Assembly (NCBI RefSeq): GCF_006345805.1 | Contig: NC_043004.1 | Span: 4,588,001-4,652,000 of the forward strand | DNA length: 64,000 nt | From: Octopus sinensis | Lineage: Eukaryota | Direction: 5' to 3' | Shown: positions 1-64,000 of the stretch, piece by piece | Layout of the letters: each line of letters opens with the position of its first letter | How positions within the stretch are numbered: position 1 is the first letter of the stretch | The notes under the pieces: model-generated | What the model was told of the DNA's origin: nothing | The model's database searches: none | What the model saw: the letters and a program-made list of their open reading frames with translations, nothing else | Program-made: the position numbers and the translations under genes

Positions 1-154
1 TGTATGTATGTATGTATGTATGTATGTATGTGTGTGCATGTGCGTATGCATGCGTGTGTGTGTATGTTTGTGTGCTGGTGTATATGTGCGTGACTTTTTC
101 TGCTTTTATGACCTTATGTTCTTGCCTCTATGAACTTACGTATGCTCATGATGT

Positions 155-197
<43 letters not shown>

Positions 198-347
198 TGC
201 ATCTGTGCATGGATTAACTGCTTTTATGAGCAGTTACTAATTTATCATTCATATATATATATATATATATAGTCCCACCCATACCAGCATGGAAGGCAGA
301 TGTTAAACGATGATGATGAGGATAATGGTGATGATGATGATGATGAT

Positions 348-376
348 GATGATGATATATATATATATATATATAT

Positions 377-469
<93 letters not shown>

Positions 470-470
470 C

Positions 471-500
<30 letters not shown>
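348..500. repeat. (TA)n microsatellite preceded by the (GAT)n tail of an RTE-tail SINE
   Basis: Read directly; representative of dozens of (TA)n/(CA)n tracts across the window. Confidence 0.95.
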
Positions 501-501
<1 letters not shown>

Positions 502-818
502 AGAAAAATAAATAAATAACAAATGATGGATGAGTGTCATTCATTCATTTATTTATTTATTTGCTTAAAATACTCCAAAACGGATTCCCAACCCGTTGGA
601 CATTTTGGATTAAATCAAACACGATGCAACCAATATGTGTGCTTTGGACTAGACCCTAGCCGTTAAATACTCATAAGGGTTAAATTCTCTGTATGCATAA
701 CCTGAAACTTTCACTGGATGTACTTCAGTACCCAGTATATTTATTCGACTACTGAATTCAACCCAACCTGGTACCTATCATTTAAGTACCCGATTCTCTT
801 CCAAATCCTTAATACTAT

Positions 819-851
<33 letters not shown>

Positions 852-872
852 AATACCATTATATATATATAT

Positions 873-1560
873 ATAATGGTATTTTTATATAAGCTTAAAG
901 CTTATGGTGATTACCGTGCAATGACAAGGGAAAATAGTCTAATAAAGGGGCATATAAGCCCTCGACAGAAAAAAGAAGGCTTTCCTATCTGCATGGGAGT
1001 TGAATCCACACTCCTTTGTTAACGTAACTAAATGTGTTACCTTTACACCAGCGACTCAGCCTCCCTTTTCCTGTCAAATTTTATAATGGTATTTTTATAT
1101 AAGCGTAAAGCTTATGGTGATCACTGTGCAAAGGCTTTCCTATCCGTCTGGGAGTCAAACCCATATCCCTTTGTTAATGCGACTAAGCATGTTACCTTTA
1201 CACCAGTGAATCGATTTAAGCATATATAAAAATGCCATTTTTATTATTTACAGGATTGTAAAAATGGTGCCGTATAAAAAACCATTTGTACTGAAAGCAT
1301 ATAGAAAGTTTATTTACATATAAAAAAAAACAAACAAGCTATCATAGTTCTTAAATTTGGCAAGCAAAGGGAAACTGATTTGCTGGTGTAAAGGTAACAC
1401 ACTTAGTTGCATTAACAAAGGGATGCAAGTTCGACTCCCATACTGATAGGAAAGCCTTCTTTTTTCTTTGAGTGCTTATATGCCCCTATATTAGACTATT
1501 TTCCTTAGTCATTGCATGGTGATCGCCATAATCTTTAAGCTTATATAAAAATACCATTAT
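873..1560. mobile_element. Head-to-head inverted pair (plus one partial copy) of a tRNA-derived SINE-like element
   Basis: 873-1082 is the reverse complement of 1353-1560. An internally deleted third copy sits at 1084-1215. A-box-like TGGTGTAAAGG (1384) and B box GTTCGACTCC (1429) are on + in the right arm. Confidence 0.7.
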
Positions 1561-3197
1561 TATTATTTGTTTGCTCCTTCTCAAGCCATGCCTGGCTCAT
1601 AGGGCTGGTTTCCCGGTTTCCTTGACATATAGGTTCCCCACCTGGATGGGACGCTGGTCTGTTGCAGGTGAGCTGCAAGATGCAGCAGGAAAGAGTGAGA
1701 GAAAGTTGTGGTGAAAGAGTCAGCAGAAGTTCACCAAAGCTACATGGAGCTTAGGTGTTTTGCTCATAAACACACACATCACCCGATCTGAAATTTGAAC
1801 CTGTGATCCCTCGATATTCCAACTCTTGGAAGCTGTAGAGTCACCTGAGCATACAAGATGAGCGTTATTTGTAATTCAATGGTACAACACTGTAAAAGTT
1901 TGCTTTCATATATACTTAGATTGTAATTTCTGCAATATGGTGCATAAATTGTCAAGTAAAGGAGAGACATCTTTGCCTCCACTGATTCAGTTGCAAAGTG
2001 TTATTTTGAGTAAAGTTATTTGGCTGTAGGCCTCCTTTGAGTCTTTTTATTATAACTAGGTCAAAGATAGTCCCTAGATAGTAACATTGATTTCAAGGCC
2101 TTCCCAGAAAAGTGGCTGGTCATTCAAAGAGATTTATAGATTGTAAATTTATTCTGTCCAGTTACCTATCAGCACAGTGATCATTGGCAAACTCCAGAGG
2201 TAACACTTTCATTTCCCCTTAGCCCTCACATCAAATAGTTGTTAATGTTTAATTGACTTGAGTCACTCCCTTCCAATGCTATAGATCTGTAATGCATCTT
2301 ACAGCTGTGCCCATCACCTGTATGGTGAGGAATCCTACATTGGGGAGTGACAACAACTAGGGGAGGGTAGCTGACTGCTTGGTTTCCTGTAGCTTTGCTT
2401 TCTTTTACAAACCCAGTGAACATTAAAATATTTCCGAATTCAAAGAAATTTGAACAATAGATATAAGACCCAAGTTAGAAAAGATTCAACTTTTCTGGTT
2501 GGCTTTAAGAGTCCCACCCCCACAATAGGGGCTTGACTTCCACATTTTAGAGTTCCAGCTGCTCTGTTTTTCAGGAGCAAAAACCTTTGAATAGGTTTCA
2601 TAATATTTGGATTTTGGAATCTGGGCATAAAGATGAGTAGTATGGAATAGATATGTTGTGATTAGAAATTTTTGTGAGGGTGTGTAAAGAGGGGAAAGAA
2701 CCCTCATTAAAATTCTTAATCTGCAATTTTGATAAAATTTGAATCATAGGTATTCCAGTTCATTAGAGAAAATATAAAAGAAAAGTCTAATTCTTCAATT
2801 CCATGTGACACGGGTAGATAGATAGATAGATAGATAGATAGATTGAATCTAAGTATATATATGAGTGAATGAGTGTATATGTGCATGTGTGTGTGTACAT
2901 ATATACAGAACTTGTAACAAGCTTTAGTAATAAGCATGTATGCAGCAAAGTGTACACCCTATTAATGCAGCAGCCTGATTAATTCTGCAAGTGTGCAGAG
3001 ACTTATAAGAGGCAGCATTTAACTGCATCTGTTCACATTTGGATTTCTAGTCCACAGTAAATACCACCAAATTTCATATCTGTTGACTTTTGGCAGACTC
3101 TTGGTTCTAACCAAAAACTAAGTTACTGGAACCTTTGAGGGTTGAGCTGCTGAGCTGATTCAGCTGTTACTGTCCTGAATGTAGTTAACTGTGCTAA

Positions 3198-3311
3198 ACT
3201 ACTACTACTACTGCTGCTACTACTGCTACTAGTGCTGCTGCTACTGCTGCTGCTGCTGCTACTGCTACTACTACTACTACTACTACTTACTGCTGCTGCT
3301 ACTGCTGCTGT

Positions 3312-3366
<55 letters not shown>

Positions 3367-3388
3367 ATTGCTGTTACTACTACTACTG

Positions 3389-3430
<42 letters not shown>

Positions 3431-3597
3431 TCACAAACACCACCACCACACTGGTACTACTACTACTACTACTGCTGCTGCTGCCCCCACTACTACCACC
3501 ACCATCACTGCCACCACTACTAATACTACTACTATCACCACCACCACTACAAATACTACTACTGCTACTGCTGCTGCTACCACCACCACTACTACTC
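3198..3597. repeat. (TAC/TGC/CAC)n compound trinucleotide repeat
   Basis: Read directly; explains the low-complexity ORFs at 3123-3669. Confidence 0.95.
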
Positions 3598-4307
3598 AAA
3601 GCAACCAATGCACTCAATACCCTTCCTCTCATCACCTTTGCCATATCTCACCTCCACCCCCACCCCTAGAAGTCACATTTAGTATTCAACCTAATCCTTA
3701 AATCAGCAAAAATTTCAGGCACTTGGAATTCCCTTCTCACACCCAGTTTGTTTTAATTAACTAACTTAAACTTGAGTCTACATTATTGTGTCTCATCGCT
3801 GGGTGTCCACACTAATCACTTCATCCAATCATTCCTTCACTGAAAAGCTACCTTCTTCAGTCTCATCTCTGGCCATGTTATTGCTATTTTTTTTCTATGT
3901 TTTTCTTTTTTTTTCCCCTTCTGACGTCAATTCACAGAAGTTCAAAACTAAATATCAATTGCATTGATCTTACTGGGAGAGCTTATCAACATCAATAATG
4001 TTGCCTCCTCCCACTTCTCTGACTAATAAACTATAAAAAAACAAAAAAAGACAGGCAACAAGAAGTCTCTATCTGGCGGCTTATCCTTATGGAAATAGCA
4101 GTTAAACTTCTCTTAGATCACAACCTACTGTCTTTAAAAAAAAAGGGAATAGCTTGCTCCTAACCACAAGGTTCCGGGTTCAGTCCCACTGCGTGGCACC
4201 TTGGGCAAGTGTCTTCTACTATAGTCTCAGGCCAGCCAAAGCCTTTTGAGTGGATTGGTAGATGGAAGCTGAAAAGAAGCCTGTCATATATATGTATATG
4301 TAGAGTA

Positions 4308-4640
4308 TTTCACAGAAGTATGTACACCCCTAAAAAATTTCAATAAAATTGCCATTACTCTGATGGTATTGAAAGAAATCAAACGAAATTTCATATTGAA
4401 TAAAATATATTATACATGCAAACATTATACAAATTTGGAACACAAAACAATAAATATAAATATTATATTATATTATATCATATTATATATGAATGAAATA
4501 TTAATTTTCAAACGATACAAAAATATGTACACCCTAAAGAATTATTTGCTATATTCAATATTTGGTGTGACCGCCCTTGCTTTCAATGGCTGCATTAAGT
4601 CTTCTGGGCATAGAGTTGACTAAATTTCCACATATAACCA
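4308..4640 (-). mobile_element. Tc1-family transposon, 3' end (TIR plus transposase C-terminus)
   Basis: Tc1-type terminus (AGTATTTCACAGAAGTATGTACACCCC). The minus strand encodes SMPRRLNAAIESKGGHTKY*. Confidence 0.8.
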
Positions 4641-5144
4641 ATTAGCTTTTATGCAACTGACCCCGAATGGAAAGATCTGCCAACAGATCTCTGACTTGTT
4701 TTAGAGAATTTGTCGCAATTGCTTTCTCCGGAGTCATATCCCAATGATGATCATATTTGTCACCAAAAATTATGTAAAAAAATTGCCAAAAATAATTGTA
4801 GTAATGAATCCAAAATTTCAAGATTGCAAGTCTGGATTCGGCCTGGAATGTTTTTAATTTACTCAGAGTTGGCCTTTAGATTATAAAAATTGTTATCATA
4901 CAAAAAAATTTGTTGCAAAATGTCATGTAAAAAAATTGCCACAAACAATAAGATTAATGAAAACTTGGACATCCAAAACTTCAGGATTGTGGGTCCAGAT
5001 TCAGCCTGGAATGTTTTTAATTTACTCATGGGGTCAGCTTGATTCCAAAATAATATGATACTTTGGGCTACAACCTCTAGGAGTAAAGTTGAAAAAGTGT
5101 GACACACTGACACACTGACATTCACATTTATTATATTATATTAA

Positions 5145-5350
5145 AGCAGTGAGCTGGCAGAATCATTAGCACGCCAGACGAAATGCTTAGCAGTATTTCA
5201 TCTGCGGTTAGGTTTTGAGTTCGAATTCTGCTGAGATTGACTTTGCCTTTCATCCTTTCAGGGTCGATAACATTAGTACCAGTTATGTACTGGGGTTGAT
5301 GCAATCAACTTTATCCCTTCCCTAAAATTTTAGGCCTTATGCTTCCTGTA
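5145..5350 (+). mobile_element. SINE family B (GAGCTGGCAGAA...GCCTTTCATCCTTTCGGGGTCGATAA); other copies ~10185-10380(-), 19520-19730(+), 43860-44092(-), 46610-46842(-)
   Basis: Several mutually similar copies in the window, each with a tRNA-like head containing a GTTCGAAT/GTTCAAAT B box. Confidence 0.8.
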
Positions 5351-6154
5351 GAAAGAAGTTATTAAAGTTGAAAATGTTTGACACTGACATTCACATTTAT
5401 CATATTAGATATGTTTAATTTTGGGGTAACTTTATTTCAATTAAAGTGTATTTTGTGGATATGTGTGTATCTATATCTGTGTATGTATTAGTATACATCA
5501 CGTGATCACATGACCGACCAGACCATCAGAAGAAAGAGTGAGAGAAAGTTGTGGTGAAAGAGTACAGCAGGGATCACCACCACCTCCTGCCAGAGCCTCG
5601 TGGAACTTTTAGGTGTTTTCACTCAATAAACACTCACAACGCCTGGTCTGGGAATTGAAACTGCAATCCTACAACTGCGAGTCTGCTGCCCTAACCACTG
5701 GGCCATTGCACCTCCGTATTAGTATATATATGTGTGCGTGTGTGTGTATTAAAGAAAGCAAAAAATAAAACAAAAATGATCGTATGTTGGTTCAGTATGT
5801 TGGCCACAGGAATTTCTGTCAAAGAGACATGGTTAAACAAGGTTGTACATCCTCATCCTCTTTCTCTCACATATCCACTCTTTCTCTCTCTCTATTATTA
5901 CTCCCACTGTCACCATTAATACTATTACTTTTAATACAACATCATCAACTCTCCCTAAATTTATTTGTCGCTCTTTCTCTCCTTTTCTTCTTTCTCTCTC
6001 ACTCTCTGTCTATCTTTGCCACTGCCCTCACCATCTCTATGCCTACTATTACTCTAACCCCAGTATACGGAAATGTTATTGAATAGTGAGAGACTGGGGG
6101 CAAAGTGTGACACACAGACACACAGAAATTAGCTTTCACATTTATTATATTAGA

Positions 6155-6490
6155 TGAAATTGACCGCCTTTCATCCTGAATGATGTCTTTCAACTGTGTT
6201 ACATTGTGGGTTTTTTCTCTCAAACCTTTTTTTCAAAACACCTCACAGATGTTCTATTGGGTTTAAATCAGGTGACACGGTAGGCCAAGGCAAAATCTTT
6301 ACCTTTTTATCTGATAAAAACTTAGTCGTTATCTTTCAAGTGTGCTTGGGGTCATTATCATGTTGGAACATGGAATGCCTTCCTAGTTCCTTGATGCTTT
6401 TCAACATTGTTTTCTGCAATATGTCTCAATAGAACCTTGAACCCATTGTTCTCTCATGAGAACTCAATGTGAGTCCTCCCACAGCATGAT
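6155..6490 (-). pseudogene. Tc1 transposase DDE-domain remnant (continuation of 4308-4640, split by later insertions)
   Basis: The minus strand reads FQHDNDPKHT*...KVKILPWPTVSPDLNPIEHL*, with stop codons. Confidence 0.85.
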
Positions 6491-6507
6491 TAATTCAAAA
6501 TAATATG

Positions 6508-6870
6508 AACAAGAGCACTCAGAGAGTGCAAACCCCAGCCAAGGCAACACCAACGTCCACTCAACAATTAGCCGGTGATGATTTTTAAAATGAGAATATC
6601 TAAAATAAACTCAACTGCTCTCACAAATGAGAATACTAAAAATGAACCTGGCTGCTCTCAAAAATTAAGTAAAAAAATGGAAAAATAATCCAGAATCTTT
6701 GTCTGGTACTGGATCAATCTCAAAATCTAATCAACTTGTGCCAGTCACAAGGCAAAACATTCCTGAAAGTTTCATCCAAATCCATCAAGCAGTTCTTGAG
6801 ATATCTTGTCTCACAAACAAACAAACACGACTGAAACAATACCACCACCTTCGTTAAGGCAGAAGTAATA
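6508..6870. mobile_element. Putative Helentron/HINE-type non-autonomous element
   Basis: Small terminal hairpin (GCACTC AGA GAGTGC), degenerate subterminal inverted repeats and an internal (CAAA)n. Classified by architecture only. Confidence 0.3.
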
Positions 6871-7363
6871 TATAAGCATTGTATTTGACAAAGTAATCTG
6901 AATGCTAAAGGGTTAACATAATTCTCAGGAAGATTCAGTGTGACATGGCTGGCTCCTTTGAAACATAGGTACAACTCATTTTTGCCAGCTGAGTAGATTG
7001 GAGCGGAGTGAAATAAAGTGTCTTGCTCAAGGACGCAATGCACCACTGAGAATCGAACACATGTCCTTATTCTTTTATTCTTTTACTTGTTTCAGTCCTT
7101 TGACTGCAGCAATGCTGGAGCACTGCCTTTAGTCGAGCAAATTGGTCCCAGGACTCATTCTTTGTAAAAGCCTGGTACTTATTCTATCAATCTCTAACAT
7201 ACCAGCATCAGTTGTCAAGCGATGTTCGGGGGGTGGGGGTCGAACACAGACACTCAAACACATACATATACATATACATATGCATATGCATATACATATA
7301 CGTACATATATATATATGTTTCAACCCATGCTAGCATGGAAAGCGGACATTAAACGATGATGA

Positions 7364-7397
<34 letters not shown>

Positions 7398-7430
7398 AAT
7401 TAAATTTAAAAACAGAACACAAAGTATAGC

Positions 7431-7521
7431 GCAGTACATGTGTTTCAAGCTTTATAAACAATCCCTTATTACATCAGTGTATTATTGATATAAAAGATGG
7501 TTTAAAGCTCTCTTCAGCCGC
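7431..7521 (-). ncRNA. Type I hammerhead ribozyme motif with long stem II (PLE pLTR remnant)
   Basis: Minus strand: GCGG-CUGAAGA-GAGCUUUAAAC...GUUUAUAAAGCUU-GAAAC-ACAU-GUA-CUGC. The core is canonical and stems I, II and III all pair. Confidence 0.65.
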
Positions 7522-8019
7522 AAACATTGTTAGTTCAAAGAATTGCATCACAATATAAAAAATATGAAAAGTACATGTAGATTACCCATTATAATAGGTT
7601 TATCATATATCCTTGAAAAAGTGTGTTTGTAAAATTTTCTAACTGTATAAATGTATAACGATTCATTGGTTTTCGAAAATCTGCCCATACTGTATCACCT
7701 GTCAACATAGAGTCTCCATAAATATCCGAATATGTATATGTACACATGCCTGCACACACCACGATGTATATGATTGCTTTGTTATGGTAGGCTCTAATTC
7801 CATTTTCTGTATTTGCTTTAAGTGTCAACATCACTTAACAGATTGGTGATAATGATATCAACTTCAAGAAAGTGGGTTTGGCTTGTAAAACAAATCTGCA
7901 GTTTGAATCTATTGCTGAGAGGAAATAGAGAGGTTAGATATCAGGATGTGGGACTTTGCAGATGAGAGGTTATATGAGAATGAGAGGTCAGAGATGAGTG
8001 GTATCATACTACAGACGAT

Positions 8020-9305
8020 GGGTTGGCGGCAGTGGTGGGGATGAGGATGATGAAGATGGTGGTGGTGGCGGCAGTGATGGTGATGATGACAAGGATGTTG
8101 ACAATGATGATGATGATGATGATGGATTAAGTGAAGACGACAACGATGACAATGATGGCAGCAGTAATGATGATGACAATGACATTGGTAGTGGCAACGA
8201 TGATGATGATGATAGTGGTAGTGAGGACAATGATGATGATAATGATGATGATGACGGCAATGACAATGGTGGCTGCAATGATGACAATGATGATGATGAT
8301 GATGGCAGTGGCGATGATAACAACAACAACAATGGTGGTGACAGTGGTGGTGGCGATGACGATGACAACGGTGGTGGCAATGACGATGACAACGGTGGTG
8401 GCGATGATGATGACAACGGTGGTGGTGATGATGATGACAACGGTAGTGGCGATGACAATGACAACGATGGTGGTGATGACGATGACAACGGTAGTGCCGA
8501 TGACAATGACAACGGTGGTGCCAAAGACGATGACAATGGTGGTGGCGAAGACGATGGCAACGGGGGTGACAAAGATGATGACAACGGTGGTGGCAATGAT
8601 GATGACAACGGTGGTGGCGATGACGATGACAACGGTGGTGGCGCTGACGATGACAACGGTGGTAGCAATGACAATGACAATGGTGGTGGCGATGATGATA
8701 ACAACGGTGGTGGTGATGATGATGACAACGGTGGTGGTGATGACGATGACAACGGTAGTGGCGATGACAATGACAACGGTGGTGGTGATGACGATGACAA
8801 CGGTAGTTGCGATGACAAATACAACGGTGGTGGCAAAGACGATGACAACAGTGGGGCCGAAGACAATGGCAACGGTGGTGACAAAGATGATGACAACGGT
8901 GGTGGTGATGATGATGACAACGGTGGTGGCAATGACGATGGCAAAGGTGGTGGCAAAGACGATGACAACGGTGGTGGCGCTGACGATGGCAACGGTGGTG
9001 GCGATGACGATGACAACGGTGGTGGCGATGACGATGACAACGGTGGTGGCGATGACGATGACAACGGTGGTGGCGATGACAATTACAACGGTGGTGGCGA
9101 TGACGATGACAACGGTGGTGGCGCTGACGATGACAATGGTGGTGGCAATGACAACAATGATGATAACGATGATGATGACAACAGTGGCTGTGACGACGAC
9201 GATGACGGCAACAGTGGTAGTGATGATGACAACGATGACGGCAATGACAACAACAACAATGACGACAATGACAATGATGATGATGATAAGGAGGAGGAGG
9301 AGGAG
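8020..9305. repeat. 24-bp minisatellite (GGTGGTGGCGATGACGATGACAAC)n within (GAT)n-rich flanks
   Basis: Roughly 30+ units between ~8345 and ~9150. Open in several frames on both strands only because the unit lacks stops. Confidence 0.9.
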
Positions 9306-9727
9306 CAATATAGAGATATATATATACATCTGTTCAATAAACATATATACATTCTGCTTCCCTGAAAAAACAGACCTCATGATTAAAACCAAGGATTCTA
9401 GCAGCTTGGATTGAGGATTGAGCTGATTAGTTTTTGTCTTTCATTAAAGAGTCTTCGGGAATCATCTGTACACATTCACACATATATTCTTGCCACTTAC
9501 TCCTTAAATACAGTGCTGGATTAACCACTAAGCAAAATAAGTGCATGATTAGGACATCAAAGGAAAGGAGGCACCACAGAAATGGTAAATGGCTAACAGC
9601 ACGAAAGAAATCACTTTAAACTTGTTAAAATAATATTCAGGGTGCCTTGTCTTTACTTTGGATAAAAGCAGATGTGTTACATAAGATTAATTTTGAGGAT
9701 CTGATCAAAACTTGCAATTAGGCAAAG

Positions 9728-10128
9728 TAGTGGCTGTATGGTAAGTAGCTAGCTTATGAACCACATGGTTCCGGGTTCAGTCCCACTGCATGGCACCTTG
9801 GGCAAGTGTCTTCTACTATAGCCTCAGTCTGACCAAAACCTTGTGAGTGGATTTGGTAGATGGAAACTGAAAGAAGCCCGTTGTGTATTTGTATATATAT
9901 ATATATGTGTGTGTGTGTATATGTTTGTGTGTCTGTGTTTGTCCCCCCCATCATCGCTTGACAACCGATGCTGGTGTGTTTATGTCCCCGTAACTTAGCG
10001 GTTCGGCAAAAGAGACTGATAGAATAAGTACTAGGCTTACGGAGAATAAGTCCTGGGGTTGATTTGCTTGACTAAAGGCAGTACTCCAACATGGCCACAG
10101 TCACATGACTGAAACAAGTAAAAGAGTA
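9728..10128 (+). mobile_element. SINE family A, full-length copy (tRNA-like head, internal (TA/TG)n, ...GACTGAAACAAGTAAAAGAG tail); other copies ~7075-7260, 14485-14800, 20030-20440, 20590-20940, 24240-24635, 25180-25708, 42925-43270 (all -), 4148-4290 (+)
   Basis: More than 10 highly similar copies on both strands within the window. Confidence 0.9.
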
Positions 10129-11696
10129 ATTAAAAAAGTAGAAGAAAACTTCTCAAATTTAAATAAAGTGGAAGTAGTCTACTATAGGCATGAGGCCTGA
10201 AATCTGTGGGGGAGGGGACTAGTCAATTACATTGACCCCAGTATTTCACTGGTACTTAATTTATTGACCCTGAAAGGATGAAAGGCAAAGTCAACCTTGG
10301 CAGAATTTGAACTCAGAACGTAAAGATAGGTGAAATATGGCTAAGCATTTTGCCAAGCATGCTAACAATTCTGCCATCACCTTCACAACAGCAACAACAA
10401 CAATAATAATAATAACATCAAAAATTAGCAAATTTTCAAGTTCAGAAAAAAATAATCTGAAGGTAATAAAAGACAATATGGAGCCATTCATAGAAAAGTT
10501 ATGAAAATATTAAACAAAGGTGAATACACAAAGAATTAAATTTATATTGAGTTACTTCTAAGTTATGAAAGTACACTTTCAATGGGTCTCGGGAGCTGAG
10601 TTTCAAAATTTGTTATCTATTTGCTAATTCTAGAAAGTACAACATGGCTTACAAGACAGTGAAATTAAATTTCAAGTAGGTAAACATATTTGAATATATT
10701 TCAGTCTTTCTATGAAAGAGTCTCTGAATTGAACTTAATTTAATTTATTAGTTTACAAGTTGTGGAGTTGTTTTCCAAATTGAACCTTTTGTTATCTTCA
10801 TATTGGCATCTGTTATAAACCAGAATACTAAAATATTTGACCACCAAGCAAAAAGATTTAGTAGCACCAGATTTCAGTCATGCTGTACCTGATGAAAATA
10901 CCAATTATTGTTAAAGTAGCTACACTCTGGCTTTGTATATGTATTCTCTCATTTAGAATGAACAATTTTAAATGCTGTTGGATTTTTCTAAGGTATTGGA
11001 ATCATCATCATCATCATCACCATTCTACCTAAAAAATGGATCTACAAATTCAGTATCCCTACATATCTCACATCTATATTCTTTCCTACACCTCACTCTC
11101 TATTTTTTATCCCATCTAAATTAATTATTACTTAACCATCCTCTCACACTGTCTCCAATGAAGGGAAAATATCCTGGAAAGAGCTGTAAGACATTCTATC
11201 TATGAATGTTCTAATATCTACACAGCCTTGGTTTTTTTTATCTCATTATGCAAAAAAAATTGTTATATTCTCTGATTACCTTAATAAAACTGAAGACACA
11301 AGTTAATCTCTTTCCCTTCTTGAATGCTACAAAACAAGAATAAAAAAAATGACCCAGCTGGGGAAGTGGTAAAGCGTCAGACAAAATATTTTATGGTACA
11401 GTAATTCCTCACCATATTGCGGTTCACCTATTGCGGTTTACCTATCGCAGTTTATTATTTAAGCTTACGTTGATTCCTCCATGGTGTTGTTTTGTATTTA
11501 TAATAAAATATATATATACAAATTATAGAAATAATAAAAAAATACACAGTACAGTATTGTTTCTACTTTGTGGATTTTCACCTATTGCGGGGAGTTTTGG
11601 GATGTTAACACCTGCAATAGTTGAGGGATTACTGCATTTGATTATGTCCAGTTATTTACTGAATTCAATTCCTGCATAGGCTGACTTTGCTTTAGT

Positions 11697-12932
11697 ATGC
11701 AGAAACATGTATTCTACAATCTGATGATATCATTCTTGACACACCTTAGTGTTTTCACACACATTCTTTATATTGAGTATTTCTTTTCCTAGACAGTCAT
11801 CACAGAGGTTTTTCTACATTTGCTTAGATATGAATTGTGTTAAATATAAATGTACACATTTTTAGTTTTATAATCATTATTTTGTGTAACTTTAATTAAT
11901 TCAGTCTGATAAAGCTTTGTACACACCAGCAAATATATTCTTTGCTGTTTACATATGAGAATGCTTGGCGTTAGGAAGGGCATCCAGCTGTAGAAACTCT
12001 GCCGGATCAGATTGGAGTCTGGTGCAGCCATCTGGTTTGCCAGACCTCAGTCAAATCGTCCAACCCATGCTAGCATGGAAAGCGAACATTAAACGACGAT
12101 GATGATGGTGATGAATGACTGTTCTTAGTGGGCTATGAATGACTAATTCAGAATCTGTAGCTGATGAACTATAACTGCACTGAAATACCATTTTGAGGTT
12201 GATAAGTACCAATGAAGAACAGAGTTGATTACATTCAACTATGTGTTTGAAGGATGTGTCCCAGAATGGTCATAAGTCAACGAGTGAAATCATGAACAGA
12301 ATGAAAAGAATATGGAAAAACATGAAATGAAATTGTGCTAAATTGTGTCTATAGTTCTAGTAAACCTGTCTTTAGTTATTATATAAATTTAAAAAATTAT
12401 ATCAAAAATTTTTGTGTACATTCAAATGTGGAAAGACATTCTCTAGAATAACTGTCTGGGAAGAGAAATTCACCTTATAGGCAATGTCTGTGAAAACATT
12501 GAGCCAGACTATGAACAACATCATTGGAGAGTAAGATACATATATCTGTGTTGTTACACATCACCTGTCAAAGACACTGAATTCATCATTAACAACCCAC
12601 TAAAAGCATTCATTCGTATATGTAAACAGCAAATAATATATTTGCTGGTGTGTGCAGAGTTTTGTCAAGTCAGAATTAATTAAAAGCACACAAAGAATTG
12701 ATTATTAAGATATGATGTGTACATTTATATTGAACTTGTTTGTGTACATTCAAATGTAAAAAGACTTTTTCTATGACTACTGTCTGAGAAGAGAAATTTT
12801 CCTTATAGACAGTGTGTGTGAAAACACTGAACTGGGCTATGAATATCATCATCAGACTGAGGGTATACGTTTCTGCATGTTACACTTCATCAGTGACAGA
12901 CAGAATCCATAGCCTACTAAGAACTGCCATTC
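11697..12932. repeat. ~330-bp repeat unit: tandem copies (12413-12932) plus an inverted copy (11697-12178, interrupted by an RTE-tail SINE at 11966-12113)
   Basis: TGTGTACATTCAAATGT recurs at 12413 and 12741. 11870-11958 is the reverse complement of ~12615-12705. Confidence 0.75.
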
Positions 12933-13924
12933 TTATATCCACTCTGTTATCATGGAGAATTGCAGTATCAGTGATCTTATAATAATCATATCTGCTTTTT
13001 TGCTTTGCTAGTATGGTCAATTTCTATGGAGAAATTCCATAAAATTTTTCAACATCACAACCCCTGTCTCTGTTAATATTCAGCGTGACACAGAGAGTGA
13101 CAAGGCCGGCCTTTTGAAATACAGGTACAACAGAAACAGGAAGTAAGAGTGAAAGAAAGTTGTGGTGAAAGAGTACAGCAGGGATCACCACCATCCCCTG
13201 CCGGAGCCTCATGCAATCAGGGACCAACTTCAAGCTTACACAAAGGAAAGGAGGTCAGCAGATGACACTGTTGATTCACGAAAAGTCTCGATTCCAACAG
13301 CAAGCTTGTAACAAGGTGACTTGTTCTGGTGTTGGGCAGTATCTGCTCTAGTATCGATAGCTGATGAAAGATCCAAAGTGTCTGACCAACAACAGTGACA
13401 GAATAGCAAGGGTAAGGTTGTAATCATAATTTTGGTTCCTGCACTATAGCATAGCAAGGTAGGCTGATAGTAAGGCAACATTTGATAAACTGAGTGCTTG
13501 GTAGCCCCCTACAGTTGATGCTATGTCTATCCTCACAGATTCATCTCTTCCATGGAATTCTAAGATCAACTATGTTATAGTGCTTTGGAAGCTGCAGTCA
13601 ATTCCTCCTGACATGTGGGTAGTACCGGCTAACTTTGATTTCTCAAACAGAAGCTTAGAAGCAATGAAGGGAGTCTAACAGGGCCAGGTGAAATAAATAC
13701 TGAAAGTGCCAAAGATCATTCCTGTATCTTTGGCAGGGAAGGAGTGATGGCCATCATTTCAACGAACTGAGTCAGTATTGGAATTTCAGTCCAGTCTTCA
13801 TGGCTGATCAGTGCCACTCTTTTCAAATGAGATGGCACTGATAAAATGTAACATAAACTTGTATTATCAAAATTTTGAATGTGTCTGTATGTGGTACACA
13901 CACACACATGCACACACGCATGCA

Positions 13925-13960
<36 letters not shown>

Positions 13961-14960
13961 AAACACACAGATATAAATTGTATATATTAAAACAAAGACT
14001 GGAAAATTTGGTATATTTTTAATTTCCTGTTACATGTGTTTCTTTACAGGATAAGAGTTACAAGATATATACATGTAGAAAACATGTGTAGGACCTCCTA
14101 TCTGTATATGTGTAATTTTTCAGATGAAAATTTTATGCTTTTTTTTGTATTTTCAGTGTATTTACTTTTGTTGTAACATGCTTTATCCATGTTGTTCTAA
14201 AACGGTTTAATCCATCTTGAAACTTAGGATATCAAGAAATATTTGTCGTATATAAAATGGCAATAAATCTGATGAAATTAAATTTGAATATAAAGAAAAC
14301 ATTTCAAGGTGTCAGCCACTTCAGCCAGCCATTTATTAGAAAAATAAATGTATGAATATTAATGGTTTTTAGAACATTGATATAGCCGGTATTCTAAAAT
14401 AGAATGTGTGCCTCAATAGTTAGTTATTTACATAACATTCTGCTTTTTCAATGTTAATAATCTTCAAATTGTCGACTTTGAATTCTTCTTTTACTTGTTT
14501 CTGGACTGTGGCCATGTTGGAGCACAGTCTTGAAGGGTTTGGTGAAGCAAATTGATTCCAATACTTATTCTTTTCAGTTTAGTATTCAGTTTATTCTATT
14601 GATCTCTTTTGCCAAATTGCTAAATTACAGGGACATAAACAAACTGATACTGGTTAAGCAGTGGGTGAGACAGACAAACACAGATACTGGTTAGCCCAGG
14701 GCTATAGTAGAAGATACTTGCCCAAGGTGCTGAGAGGTGGAACTGAACCCAAAACCATGCAACTGCGAAGCAAGTTTCTTAATCACTCATTCATGCCCGT
14801 GCTTATTATATACATTTTTAAGGAAGCCTCCATACAGTTGTTTGACAAGCAAAAAATAACAGCCAAATTACCCTTAAAAAATCACAGCAATTAAAATACC
14901 ATTTTTCATACCTCAATCATGACTAACCAACAACAAGAACATAACATATGCTTAAATGAT

Positions 14961-15138
14961 TGTTATATCACAATACTACACGGTGGCTGTGTGAGCTACG
15001 AAATCCTCATCGCCACTGTTATATCGCAATACTACACAGTGGCTGAGTGAGCTACTAAATCCTCATCGCTACTGTTATATCGCACGTTCGGAGTGAGCTA
15101 CTAAATCCTCATCGCTACTGTTATATCGCACGTTCGGA
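14961..15138. repeat. Short tandem triplication (GTGAGCTACTAAATCCTCATCGCTACTGTTATATCGCA core)
   Basis: Three near-identical copies spaced ~56 and ~45 bp apart. Confidence 0.9.
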
Positions 15139-15319
15139 TGACCTCTACTCAACTCCTCGATGTCTAGACTTCTCCCTCTATATCTATGTATTGGGCTAGC
15201 CTACTTCATCGTCTGGGGGCATTGACACAACAATGATATTACCATACACTTTTCCATCATTTTCACCATCCAGGCTAGTAATCTGAAAACTTCTTGCTAG
15301 GCAGTTAAGACTTCTTTAA

Positions 15320-15532
15320 CATTTTAGCATTTAAACTATCCGTATCTGGCTCAAATATTCAACCTATTTTATGTCAAAACTGGCTGGATCCAGCCACACA
15401 TACCTATCCTACAATGTCATTCTAAAAATAAACAATTGCATCATCAAAATCTATAAGACAATGTATAGTCAATTCAAAAGAATGTGAATAAATAAGCATT
15501 ACACCTTACAAAGTAATTTGAATACTAAAGAG
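15320..15532. mobile_element. piggyBac-type MITE (degenerate copy)
   Basis: Flanked by TTAA, with termini similar to 16213-16430. Another copy lies at ~62685-62900. Confidence 0.6.
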
Positions 15533-15789
15533 TTAAATAGAGGCCACAAAAACGTCTTGTGTTTGGGACTTGAGAAGTGCAGAGACTTCGCTGTACAACA
15601 CTCACATACTTCATCACTGTAGCCAGAATATTGTCTTGAAGTTGTAATTTTAATATAACCTTTCATAGTTGTCAACACTAACAACATTAACAACATAAAG
15701 ATTGTATTTCTTTTTCAGTGCCAGAAAGCAGTTCAGCCATGATGTTTTGCAAACAATTTGCACATGCAAGTGCTACTAGTCGAAAAGCT

Positions 15790-16200
15790 CTGCATACTGG
15801 ATGCCAGCAAGTGCATGGGGTCATCAGGAGAGAATGCGTGCCATTCTGGAGCCTACCTCTTGATGTCATCATTGCACACCAGCCTCCCTTACTGATATGA
15901 GGCCCCACTTGCTAGATCAACTGGTTATCAGATATAGCTCAGAATGCTTCTTGCCATTGCTCATCGTCTCTTTTTAGCCAAATCCAGTGGCTTGCCTTTT
16001 CCACTGTAGTTTGGATATCACTTATGGTGGTATTTGTTTTATGATGAGATAAGCCTAACATTAACAACAGTCACCTCACACTTTGTCCAACAAATCCTCT
16101 ATATCCAACATCGATTGGAAAATGCTCCACTTTCAAGCCTGCATTTTCACATTCCTTGAGGAGGTTTACACAACGGTCAAATTGAGATGGTATACATTCT
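15790..16200 (-). mobile_element. 3' end of an RLE-type non-LTR retrotransposon (HERO-like)
   Basis: Minus strand ~16165-15939 reads LLKECENAGLKVEHFPIDVGYRGFVGQSVR*LLLMLG...VEKASHWIWLKRDDEQW. This matches the P(I/V)EVGxRGF...ASxWxWxxR C-terminus of HERO-clade restriction-like endonucleases. Confidence 0.7.
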
Positions 16201-16212
16201 GGGTCATATTAA

Positions 16213-16430
16213 CCCTTTAGCATTCAGATTATTCTGTTAAATGTAATGTTTATTAATTGACATTGCTTTGAATTAATTGTGCATTATGTTGTGGCTTTCT
16301 GATTTTGACAATGTGGTTGTTTACATTTAGAATGATATAGTAGGATAGGGGTGAGAAGCCTGATATGGCTGGTTTGAACATAAAACAGGTAGAATATCTG
16401 GGCCTGATATTTGGGTTAAATGCTAAAGGG
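16213..16430. mobile_element. piggyBac-type MITE
   Basis: TIR CCCTTTAGCATT...AATGCTAAAGGG flanked by TTAA on both sides (16209-16212, 16431-16434). Confidence 0.85.
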
Positions 16431-17413
16431 TTAAATAAATATGTTGGTATGGAAGTTGACCAGTTTGTGCCTTTTCTATTGTCATCACCAAATTAGCTAA
16501 CTGCATACTACCCAACTAATATCTGTCATATTTGCTGTGTCTCACTCCTCTGGCTTTAGATCCATCCATTCATTTTCACTACTCACTATTCCTGAGAGGT
16601 TCATGGTGGGCTGAGTCCTCAGGCACCTCCTCTATAGGGTCCTATCAAAAGTAAATGTCATTACACTTTCCTGTTGGATTCCCAAGTGCAATCATTTGGG
16701 ACTATGCATATAATGCAACCATCTTGTTCTTGGGCTATCCCTAGGTATACCACCAGTTGACTTGCTTTGAAGAATCCAGCTTGCAGTCCTTTCGTGCACT
16801 CTAACCACTTGTCTGTAATACTGGAGTTGTGACCTCTGTATGTGGAGAAGAAGCCATGAGAGTCCCTGATCTATGCTTCTTGTCATATGACATTATTTGA
16901 GAGATCCTTTGGAAGAACCCCATTTTGGTCGTTTGTATTTGCAATCATACTCTTTTGGTCAACATTTTTGCAGTAACAGTTAAGAATACTTTAGAAAATA
17001 AAATAAGCATGTCTGCTGTGGGGAGAGATTTGTTTTGAAGTTTTGGGTAGAGACTTTCTTCTATTATAACTCATCTTTCAAACTTGTTTTACAAATTTCA
17101 TAAACTGTTTTGTTTTCCTTTCTTCTCTCTGCACAGACTATCACTAGTTTTCACTGGTTCATGTTTCATACTTCTTTCTCAAAAGGAGTTTAAATTATTC
17201 TAATTTAAATTATAGCTGAGATATAGGAGTTCTGAGGAAGTTGTAAAGGGATGCATTTCCAAGAATGGAAAGATAAAATATTTCTGTGATAGAAAAGCAC
17301 AATATTGGTGAGAAAGTGAAGAAAGACAAATGTGATATGTTTCCCTGAATTTGTTTGTGACCAAATTTCTAACAAAATACACAAATACACCATCTATGTT
17401 TTAATTAATTTTG

Positions 17414-17449
<36 letters not shown>

Positions 17450-18141
17450 AAATGATTTAGTAAAATACCATTTTTTTCATCATGAAAGCTAATGTTGGAA
17501 ACAACTTATCAAAAGGTTTTTGCATAAAATTAAAACTGAGGAATTTGATTTAAATATGAATGCTTTTTAAATGATAAGCCTTAATGAGTTAGCTTGCAAA
17601 TTCAGAAAGAGAATCAGTTTGGTGTTTTGACAATTTATCAGTAGAAGAGAAAGAAAGAAGATTCAGTTTAAACATTAGGAGCAGCTAATGAAGAAACATT
17701 TCTATCAGGATCGTCACTTTGTGTTGAAGTGAATTTCATATATTTTTATTATTGAAATATATTTGTGTGACATTGATAGACTGGCTATATGTGTCCTTGT
17801 AAAGAGTTTGTAGAGACAACAGGTACTGAAACCAATTAGGTTGCAGAGAACTCAAATTCATATTAAAATTTCATGTCAGCTACATTAAAAATAATCTTTC
17901 ATTTATCAGAACCCAATGGTATTGAATTTCAGTTAAAGACTAATAGCATTTTTGTTTTTCAAGGAAGAGTCTAATTCACAAACTGGTAGTCATACTTTTT
18001 GCTGCACTCTCTCTCTCTCTCTTTCACACACCACACACACACACACACACACACTTAAACAGAATGGTATGAACATAAACTAATATATGCATATATCCAC
18101 ATCCTGTCTTTCAGTACTGGAAGACAAACTAGTTTTACTGA

Positions 18142-18814
<673 letters not shown>

Positions 18815-20235
18815 TAGTTTTACTGAGAAGATAGCTATTTGATTCCTTCAGTGGTCTCGTGTATTCTTTTGCAATCAGTGAAACAACTTCTGAATATCTG
18901 TTCTAAATACATGAAGTGGACTATGGTAGAGTCACTTTAGTCCCTTTTATATACTTTTGCTATTTTATAAAATCTAATGTATTACATGGTGTATCTTCAA
19001 ATACAGTGAAGTAGACTGTACTGTCAATACCCAAGCTGTAGATGTGTGATGAAAGACTTAATCAACATTCTTACTGTTGCCATGAACACCACCACTACTG
19101 CCACCGCCGCTACTGCCGCCGCCACCACCACCACCATCACCACCACTACCACCCTTTGGCTTTTCTAGGCTGGATTGGCTGGGTTGTTCACTGAGCAAGT
19201 TATTTCCTATTCTGACTTACTTGCTCTCCTACACAGGCTGGTGACCACATTTCACTTGTACATTCCATTTTTGTAGGTTTTTCTATGACTGGGTGTCCTT
19301 CCAATCACCAACCATTTTATAGAATGTATATGATATATTTTGGTATTGCACCAGCACTAGACAAATTACTATATTCTTGGTAAAACTAGTGTTGCCTCTA
19401 GCCTACATTGTCCCATTTCAATTGCTATGCACTTTACAAGATAAAATGAGAGATAGTGATGAGGACAAATGTTGGTAAGAAAAAGGGAAGTGATGGATGT
19501 CAATAGTGAATGATAGAAGGCAGCAAGCTGGCAGAATTGTTAGCACACTGGGCAAACTGCTTAGCAGCATTTTGTCCATATTTATGTTCTGAGTTCAAAT
19601 CCTGCCTAGGTCAACTTTACTTTTCATCTTTTGATTGATAAAATAAGTACCAGTTCAGCACTGAGATCGATGTAATTGGCATACCCACTTCCCCATAATT
19701 GCTGGCCTTGTGTCAAAGTCTGAAACCAGTAATGAGTGATAGAGGAAAGACTAATGGGAGACAGTGAGTGATGGCTAGCCATATAGAAGGGTGATGACAA
19801 GCTGGTGATATTAGTGAAGCATATTGACAGGGAAGGGATGGGTGATAAATGGTGACTGCCAAAATGTTTCATGATACATGGTAGATTCTGCTGCCTAATT
19901 GCTTTCTCCCCACCACCCTGTATTCAGTAGGAAAACCACAGCTCCTTCCTTCTATTGATAGGCAGTTTGGTTGGGGTGGACCCTTGCCTTGGTTTGTTTT
20001 AGTTTGAATGCACCCAAGGTGAGATCGTATTCTTTTATTTGTTTCAGTCATTTGACTGCAGCCATACTGGAGCACCACCTTTAGTCGAATCAAATCGACC
20101 CCAGGACTTATTCTTTAGAAGCCTAGTACTTATGTATCGGTCTCTTTTGCTGAACCACTAAGTTACGGGGATGTAAACACACCACCACTGGTTGTCAAGC
20201 AATGTTGGGGGACAAACACAGACACACAAAAATAT

Positions 20236-20280
<45 letters not shown>

Positions 20281-20440
20281 CACATGTATACAACAGGCTT
20301 CTTTCAGTTTCCGTCTACCAAATCCACTACAAGGCTTTGGTTGGCCCGATGCTATAGTAGAAGACACTTGCCCAAGGTGCCATGCAATGGGAATGAACCC
20401 GGAACCATGTGGTTGGTAAGCAAGCTACTTACCACACAGC

Positions 20441-20477
<37 letters not shown>

Positions 20478-20480
20478 CAC

Positions 20481-20515
<35 letters not shown>

Positions 20516-21195
20516 TGTCTATATGCATATATTCATATGCATACATAAATATATCATTTACATACTCCTTTTTTTCCTTTTATTTGTTTCAGCCATTTGA
20601 CTGCGGCCATGCTGGAGCACCACCTTTAGTTGAGCAAATCGACTTTAGGATTTATTCTTTGTAAGCCTAGTACTTATTTTATTGGATCACTTTTGCCAAA
20701 CTGCTAAGTTACGGGTATGCAAACACACTATCATCAGTTGTCAAGCAATGTTGGGGGCACAAATACAGAAACACACACACACACACACACACATACACAC
20801 ACACATGATGGGCTTCTTTCAGTTTCTGTCTACCAAATCCACTTTGTCTACCAATCCAGGCTTTGGTCGGCCTGAGGCTATATAGCAGAAGACTCTTCCC
20901 AAGTGGTTGGTAAGTAAGCTACTTACCACACAGCCACTCCTGTCACATGCAAGTCACATGCACTACTATATATGTATACATACAAGGGAACAAGAAATTA
21001 TATAATGAGTTTCATTAGCTTACAGTCGTTTCTGCCCTAGGATGCAATGCACTCATACTCAAGTGCTTGCATATTATCTCATAGCTTTGTTGGAGCTATA
21101 AGGGGATACACAAGCAATCAGCTATGAGTGCTTTGTGTCATATAGCAAACACACACACACAAATGAATATATAGACATACATATAAACACTGGCA

Positions 21196-21233
<38 letters not shown>

Positions 21234-21309
21234 ACCATACATCCTGTGTTGCAATTGGCATTTCTATCAATTGTTGCACTTCCAATTCCATTTGCAGTAT
21301 ACTGAGCTA

Positions 21310-21369
21310 CCATTACCACCATCATCATCATCATCATCGTCATCATCATCATTGTCGTCATCGTCGTCG

Positions 21370-21436
<67 letters not shown>

Positions 21437-21655
21437 TACCATTATTTTTATTGTCAACATAATTTTCATCATCTTCACCATTGCCACCACCACCACCACG
21501 ACTACTGTCATTTTTATCTTCATTATCATTACTAGTGCTATCATCATCATCATCATCATCATTGCCATCATCATCTTTGTCTTCATCATTGTCATCACCA
21601 TCTCTTTCACCACCACCACCACCACCACCACCATCATCATCATTATCTTCATTGT
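21310..21655. repeat. (CAT/CAC)n trinucleotide repeat
   Basis: Read directly. Confidence 0.95.
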
Positions 21656-22447
21656 TTTAATATTAATGACTCAGAACATGTAAGAGTGATTCACCAAAAT
21701 GCCTTGTTAGATTTAGATTTATAATATTCCTTTCATTTTTCTACTGTGTTTTCTTTATAAATATAGAGGTCATCTTCATTCTAAAAATATCATCTGCTGG
21801 GGGACTGAGAGTCGCTCTATTGTTAAGATGCTAACCAACAAAACAAAGGGTTGAGAATTCAAATTCTTTAAAGACTAGCTTTGAAAGGAGAGTGTCTTTC
21901 CCATTGGCAGTACACTGTATGGTCCACCTGAGAAATACATGCACACATGCACAAATACACACACACACACACACACCTGCACACACATATATAGTATACA
22001 GCTGGTGGCATGTAAAAAACACCATCTGAACGTGGTTGATGCCAGTGCCCCCTGACTGGCTCCCGTGTCAGTGGCATGTAAAAAGCACCATCCGAACATG
22101 GTCAATGCCAGTACCCCCTGACTGGCTTCCATGTCGGTGGCACGTAAAAAGCACCCACTACACTCATGGAGTGGTTGGCTGTAGAAACCTTGCCACATCA
22201 GATTAGAGCCTGGTGCAGCCTACTGGCTTGCCAGTCCTCAGTCAAACTGTCCAACCCATGCAAGTATGGAAAGTGGACGTTAAATGATGATGATGATGAT
22301 GATGATATAAACAATGGGTGGATGAACTTGAGAGAGTCAATGGTCATTCAATTACATGTTATATTCTTTTACTCTTTTACTTGTTTCAGTCATTTGACTG
22401 CAGCCATGCTTGAGCACCGCCTTTAGTCAAGCAAATCGACCCCAGGA

Positions 22448-23795
22448 GGAGGAGGGGGCTTTCTTTCACAACCAATTGCTCCAGGACCCTACTCTGGTCC
22501 TAGGGACAGTTCTTTCTGATGTGGCCTGCCTCTAGGCACAGGTGATACTTGGGGAGGGCGTCCCTCAAGAATCACTGGGTACCTGCACCTGGACATTTTC
22601 ATAAAAACCTGGGAAAATCAGATTCTTGGCTGATTGGGTCTATAGAGTCAAAACAGCTTTCGACCCAACCCAATCAGCCACAAGAAAAACTTTCACATTA
22701 AGGAGCTTGGCTCCACTACCACCCAGACCCCAGCGGATAGTTTCTTCTATCCACTCAGGTTTTATCCCAGGTGGCAACCCACAGATCCAAGCTCTTGTCA
22801 ACTTCCTCCCACAATATGTGGGAAGAAACAAAATTTTATTGTCCTCCAGGGGCCGGCTCGCAAAAATGTGAGCCTCCTCAGGGGTGTCAAACAGCAACCA
22901 CACCGTTGCATATTTGACACCCCTGGAGATGAATTTAATAGTGGGCAAATATTTTGCCAACTCTTTCTCAATTTCACTCTTTTGAAAAAGGGCGATGGTG
23001 TCGAGTGACTTGGAGTATGTTTGTAGCACCACCGTACTCTCTTCAAAGTCTTTCTTCCACTGTTTGGGCGGGACAATTTCCCACTCCAATGTAGTGTTAT
23101 TTATCTTCTTTGCCATATTTCTTCTTTGAAAAAAAGTTCAAAGTTCAAAAAAACAAAAATACAGGAAGGAAGAAGACGAGAAACAGTTAAAAAAACACAG
23201 CAAATTCTTCTGGCCGTTCTGGTACTCCTGGCTAACTTGGCAATCCTCCTGGCAAGGGCACAAAACAGTCACAAAAAATACACAATTTTCGGAGGGATAT
23301 GCCCTCCCCCTAAACACAACCACAGGCAGACAAATGCTTGGAATTCAGTGGAGATTTCTTGTTAAACAAAAATAAATAAACATGAGCAACAAGCCCCCAC
23401 TGAATCCCTGCAAAAAACAAATGTCTTACTTAGTAGTTGTGCTAAAAACACAGCAAATTCTTCTGGCTGTCCTGGTACTCCTGGCCAACTTGATAATCCT
23501 CCTGGCAAGGGCACAAAACAGTTACAAAAAATAACACAATTTTCAGAGGGATACACCCCCAAAATACACTTGTCACCGCTGAGAGAGACTTTAAACACAA
23601 CCACAGGCAGACAAATGCGTGGAACTCAGTGGAGATTTCTTGTTTGAAAAAAATAAATAAACGCGAGCAACAGACCCCACTGAATCACCAAAAAACAAAT
23701 GTTTTACCTAGTAGTTGTGCTTTGATAATTCACAACGCTGGTATACTAAGATGTAACTCCAGCAGCAAAGAAGGATGCGTCCACACAGTAGTGAG
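22448..23795 (-). mobile_element. Non-LTR retroelement, 5'UTR plus ORF1 (Tx1/L1-like, gag-type CCHC knuckle), 3'-deleted, inserted in a SINE A head
   Basis: ORF 23116-22640 continues after frameshifts into EGRPP.YHLCLEAGHIRKNCP (~22503-22566). The 5'UTR has a ~250-bp tandem duplication (23190-23720). The SINE A head is at ~23797-23830 and the SINE A tail at 22360-22447. Confidence 0.75.
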
Positions 23796-25434
23796 GGAAG
23801 CAAGCTTCTTACTACACAACTACGCTTCATAATAAAAAAAATGCAGGAGAGAAGTAGGAGAAAACTTTTCAAATATAAATAAAGTGAAAGTATACAAAAA
23901 TAAACACTATTTTCCGTTTTACTTTTAGTTTTATTTCATTTTGAAATACTCCAGTGAAGAAATAAATATTTCAGTTTTTTAATTAACAATTAAATGCCTC
24001 TGATTTTGTATATACATATATATATATAGCATTCTAGCAAAAACTGTCCGACGAACGGAAATGGGAAACTCAGAGTAACAGGTTTTGTTGAATTTTCTGC
24101 TGCTTTAAATAAAGCATATTACTCTACCACTGGTATTTAAGTACTCTTTTTTCCACCTTGTTTCACATTTATGTGTTTACTCCGGTATATATATATATAT
24201 ATATAAATTATTTTAATATTGTTTACTCTTACTCTTACTCTCTCTTTTACTCTTTTACTTGTTTCAGTCATTTGACTGTGGCCATGCTGGAGCACCGCCT
24301 TTAATCGAGCAACTCAACCCCGGGACTTATTCTTTTGTAAGCCCAGTACTTATTCTATCGGTCTGCTAAGTAACGGGGACATAAACACGCCAGCATCAGT
24401 TGTCAAGCAATGCTAGGGGGACAAACACAGACACACAAACACACACACGCATACATATATATACATATATATATACAACGAGCTTCTTTCAGTTTCCGTC
24501 TACCAAATCCACTCACAAGGCTTTGGTCGGCCCGAGGCTATAGTAGAAGACACTTGCCCAAGGTGCCACACAGTGGGACTGAACCTGGAACCATGTGGTT
24601 GGTAAACAAGCTACTTACCACACAGCCACTCCTGCACCTATATGTTTATATATATTGTTTTATTATTGTTTATATTTTGAATTACATATATATGAGGACA
24701 CCAAAATCTTTTTAAGTACTTAGGGCCACAGTGGATTTTAATCCAGCCTTGATTATAACCTCTAACACTGTCACACTGTTTCTGTTAATTGCTCCGTCAA
24801 AACCACTTACAACAATAAATCTGTTTTTCCTATCATACTTTAACTTCAAAACATCTCACTTAAAGTCATGAGGGCTCATTAATCTTATGAGTCACAAGCA
24901 AATTTACTAGTGCTGATGTCACACACACACACAAAAAGAAGGTCCCTGTCACACCCTGTAAAGTAGTTTGCATAAGAAAGGGCATCCAACTATAGAAATT
25001 ATACCAAAACTGAGACATTGAGACAAGAAGTGGTCTGATTTGTTTGATCCTGCCAAACCACCCAACCCATTCCAACATGGAAAGTAGGCATAAAAAGATG
25101 ACAATGACAATTATGATGATGCACACACACACACACACACACAAACATATTGTACGTAACTTCAGTATACACACACATATATACTCTTTTACTCTTTTAC
25201 TTGTTTCGGTTATTTGACCGTGGCCATGCTGGAGCACCACCTTTAGTCAAGTAAATCGACCCCAGGGCTTATTCATTGTATGCCTAGTACTTATTCTATC
25301 GATCTCTTTTGCTGAACTGCTAAGTTACAGGGATGTAAACACATTACCAAGTGATGTTGGGGAGACAAACACAGACACAAACATATACACACACGTGTAT
25401 ATATATATACATATACATATATACGATGGGCTTC

Positions 25435-25542
<108 letters not shown>

Positions 25543-25929
25543 TATGATGGGCTTCTTTCAGTTTTTGTCTACCAAATCCACTCACATGGTTTTGGTCGGC
25601 CTGAGCTTATAGTAGAAGACACTAGCCCAAGGTGCCATGCAGTGAGACTGAACCCGGAACCATGTGGTTTGTAAGCAAGCTACTTACTACACAGCCACTC
25701 CTACGCCTGTACATAACTTCATTATACATACCATATGTTTAGAGACTGGAGTAAACAGAACAAGAGGAGATATGTAGGATGGATAGTTGTTGAAGAGGTC
25801 ACAGAATGTGTGATGAAAAATTTACATACAAAGGTCACTAAGATAAGAAAAATAATAAACTGAAGTGAAGAACAAACTTATAGAGCGTGTGGTTAATTGG
25901 CAAAAAAATATGACCAACCCCAAATATAT

Positions 25930-25981
<52 letters not shown>

Positions 25982-26007
25982 AGGTTTGGAGATGATGTAC
26001 AGGTATT

Positions 26008-26293
26008 ATATATTAGAAGAAATGAGGTAATCAGAAGATCGGATGGTTCATGTTTATAGATATTTATTTATATATTACATTTTTTACATATATATATCAT
26101 ATCATTCATATTATTAGCGTTTTCTCCCATTCCAGTGGGGTTTTCAAATTTGATTTGAAAACCCCACTGGAATGGGAGAAAGCGCTAATAATCTGAATGA
26201 TATGATATATATATGTAAAAAATGTAATATATAAATAAATATCTATAAACATGAACCATCCGATCTTCTGATTACCTCATTTCTTCTAATATA
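26008..26293. repeat. ~285-bp near-perfect palindrome of a dispersed repeat end, within (TA)n
   Basis: The arms are reverse complements around TTG at ~26150. A single-arm copy occurs at ~48700-48840. Confidence 0.9.
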
Positions 26294-26731
26294 TATATAT
26301 ATATATATACATTCGGTAGCTTTCTTACAAAGGGATCTAATGCTCTTAGCTTAGACTTTTTTGGGGGTAACCAGATTGAACCATCTCAAGTGTAACTACC
26401 CAAAATGGTTGTGACTTCTGGGACTTGACTGATGAAAGAAAGCCAAGAATAACCCATCTTATTTTGCTTGTCCTAGTTGTTGTTTCTCCCGTCCGCCGTT
26501 ATTTGATTTTGTCTGTTTCAGTACTTTTGATACAATAAAGGCATTTTATTATATCTATCCAATGTATGAAATAAAATTAATCTAATGATGCAGTGGTTGG
26601 TAAAATCTATATATTTAGCCCATAGGATTTAGTTTGAAAAACAAACACTAATATCTATCTGTAAGTTATTTAACAAATATGCCCCTCTCCTTTATATCAA
26701 ATTTCACAATCCTTTGGGTCTTGCAAATATA

Positions 26732-28164
26732 TAAACTGCTCTTCAAAATTATAAAGCCAGAGCACTATCTGTTTTTTCTGGTGAACTATACTATTCAAAT
26801 TTACAAAACTCACCTGTAGATAGGAAATGGAATAGAAAAAGGCATTGCAATATTCAAATTTATTGAAATCTAAAAATGAATTAGATGATAATTCAAAAAA
26901 ACATACAGAGCCAGAAACCCCTTGTTTAAAATTATAACGCTAAGTTGAATAATGTTGCAGAAATGATGTAAAACAAGGAAATTATGATATATTTCAATGA
27001 TATTCTCATGCAATACATTAACAATTGTGTGTTTGACTACCACCTTTATGAATAACTTCAAAGACGCACAATTTCATATTCCCTATCAACTTCTGCAGCA
27101 GATCAAATGGAAGCTCTTCCCAGGCTCCCAGGCCTTCTTCATTGCTACTTCACGTTCATCAACAGATGAATACTGTTTGCTTTTGCTGTACACAACATTT
27201 ATGAAATATCCCCAGGCATTTTCTATAGGCTTATGGTCAGGATTTCTTGCTGGCCATGCCATGACTTCAACCTCAATCGCATGGAGGAAGTTCAAAGTTG
27301 CTTTGCTAGATGAATAGGAGCATTGTCCTGTTGCAATATGAAGTTGTCATGGAGTCTTCTATCTTCTTTACCAATGTGATCCCTGTCCAACATATCTATG
27401 TATTGCACAGCATTGAAATGACTATCCATGATGGCAAGTGACAGCTTCCCATTGGCAGATTTTGTTCCCCACACCATAAGACCTCCTCTGCTGTTCTGCC
27501 ACTTGGAATATATAGAATTTTGTATACATTTATCTGCCCTGTAATTCTTATAACCGTTGGAGGTCATCCAAATTCCATTTTTTCTCATCGGAGAACAGAA
27601 CTTTGATCCATTCACCATCCCACATCTGATGCTGCCAAGAAACAGAAGAGCAGTATGACTTCTTCACAGCTCTGACAGTGGCCCTTTCATTCCTTTCTGA
27701 TGTAGCCTTGGGATGAACCTTGTTGTAGCCGTTAGGATCTTTCAGGAAATTATCCACTGCTTCACTGAATCTTCTTGGCAATCTTCTGGTTACTCATTCT
27801 TTTCACTTTCAGTGCAAGAATCTTCCCTTGTTCAATTTTGGAAAACTTTGTAGCTTTAGGCATACTGGAAATGTAATCTAAATTATGGTGAATAAGATTG
27901 AGTTGAATATTTTCCAAAACAGTCTGGAAAGAAATGAAAGTGTATAGTGGCTTTATAGTTTTGAAGTGTTATATGGTAGGGAAAATTGGAAAATCAGGTG
28001 TTGTCGTGGGATAATAGAGGTACAAGTTTTATATTTCAAAGTATTCATGAAATATCCATATACAATATATTATGCCACTTAGTCTACTTAAATGCAGAGC
28101 TAGATTTTTTTAAATAACTTAAAGAAAATAAACTGGTGGCTTTATAGTTTTGAATAGTAGTTTA
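26732..28164 (-). mobile_element. Decayed Tc1/Tc3-like DNA transposon with TIRs; transposase pseudogene ~27863-27018
   Basis: Inverted ends (A)CT(G/A)CT(C/A)TTCAAAA(T/C)TATAAAGCCA with an inner direct repeat at ~27948. Frameshifted motifs: WIKVLFSDEKKWNLD, GGLMVWG, FILQQDNAPIH, WPARNPDHKPIENAWG. Confidence 0.9.
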
Positions 28165-28442
28165 GATGTGTAAATGTGTGTGCATATATATTTGTGCGTG
28201 TGTGTGTGTAGGGGGGCATGCAAGCTGTGTCCTCAAGAAGCTCATCTACATAGTTCAGTTCTCCAAAGTGTATCTATAGATTCCCTATGGAGAATAAAAC
28301 ACTGGAGAATACAGGAAAATACAAGAAAATATGTATTTCAGAGTAATTACGTATTAAAAGAGAAAAATGGAAAAAATAAATAATACCAAAATTTATCAGT
28401 TTTCTGTTTATATATATATATATTGTATATATATATATATAT

Positions 28443-29145
28443 AGATAAGAAAGTTTGTTTGGTAAAGCACGTGGGTGAATATATAAGAAAATAGTAAAGT
28501 GTGAAAAAACGACAGAAGGCTTAAATGTTAAAAAATATATATATTTGTGTCAAAATGTCTGGAGAATATTGGAAAAATTTTTTTTGGGACTATCACTCAG
28601 GCGCAGATGCACACTGCATCGACAACAGATTGCATTCCCAGAATATAGAATGATACCTTTTAGTGAGCACATTGAGAAATGCGCAAAGCAACTACTGCCA
28701 CAATTTTTAATCTTCCCATTTTACCAATGTGCTTTCGGATCATCAACACAATTGAGAATGAACAAGGAAACATTCTTCATTGAAAAGTACAAACCCAGAC
28801 TCAACCATCCGAACATACTGACACAGAGAAATTAACAAGGAAAAGGGAAAAAAAAATTTTAAGCGATTATCTCCCCTACACCGGAAAAAATCACTCACTA
28901 CCTCCCCTTATTTAGAAATCTCCTGGAAATAAAAACAACGATAATTCCATGCAATATAAACATAACGTCACAAGAAATTTGAAAAGCTACACGCGAAACC
29001 GGTAATTTCTTTAAAAATTTTTTAAATTATGTCATTTTAAGGAAAGGAAAAAAAATTTTTCCAATATTCTCCAGACATTTTGACACAAATATATATATTT
29101 TTTAACATTTAAGCCTTCTGTCGTTTTTTCACACTTTACTATTTT

Positions 29146-29150
<5 letters not shown>
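28443..29150 (+). mobile_element. 5'-truncated Penelope-like retroelement: inverted 5' pLTR, GIY-YIG endonuclease C-terminus and pLTR, in (TA)n
   Basis: 28587-28835 encodes GLSLRRRCTLHRQQI...SEHIEKCA...FLIFPFYQ...RMNKETFFIEKYKPRLN (PLE EN-type C-terminus). ~28480-28585 is the reverse complement of 29050-29150. A hammerhead motif sits in the pLTR. Confidence 0.85.
28972..29011 (+). ncRNA. Minimal type I hammerhead ribozyme, U3-A8 core variant
   Basis: AAGAAAU-UUGAAAA-GC(UACAC)GC-GAAAC-CG-GUA-AUUUCUU. Stem I is a perfect 7 bp, stem II is 2 bp and stem III is the palindrome ACCGGU. Predicted cleavage after 29004. Confidence 0.75.
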
Positions 29151-29176
<26 letters not shown>

Positions 29177-29179
<3 letters not shown>

Positions 29180-29620
29180 TAAGAAAGTTGGTTTGTGAAA
29201 GCACGTGGGTGAATATATAGAAAATAGTAAAGAGTGAAAAAACTACAGAAGGCTTAAATGTTAAAAAATATATATATATTTGCGTCAATATGTCTGAAGA
29301 ATATTAGAAAATTAAAAAAAAATTTTTTAATTATGTCTCTTATAATGACATGATTTAAAAGAAAGACCGGTTTCGCGTGTAGCTTTTCAAATTTCTTGCG
29401 ACGTTATGTTTATGTTGAATAGAGTTATCGTTATGTTTATGTTCAGAAGAGTTCTAAATAAGGGGAGGTAGTGAGTGATTTCTTCCGGTGTAAGGGAGAT
29501 AATCGCTTAAAAATATTTTCCTTTCCCTTGGTGTGAATTTCTCTGTATCAGTATGTTCGGATGGTTGAGTCTGGGCTTATACTTTTCAATGAAGAATGTT
29601 TCCTTGTTTAGTCTAATTTG
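29177..29620 (-). mobile_element. Second, diverged copy of the same Penelope pLTR/EN end (tail-to-tail), with a hammerhead motif at 29359-29397
   Basis: Reverse-complement similarity to ~28750-29150. The minus strand reads AAGAAAUUUGAAAAGCUACACGCGAAACCGGUCUUUCUU. Confidence 0.8.
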
Positions 29621-29822
29621 TGTGTGTTCAGAGAGATACTTTTGTTAGTAACTAAGTAACTAAGGGCCTCTCCTTCAGAGTGAAAGGCAGATTGTATGAT
29701 GCCTGTGTACATACAGCTATGTTACATGACAGTGAAACATGGGCTTTGACTACAAAGGACTTGCAAAGGCTTGAAAGAAATTAAGCTAGCATGCTCTGCT
29801 GGATGGATAATATAGTCTAATT

Positions 29823-29900
29823 TGTGTGTGTGTGTGTGATCATTCCTTCTCCTCGTTGTTTAAACAACGAGGAGAAGGAATGATCACACACACACACACA
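29823..29900. repeat. Perfect ~78-bp palindrome with (TG)n/(CA)n ends
   Basis: TGATCATTCCTTCTCCTCGTTGTTT|AAACAACGAGGAGAAGGAATGATCA. Confidence 0.9.
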
Positions 29901-30271
29901 CATGCACACATTAGGAAGGGCATCCAGCCATAAAAACCCTGCCAAAACAGACACAGTAGCCTGGGGTGGTCTTCTACCGTCCTATCCCTGCATGCATGAA
30001 AAACAGATGTTAACCAATGATGATGATGACAACGATGAGAGACATACATGCACACACCCACACACACATAGATGCACACACACACATATATAGATGCACG
30101 CTTGTGCTCACACACACACACATGTATATATATATAATATAAATAATAATATAATATAAACAGTTGAAAAACACTGTTATAGATTATGCCTGACCAAAAA
30201 CGATCACAGCCACATCATCCAAACAGACCGGGTGTAACCGGGCTTAGCTGCTAGTATATATATATATATAT

Positions 30272-31030
30272 AATCATCATCATCGTTTAACGTCCACTTT
30301 CCATGATAGCATGGGTTGGACGATTTTGACTGAGGGCTGGCGAACCAGATGGCTGCACCAGGCTCCAATCTTGATCTGGCAGAGTTTCTACAGCTGGATG
30401 CCCTTCCTAATGCCAACCACTCCAAGAGTGTAGTGGGTGCTTTTTAAGTGCCACCGGCACAGGGCCAGTCAGGCAGTACTGGCAATAACCTTGCTCAAAT
30501 CTTTTTATGCATGCCACTGGCACAGGTGCCAGTAAGGCGACGCTGGTAATGATCATGCTCGAATGGTGCCTTTTACGTGCCACCGACACAGAAGCCAGTT
30601 AGCCGCTCTGGCAACGATCACGCTCAGATGGTGTTCTTGGCACCCTACTAGCATGGGCACAAGTGCCAGTAAGGCGACGCTGGTAACGATCACACTTGAA
30701 TGGTGCCTTTTATGTGCCACTGGCATGGAAGCCGGTTAGCTGCTCTGTCAATGATCACACTTGTATGGTGCTCTTTGCACCCCACTAGTACGGATGTCAG
30801 TCATCGAATTTGATTTTGATTTTGATTTCACTTGCCTCAACAGGTCTTTGCAAGCAGAGTTTAGTGTCCAAAGAAGGAAAAGGTATGCGTAAGTGAGCTG
30901 GTTATGCTCCTGGCATAGGCCACAAGGTTATGGTCTCATTTGGCTTGCCGGGTCTTCTCACGCACAGCATATTTCCAAAAGTCTCGGTCAATAGTCATTT
31001 CCTTGGTGAGGCCTAAAGTTCGAAGGTCGT
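30272..31030 (-). mobile_element. RTE LINE 3' end / RTE-tail SINE family C with internal tandem repeats and an (ATG)n tail; many shorter copies (e.g. 11966-12113, 22000-22305, 45830-46110, 48980-49160, 55500-56100, 57100-57280)
   Basis: Shares the 3' sequence (GGCATTAGGAAGGGCATCCAGC...CCAACCCATGCTAGCATGGAAA...(GAT)n) with the RTE LINE at 31266-33103. Confidence 0.8.
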
Positions 31031-31265
31031 GCTTCACCACTTCATCCCAGGTCTTCATATAATATAATATAATATATTATTTGATTCTCTGTATGAAGAA
31101 TTTCTAATAGGAAATTTCTCACATGCTTCTCCAGCATGTACATTTTGTGATTCCTATTAGTAAATGAAACATGTGTAATGGTGAATAAATAACACCTAAA
31201 ATTTTTCAGATTGCTGTTTTGTTTTATAATATACATACGCATACATACATATGTATATATATATA

Positions 31266-33103
31266 ATCATTGTTCAACATCTGCTTTCCATGCTGGCATT
31301 GGTTGGATGGTTTGATATAGAACTGGCTAGCTGGGAACTGTCCAGACTCCAATTGTCTGTTGTGGCATGGTTTCTATGACTGGATGTCCTTCCTAATACC
31401 AGCCACTTAAGAGAGTGTGCTGGGTGCTTCTTACATGCCACCAACATAGGTGCATTTACACAGAACTGACATGGGTGCATTTATGCAGCACTTGCATGGG
31501 TGTATTTACACAGCACTGACACGGATGCTTTTTATGTGGCACCCACACCTGAAAGGACAGTGATTCTATTTAGCTTGATGCATCTTATCAAGTACAGTAA
31601 ATCACCACATCTCATGGTCCCTTGTCTTCCTTAGTGAGGCCCAGTGTCCAAAGATCCTTTCTTGCCACTTCATCCCACATCTTCCTGGGTCTACCCCTTC
31701 CACAGGTACTCTCCACAGTTAGAGCTCAGCACTTCTTTACATAGCTGTCCTCATTCATATGCATCACATGACCAAACCAGTGCAGTCCTCTCTCTTGCAC
31801 ACATCTGATGCCTCTTATACCCAGTTTTCCTCTTAAATCATTTACTTTCTGTTACGCATGCACACTGACATTATCCATCCAGCAGAGCATGCTAGCTTAA
31901 TTTCTTTCAAGCCTTTGCAAGTCCTCTGTAGTCAAAGCCCATATTTCACTGTCATGTAACATAGCTGTATGTACACAGGCATCATACAATCTGCCTTTCA
32001 CTCTGAAGGAGAGGCCCTTAGTTACTAACAAAAGTATCTCTCTGAACTTTGCCCAGCCTGTTCTTATTCTAGCAACCATGTACAAGTGGTTCAGAACTCC
32101 CTTCACCACTACTAACTTGGTCTCCTAGATAACAGAAGCTATCTACTACTTCTAATGATTCCCCCAAGCATTTGAGGAAGTCTATTGCCGGTGCATTTTT
32201 AGGGCTTATTGTACTGGCACATTTGCCATGCACAAAGACTATATTCTTTATTAGCCTTCCTGTGATACCGCTACACCTCTTATGTGTCCGAAACTTGCAC
32301 TGGGTACAATGTATGGAGTTTCTACCAATACCCTTCTTACATATTGAGGACTTGTGATTTGTCTGTTTTCCTACTTACTAGGACTTTGGCTTTAGCTAAA
32401 TTAACACCTAGGCCCTTATTCTGGGCCTTGTTTCCACACTTGAAATTTCTTCTCTATGTCAGGTGGTGATTCAGCTATAAGAACAAGGTCATCAGCATAG
32501 AGGAGCTCCCAGGAACAGCCAGTCTTAAATTCCTCTGTTAAGGCCTAGAGGACTAAGATAAACAAGAAGGGGCTAAGAATTGAGCCTTGGTGAACTCCTA
32601 CCTGTACACTGAATTCATTGCTATACTCACTGCCAACCCTCACCTTACTGGCAGATCCCTGTACATGGCTTGTACCACTCTCACTAACCACTCATATATC
32701 CCAAACTTCTATATTGACCACCAGATAAGGGAACAGGGGACCCTGTCAAAGGCTTTCTCCATGTCAACAAAAGCCAGGTACAGAAGTTTATGTATGACTA
32801 AATACTTCTCCTATAGTTGCCTGACTGGGAATATAGCATCAGTTGTGCTTCTACCTGGCTCAAATCCGAACTGAATCTCATCCATACTAACTTACTTCCT
32901 AATTAATTGAGCTATGAGCCTTTCTATGACTTTCATCACCTGGTCCAGCAATTTGATGCCTCTGTAATTATTTCTTTCTAAAACATCACCTTTGCCTTTG
33001 TAACAGTTGATCATAATGCTGCTACACCAATGGTTGGGTATGACTCCCTCATGGACAACCTGATAAAATATTACAGATGACTAGGCCATATCCTACTCCA
33101 CCA
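31266..33103 (-). mobile_element. RTE-clade LINE, 5'-truncated, decayed reverse transcriptase
   Basis: Minus-strand motifs NYRGIKLL, AFVDMEKAFDRVP, WELLYADDL (YADD at ~32488-32499) and RIRTGWAKFRE...KGRLYDACV, with stops and frameshifts. Confidence 0.92.
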
Positions 33104-33794
33104 TGGGACCTCTATTAATTTTGTCTTCAGGTCCTAATTACTAATAAGCTATCCTTTTAATTTGTTGTTTACACTTTTACCGTTTTGAAAATCAGCACAT
33201 ATTTTCAACAACTTTTCTTATAAGATTGACAAAGGAAGTTGAGTTTAACCCTAGGCATTAGGAGCTGCTGATGAGAATTAAGATGGTCTATGTCAAAATT
33301 CAAAATCACGATACAGTTATATACACTAGGGACTTACCTCACTTTCTCAGTCATTAAGTATAGTTCTTTAGTGGTTTTGGAGTTAATTTAACTCTTATTT
33401 TAGCATAAGCAATGCTAGTTCAGTATCCTCCGTCACTTTTGTGACCCCTATTAATTTTGCCTTTAAGTTCTTATTGCTAATAAGTCGCCCTATTAATTTG
33501 TTATGTATGTGTGTATATATATATATATATGCACACATATATATATACATTCATACATACATCTAAATTAGTCTTGTGTCACCTACTTCATTGGTGATGT
33601 AAGAAGAGGAAAATGTTGTCATATATCAACAACTTGATTGCAGACACGACCTGGAATGTATCCAGGACCTTGAGGCAGTGATGATGGACCAAGAAGTGTA
33701 GTTGGTGGACTTTTGCTAGTGTGGCCATAATGAATAATAATAAATAGTAACTAAAAATAATATAATATATATATGCACACACATTCTGCATATA

Positions 33795-33826
<32 letters not shown>

Positions 33827-34257
33827 ATTAGAGATAAAATCACTATTAGGCAAATCAAACAGTGAAAAACATAAGCCAATACATAAAATTAATTAAAAAA
33901 TATAAAAGTTTAAAATTAAAAATTATTTAAATAATTTAAACTTATAAATTTTATATATATATACAAATATATATATATATATGTATGTATAATATTTTTA
34001 TATTTATATATTATTTTATTAATTAATTAATTTTTTTTTTTACATACACACATACATATATACATACATACATACATACATGCATCAGAACTAGTTCAAA
34101 AGGTGAAACGTAGAGTGACCCTACATTTCGGTTTCAATACGCACAAACACATATGTAAGTGTACTTTGACTGTGACCATGCTGGAGCACTACCTTTAGTT
34201 GAACAAACCGACTCCAGGTCTTATTCTTTGTAAGCCTAGCACTTATTCTGTTGGGTC

Positions 34258-35312
34258 TGTAGCATAGCTGATATCCTCACTGTTTGAGAGATATATTCTC
34301 ATGTTAGATAACAACCATCTTCGGCAATTTTGACCCTGTTGTGTCCACTGCTCTGATTGGTTGACAGTGGCACAGCTTGTCTCTTGACTTATTTCGTGCC
34401 AGTGTGTAAGCCAACCAATCACGGCCTTCGGATAAGGTCCCACGACACAGTTTTTTTTGGGTTTCACTGGAGCCCACCTCAGGTTATAAAAAGGCCCCAG
34501 CATTCACGATTTCTCGTCTTAGGTTCCAGTCCTTCTCAGGACTAACCTCTGACCACAGAGCAACTTAACCATGTTCCAGATTCTCAGCCAGTTCCTGCTT
34601 CAGCCGCGACAAGACAACATACAGCAACTCAATGATGCCTTTCTTCACCACCGTCACTTTCATCTTGATGACGCCTTTCTCTGCCGCTGCCATTACCTTC
34701 AACGTCCTTCAACTTCACGTCGTCTTCATCTCCAGCAATACCAATACGTACTCAGCACTCACTCAGGTTTAGCTTTCTCGCTGTTGTGATTTTCACTAAG
34801 GTTAACAGCATGGCACTACGGGCAAGAATTCCTGTATCAAGAGACCTGGCATAGCACTGAAGCCCAAACCACTACATGGCATGAGTTCAACCGGCATTCT
34901 GCCTTGTGGCCCCAACATCCTGTTATAGAACTATTACTATTGTGTAATCTTACTACGACTTGGTAAATTAACTCTATCTTGTCTAAAATATACTGAGAGA
35001 CTCATTCTATGCTCTGTATTGTATTCTGCATACACCTTGTTTGTACTTCTGTCACACACATGAACACACTGACACAAACACTTGTCATATGCACACAGAC
35101 ACTCCACTTTGCTAGCACCCATAATTTATATTATTGTACATATCTGTAAAAAAAGTCTTCTTCTCTCAAACAGTAGAACGGTTGTCATCCTTATTATTCC
35201 TTTTGGCACTTATTTTTTATACCATTTATTTGGCTTATTTTGTTAGGGCGACCGTGCGGCGTTAAAAAGGAGACATTTCTGTCACCACTTACGTACGGTC
35301 GTTTTCCCTATA
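34258..35312 (+). mobile_element. Solo LTR (probably Gypsy-type) nested in a SINE A copy
   Basis: Begins TGTAG and ends CCCTATA (degenerate CTACA). 4-bp TSD GGTC at 34254-34257 and 35313-35316. TATAAAAAG at ~34485. The SINE A halves on either side join seamlessly. Confidence 0.75.
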
Positions 35313-35574
35313 GGTCCTTTTGCCGAACTGCTAAGTTAAGAGGATGTAAACACACTAACATCAGTTGTTAAGTAATGATGGAGTGGGGGGACAAACACAC
35401 ACACACACACATACGATGGGCTTCTTTCAGTTTCTGTCAACCAAATCCACTCATAAGGCTTTGGTTGGCCTGAGGCTATAGTAGAAGACACTTGCCCAAG
35501 ATGCCATGCAGTGGGACTGAAGCTGGAATCATGTGCTTGGGAAGCAATCTTCTTACCAAACAGCCACTCCTGCG

Positions 35575-35625
<51 letters not shown>

Positions 35626-36356
35626 ATATATATATATAAATGTAAGATTTAAGGATTGAGGTGTAGAAAGAAAGTTAGCTTCTGAGGTTCTGCTTGCTAT
35701 GAAAACATATGTAGCTTGGATTTTATCTACCCCTTTCTTAACTCTTGCATATATAATATAATATGATATATATGCACTAGACTATTCATGACCTGTTGTA
35801 TCACCAGGAAACTCTGAGTTTCCAGCAATGAAATTTTGTTTTGTGGGTTTTTTCTTTTCCAAGTTATTTTGCATGCTTTCAAAGAATGTGACATTGAAAG
35901 GTTAGAGTTTCTTTCCTTTTAGAATGAAGTTAAATTCAGAACATTTTCTCATTATGCACCGTTTTGGGTATTTATACCCCTAAACCCCGAATATCTCAAT
36001 AATTATTGCTCCAATTTACACAAAACCTGTTTCATTCCATTTGTATTAACATTTCAGGGTAAAGTTAATTCATAGTATTTTCCCATTATGCTCCAGTTTG
36101 GCAGGGTAACATTGCAAGCAAGCAAGCAAGATACAAACTGACTTTTAATGTATTATAGATATATATCTATATCTATACATACATGCATGCATACCTACAT
36201 ACATACATACATACATACATACACAACCTGACAATTTTTAAGGATGCAACCAAGTCTCCTCTATGAATCTTTTTTTGTTATTCCTAATTACGGCTATAGC
36301 GATATAGATTTCTGTGCATGGGTAAGTGTACCTTTTTTATTTCTAGGCTCTTACTA

Positions 36357-36723
36357 TATGGCAGGTGAAGAGAAAAGACTTCAAGTCCAATTGCTATTTA
36401 CAACTGATTTATTTACAGGAAAGGTGAAGTGTGCTACTCTCAGCTACCATCTTAAGCTCTGATAGTGTGGGTGCATTGCCTCTGGAGATAGATAGGCAGA
36501 AAACCTCTGCCAATGGTGGTGTTCAGCTAGTGCTGCTGTGTAGTGGCGCTGAAGAAGAGACAGGTCTGAATTGGTTTTCCGTTTATATAGTTTCCATCAC
36601 AAGCCTCGTTGAGATCTCACGTATGACAAATGGATGCAGGTGAGGTCTCGCTCCAGTCTCAGAGATGGCAATGGCTGCCACGAGAGCTCATCCAATATGG
36701 CACTGACTGCTTGTGCCGCTACA
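36357..36723 (-). mobile_element. Possible second solo LTR
   Basis: The minus strand starts TGTAGCGGC and contains TATATAAA then AATAAA. No TSD found. Confidence 0.3.
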
Positions 36724-38899
36724 AGTTTAAGCCATGATCATCCCCTATATGTTTTCTTTTGCAAATTTGTGTCCCAGTGTTAAACTGAGAAATTATAGTT
36801 TATGTCTGCCTATTCCCCCTGCACACAATCTGTCCTTGACAAATCTCTCCCTCACAACTTATCTTCCTTATATTCCACATTCCTTCACCCATATTCACTC
36901 ACTGCATTCACCTCCCTCTCTTGTGAACTTACCTGCCCACTCACCCTATGCAGTCCTGTGTACCGCTTATGTTCATCTTCCTGTAACTTGAAGGTATGCC
37001 TCTGCACATCTTCACCACCATCTACTCTCTCTCTCATTTTCCAACTGCAGTAGCTATATATCTCCTCAACAGTAGACACCTCTTTCTGTCCTTCTGTCAT
37101 ACTCTAACAGCTCATCACCTGGCACAAAGCTGCTCCCCTCAATACTATCCCCTACTCAATGGCAGTCTTGTTTTGCAAGTTACTTGGTAACCTCAGTGGT
37201 GCTGGTGCCAAGCAAAAAACATCCAGTCACTCAGTAAAATGATTGGCGTTAGGAAGGGCATTCTGCTGTTGAAACCATGCCAAAGCAGACAGTTGAATTT
37301 GATGCAGTCCTCTGGCTCAGCAGTTCCTGTTGAACTGTCCATCCCATGCCAGCATGGGAAGCAGATATTAAATGATGACGATGTTGCTTATCTACAGGCC
37401 AACCCTTACTGAATAAGAGTTCAAGCCATGACCACCCTGTCTTTTTCTTTTTAGACATAGTATATCTAGGACTATGTTATCCAGTGCGTCATTCCTTTTT
37501 TTAAGGCAGTAAGGTGTGATTAGAGAAGAAGATACAGTTGTTATATCTAGTGGTGTAATCAACCGTGTAGGGATCCTAGTTGACAAAATTGCTATTATTA
37601 AAATAATTTAAGGTGAATTAGCTGAATTGCCGCGGAGTAAATATTGTTCTATATTTTTCTTCTATGTTCTGATTTGGAATATTGTCAGAACTAATTTTTA
37701 CCTTTGATCTTGTTACAATCAATAAGTACCAGCTATGTAGTAGGGTTGATTCAATAAACTGCGATTGGAGATTGACGGAATCGTTAGAGCACGCACAAAA
37801 TAATAATGCGGTATTTCGTAATAGGTTTTCATGTCGAGTTCAAATTCCTCCGAAATCGATTTTGCCAGTTAAACTTCCGTGGTGGAGGTGTTAATAAAAT
37901 AAAGTTTCAGGGAAATATAGGGTCAATATAATCAGTTTTTCTTTTATCCTTAAATTTAAGGCTTTGTGTCTATGTCAGAAACGAAGGGCCATAACTAGCG
38001 GAATCGTTAGATCAACGGATTAAATGTCTTACAGTATTTGTTCGGGGGGTTACGTTCCGAGTTCAAATCGCGCCGGAGTCAATTTTGCCTTTAAATCTTT
38101 CTGGTATTGCTCTACCCGAAAAGAAAATAAAAATCTGGCATTATGCCTACGTTAGAAACAGTTATTATTATAATGACTTTTAACATAGGTACAAAACCAT
38201 AAATTATGTTTTAAGCAGTAAAAGTACTGCATTTGATGCTTCAGAGTAAAGTCCGATTTCCGGGGAAATTAGTGATTGTCTGCGTCTGCAACAGTTAGTC
38301 AACAGGAGAGTTCTAAGCAGAGTTCGATAAGTCCAAGTGACACGAGGAAGGAAAATATCGAACTCTTCTCCGAGTTCTAACAATTTGATGCTTTAGAATT
38401 AATGGTTCCTAGCCTAAATGTTCCGGGAGATTATTTACATGATTGATATAATAAATCAAAATTTACAAAAGTAAACAGTAATTCCAACGAGATTGACTCC
38501 AATGTTTATCCTTCCAGATTCGATAAACAAGTACCAGTAAAATACTAAAAGTCGAAACAATCGATTACACCTTTCTACATATTGGCGTTCTGCTTAGTCA
38601 TAGAAACTTAGTAATAGTAGTAGTAGTTGTCGTTTAGGCCTAGGTCAGCCTTGATCAAGCATTCCAGTCGCAAACATCCCATTCTTTTAGCAGTACATTA
38701 ATTTACTGTGTAATTTCCTTTACTAAGACTGTGGGGCGCGACTTGACTGCGGTTTCTAGTAGGTCGAACGACTACACAGAGGTTCTTCTTTGGGTATTAG
38801 TACTAGTAGTAGGAATAGTAGCAGTACCCTGGTCCAGTGTTCGAAATTGACATGCCATAGTCTCGTGTATGTCAGGAAATGATGATTCTAAACCGCCTT

Positions 38900-39920
38900 C
38901 CGCTTCTGTATTTAACACTTACTCTTTCATTGTCTAAGCTCCCCTTCATACACATGTTTACCCCTATTACTTCTCCATACCTCGCTGCAAGCACCGAACT
39001 GCCTTCTAACTGCTCCTATTCCTCTCTGTTGTCATACTAGAGCTGTTCCCTTCGTCTCTCTGTGTTCCCTTTTCTACGACATTCTCACTCTATCAAACCA
39101 ATCTATCTTTCTCTTTTCGCCTCTCTTTCCATATGTCCCACCCTTAAATTTCTTCGTACCTACGTTCTCTCTTTCTTTTTCATTTCAAAATATCCCTCCT
39201 TTAGTACATTTCTGTCTCTCTCTCTCTCTCTTTATGAACATGTTTTCTCTCTAGCTGTGTTTAATTTTCCTTTTGCTTATTTTCTCCCTTAATTTCTCAA
39301 TGTCTATTTCTCACACCTCTTTTTCTCCCTAAATCTCTTTAAACATCGTTCTCTCTCTACATATCTGTTTTTCTATCTTCTTTCTGTTTCCTCATGTTCG
39401 TTCATCTCACAACACCCCTCTCATGTTTCTCTCTGTATTTTTCTCGCCTTCTATTCTTCTATCTATCGTTCAACACTTCCACTTGGTATTTCTTTTTATT
39501 TCTTTCTTTCAATCACATTCTATCTCTTCCTCTTTATATCTTAACCGTTCCCCCCTCTCTTTATTCTTACTCTTTCCTTTCCCTGTTCCCTCCACTCCTT
39601 CGCTCAATCTATGTTACTTCCTTTCTTTCTCACTCTCTCCCTCCTCCCTCTTCCCCCGTCTGTAATAGCAAAGACGTCAAGATGGCGCCAGCCACACAAC
39701 CAAGGAAATAGCCAACAGTGCCTCTCGTTTACCCCTTCAATGGATGAAATTCGGCTTTATCTGGCCACTAAATAAGATCCAGTTTGTGGCCAGATATTTA
39801 CCCTGGTGCTGTTAGCATTTGTTTTCGACGGCAGGACGGAAATGCTAGTTGAAACACAAGTCCAGTTCCAGTCACACTCCTCCATCCAGTTGAAAATGAA
39901 GCTCCGCTCTTGTTAGCATG
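38900..39920 (+). promoter_or_regulatory. Probable Abl promoter/TSS and 5'UTR start
   Basis: A ~750-bp pyrimidine-rich tract is followed by CRE-like GACGTCA (39673-39679) overlapping the YY1 motif CAAGATGGCG (39678-39687). CpGs are locally retained, the sequence is non-repetitive, and it lies ~1.1 kb upstream of the Abl ATG. Confidence 0.55.
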
Positions 39921-40049
39921 CTACTACTATTACTATTACTATGATATTGTGTAGTCAGTTGTAGACCGACTGTGTTGTAAGAAAACCCAAGCTCTCTCAT
40001 TCTCCCATGATCACACTTACACACTAATAGAAAGCTTTAGAAATATATG

Positions 40050-40088
<39 letters not shown>

Positions 40089-40542
40089 TTATATACATAT
40101 CCACATTTACATGCCTATATACGCAACCATCTTCTGACATCTGTTTTGATTATTTTAGTCCTCATTTAAAAAGAAAAAAGCTTTCCTATAATATATGTAT
40201 CTTAGATGTTATATATATTCAACGAGCAGCTGGGCAGGTGTCACCCTGTTAGGTACATATATATATACAAACACACATTCATTGGGAGTGAGAGAGTAAC
40301 ATGGTCAAGATGTGGTACTGCTATCCACTGGGAAGCCAAGAACTGGCCATTGGCGATGTGTAGACACACAGATTTACATTATCAATAGGCACTTACTAAT
40401 TATACAAACATTCATATATATACATACATATTCTCACTCATGTATATATATGTACACATGTATGTACATACATGTATATATAAACACATAGGACTTAATC
40501 TCACATACACTTGTATATAAATAAACTAGGTCTTTAGGGTGG

Positions 40543-40589
<47 letters not shown>

Positions 40590-40809
40590 TATATACACAT
40601 GTATATATAATAAATATATACCCATCCATCCATCTAGCTAATTATCGTATTTACATTTATACATACACATAATATCTATATTTATGGTATGTATGTATAT
40701 GCATATACATAGATACCATAAATCTGTTCAACACGCCCTGGTGGATTATTAAAGAAAAAAGGGAAGAATATTACACAGTTACCATCATCCCCCAAACAAT
40801 AACAAGAAA

Positions 40810-40921
40810 ATGGGAGCTCAACAGACCAAAGAACCAAGATCGTCCAGTTCTGGGAAAAGTAAAGTACCGAAGACAAAAGAACCACGGATCTCCTCTGGAA
40901 ATATTTTTGCAGAGCACAATG
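40810..40921 (+). CDS. Abl: First coding exon of Abl non-receptor tyrosine kinase (myristoylated, 1b-type N-terminus)
   Basis: ATG at 40810 reads MGAQQTKEPRSSSSGKSKVPKTKEPRISSGNIFAEHN plus one G, then the donor GTAAGT at 40922 (phase 1). It resembles the Drosophila Abl N-terminus (MGAQQGK...NIFTEHN|EALLQ) and human ABL1 1b (MGQQ...NVFVEH|EAL, also phase 1). G2/T6/K7 fit the N-myristoylation consensus. I recognised no downstream Abl exon in the window. Confidence 0.9.
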
Positions 40922-41287
40922 GTAAGTAACATCCTCCCCGTTCCCTACACCAGCCTGTATATTAAACCACGCCACTTGGTATCCCTCACCCCGCCTTCAT
41001 TCATTACCTAGTACAACACCAACGTTGATGCTATTTTATAACTATTATTATTATTATTATTGTTGCTGTTATTTTTTTCCCTGTGATTTGTGGATTATAG
41101 ATTAAGCCGATCGATTTCCCATCCCTTTTTGGTATTCTTTATCCTTATCCACCATAATTCTCCATCCTTTACAAACTCTTCATCATTTCGTCCCCTTGCA
41201 ACTCCCCTATCTTTCTTCCTTCCACTGATGTCGTGTTTTACTACCAAATACTTAAATCCATCCCAACGTGTGTTATGTGTGTGTGTG

Positions 41288-41344
<57 letters not shown>

Positions 41345-41395
41345 GTGTGTGTATATATATATATATATATGTGTGTGTGTATATATATATATATA

Positions 41396-41478
<83 letters not shown>

Positions 41479-42176
41479 ATATATATATATGTGTGTGTGT
41501 ATGTATGTATACTCTTACATATACATACACGTATATTTGTGTATATATATATATATATACGTATTTTTATACATAAACATGTATTTATATACACACATAC
41601 GTGTGTGTGTGTGTTTGTGTACATATATACACACATACGCATATGCAGGTGTATGTATAGATGTATATCTATTTATTACATATATTTGTATATCTATCTA
41701 TTATAAAATCTGTCAGTCGATCACTATATTTCAGACATTTAATATGCCATTAGCTATGGATTCGTCTAAGATCTAGTTATCTATTTAACTATTCGTATGG
41801 TTGTACCTTTTTTTTAAACATAAATTTTATATTTTATTTCGATCTCTATCTCTGTCTATATATCTAGGTGTGTGTGTATCTGTCATTCATTCCATATCCT
41901 ATCTCCAGGCCCCGTACAAGCAAACCAAGCTATCAGTTCTTTCTTCACAACGCCCTCCTCCCTTCCCTCCCATTTACCATTATGTCTTCAACTATTTCCT
42001 GCGAGTCCACCTGTATTTTCGGTTGTTCCTGGCTTTAGCCCACTTCTCAATCTATCCAGCTTGTGGGGCGAACACAAAACCGATTCTACTATTCCAGTAG
42101 GAACACAAGTCTTCGTACTGTACACATTGCGTGTTCATAACATTACTCAGTTCAAACGTATTATTATATACCCTTA

Positions 42177-42217
<41 letters not shown>

Positions 42218-42379
42218 AACTGAGGAGCAAATATATTTTCTACATTCACGCACACATATATTTACACTTGGTGTGTGTAAAGATTGTACTTAAATAAAAA
42301 CTGATATATCTTTAAGAGAATGTATATGCTGTGTATGTATGTATGTGTGTGTGTGTGTGCGTGCGCGCGCACACACACA

Positions 42380-42420
42380 CACCCAGGCGGCCCGGCCGGG
42401 ATCGATTCCCGGCATGGGAA
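42380..42420 (+). pseudogene. 3' half of tRNA-Glu(TTC) fused to (CA)n and a SINE A tail
   Basis: CACCCAGGCGGCCCGG[CCGG]GATCGATTCCCGGCATGGGAA closely matches the 3' half of metazoan tRNA-Glu(TTC) (...TTCACCCAGGCGGCCCGGGTTCGACTCCCGGTATGGGAA). Confidence 0.65.
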
Positions 42421-42686
42421 CTCATAATTTCAAGGTGGTGCCCCTGCATGGCCGCAATCTTATGACTGAAACAAATAGAAGATAAAAAATTATAATTTAT
42501 ATATATATATATATATATAGAGTATTTATGACTATATATGAAAACGTGTAAATCTATATAAGAATGTATGTATATGTGTGTGTGTATAAAAGTATATATG
42601 TAAGAGTATGTATATTTAGGTAATTTTATGTTTGAATGTAAAATTAATATATCAGAATATATTTCTATGTATGTAAATTTATATAA

Positions 42687-42728
<42 letters not shown>

Positions 42729-42878
42729 TATAATTATATTTGTATAAAACATACATGTACGTATAAGTATATTTATATTAGAATTTATATATAAGTGTAA
42801 ACATACAAACACATACCATCATTTGACGTCCAGTCTTTCATGCTTACATGGGTCAGGTGGATAATATTTCCTATGGTC

Positions 42879-42929
<51 letters not shown>

Positions 42930-43273
42930 TCAGTCATTTAGCTGCGGCCATGCTGGAGCACCGCCTTTTAGTCGGACAAATCGACTCCAGGACTTATTCA
43001 TTGTAAGCCTAGTACTTATTCTATCGGATCTTGTTGCCGAACTGCTAAGTTACGGGGGCGTAAATACACCAGCATCGGTTGTCAAGCGATGGTGGGGGGA
43101 CAACTACAGACACAAACATATATATATATATATACGATGGGCTTCTTTCAGCTTCTGTCTACCAAATCCACTCACAAGGCTTTGGTAGGAGACACTTGCC
43201 CAAGGTGCCAAGCAATGGGACTGAACCCGAAACCGTGTGGTTGGTAAGCAAGCTACTTACCACACAGCCTCTG

Positions 43274-43341
<68 letters not shown>

Positions 43342-44593
43342 TGTTCAGACATGTATAGATATATACTTATATATATAATCATTTTATTGTCCCCTTTTCC
43401 ATGCTTGCATGGATCACATGCGGTTTATGTAGACAGATTTTCTGTGCCTGGATGCCCTTCCTGTCACCAATCCTCACTAGTTTCCAAGCAAGATGGTATT
43501 TTCACATAGCCAGACATATCTACATGGAATATTTGAAATGAATGAAACTGCTTGTATGACAGTGACACTAATTTTTACAACTATCACGTGATATCAGGAC
43601 AAGGAGACACAAACGTACACATACATACATTACACACTCACACATGCATATATACATGAAAAGTTTCATTCAGTTTCCTTTTACGAATCCATTCACAAAG
43701 CTTTGGGTGTCCAGGGACTATAGCAGAAGACACTTGCCCAAGATGCAATGCAGTGGGACTGAAACCGGAACCTTGTGGTTGGGAGGCAAACTTCTTACCG
43801 CACAGTCACACCTGTGACTCACACACTCTCACACACACATGGTGGGCTTCTTTCAGTTTCTTATTTCTTTACTGCCCGCAAGGGGCTACACACAGGGGGG
43901 ATAAACAAGGACAGATAAACGGATTAAGTCGATTATATCGACTCCAGTGCGTAACTGGTACTTATTTAATCGACCCCCGAAAGGACGAAAGTAAAGTTGA
44001 CCTCAGTGGAATTTGAACTCAGAACGTAGTGGCAGACGAAATACCAGTAAGCATTTCGCCCGGCTTGCTAACGTTTCTGCCAGGTTGCCACCTTTCAGTT
44101 TCTATCTACCAAATCCACTCACATATGTTTGGTCACTCTGGGGCTGTTGTAGAAAACGTCTGGAAGCTAGTGCTTGGGAAGCAAGCTCCTTAGTCGTGCA
44201 CATGGATATATGCCACTTTTTAAAATGTTTTAATGTCCACTTTTCCATGCGCCATGCTTGATGGAACTGATAGAATTCATCAAGGCAGGTTTTCTGTAGC
44301 TGGACACCTTTCCTGTTGCCAATTCTCAGCTGTTTCCAAGCGAAGTAATATTTCCTTGTGGTTATACTTCCTTGACTGATGTCCAGTGCCTGATATCAAG
44401 ACAATGGTATACACAAATATGTATATAAATATATATATTTATATAAACGATGAGCTTCTTTCAGTTTTCTACCTTATCCAATGGTAAGACATTGGTCAGT
44501 CTAGAACTGGCTTAAGGTGCCACACTATAGGATTGAACCCAAAACCACATGGTTGGGATGCAAGCTTCTCAACCACACATCCATCCATCCTGG

Positions 44594-44657
<64 letters not shown>

Positions 44658-44809
44658 CACATACATACATGCACAGATGTGTGTGTGTAGGCGTTTGGAA
44701 CACAAATCTATGTTTATATATACATACACACATGTATATATATATATAAATATTGTATATTGCATATACATAAATATGTATGTGCAGTGTGTATATAACC
44801 ATATACAAA

Positions 44810-45660
44810 CCAGGGTTTTACCAGATGTTCAGCAAAAGTGGGCATAATATATCTATGAGCTTGACATAGGTTATTCAAATTGCACATGTTGGTGGAATAA
44901 CTCTTCTTCCTATTCTACATTGTAGGGAAATAATGATTCTGAAGCAGGAGCAATGTGTTGCCATTTAGATCTTGATGAAAAAGGGGTGCAGAATGTCTGA
45001 TATTCACAGAAAACTACATGTTGTTTACAAGGATGCACCATTAACAAGTCCACTGTACAGAAGTGGATGAGGTTTAAAAGGGAAACCAGAATTGAAGACA
45101 GACCATGCAGCAGGGGACCTTCAACTTTGATCACGGATATGAATTGTCCGTCAGGGTGGACAAATTAATTTGCATACATTACTGCACAGCTGGATTGTGG
45201 TCATAGTACAGTACTGAAGATGGGGGAACACTTTGAGTATCAGAAAGTGTGTACAAAGTAGGTACCTTGGTAGTTGGCTTCTGATTTGAAGGAGAGAAGG
45301 GTGCAAGTTTACTCTGATCTATTGGAAGCCAATGAAGACATTTTTTTTCTTCAGATCTAGCAAAAGGGATGAAATGTGGCAGTATCTTTATAATCCAGAG
45401 GTAGAAAATCAGTCCATGAAATGGTGTTACAGTTCTTCTACTAGGCCTAAGGATTTCAAGAGCCAACACCCAGCAGAGGATGTTATGGTGACTGATTTTT
45501 GGAATGACAAGGGCAGCATTTTTGGGCATCATTATCTGAATTTTTACTGGAATGTAGCAACACTTTGAAATGTGAGCAGTGCATTGAGACTTTCAAAAAG
45601 TTTACTGAAGCCATTAGTAGAAAGAGCTTGAACAAGAATCTGAAAATGATTCACATTGGC
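44810..45660 (+). mobile_element. Decayed mariner-family transposon
   Basis: Frameshifted motifs IHRKLHVVY, STVQKW..FK, IEDRP, RDEMWQYLYNPEVENQSMKW and VMVTDFWNDKG. Confidence 0.8.
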
Positions 45661-47835
45661 ACATACATTTTTGGGTACCAATCAGGCAGGGTGTGAAATG
45701 GGATTCACTGTTTGGTGAGTGAATCAGAATAAACCATATAGATATATATGACTAATATAGATATGGCTACCTAATCTATCTCTTGCTCTCCCTCTTTGTG
45801 TTTGTGTGTATATATATCATCATCCTCCTTCCATTGTCTCTGCTGGCTTGGGTTGGGTGCTTTGACCAGGGCTGGTAAGCCAAGGGGCTGCACCAGATAT
45901 CAGTCTGATTTGGCATGGTTTCTACGACTGGATGTCCTTCCCAAAACCAACCACTCCAAGAGTGTAATGGGTGTTTTCACATGCCACCGGTATGAGTGCC
46001 AGTTGCATGATACTAGTATCCGCCATGGCTATGATTTCATTTGGTTTGATGGGTCTTCTCAAACATGGCACATTACCAAAGGTCTCAGTCATTTGTCATT
46101 GCCTCTGAGACATGAGACATGTATATAGATATGTGTGTGTGCTTGTTTTTGTATGCAGACACACACACACAATCATCATCATAAAAAATTTTTTTAATGC
46201 CAACTTTCCTATGCTCATATGGGTTAGATGAAATTTGTTGAGGTAGATTTTTTTTTACAGCCAGAAGCTTTCCCTATCACCAACCCTCATCTGTTTCTGA
46301 GTAAGGTATAATTTCGTCATGACCAGACATATTTTCATGGAACATTGGAATCAAAGGAAACTGATTGTATAACTGTGACGTGTTTTCAACTACCACACAA
46401 AGTCAAGGCAAGGAAATAATAACAAACACCTGCACATGCCCTCATATACATACATGCTGACACATACTGGAACACACACCAACACACACTAGCACACACA
46501 CACACACACACATATATGATTGGCTTTTTTAGTTTCCTTTGATTAAATCCACCCATAAGGCTTTGGTTGACCCAGGGCTATAGAAGAAAATGCTTGCTCA
46601 TGTATATATCTGTTTCTTTATTACCCACAAGGGGCTAAACATAGAGGGGACAAACAAGGACAGACAAACGGATTAAGTCGATTACATCGACCCCAGTGCT
46701 TAACTGCTACTTAATTTATCGACCCCGAAAGGATGAAAGGCAAAGTCGACCTCGGCGTGATTTGAACTCTGAACGTAACGGCAGACGAAATACGGCTACG
46801 CATTTCGCCCGGCGTGCTAACGTTTCTGCCAGCTCGCCGCCTTACTCTCATACGCTCATGTATATATCTATGTATATATACATGTATTATGTATACATGC
46901 ATGTATATATGTATATAAATATATATACTGGAGTAAGTATATAAATGTGAAACAAGGTGGGAAAAAATAGTACTCGAATACCAAGGTAGAGTAATATGCT
47001 TTATTATTAAAGCTGCAAAAACATCATAAGAAATCGCAAAAAACTGCTACTCAGAGTTTCATGTTCCCGTTTCTTAGACAGTTTTGATTGAGAAACAGAC
47101 ACCCATACACTCAGCCACTCCTCCCAACACCACAAACATACGCTTTTTTTAGTTTCCATCTACCAGATCCACTCACAAGGCTTTTGTTGATTCAGGGCTA
47201 TAGTAGAAAACACTTGCACATATATATTTATGTACATATACATATATTTATTTATACATGCATGTATATATATATATATAGTCACTATGAGGATATTTAG
47301 ACCTCTTATAGGGATATTTTTTTATCCAAGATATGCTGGTTTAATATATTGTATTTTGAAGAGGTATTTCTTCAATGAATATCTTATAAATGATCAAATA
47401 TTATTTTGAAAATGGAGTGAGTCAGTGGATATAAATTAATTTATTTATTAATTATCATTGTTACCTACAATTGTTTCATTTCACTCCCAAATTAAATTGC
47501 AAAACATATATGAATATATAAGTTTGCATTTCAAAATACTTTGGGTGGAAAATCTTCAGGGCATGAAAAAGGACAATACAGAGAGATTACATTTTGATCA
47601 GTTGAAATACTCCAATAGACTAAGAATACATAAGCATGTTTATTATGTGTGTGTGTGCACTCATGCGTTAATATTATTGAATTTCTCCATTTTGAAACAG
47701 TTGTACTGCATTACTTACTTGATATCCTGTTGCTTATTTTGATTTTATTCACCTTACTTTGAGCTGTGCTGATAATACCGTACTGACTTTGTGCTTCAAC
47801 TTAAGTACCTAATTCAGCTGAATCTCAATTATTTG

Positions 47836-47871
<36 letters not shown>

Positions 47872-47954
47872 TTGGAAGAGGATATGTGGCTTTCAATCAT
47901 ATAATAATATATATATATATACATGTGTATATGTACATACTTACATATATATGT

Positions 47955-48120
47955 ATGCATATGTGGGCCAGGACGTTATGAAGCACGTACAACAAAAAAT
48001 ACGAAATACGAGAACATGGAATATGAACTATTTTTTTGAACAACGAAAGACACAAATGGAAAACAAGACAAACAATGTATTTTTTGTTGTACATGTTTCA
48101 CAACGTCCTGTGTCCACATA

Positions 48121-48125
<5 letters not shown>
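47955..48125. mobile_element. ~170-bp element with ~48-bp inverted ends in (TA)n (MITE or PLE inverted end)
   Basis: ATGCATATGTGGGCCAGGACGTT...AAAAAATAC pairs with GTATTTTTT...AACGTCCTGTGTCCACATATGCAT. Confidence 0.7.
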
Positions 48126-48162
<37 letters not shown>

Positions 48163-48213
48163 CATACATACATAGATGTAAGTATGTACATATACATATG
48201 TATATATGCATAT

Positions 48214-48349
48214 ATATAAGGATTTTTTTGCGTAATGAGATAAAAAACCAAGGCTGTATAGATATTAGAGCATTTATAGATATCTATAAATGCTCTAATA
48301 TCTATACAGCTTTGGTTTTTTATCTCATTACGCAAAAAAATCCTTATAT
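48214..48349. repeat. 136-bp near-perfect palindrome made from a PLE pLTR tail
   Basis: Centred at 48281/48282. The arm matches ~11196-11265, which directly follows a degenerate hammerhead motif (11151-11192). Confidence 0.85.
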
Positions 48350-49181
48350 CACACACTGGCATAGAACCAACGTTGAACCCTTTATTCGCAATATTACCGA
48401 ATCTGGAAGTTAACTATGGTCTGTCTATAGCACTTATTCAGCATTACCCGACACCTTTGGGTCTCAATGACACCATTATCTCTTTTATATATATATTTAT
48501 AGTTGAGTACAGAGCATAATAAAAAATTAAACAAATGACAAGAGAACAAAAATCATTTAATGAACTTCATTTGCTTACATCTGTTTCTGCTGCAAGATGC
48601 AATGCGCTCATGTCTGATTGCTTGTGTATCAACTTATAGCTTTGTTGGAGCTTCAGAACTGAAGTGAAGTTTTATTTGGGAAAACATATATATATATATA
48701 TATTAGAAGAAATGAGGTAATCAAAGATCGGATGGTTCATATTTACAGATATTTATTTATATATTACATTTTTTACATATATATATCATATCATTCAGAT
48801 CATTAGCGCTTTCTCCCATTCTAGTGGGGCTTTCAAATCAAAATAATTCCTTTGTGGGAAATTTTAATCTTTATATGTATATATATATATATATATATGG
48901 AATTTTTGTCAATGGTGAACTTTTCCATACATCCAAATACAATTGTACTTGCCTAAGTAAAATATATATATACACAGACACATCATCATCATTATTTAAC
49001 ATCCGTTGTCCATGCTGGCATGGGTTGGATGGTTTGACCAGGGCTGGAAGGCTGCACCAGGCTCCAGTCTGATTTGGTATGGTTTTCTATGGTTGGATGC
49101 CTTTCCTAATGTCAACCACTCTGAGAGTATAATGGGTGCTTTTACATGTCACTGGCACGGATGTTTCATATATATATATTC

Positions 49182-49213
<32 letters not shown>

Positions 49214-49257
49214 TCATAAAGGCACAGGAGTGGCTGTGTGGTAAGCAGCTTGCTTAC

Positions 49258-50729
49258 GCGCATGCGTCACCCAGAGTGCATTTGGTTTGTCGTTTGTGTC
49301 GGAGGTTGGTTTTTGTTGCTGCTTTGAGGATAGAGGCAATGTACTCAGACTTTAGCAGGTCTGAATTATCCTCAGAGGAGGAGGAGCTGGTGAAGGTGGT
49401 GAGAAGAATGGACGGAATATTGGAGAGAACAAAATGTTTTTCTGAGGTGGCAGAGGTGAAGAGAAAGGATGTAGACCTGGCTGGACTAAAGGAATATGGA
49501 AAAATGATGCAGAAGGTGGGTGGTGATGTGTGAAGTTGTTGCCACTTGAAAGAATCATGGAGCAAATGGAGAGGAAAACTATCACCTGTAGGGTGCATTC
49601 ACTGAAGAACAAAAAGGCTGAACAAGTGGAAGCGGAAATAATAGAAAAAGCGCTAAGGAAACAGTCAACGGATGTAAATATGGACAGTGGTCATCCAGTT
49701 TAGAACAGTGGAGGAGGCGAAGAGGCTGGCAAGTGTGGTGGTGCTTCTGCTCACATATCTTGGAAGAAAGACTTCCAAAGTAAGAGTGGAAACAATCCCA
49801 CCTGATATAGAAGTGGCTTGGGTCACGGCAGCCGTCCTCGTTGGAAGTGAGGAGGAGGTGGCTGTCCTCAAAGTCACGGAAACAGGAGGAGGATAGAGAA
49901 GGGAATCACTGGATCTCATTCTGCAGGCGGAGGTGAAGCAGAGTTTGGCAAGACTGACGAGAAGAAGCAGCTAGAAAGATGGTGACGTTGGGAGAAATTG
50001 TGTTAAGAGTGTGGGTGGAGGGCAGAAGCCCATGTTGTTTTAAATGTGGCCAAAAGGGCCACATTAGAGCACACTGCCCTCTACAGAAGAAAACAATAGA
50101 TGAAATAACAGATGAACTAGTTGCAGAGATGGAGGAGAAAAGAGAAGAAAAAAAGAAAGCGAGAGGAAAAGAGGAAGAATGGATAGTAACAGAGTAGAAG
50201 GAAGAAGAGGAAGAAAAGAAAGAACACTGAGTATGATGTGGTACCCCAGTCCAACTCCATCCCACCCAAGACCTCTCAGACCCACCTGTCCTATACAGAC
50301 ACCAAACCCACCCACCCCCTTTCCCCACAGGAAAAGGGAAACGAGAAAAGAGCAGATACCACAGAATTTAGAAGACAGGGGTCTTCTAAATTCTGTGGTA
50401 TCTGCTCCCGGTGAAAAAGGTTACGAAAGAGTGTTGTCATTGAGCGATAGCAAGTGCGGAAATAGAAGGACTAGACCAGAGACTAAAGAGGAATTAGGAC
50501 TCAGAGACTGCGAGTGGTGTTACTCAGTGTGGAGTGAGTAGCACACTCTGCATATTTTCATTTTCAGATATCCTGCACGTTATCATAACCTTAATTTATT
50601 TTCTCATGTTCATTTTCACATCACTCATAGTATCATATTTTATTTTTACATATTTTTAATTGTTATTTGTCCCCACATGTTTTATAGTGTCCCCTCTATG
50701 TGATTCTTTTATGGCAAAATATTGAAATA
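49258..50729 (+). mobile_element. ORF1-only (HAL1-like) non-LTR retroelement with a CCHC knuckle and 15-bp TSD, inserted in a SINE A head
   Basis: Decayed ORF1 (VIQFRTVEEAKRLA...TYLGRKTSKVRVETIPPDIEVAWV...VWVEGRSPCCFKCGQKGHIRAHCP) ending in AATAAA. TSD AAG(C/T)AGCTTGCTTAC at 49243-49257 and 50730-50744. Confidence 0.8.
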
Positions 50730-51062
50730 AAGTAGCTTGCTTACCAACCACATGGTTCTAGGCTCAGTCCTACTGTGTGGCACCTTGGGCAAGTGTCTTC
50801 TACTATACCCTCAGGCTGACCAAAGCCTTGTGAGTAGATTTGTTAGACAGAAACTGAAAGAAACCTGTCATATATATATATGTATATGTTTGTATGTCTG
50901 CGCTTGTTCCCACCACCATTGGTTGATAACCAATGTTGGTGCGTTTACATACCTGTAATTCAGCATTTCAGCAAAAGAGACTGATAGAATAAGTACTAGG
51001 CTTACATAGAATAAGTCCTGGGGTCAATTTGTTTGACTGAAACAAATAAAAGAAAAACAAGA

Positions 51063-51097
<35 letters not shown>

Positions 51098-51099
51098 AC

Positions 51100-51290
51100 T
51101 GTGTGTGTATTGTTGGCGATTTTCTTTCTCTGCCTTCCCTTCTTTGGACTTTTTCTATATTTCTGATGAAGAGCTCCGCTCAAAACGTGAAATCCTCTTT
51201 CTTTTCTTTCCTTTCCTGAGCATCCAATAACACTGTACTTATTCCATGTCCTTGCATTGTTGTTTTTTCTTGCTTGTTCATGTTTGGATT

Positions 51291-51295
<5 letters not shown>
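51100..51295 (+). mobile_element. PLE pLTR-like repeat with a degenerate hammerhead (51159-51193)
   Basis: AUUU-CUGAUGA-A-GAGC(UCC)GCUC-AAAAC-GUG-AAAU, flanked by (TG)n and (TA)n. Confidence 0.55.
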
Positions 51296-51345
<50 letters not shown>

Positions 51346-52959
51346 TATATATATGTATATATGTACACACTCATACATACATATATAAACACAGACATGC
51401 ATATATCTATAAACATGTCTATAGAAACATTCACACACATATACATATATTTGTATAAACATATATGTGTGTGTGTCTGTGAAGGCACATGGCTAAGTTT
51501 TTAGGGTATTCAGCTTATGAATCAGTTCGGTTCCTGGCAGTGCATTATGTCCTTGAGCAAGATGCTTTATTTCATGTTGCTCCAGTTCACTCAACTGGCA
51601 AAACTGAGTTGTTCCTGTAATTCAAAGGGGTAATACTTGCCACATTCTGTGTCTCTGAATCTCCCTAGGAATTATGTTAAGGGTATGCATGTCTGTGGAA
51701 TGCTCAGCTACTTGTTTGTTGATATAATGAGCTTCTTTCAGTTTCCATATATCATATCCCCCTCACAAGGCTTCGGGACTGTAGTGTAAGGCAGATATCA
51801 GTGTGCCATGCAATGGAATTGAACCCAAAACCACTTGGCTGGGAAGTGAACATTTTATCCATACAGCTCTGCCCGATCATATACTCGTATATATATAGAG
51901 TTGAAATTTACTGAAAAACAAAAGACAAAAACAGGTGTATGAAGAACAAGCAGGTGTATTAGTTTGATGCTCAGGATGGTGAGAAAGTCTTATGTTTTGA
52001 GCCTATGCTTTTCAACAGAAAGGAACAAGCAGAAATAAACAGAGAGAGAGAGAACAAAAAAGATTTGTGGATTAAGCAGTCAATCAATCTATCTATCTAT
52101 CTATCTATCTATCCATCCATCCATCTATACACACATACACACACATATATCTTGAAATAGGGCATTTTTAACAGTCAACAACTGAGGAGGGGTTAGACTT
52201 CTTTTGGCATTTTGTCCCATAGTTGTCTCTCATTATGTGTTTACTTATTTTTCACTTGCTGGTGATGTTCTATTCTTAATGTATATTTTTTGGTAATTCG
52301 TTTTGTACTTATCACTTGTGTGTCTACATAATTTTCACTTGTTGGTGATGTCCTGTACTTGATGTATTTTATATTTATTTAATTATACACACACACACAC
52401 ATTTATATATATATGTAAACATATATGTGTATATATGAATATATATATCACCAGCATTTACTGTCCCTTTTTCCATGCTGGCATGGGTTGGACAGTTTGA
52501 CAAAAACAGATGAGCCAGAAGGCTCAGTTAGGTTCTATGTCTGTTTTGGTATAATTTCTACAGTTAGATACCCTTCCTAATGCAACCACTTAATAGGGTG
52601 TGCTGGGTGCTTTCTACCTGGCACCTGCACCAGTGAGGTTACCAAGACTTGCAAGATAAGACTTCTCAACTGAGCTGGGTACAGACTGGAGAAAGAAACT
52701 ATGGTAGAGGTAGAAGAGCAGGTATTTTGCTGAAGAGGTGAATATATGACTTGCTAACCTGGAAGACGAGAGAGAGATGTGAGGTTTAGGTACAATGTGG
52801 ATATGAGACAGATTAGGAAGTACACTGAGTGAAAATAGTGTTACAGGTAATCTTATGATAATTGCTTATGTCAACTCAGAGTAACAGCTTCAATAAAAGA
52901 CTATATTTTAATCTACTTTTGGGTCTTGAGTACTGTTCTCTCTACTTTGTTTTGCACTG

Positions 52960-54790
52960 CTCTACCTACCACTCCACCCAATATCTCTCAGTATGTGGCT
53001 TGGCATCTAACACTCACCTTCAGATTCATAGAGAGCAGGGTCTCATCTTCTTTCTCCAACATGTCCTTTGGTCTAAATTCACAACCTCACTTTGTCTAAC
53101 TGCTCCAGAATTACACACCTCTTCCTCTTGCTCTCCCTTTTCTACTAACCATGAGTCACCTTGCAAACACACCCTCAACGCATACAGTTTTATACACATC
53201 CTTTCAATCACCACTCCCATATACATTCACACCTTTCACTTACCTATTGGTGTATGCACATACACCTCAACTCCTCTACCAGCTTATCTCTTTCACACAC
53301 TTGCACTGGCATGCAGATACACTTATTCCCTTACATCTATTCTTACCATATGCACATGCATACACATACCATCTTATCTCTTTGATACACACACATTCTA
53401 GCACTAGGACACCCATACCTGCCTACTCTTTACATAGACACATAAATGCAGTTACTGTTACTCTTGTAAGTACACTCTCTACTTATACACATGTATACAA
53501 ACATATATACACGCACACACTCACTCAGGTATGTGGACGTGCGCACATTCATGTACACTCACTCTTCAACACTTAAGCACTACTCTTTTTTGTTGACAAC
53601 TTTGAATCATGCCTTTCTTTCCCTCCCTTCCACCTGACACCTCTGTTTGACCGCTACTCACTCTTTAGCTTGCCACCCTCACATGATAGTTCTCTTGCTT
53701 CTTCCTTTCCCTTACTGTCTACTTTTCTCTCAAAAAGACAAATTTTGTTCTCTCTACTATTTTCTTTTTACATCACATGTATTAAATAAGGTTTTTCACT
53801 TGTTCATCACAGTTATTTCTTCCCCATGGATTTTACTGGCTTCTTCATCTCCGATATCTCTCTTCATTCATGGATTTTATAAGTTTCTTACCATTCTTTG
53901 GGTGCTCTACCAAACACTCTGGACCTTTTACCATTGTTGTGTAGTTTTTTTTTTTACCAGTTTCCTTGACTTTTCTTCTCTTTACAGAATCCGTAAATTT
54001 TTCCATCTTTCTCAGATTTGTTTAAACCTTCCCTCTTTGTGAAAAAATGTTTTCACACACCGATGCACTTTTGTTATGCACCTGCATTCACATAGTGTCT
54101 TCCACATTGCTGTTGTCACTCTTTGTGATTCACCAATATCTGTACCGCCTCCCTCTTGTTCCTGCTTTACCTCCTCATATTCACCTTCACATCACATCAG
54201 TATGCACACAGCAACACACCAATGTCCCCCCCACTAACCAATACCATGATACCTTCACACTTTTTTTTCACATCACTATACATATATACCATGCTACCAC
54301 CCCATTCCTTATGCTTGTTTTCAGACTCAGATATACTCTTATACTTGCATCTCCACACGTGCCCATCCTTCCTCCTTAACATAAAACTCAGCCCACATAA
54401 CAATTTTCTTATCTGGTTTCCAATCCTTTGTCCATTTTTTTTACTGATTATCATTTTTCTCCATCTAAAACTTTCTTCTCTTCTGATGAAGTTACAACAT
54501 CTGAAAAGTGTGTTTTTTCACATCACTATACATATATACCATGCTAACACCCCATTCCCTTATGCTTGTTTTCCAGACTCAGATATACTCTTATACTTGC
54601 ATCTCCACACTTGCCCATTCCTCCTTAACTCAGCCCACATAACAATTTTCTTATCTGGTTTCCAATCCTTTGTCCATTTTTTTTTACTGATTATCATTTT
54701 TCTCCATCTATACTTCTCTCTTATGATGAAGGACTAACATCTGAAAAGTTAAGAAATATTCTCTTTCCATTAAACGTTAATACCTTTTTA
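52960..54790 (+). mobile_element. Old Penelope-like remnant: EN C-terminus, long 3' region and tandem ~250-bp pLTR-like units each ending in a degenerate hammerhead
   Basis: HSTQYLSVCGL...REQGLIFFL..(GLN) at ~52970-53080. Tandem copies at 54263-54512 and 54513-54754 contain (C/A)TGATGAAG...CTGAAAAGT. Confidence 0.55.
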
Positions 54791-57604
54791 ATGTTCGTTG
54801 CATTTACATACCTGCATGACAAAATACAGATGTGTTGAGAGAAAAATTGGGTGTAAGAAGCATCAGATGTGCGAGGAGAGTGTGCTGGCATGATCATGTG
54901 ATGCAGATGGCTAAGGAGAAATGTATAAAGAAGTGCTCAATGCTAAATGTGGATGGTACCTGTGGAATACAGAGATGTGGGGGTGAAGTAGACCTTAAAA
55001 TGTAGAGACTAAGAGGAGGTGACAAATCAATTGATATGAATGATGATATACTGTGCTTGAGAAGACCTATTTATCTTAACAAAAATGAGGTCCTGTCAGA
55101 CCTTACCACACAGCTTACCTTCTAACACCCATCCCTCCAATCTTCTACCTGTGGCACAACCCACCCAAATACTATAAATTATACTATTTATCCACACAAT
55201 ACACATTGTATCCCTACTTTTTCTTCTTATCCCCTCCTTCTTCTCCTCCCTGACCTATTTCCTTCACTTCCCTCATCCAAACTGATATTTCAATACACCC
55301 AACTCAATCTCCATCTCTGATCATCTGTGACACTTTTTTCACTCTAATGCACATATCTACCCACTCACTTTTTCTGTTCCTGTATCCCTATTCTCTCTTT
55401 CATATTCACCTTGTACCTTGACCTAATACTCCTCTCTATTTCCAACTGAGGAAACCTGTCCCACTACCGTGCTTTCACATTTCTCAATACTGCACTCAAC
55501 TCAGTTAAAGGATGTCTTGTTTTGAGAGTACTTGGTGACCCCACCAGTGCTGGTTTCATGGAAAAAGCACTCTGTAAAGTGGTTGATGTTAGAAAGGGCA
55601 TCCAGCTATAGAAACCATGCCAAAGCTGACAGAGCTTGGCACAGTCTTCTGGTTCATTGGTTCCTGTTAAACTTTTCAACCTATGCCAGCATTGAAAAAG
55701 GGAAATTAAATGGTGATGATATGTATATATCTGAATATATGTATGTGTGTGGGTGTGTGTCTGACTGGCACTCATGCTAGTGGCACGTAAAACGCACCAT
55801 CTGAGCATGGTCGATGCCTGTGCTGCTGGATTGGCTCCCATGCTGGTGGCATGTAAAAAGCACCATTCGAGCATGGTCGATGCCAGTTCCGCTTGACTGG
55901 CTCCTGTGCCAGTGGCATGTAAAAAGTACCCACTACACTCTCGGAGTGGTTGGCATTAGGAAGGACATCCAGCTGTTGAAACCTTGCCAGGTCAGATTAG
56001 AGCCTGGTGCAGCCTCCAGCTGTCTGTTGTGACATGGTTTCTATGGCTTGATGCCCTTCCTAATGACAACCACTTAACTGAGTATGCTGGGTGCTTTTTA
56101 CGTATATGCATACACACACACACTTATATAGTTATACTTACATATGTTTATATGCGCAAACTCATGCACATATATATGGCTGTGGTTAATAAGCTTGCTT
56201 CCCGACCATGTGGTTTGGGTTCAGTCCCTCTACATCGTACCTTTGGCAAGTTACTTTCATTGTTCTTCCAGGCTAACCAAAGACTTATGAGCACATTTGT
56301 TTATGCCTCTTTATCTTGAAATTGCATATAAGAATATGTTTCATGCTAATATATCCTGTCATGTGGAAATATTTACCTTGGCTGGAGATGAATGAGGGTT
56401 AGTGAAAGGAAGGGCATCTGGATGTAGAAAACCTACTCTAATGGATTCCATCTACCTCATGCAAGCATGGAAAAGTGGATATTAAATGATGGAGATATAT
56501 GGTGATATTCCATGGAAAAAGCTCCATTATACTTTATAAAAGTGATTGGTGATAGGAAAGGGTATGCAACTGTAGAATCCACATGAAGGTGCCGAGATAG
56601 AGTGTGACACTCATCCAACTGGATATAGGTGAGGGTTGGCAACAGGAAGGGTGTCCAGCTGCAGAAAATCTGCTTCAACAAATTTCGCCTGACCTGTGTA
56701 AACATAGAAATATGAACATGAAAATGAATATGGTGATGTATGTATAGAACAGAAATGATGTATATATCATATAATACATAGTATTATATTTATAGGACAT
56801 CTATCTGTCTATCTTTAAATGCCTACATACACACACACAGACATAACATGCTTATTGTGAACTTGCCTACATACTCTCCTGTCCTGTCCTCTGTACGGCT
56901 TTACTTACTTTCACCACCCTGTAATTTTAGGGTATACCTTGACACTTCTTCACTGTCTTCTCTCTCCTCTCTTTTCCAACTAAGTTAGCCACGTATCTCC
57001 TCTGTAGCAAGACTATTTCTGTCCCTCTATCATACTCTAACCTCACATCACCTGGCACAGAGCCACCCATCTCAATATTATTCCCACCTCGTTAAAGGGG
57101 TTTTGTTTTGTAAGTATACCTGGTGACCTCTCTGGTGCTGGCGCTCCATAAAAGTACCAAGTGCACTCTGAAAAGTGGTTGGCGTTAGAAAGGGCATCCA
57201 ACCATAGAAACCGTGCCAAAGCAAACAGTAGTCCCCTGGCTTGCTAACTCCTGTCAAACCGTCCAATCTATGCCAGCATGATAATGATATACAATGCCTA
57301 TAGAATATATATGTATATTCTGTATTTATTGTTTATATTAGATGGATATACGTATTCTATAGTTATACATATAATTGTTTATATGATATCTATAGTTTCT
57401 CGTTCTGTATGTGTATATATACACACAGACACATTCTATATATATTGTTGTATACATCTATATATATTTTATATTTATACACACATATGCATATTTGTGT
57501 GTGTGTATATATACGCATATGTTTATATATATATGCATGTTTGTGTGTATATATATGCTTTATAATGTTTATATATAAACATATACATATATATATATAC
57601 TTAA

Positions 57605-57641
<37 letters not shown>

Positions 57642-58835
57642 TGTATATATATATATACACATACGTACGTTTTATATTCAAAAGGCGATTATGGCTGTAG
57701 AGTGTTACGTATGACTGTCTCTAATTTGGAATTGTAATACTCGCTTCCTGATACCTTACCTGTTGATATACTTCTGGTCACTATATACATAGAAGCTATA
57801 TGTATTCAGTTAATCATACGGGTATAGTGTATACTAGTGTGTAGGTGGTATGTGAACTGTGTGAATGTTACTCAGTGGTTCTTGTAAGCCAACCCCTCTG
57901 CATTTTCTTCGATTTTTGTTGGGTGTGACACTTCAAATACTTAATCTCTCTCTCTCTCCCTCTCTCTGTGTCTCTTTATCTCTCCCTCACACACGTTTTG
58001 GTGCTTTAACACTCCACCATATCTATTCCAACACCAGCAATGATCGATGTGACAAGAGCTTACGTTACAATAAATGTACCTTAGGGTTCTGACTGCTATA
58101 ATTAGTTTTGTTAGTTACACCGAAAGCACTACGGTATATTTGTATATATATATGTGTGTAGGTACGTAAGCCATCCTGAATACTAAGCCTTTGCTACCAG
58201 CACTTCGATGTTGTTTAATTAGTTAGCTTGAATCAGACAGGACATTTTTCAGTAGTAAATTTAAAGCGTGAAAAATAAAAGAAATAAAACAAAACTCTGC
58301 CAGTTTCATCTCGGTCTCTTTCTTCTGCTAGTATTTCTAATAACTCGGCGATGCATCAGATTTTAGATTTATCTAATACATTTTGTATGGTACCTTTGTA
58401 CTCTTGTAATGCTGTTCTTTGGAGACGTTCTCTCATTCATTTCAGCGTCACCATAGCTTGAGTCTGTTCTTGGTTTCTAATATTTCTTCCGATATTCTCC
58501 ATCTTGTATCTTTGTTAACGCTTCTTCCTACCTACAGTGTAGTAGTAACACTTCCTACATTTCTGTATCTCCATGTAGTATCCCTTCTGCCGTGTCTATA
58601 TTTAAAACATGTATCCCACCTCAAGCCTCTTATAAGCACCATGTAGTTATTGCACCATTTAAAATATTCTTTCTAAACACCTCTGTAGCAATACGTATTA
58701 TAATTTCTAACGCCTTCACATAATGCATGTATTACATACACCTTGCAATATCTCTTGAACACTCCTCAGGTAGTATCCTTGCTCACATAATGTACGCGAT
58801 TATAGTATTTCTTAATCGTTTGTGTGTGTGTGTGT

Positions 58836-58888
<53 letters not shown>

Positions 58889-59959
58889 CATGCACAAACT
58901 GCTGCTGTAGTCCTTCCGACTTATTTATCCACACTATGTATTTAAGTTTTTACATACTCTTTGTATTCATTATAACGCAATAGATCTTTAATTACAGTAC
59001 CTTTTAATTTTATTTTCTCTCCACCACTGAAGGGTGACCGCTTTATATATATATTTATATATTATAGATAGATAGGTAGGTAGACAGATGTAGTCTTTTG
59101 GTGAAATTACTCAAAACTACTTGTGTAAGAGAGAATGAGGAGTGACAATGTGTAGCAGTGCACACATACACATACTGACTGCAGTGTTGTGCAGCAGAGA
59201 AGCTGTTTTGTTGAATGGTCATTGTAAATCATTAGGTGTGTGTGTGTGAGAGAGAGAGAGAGAACTAATTGAAGCAAACGGTCGTTCTATAGTGAGTTAA
59301 TGATGATGTTTAGCCAGAGGTCTGTTCTCGTCAAACACCTATGATCAAAGGTGTTTCAGCACTTTGACTATCCTATCTTTTCGTATTTATCAGGGATCAC
59401 ATTGTCCTGTGGAATAAATAAATAAGACTGACAGGTCATATTTGCCTTCAGGTGGCCTGGTGAAAACGTTCACAAAGCTTACTCGACACATTACAAAGCT
59501 TGTTTTTGTCAAAGCTTCCTTTCGCAATTCAATCTATCCCACAAGGAGTAAATTGAATCCGGTCCGTCCGACAGGTTTCCTTCCCCATAGTGGTTGCAAA
59601 GCAAATTTCTCTTACATATGCATCCTTTATTTAATAGGGTAAATATATGATTTGAAGGAAATTTGGTTGCTATTTCCTGCTTGTCGAATGGCTACATAGA
59701 TTTCCTTCTTTTGCGATCGTGCCGTACTGTAGAGTTTTTTTATGTTAACACACGTATGTTTATTTGCACGTTGTCGTTTAACTCCAAGTGAGCCTTCCTG
59801 CCGTGACCATCCCGTCTATTTTTCAGGTTTTGCGTGCCCAGACAATCTTAATTCAATGTCTTTTTTCTAAGACGGTAGGATGTGACTTGGCTGCTATTTC
59901 TAGCAGTTTGAGTGACCACGTAGAGGCTCACTCGCGGCTCTTCTATTTGCACGTATTTA

Positions 59960-60350
59960 TGCTTGAGTGTGCGCCTGCTTAGTGTCCCCACTCCCGGTCC
60001 CGAAGCGGAAGTGTGGAGTGATCGACATCCAATCTCCAATCTGCCTTGTCTTCCTGTCTCTTTCCAGTTGTAGCAGCAGCGGCAACATTTATCCTTATTC
60101 TCTCTCTCCTTCCTTTTGTTTCTCATTACCTCCCGTCGCCGCCGAAGCTGCTATTATGACTACTACTAATTCCACCACCACCACCACCACTACCACTACC
60201 ACCATATTCTCAACCCTTCTCATTAGCATCGAGTTGTATATGTATGCATTTTCTTTCCTTACCGTCCAGTCCGGATTTCTGCACCGAGAACAAATACATT
60301 GAATATACCTGTTTCTGATCGTTTGACGGTTTTTACCATCCAACAGTCGA
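59960..60350. promoter_or_regulatory. CpG-retaining intronic element (possible alternative/antisense promoter or enhancer)
   Basis: ETS-type GCGGAAGTG (60005-60013), two CCAAT (60029, 60036) and GC/CpG-rich unique sequence in an otherwise CpG-poor background. Confidence 0.3.
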
Positions 60351-61186
60351 ATCTACCACCACCACTCTTACTACTACTACTACTACTATTACTACTACTA
60401 CTACTTTGACTCTCCTCCCACTTACTTTTGCATTAGTAATTTATTGACTTGTGGAAAAAAATTATTGTTCAATTAAGATTTTCTGTAGGCAGCCCCCTCT
60501 TCCCACAAAACACATTCCGATGCCCCCCTCACCTACTTTAACACTGGCACCATTACCTCATAATTACACCCCCCCTCTTTTCCAGCACCTAATGTAAATC
60601 CTTGTTGATCCTTCCACTTTCTCTTCTAAGACTTCCTATCTGCTGACCTTTAGATTCCAGACGTGGTCGCCCGAACTCTTAGAAATAGCAGCCAAAATGT
60701 CTTTCACATTAAATACCCTACTGTTTTAAAATAAGAACGATACATTCGTGACATTGTAGTTGTAGTGCATGAAAAAAAGGTGGGATCGTCACTTCTGGAA
60801 TGCTTCTAAAAATAGGGCTGCTTGATTGTGTCTCACCTGGTGCTAAAGACCCTCAACAACCTTCATTCTTCTTTGACTCTCCAAATTCCATATCTGATCT
60901 CCCTTCTTCCTTCTGTTCCACACTTGCCATGTACACCTTGGTTCTGTTACCAAGAAAATTTGCTTGTGAACATTGTGGTGCTAACTTTTGTACTTTTCTA
61001 AGAATTTACTTTGAGTATTTATGAAGATATGGGACATTTTTTTTTCACACAGGGATCTATTCAGGATCCATATTCCGCTGGGCTCTCAACTCCTTATTGG
61101 ATGCCAGAGCATTACAATGTTCATCATACACACTCCCACATCTATCTATCTATCTATCTATCTATCTATATATCCATCTATCTATA

Positions 61187-61305
<119 letters not shown>

Positions 61306-61464
61306 TACAACAAATTATGGACCCATGGCCTTGTCAGTTGCTATCTAGCTGTCCAACCCATGCCAGCATGGAAAATGTACATTAAAAGTTGATGATGATA
61401 TATATGTGTGTGTGTTTGTGTGTGTATGTTTGTATGTGTGTCATCATCATCATCATCATCATCG

Positions 61465-61499
<35 letters not shown>

Positions 61500-63699
61500 C
61501 TTGCTAATGTTTCTAGACATGGTTGCTTGACTTGTTAAATAGAGGAGCCAAATACCCTTAAATCACACTTCATTCCCTTAAAACCAGGACATATTGGATA
61601 GTGTGGTCCTTGATAAGTAAAATGATGGGATGGTTATCATTAGAATGGTTTAAGATCATATTCCTGTTTTATCAGGGCTTACTTTGGGCTAAACATATTA
61701 TGTTCTTAGCCATATATACTTCTGTGTTTGTGTCTGTGTGCACGGTAAAACCTGATGAGTAGATTTTGTAGTTGTTATTCACAGGGCTAGCTAGTTGTGA
61801 ATAGGCCCAGTTAGAACGGAAACATGATTAACTGTGAAAACTAGTCACGAAATAAAGAATACAACATATTGTACCTCTTGAAGAATTGAGTGTATTAATC
61901 AATATGTTTGAGCCTTGTTATTATGAACAAAGAACAACATTTATCTGTGTACTCTATGTATCTGTCTATCTGTCTGTTTATCTATTTGTCTGTCTGGTCT
62001 GTCTAGCTCTCTCTCTCTCTTTCTGACTATCTGTCTCTCTGTCTCTCAGTCTATCTGTCTGTGTATCTGTCTATCCATCTGTCAGTAAACTGTTTTTCAA
62101 ATTCTGCTTCTTGCAACAATTTCCATTGGCATTGTCTCCCAGACAAGAGGCTCAACAACTACAACAATCAGAACTAACAACAACTATAGCAGTAAAGCTA
62201 CACCTATTTCCTTCTACACTTGGAATGGTGAATGCTGCCATCTTTAATATACCCAACTACTGCTTACATTTTAAACACCATAATCCTCCTCATTGAAGGC
62301 ACACTAAACACTGTTCCCCTTTAAGCCTGCTATTTCTCATAGGTTACCATATTGGATAGTGAAAATGCATGAATGTTGCACCATCACATTTGCCCCTTTT
62401 TATTAATTTGATTACATCATTTTTAAATAAGATTACTATCCCCTGTATTCATTTGTTGTAGCATATAGTGTGGAAAGAGTGAGTGTTATGTTAAGCATCA
62501 CTGTTGAGGCTTTCTGATTCATCTGTATATTAATCTTAGTATTCAAGATACCTTACCTGTATATGTTCCTCCCGTATTATTTAGCCCTCTGCCTGTCTCT
62601 ATTATATATATATATATATCTTTACATACACATGTGTGTATTATATGTATCTGTAAATAATTAATATGGTTGTAAGAAAAATGAACCTTCTTGCATTTAA
62701 ACCAGCCATATTCGGCCAAAATATTCTGTCTACTTTATGTTCAACCTGGCCAGATTTGGCCTCTCATACCAATCCTACACTATCATTCTAAAAATTAACA
62801 AGTTACCTCATCATAATTTCAATGCTTACAAGATAATGCATGATTAATTCAAAACAATGTGAATAAATAAGCATTGCTTTTGACAGAATAATATGGATGG
62901 TCAAGGGTGAAGCAATGTGTTAGCATATCTATGAAACCCAGAGCAATAACCATGGGGTCCATATTGCTCGCATTTGTCAACAATAGACCTGGTTACAAAA
63001 TCCTTATAATAATTTAGCATGAGTAGATTAGCATGAAACCTGTTTGGAGACTGACACAATAGGCTGGCTGCACATTTCTGTTGAACAGGAACAATATAAT
63101 CACAGCACATGTAACCAGGTATGCATGTGTGTGTATGTATGTATATGGGTGTGTGTGTGTTTGTGTGTATATATGTATGTATATGTATGTATGTATATAT
63201 ATATATATATATATATATAGCATACATACACCATTTTTTGCTTTATGTCCATTTTCCCCATGCTAGCATGGGTCAGATGGAGAGATTTTAAAGCATCATT
63301 TTATGGCTGGATGCTCTACCTGTTGCCAACATTTACTTGTTTGCCAGATATAGGATTTCTTTATTCTACTGGTTTGGAAAATTAAGAACAATCACTTGTA
63401 ATGCCATGAGACTAAACATCACATTACTGCTGTACACTCAGACAGCGATGAATGAAAGCCTGGGCTGTTAACATTTACATGCACACATGGACACACACAA
63501 GTACATAACATGCTTCTTTCCAGTTTTTGCCTACCAATTCCACTCACAGAGCATAGATTGGTTTGAGGCTATTATTAGAAGACACTTGCTCAGGGTTTCA
63601 TGCTGTAGGGTAGAATTTAAAAAACCCAAAGAGCTATGAAGTTCTCTGTAGCCACAAAAGTACGCCTGTGCCTATATATGCACACACATACATATATAG

Positions 63700-63960
63700 T
63701 GAAGGTACATGGCTCAGTGGTACGGGTGTTGCATTCACAATAGCGAGATCATGGGTTTGATTCCCAGACCGGGCGCTGTGTTGTGTTCTTGAACAAAGAA
63801 CTTCATTTCATGTTGCTCTGCAATCATTTCGACATCTGACATGTGGCACCCAGTTGCACCTGTACAGGTAATGTCGATTTGATGGAGGGAGTGAGCTTAT
63901 GTCTACACAAATATCTGATCATTATAAACAGATCATCTCTGTGTTTGTTTTGTAAGAAAT
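63700..63960 (+). mobile_element. tRNA-headed SINE family D; related copies ~51485-51720(+), 6920-7070(-), 5500-5715(-), 13030-13215(-)
   Basis: Head TGGCTCAGTGGTT...GGTTTGATTCC; body shared with the other copies. Confidence 0.55.
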
Positions 63961-64000
63961 TGTCGAACCCTCATACGTTAGGAGAGTTCATTATATATAT

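What the first reader, a model, noticed from the sequence alone, without database searches (positions are those of the whole stretch)
49221..50760. ORF1-only retroelement inserted in the tRNA-like head of the dominant SINE
Seen: a 1.47-kb element contains only a decayed gag-knuckle ORF1 and ends in AATAAA. It has a 15-bp TSD that splits SINE A right after ...GTAAG(C/T)AGCTTGCTTAC, and no ORF2/RT lies between the TSDs. Known: HAL1 elements are ORF1-only L1 derivatives, and Tx1-clade elements are often sequence-specific (tRNA, U2, 5S, microsatellites). Inference: a non-autonomous Tx1-like family that uses a high-copy SINE as its landing site.
Basis: partly seen in the sequence, partly recalled or inferred. 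Interest (0 to 1): 0.75.

Follow-up and report, generated by a model that had tools for sequence, protein, structure and literature searches.

The report
Half-LINE that homes into a SINE
In an octopus genome, a family of jumping genes that carry only an RNA-binding protein sits at one exact spot inside copies of a very abundant short repeat, and it likely gets there by borrowing the enzymes of a full-length jumping gene that sits at the same spot and shares its tail.

Summary
Confirmed. Window 49258-50731 is a decayed copy of a 1.35-1.51 kb ORF1-only retroelement family, flanked by a 13-bp duplication (15 with the shared AA) that splits a tRNA-like SINE head. Of 47 distinct loci, 41 keep a readable 3' end; 40 are followed by the same 13-mer. 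None holds ORF2. ORF1 (predicted two RRMs plus CCHC knuckle) is open in young copies and under purifying selection (dN/dS 0.15-0.28 at dS about 1). A young 5.45-kb LINE (APE, RT, zf-RVT; L1 group) occupies the same site in 30 of 30 copies and shares a 3' hairpin-AATAAA tail; it is the likely enzyme donor. A second ORF1-only lineage shares site and tail, while closer ORF1 relatives have other tails and targets, so target tracks tail. Elements carry a short 5' copy of the site, which rebuilds it and fits mixed arrays; it does not steer choice among SINE variants (12 of 28 versus 44%). Tx1 membership was not formally tested. Precedents: HAL1, Tx1-Mar/SINEU, Drosophila R1. This scan found the system before on other DNA of this genome.

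The parts
49221..49244 (+). 5' part of the SINE head with A-box-like TGGCTGTGTGG (49231-49241), ending at the inferred first-strand nick (GGTAA^G)
49245..49257 (+). 5' copy of the 13-bp target duplication (15 bp from 49243)
49258..50731 (+). ORF1-only retroelement, 1474 bp, about 87% identical to its nearest fetched relatives
49258..49266 (+). GCGCATGCG motif at the element's 5' end (within the first 30 nt, at most 1 mismatch, in 20 of 27 copies with both ends auto-called); resembles an NRF1-type Pol II promoter motif (label recalled, function untested)
49339..50541 (+). decayed ORF1 (several stops and frameshifts); open 400-408 aa in relatives L013, L138, L139, L140; predicted tandem RRM fold
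50036..50077 (+). CCHC zinc knuckle of ORF1
50350..50407 (.). 58-bp near-perfect inverted repeat inside the 3' part of ORF1, unexplained
50704..50716 (+). 3' tail hairpin position (family TGCC-N5-GGCA; one pair broken in this copy)
50726..50731 (+). terminal AATAAA, no poly(A) after it; its TAA mimics the target's TAA before the nick
50732..50744 (+). 3' copy of the 13-bp target duplication
50745..51041 (+). rest of the SINE: B-box-like stretch and body
22444..23808 (-). second landing at the same SINE-head site (13-mer 23808-23796) by the other ORF1-only lineage; 3' half deleted; lower end approximate

Best explanation
This is an old copy of an ORF1-only retroelement family that sits at one fixed site in the head of an abundant tRNA-like SINE and is likely copied in trans by an L1-group LINE found at the same site with the same 3' tail. 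Shown: the anatomy, the site, the partner's domains, the shared tail with a covarying 4-bp hairpin, purifying selection on ORF1, the 5' tag and mixed head-to-tail arrays. Inferred steps: (1) the element is transcribed from within the duplicated 13-mer, so the RNA starts with about 8 nt of target-like tag; (2) it makes its own ORF1 protein, which would coat its RNA; (3) the LINE's ORF2 protein would recognise the 3' hairpin-AATAAA tail; (4) its APE endonuclease would nick the bottom strand at GGTAA^GWAGC and the top strand about 13-15 nt further on, with target-primed reverse transcription; (5) the cDNA's tag would anneal to the trimmed top-strand overhang, rebuilding a full site at the 5' end, so later elements of any of the families can land there again; (6) the insertion separates the SINE's A and B boxes and likely silences that SINE copy.
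For: Site: of 47 distinct loci (60 fetched, 13 duplicates dropped), 41 have a readable 3' end: 24 are followed by SINE body, 16 by the 13-mer plus another element, 1 by neither; 5' ends: 31 SINE head, 9 tail of another element, 7 lost (tallied by hand). No ORF2 inside any element. Partner: L061:3912-9374 with PF03372, PF00078, PF13966 and a CCHC ORF1; a copy with open 467-aa and 1130-aa frames; 30 of 30 best copies end at the 13-mer, 28 followed by SINE body. Independent insertion: LINE ends 98.5% alike, their SINE bodies 91.7% (28 loci), and the 3' 13-mer variant tracks a diagnostic base in the SINE body; 5'-truncated copies also sit in the site (L032, L041, L045, L047, L049, L100). Tail hairpin: 88.7% of 124 cells paired, 8 double changes, 0 of 500 shuffles as high, slid controls 17-53%. 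ORF1 38-50% identical to the LINE's ORF1; dN/dS upper bound below 1 in 42 of 43 comparisons, 0.15-0.28 in the 14 with dS 0.9-1.4. ORF1 tree: the family groups (SH-aLRT 98) with ORF1-only elements that have other tails and targets, apart from the SINE-site LINE and the second SINE-site half-lineage. Tag: 12 of 13 full-length LINE copies whose target does not end TAAC still end CTAAC at the 5' junction; off-register joins 8 of 13 versus 2 of 12 when the target matches (Fisher p 0.04, post hoc) and are scattered over the tree. Precedent for steps 4-5 and arrays: Drosophila R1 (PMC2718515, section 11).
Against: No biochemical step was tested. The young LINE (98-99% alike) is younger than this copy (about 13% from relatives), so its donor was an older relative that I did not isolate; older LINE-tailed copies at the site exist (L031, L047, L050, L052). 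The searches rank full-length, close copies first, so off-target or truncated copies are under-sampled (only 40 of 930 and 40 of 716 candidates scored). dN/dS comparisons all use L013, are not independent, and the window's own copy did not pass the filter. The ORF1 tree is midpoint-rooted, so it does not give the direction of the target change. The hairpin shuffle control ignores relatedness. 1 of 41 3' ends (L009) lacks the target beyond its first 3 bases.
Confidence: 0.82

Rival explanations
1. The RNA's 5' tag guides the choice of target by base-pairing, so specificity is RNA-guided rather than set by the endonuclease.
For: The tag exists and overwrites the target variant (12 of 13). In a sister lineage with unique-site landings, one array (L189) repeats a non-SINE leader at both ends.
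Against: The LINE with a TAAC tag lands in TAAC heads in 12 of 28 cases, equal to their 44% share of exact empty heads (26,029 of 58,734; binomial p 1.0). Families with different tags share one nick position. In TPRT the first nick comes before the cDNA reaches the RNA's 5' end (established knowledge).
Confidence: 0.07
2. The element spread by hitchhiking: one SINE copy that already held it was multiplied as a composite.
For: Head and body of the SINE flank most copies in register.
Against: Flanking SINE bodies are far more varied than the LINE inside (91.7% versus 98.5%); several unrelated families and 5'-truncated copies occupy the same site; one subfamily occurs in both TTAC and TAAC heads. 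The identity test was run on the LINE, not on the ORF1-only family.
Confidence: 0.03
3. ORF1-only copies are repeated, independent internal deletions of autonomous LINEs and were never a replicating family.
For: ORF1 and tail are homologous to the LINE's.
Against: Same ORF1-to-tail layout and length across subfamilies separated by dS about 1; ORF1 only 38-50% identical to the LINE's; no ORF2 in 47 loci; among 30 loci of the closest other ORF1 lineage the 4 ORF2 hits are upstream, on the other strand or behind a finished tail.
Confidence: 0.05
4. The arrays form by template jumping or unequal recombination between duplications, not by repeated insertion.
For: Units are head-to-tail with one 13-mer between them; template jumping is known for non-LTR RTs (cited in PMC4494074).
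Against: Arrays mix families and subfamilies of different divergence (L008, L011, L014, L016, L028, L138, L144), as expected of serial insertion; R1 arrays were explained by serial insertion (PMC2718515). Age order within arrays was not tested.
Confidence: 0.15

Closest known systems
HAL1 (half-L1) of mammals (PMC5753468, passages; Bao and Jurka 2010 not held)
   Same: Non-autonomous LINE derivative that encodes only ORF1p; more than one ORF1-only lineage.
   Different: Here the elements are site-specific, end in hairpin-AATAAA without poly(A), and ORF1 is a predicted RRM-RRM-CCHC protein (mammalian L1 ORF1p lacks a knuckle: recalled). Site specificity is not mentioned for HAL1 in the passages seen.
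Tx1-Mar LINEs with SINEU in crocodilians; Tx1L in Tx1D (PMC4494074, passages and part 3 of 5; PMC1950540, passages)
   Same: APE-type LINE that targets another transposon; non-autonomous passengers share the target and occur in tandem; the endonuclease sets the target.
   Different: There the target is a DNA transposon, with two preferred regions in Mariner-N4, and the passengers are non-coding SINEs; here the target is one base in a SINE's tRNA-like head and the passengers encode a selected ORF1.
R1 of Drosophila (PMC2718515, section 11 read whole)
   Same: 14-bp duplication, tandem arrays separated by the duplication through insertion at the 5' copy, and target-derived 5' RNA sequence that anneals at second-strand priming in some lineages.
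   Different: R1 targets 28S rDNA, belongs to another clade, and no ORF1-only passengers are described in that section.
Dada DNA transposons and tRNA-gene-specific NeSL/LIN elements (PMC3706591, one passage; PMC4640811, passages)
   Same: Insertion at or beside the Pol III A box, or in tRNA genes.
   Different: Different enzyme classes and true tRNA genes as targets; the best-aligned tRNA genes here differ at the 13-mer.

Membership tests
HAL1 | encodes ORF1 only, no ORF2 | tested here: met
   no ORF2 inside elements at 47 loci; open ORF1 in 4 copies
HAL1 | replicating non-autonomous family, not a one-off deletion | tested here: met
HAL1 | derived from the L1 clade proper | tested here: inconclusive
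   partner ORF2 is closest to human L1 ORF2p in the PDB (224 bits over residues 6-867, R2 at most 74), but ORF1 has a CCHC knuckle; L1 versus Tx1 not resolved
HAL1 | poly(A) tail as in mammalian L1 derivatives (feature recalled) | tested here: not met
   ends in GAAATAAA directly before the target
Tx1 clade (partner LINE) | APE-type endonuclease at the N-terminus of ORF2 | tested here: met
   PF03372 E 1e-12; feature per PMC4640811
Tx1 clade (partner LINE) | RT followed by a C-terminal zinc-binding domain; ORF1 with CCHC knuckle (feature recalled) | tested here: met
   PF00078, PF13966, PF00098
Tx1 clade (partner LINE) | target-sequence preference (over 20% of flanks, criterion of PMC4494074) | tested here: met
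   30 of 30
Tx1 clade (partner LINE) | RT phylogeny places it within Tx1 | not testable with these tools
   no labelled Tx1 RT among hits; Repbase/RTclass1 not available; Atlas gave no answer
tRNA-derived SINE (host repeat) | head collinear with a tRNA, A and B boxes in place | tested here: met
   (z 4.0-4.9 to tRNA-Lys/Thr; parent not resolved); ARAGORN and Rfam negative
tRNA-derived SINE (host repeat) | transcription by RNA polymerase III | not testable with these tools
   only contigs available

The most novel reading that the evidence does not exclude
A SINE-homing LINE supports a guild of protein-coding hyperparasites: unrelated ORF1-only lineages were retargeted to the SINE's promoter by adopting this LINE's 30-nt hairpin tail, each keeps its own selected ORF1, and each rebuilds the landing site with a 5' RNA tag, so SINE copies are knocked out and turned into growing mixed stacks. 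The tail alone would then be a portable address for site-specific insertion, with natural sister lineages aimed at a second SINE or at unique sites.
Probability: 0.35. Interest if true: 0.72.

Novelty: new variant of a known kind. Interest (0 to 1): 0.52.

Why it matters
Each ingredient has a precedent, but I found no paper on a LINE with ORF1-only passengers homing to one base of a SINE head (ten searches; Repbase and several key papers were not available, so the families may be catalogued there). The system gives a natural comparison for two open points: why half-LINEs keep ORF1 under selection, and whether the 3' tail or the ORF1 decides which LINE enzyme, and hence which target, a passenger uses. 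It also offers an APE endonuclease with tens of thousands of natural target variants, filled and empty, for mapping specificity. Effect on the SINE is small at present: about 0.9% of exact-match heads are filled (504 against 58,734 empty).

Tried and rejected
ARAGORN on the window and Rfam on one SINE copy gave no tRNA call. Full-length ORF2 homologue search returned 3 unnamed proteins, no clade label; the Atlas gave no answer. Pfam on 13 remote ORF1 homologues gave only zinc knuckles, no Tx1/ZCCHC3-type RRM family. Frame-by-frame tblastn to map the window copy's breaks returned nothing with the settings used. Sequencing runs: no RNA holder on record, no evidence on expression or start site. 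Laying contigs of 4 runs: joints skipping 1488 bases come from any empty SINE copy and do not show an empty orthologous site; no piece spans the locus. The idea that the odd TTTGCTAAC junction is an inherited subfamily mark was rejected: it is scattered on a star-like tree with no diagnostic column. RNA-tag steering among SINE variants was not supported. Single-sequence MFE folds of the tails did not all show the hairpin; support rests on covariation. L176, first labelled as a possible autonomous ORF1 relative, has a finished tail before the ORF2 fragment. Four papers were not held (PMC2923044, PMC85248, PMC4795812, PMC15861). No supplements were read; those of PMC13282606 (repeat library) could already hold these families.

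Full report
Observation. The element spans 49258-50731 (+), 1474 bp, between GCAGCTTGCTTAC (49245-49257) and GTAGCTTGCTTAC (50732-50744); with the AA shared by the target and the terminal AATAAA the repeat is 15 bp with one mismatch. Removing it restores a SINE seen several times in the window. It holds one decayed frame that aligns over all 400 aa of an open relative, and an ORF2 query finds nothing in the window. The genome is an octopus: a protein named Octopus sinensis by NCBI matches it at 100%. The SINE head is collinear with this genome's tRNA-Lys and tRNA-Thr genes (z 4.0-4.9, 15 distinct tRNAs from 30 loci); the insertion lies at the end of the A-box-like stretch, upstream of the B box.

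The family. Two DNA searches (40 of 930 and 40 of 716 candidates scored) gave 60 loci, 47 distinct. Tallying by hand: 41 have a readable 3' end, followed by SINE body (24), by the 13-mer plus another element (16, counting L030, whose 13-mer has 3 changes) or by neither (1, L009); 6 lack the 3' end. At the 5' end 31 follow a SINE head, 9 follow the tail of another element, 7 are lost. Lengths with both ends auto-called are 1350-1510 bp across subfamilies 75-98% alike. The only ORF2 hit in the 60 loci lies outside the element (L002). ORF1 is open (400-408 aa) in L013, L138, L139 and L140. Against L013, dN/dS has an upper 95% bound below 1 in 42 of 43 copies that passed the filter (at least 120 codons, pieces at least 50% identical), and is 0.15-0.28 in the 14 with dS 0.9-1.4 (comparisons not independent; the window's copy did not pass). 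A model of residues 1-260 (pLDDT 75) matches tandem-RRM proteins best (E about 1e-4, TM-scores 0.2-0.4), followed by a CCHC knuckle. Homologues are named from O. bimaculoides, O. vulgaris and Argonauta hians.

The partner. A pattern for tail plus target gave 339 exact junctions (control 0) and 165 more for the TAAC variant, against 32,705 and 26,029 exact empty heads, about 0.9% filled. Of the first 30 loci, 5 are LINE-tailed, 2 this family, 20 a second ORF1-only lineage and 3 unassigned; of the first 30, 11 LINE and 19 second lineage by tail. L061:3912-9374 is a full LINE with CCHC ORF1, APE, RT and zf-RVT; L099 has open 467-aa and 1130-aa frames. Its 40 best copies are 95-100% alike and 30 of 30 examined end at the 13-mer, 28 followed by SINE body. 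ORF2 is closest to human L1 ORF2p among solved structures; no labelled Tx1 sequence was available, so 'Tx1' stays a likely label. A recent O. vulgaris annotation lists 13 recently active L1-Tx1 families, and the words 'target', 'nested' and 'ORF1' do not occur in its main text (PMC13282606, passages). Hitchhiking is unlikely: LINE ends are 98.5% alike, their SINE bodies 91.7%, and the 3' 13-mer variant tracks a base in the body (TAAC with AT 11 of 11 scored; TTAC with AC 8 of 10).

Tail, not ORF1, tracks the target. All three groups at this site end in a 4-bp hairpin and GAAATAAA; across 31 distinct tails 88.7% of cells pair, with 8 double changes (0 of 500 shuffles; slid controls 17-53%; relatedness not controlled). 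In an ORF1 tree of 26 rows the finding's family groups (SH-aLRT 98) with ORF1-only elements ending mostly in GGGTAATAAAGAAAT-type tails, apart from the LINE and the second lineage (midpoint root). Those relatives (30 loci) do not sit in this site: L163, L166, L167, L169 (and L202) sit in the head of a second SINE, and L181, L182, L185, L187 at unique sites with 17-24 bp duplications; others could not be called. This fits the view that a passenger's tail selects the LINE enzyme and the enzyme's endonuclease selects the site (PMC4494074, passages). The direction of change is not shown.

The 5' tag and arrays. In 30 full-length LINE copies (29 of 39 fetched plus L061), 13 have a SINE-body target not ending in TAAC; 12 of them still end CTAAC at the 5' junction. 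One-base off-register joins occur in 8 of these 13 and in 2 of 12 matched targets (p 0.04, post hoc) and do not form a clade. In the ORF1-only family L024, L136 and L142 show the same overwrite, and L009 and L030 show a full duplication followed by an extra tag-like piece. 5'-truncated copies have true duplications of about 7-15 bp (read by eye). I infer an RNA that starts inside the donor's duplication and anneals to the trimmed overhang. The lead came from note e1-8665859. The tag does not steer choice among SINE variants: 12 of 28 targets are TAAC against 44% background. Rebuilt sites fit the mixed arrays (L008, L011, L014, L016, L028, L138, L144). Drosophila R1 shows 14-bp duplications, arrays by insertion at the 5' duplication, and target-derived 5' RNA (PMC2718515, section 11). 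In the window's copy the 5' repeat matches the target variant.

Comparison and verdict. It works like HAL1 (PMC5753468, passages) but is not filed as HAL1: no poly(A) tail, clade unresolved. It resembles Tx1-Mar with SINEU and R1. The combination, a SINE head as exact target with ORF1-coding passengers, was not found in ten literature searches (listings only, apart from the papers named here and PMC4640811, PMC4758252, PMC3706591, PMC1950540, passages); Repbase, Bao and Jurka 2010 and supplements were not seen. Earlier agents of this scan reported the system at other places of this genome. Some of their notes say the target SINE shares the LINE's tail; the SINE split here ends differently (by eye), whereas the second SINE has the related tail and sits at a fixed site in its own head, and I cannot tell which SINE each note means. 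Verdict: real, new variant of a known kind, interest 0.52.

Noticed in passing
window 23808-22444 (-): Second landing at the same SINE-head site by the other ORF1-only lineage; 5' UTR holds a duplicated stretch of about 250 bp, the 3' half is deleted and joined to a SINE tail.
   Followed up: partly
L163, L166, L167, L169, L202: Sister ORF1-only elements inserted in the head of a second SINE, duplications of about 18-21 bp where called, and a 5' TCAGC variant where the target has TTAGC.
   Followed up: partly
L181, L182, L185, L187, L189: Sister ORF1-only elements at unique sites with 17-24 bp duplications; L189 repeats a non-SINE leader at both ends; many relatives with open ORF1 are spaced about 1.65 kb apart in arrays (e.g. 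G000:C5:19144294-19149981).
   Followed up: partly
L193-L212; L027:1-1454: The second SINE carries a related hairpin tail, sits at a fixed site in its own head (20 exact junctions, mostly SINE-tailed), and once sits in the first SINE's head site (L027).
   Followed up: partly
window 50350-50407: 58-bp near-perfect inverted repeat inside the decayed ORF1; half of it also self-matches in L005, L007 and L010.
   Followed up: no
L244, L247: A different LINE-like tail (hairpin CGCC/GGCG) at the same site, probably a second autonomous lineage.
   Followed up: no
L176:2950-3350: An element whose ORF1 start runs directly into endonuclease sequence (ORF1 deleted), behind an ORF1-only unit.
   Followed up: no
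window 8024-9285; 28746-29623; 26007-26295; 48214-48349; 18420-18658: A tandem-repeat block and several long inverted repeats seen in the self-comparison.
   Followed up: no
genome-wide: The GAAG...TTCC head variant looks more often filled (27 of the first 100 listed junctions, 4,224 exact empty heads, roughly 2%) than the TAAC variant (0.6%), possibly reflecting age.
   Followed up: no
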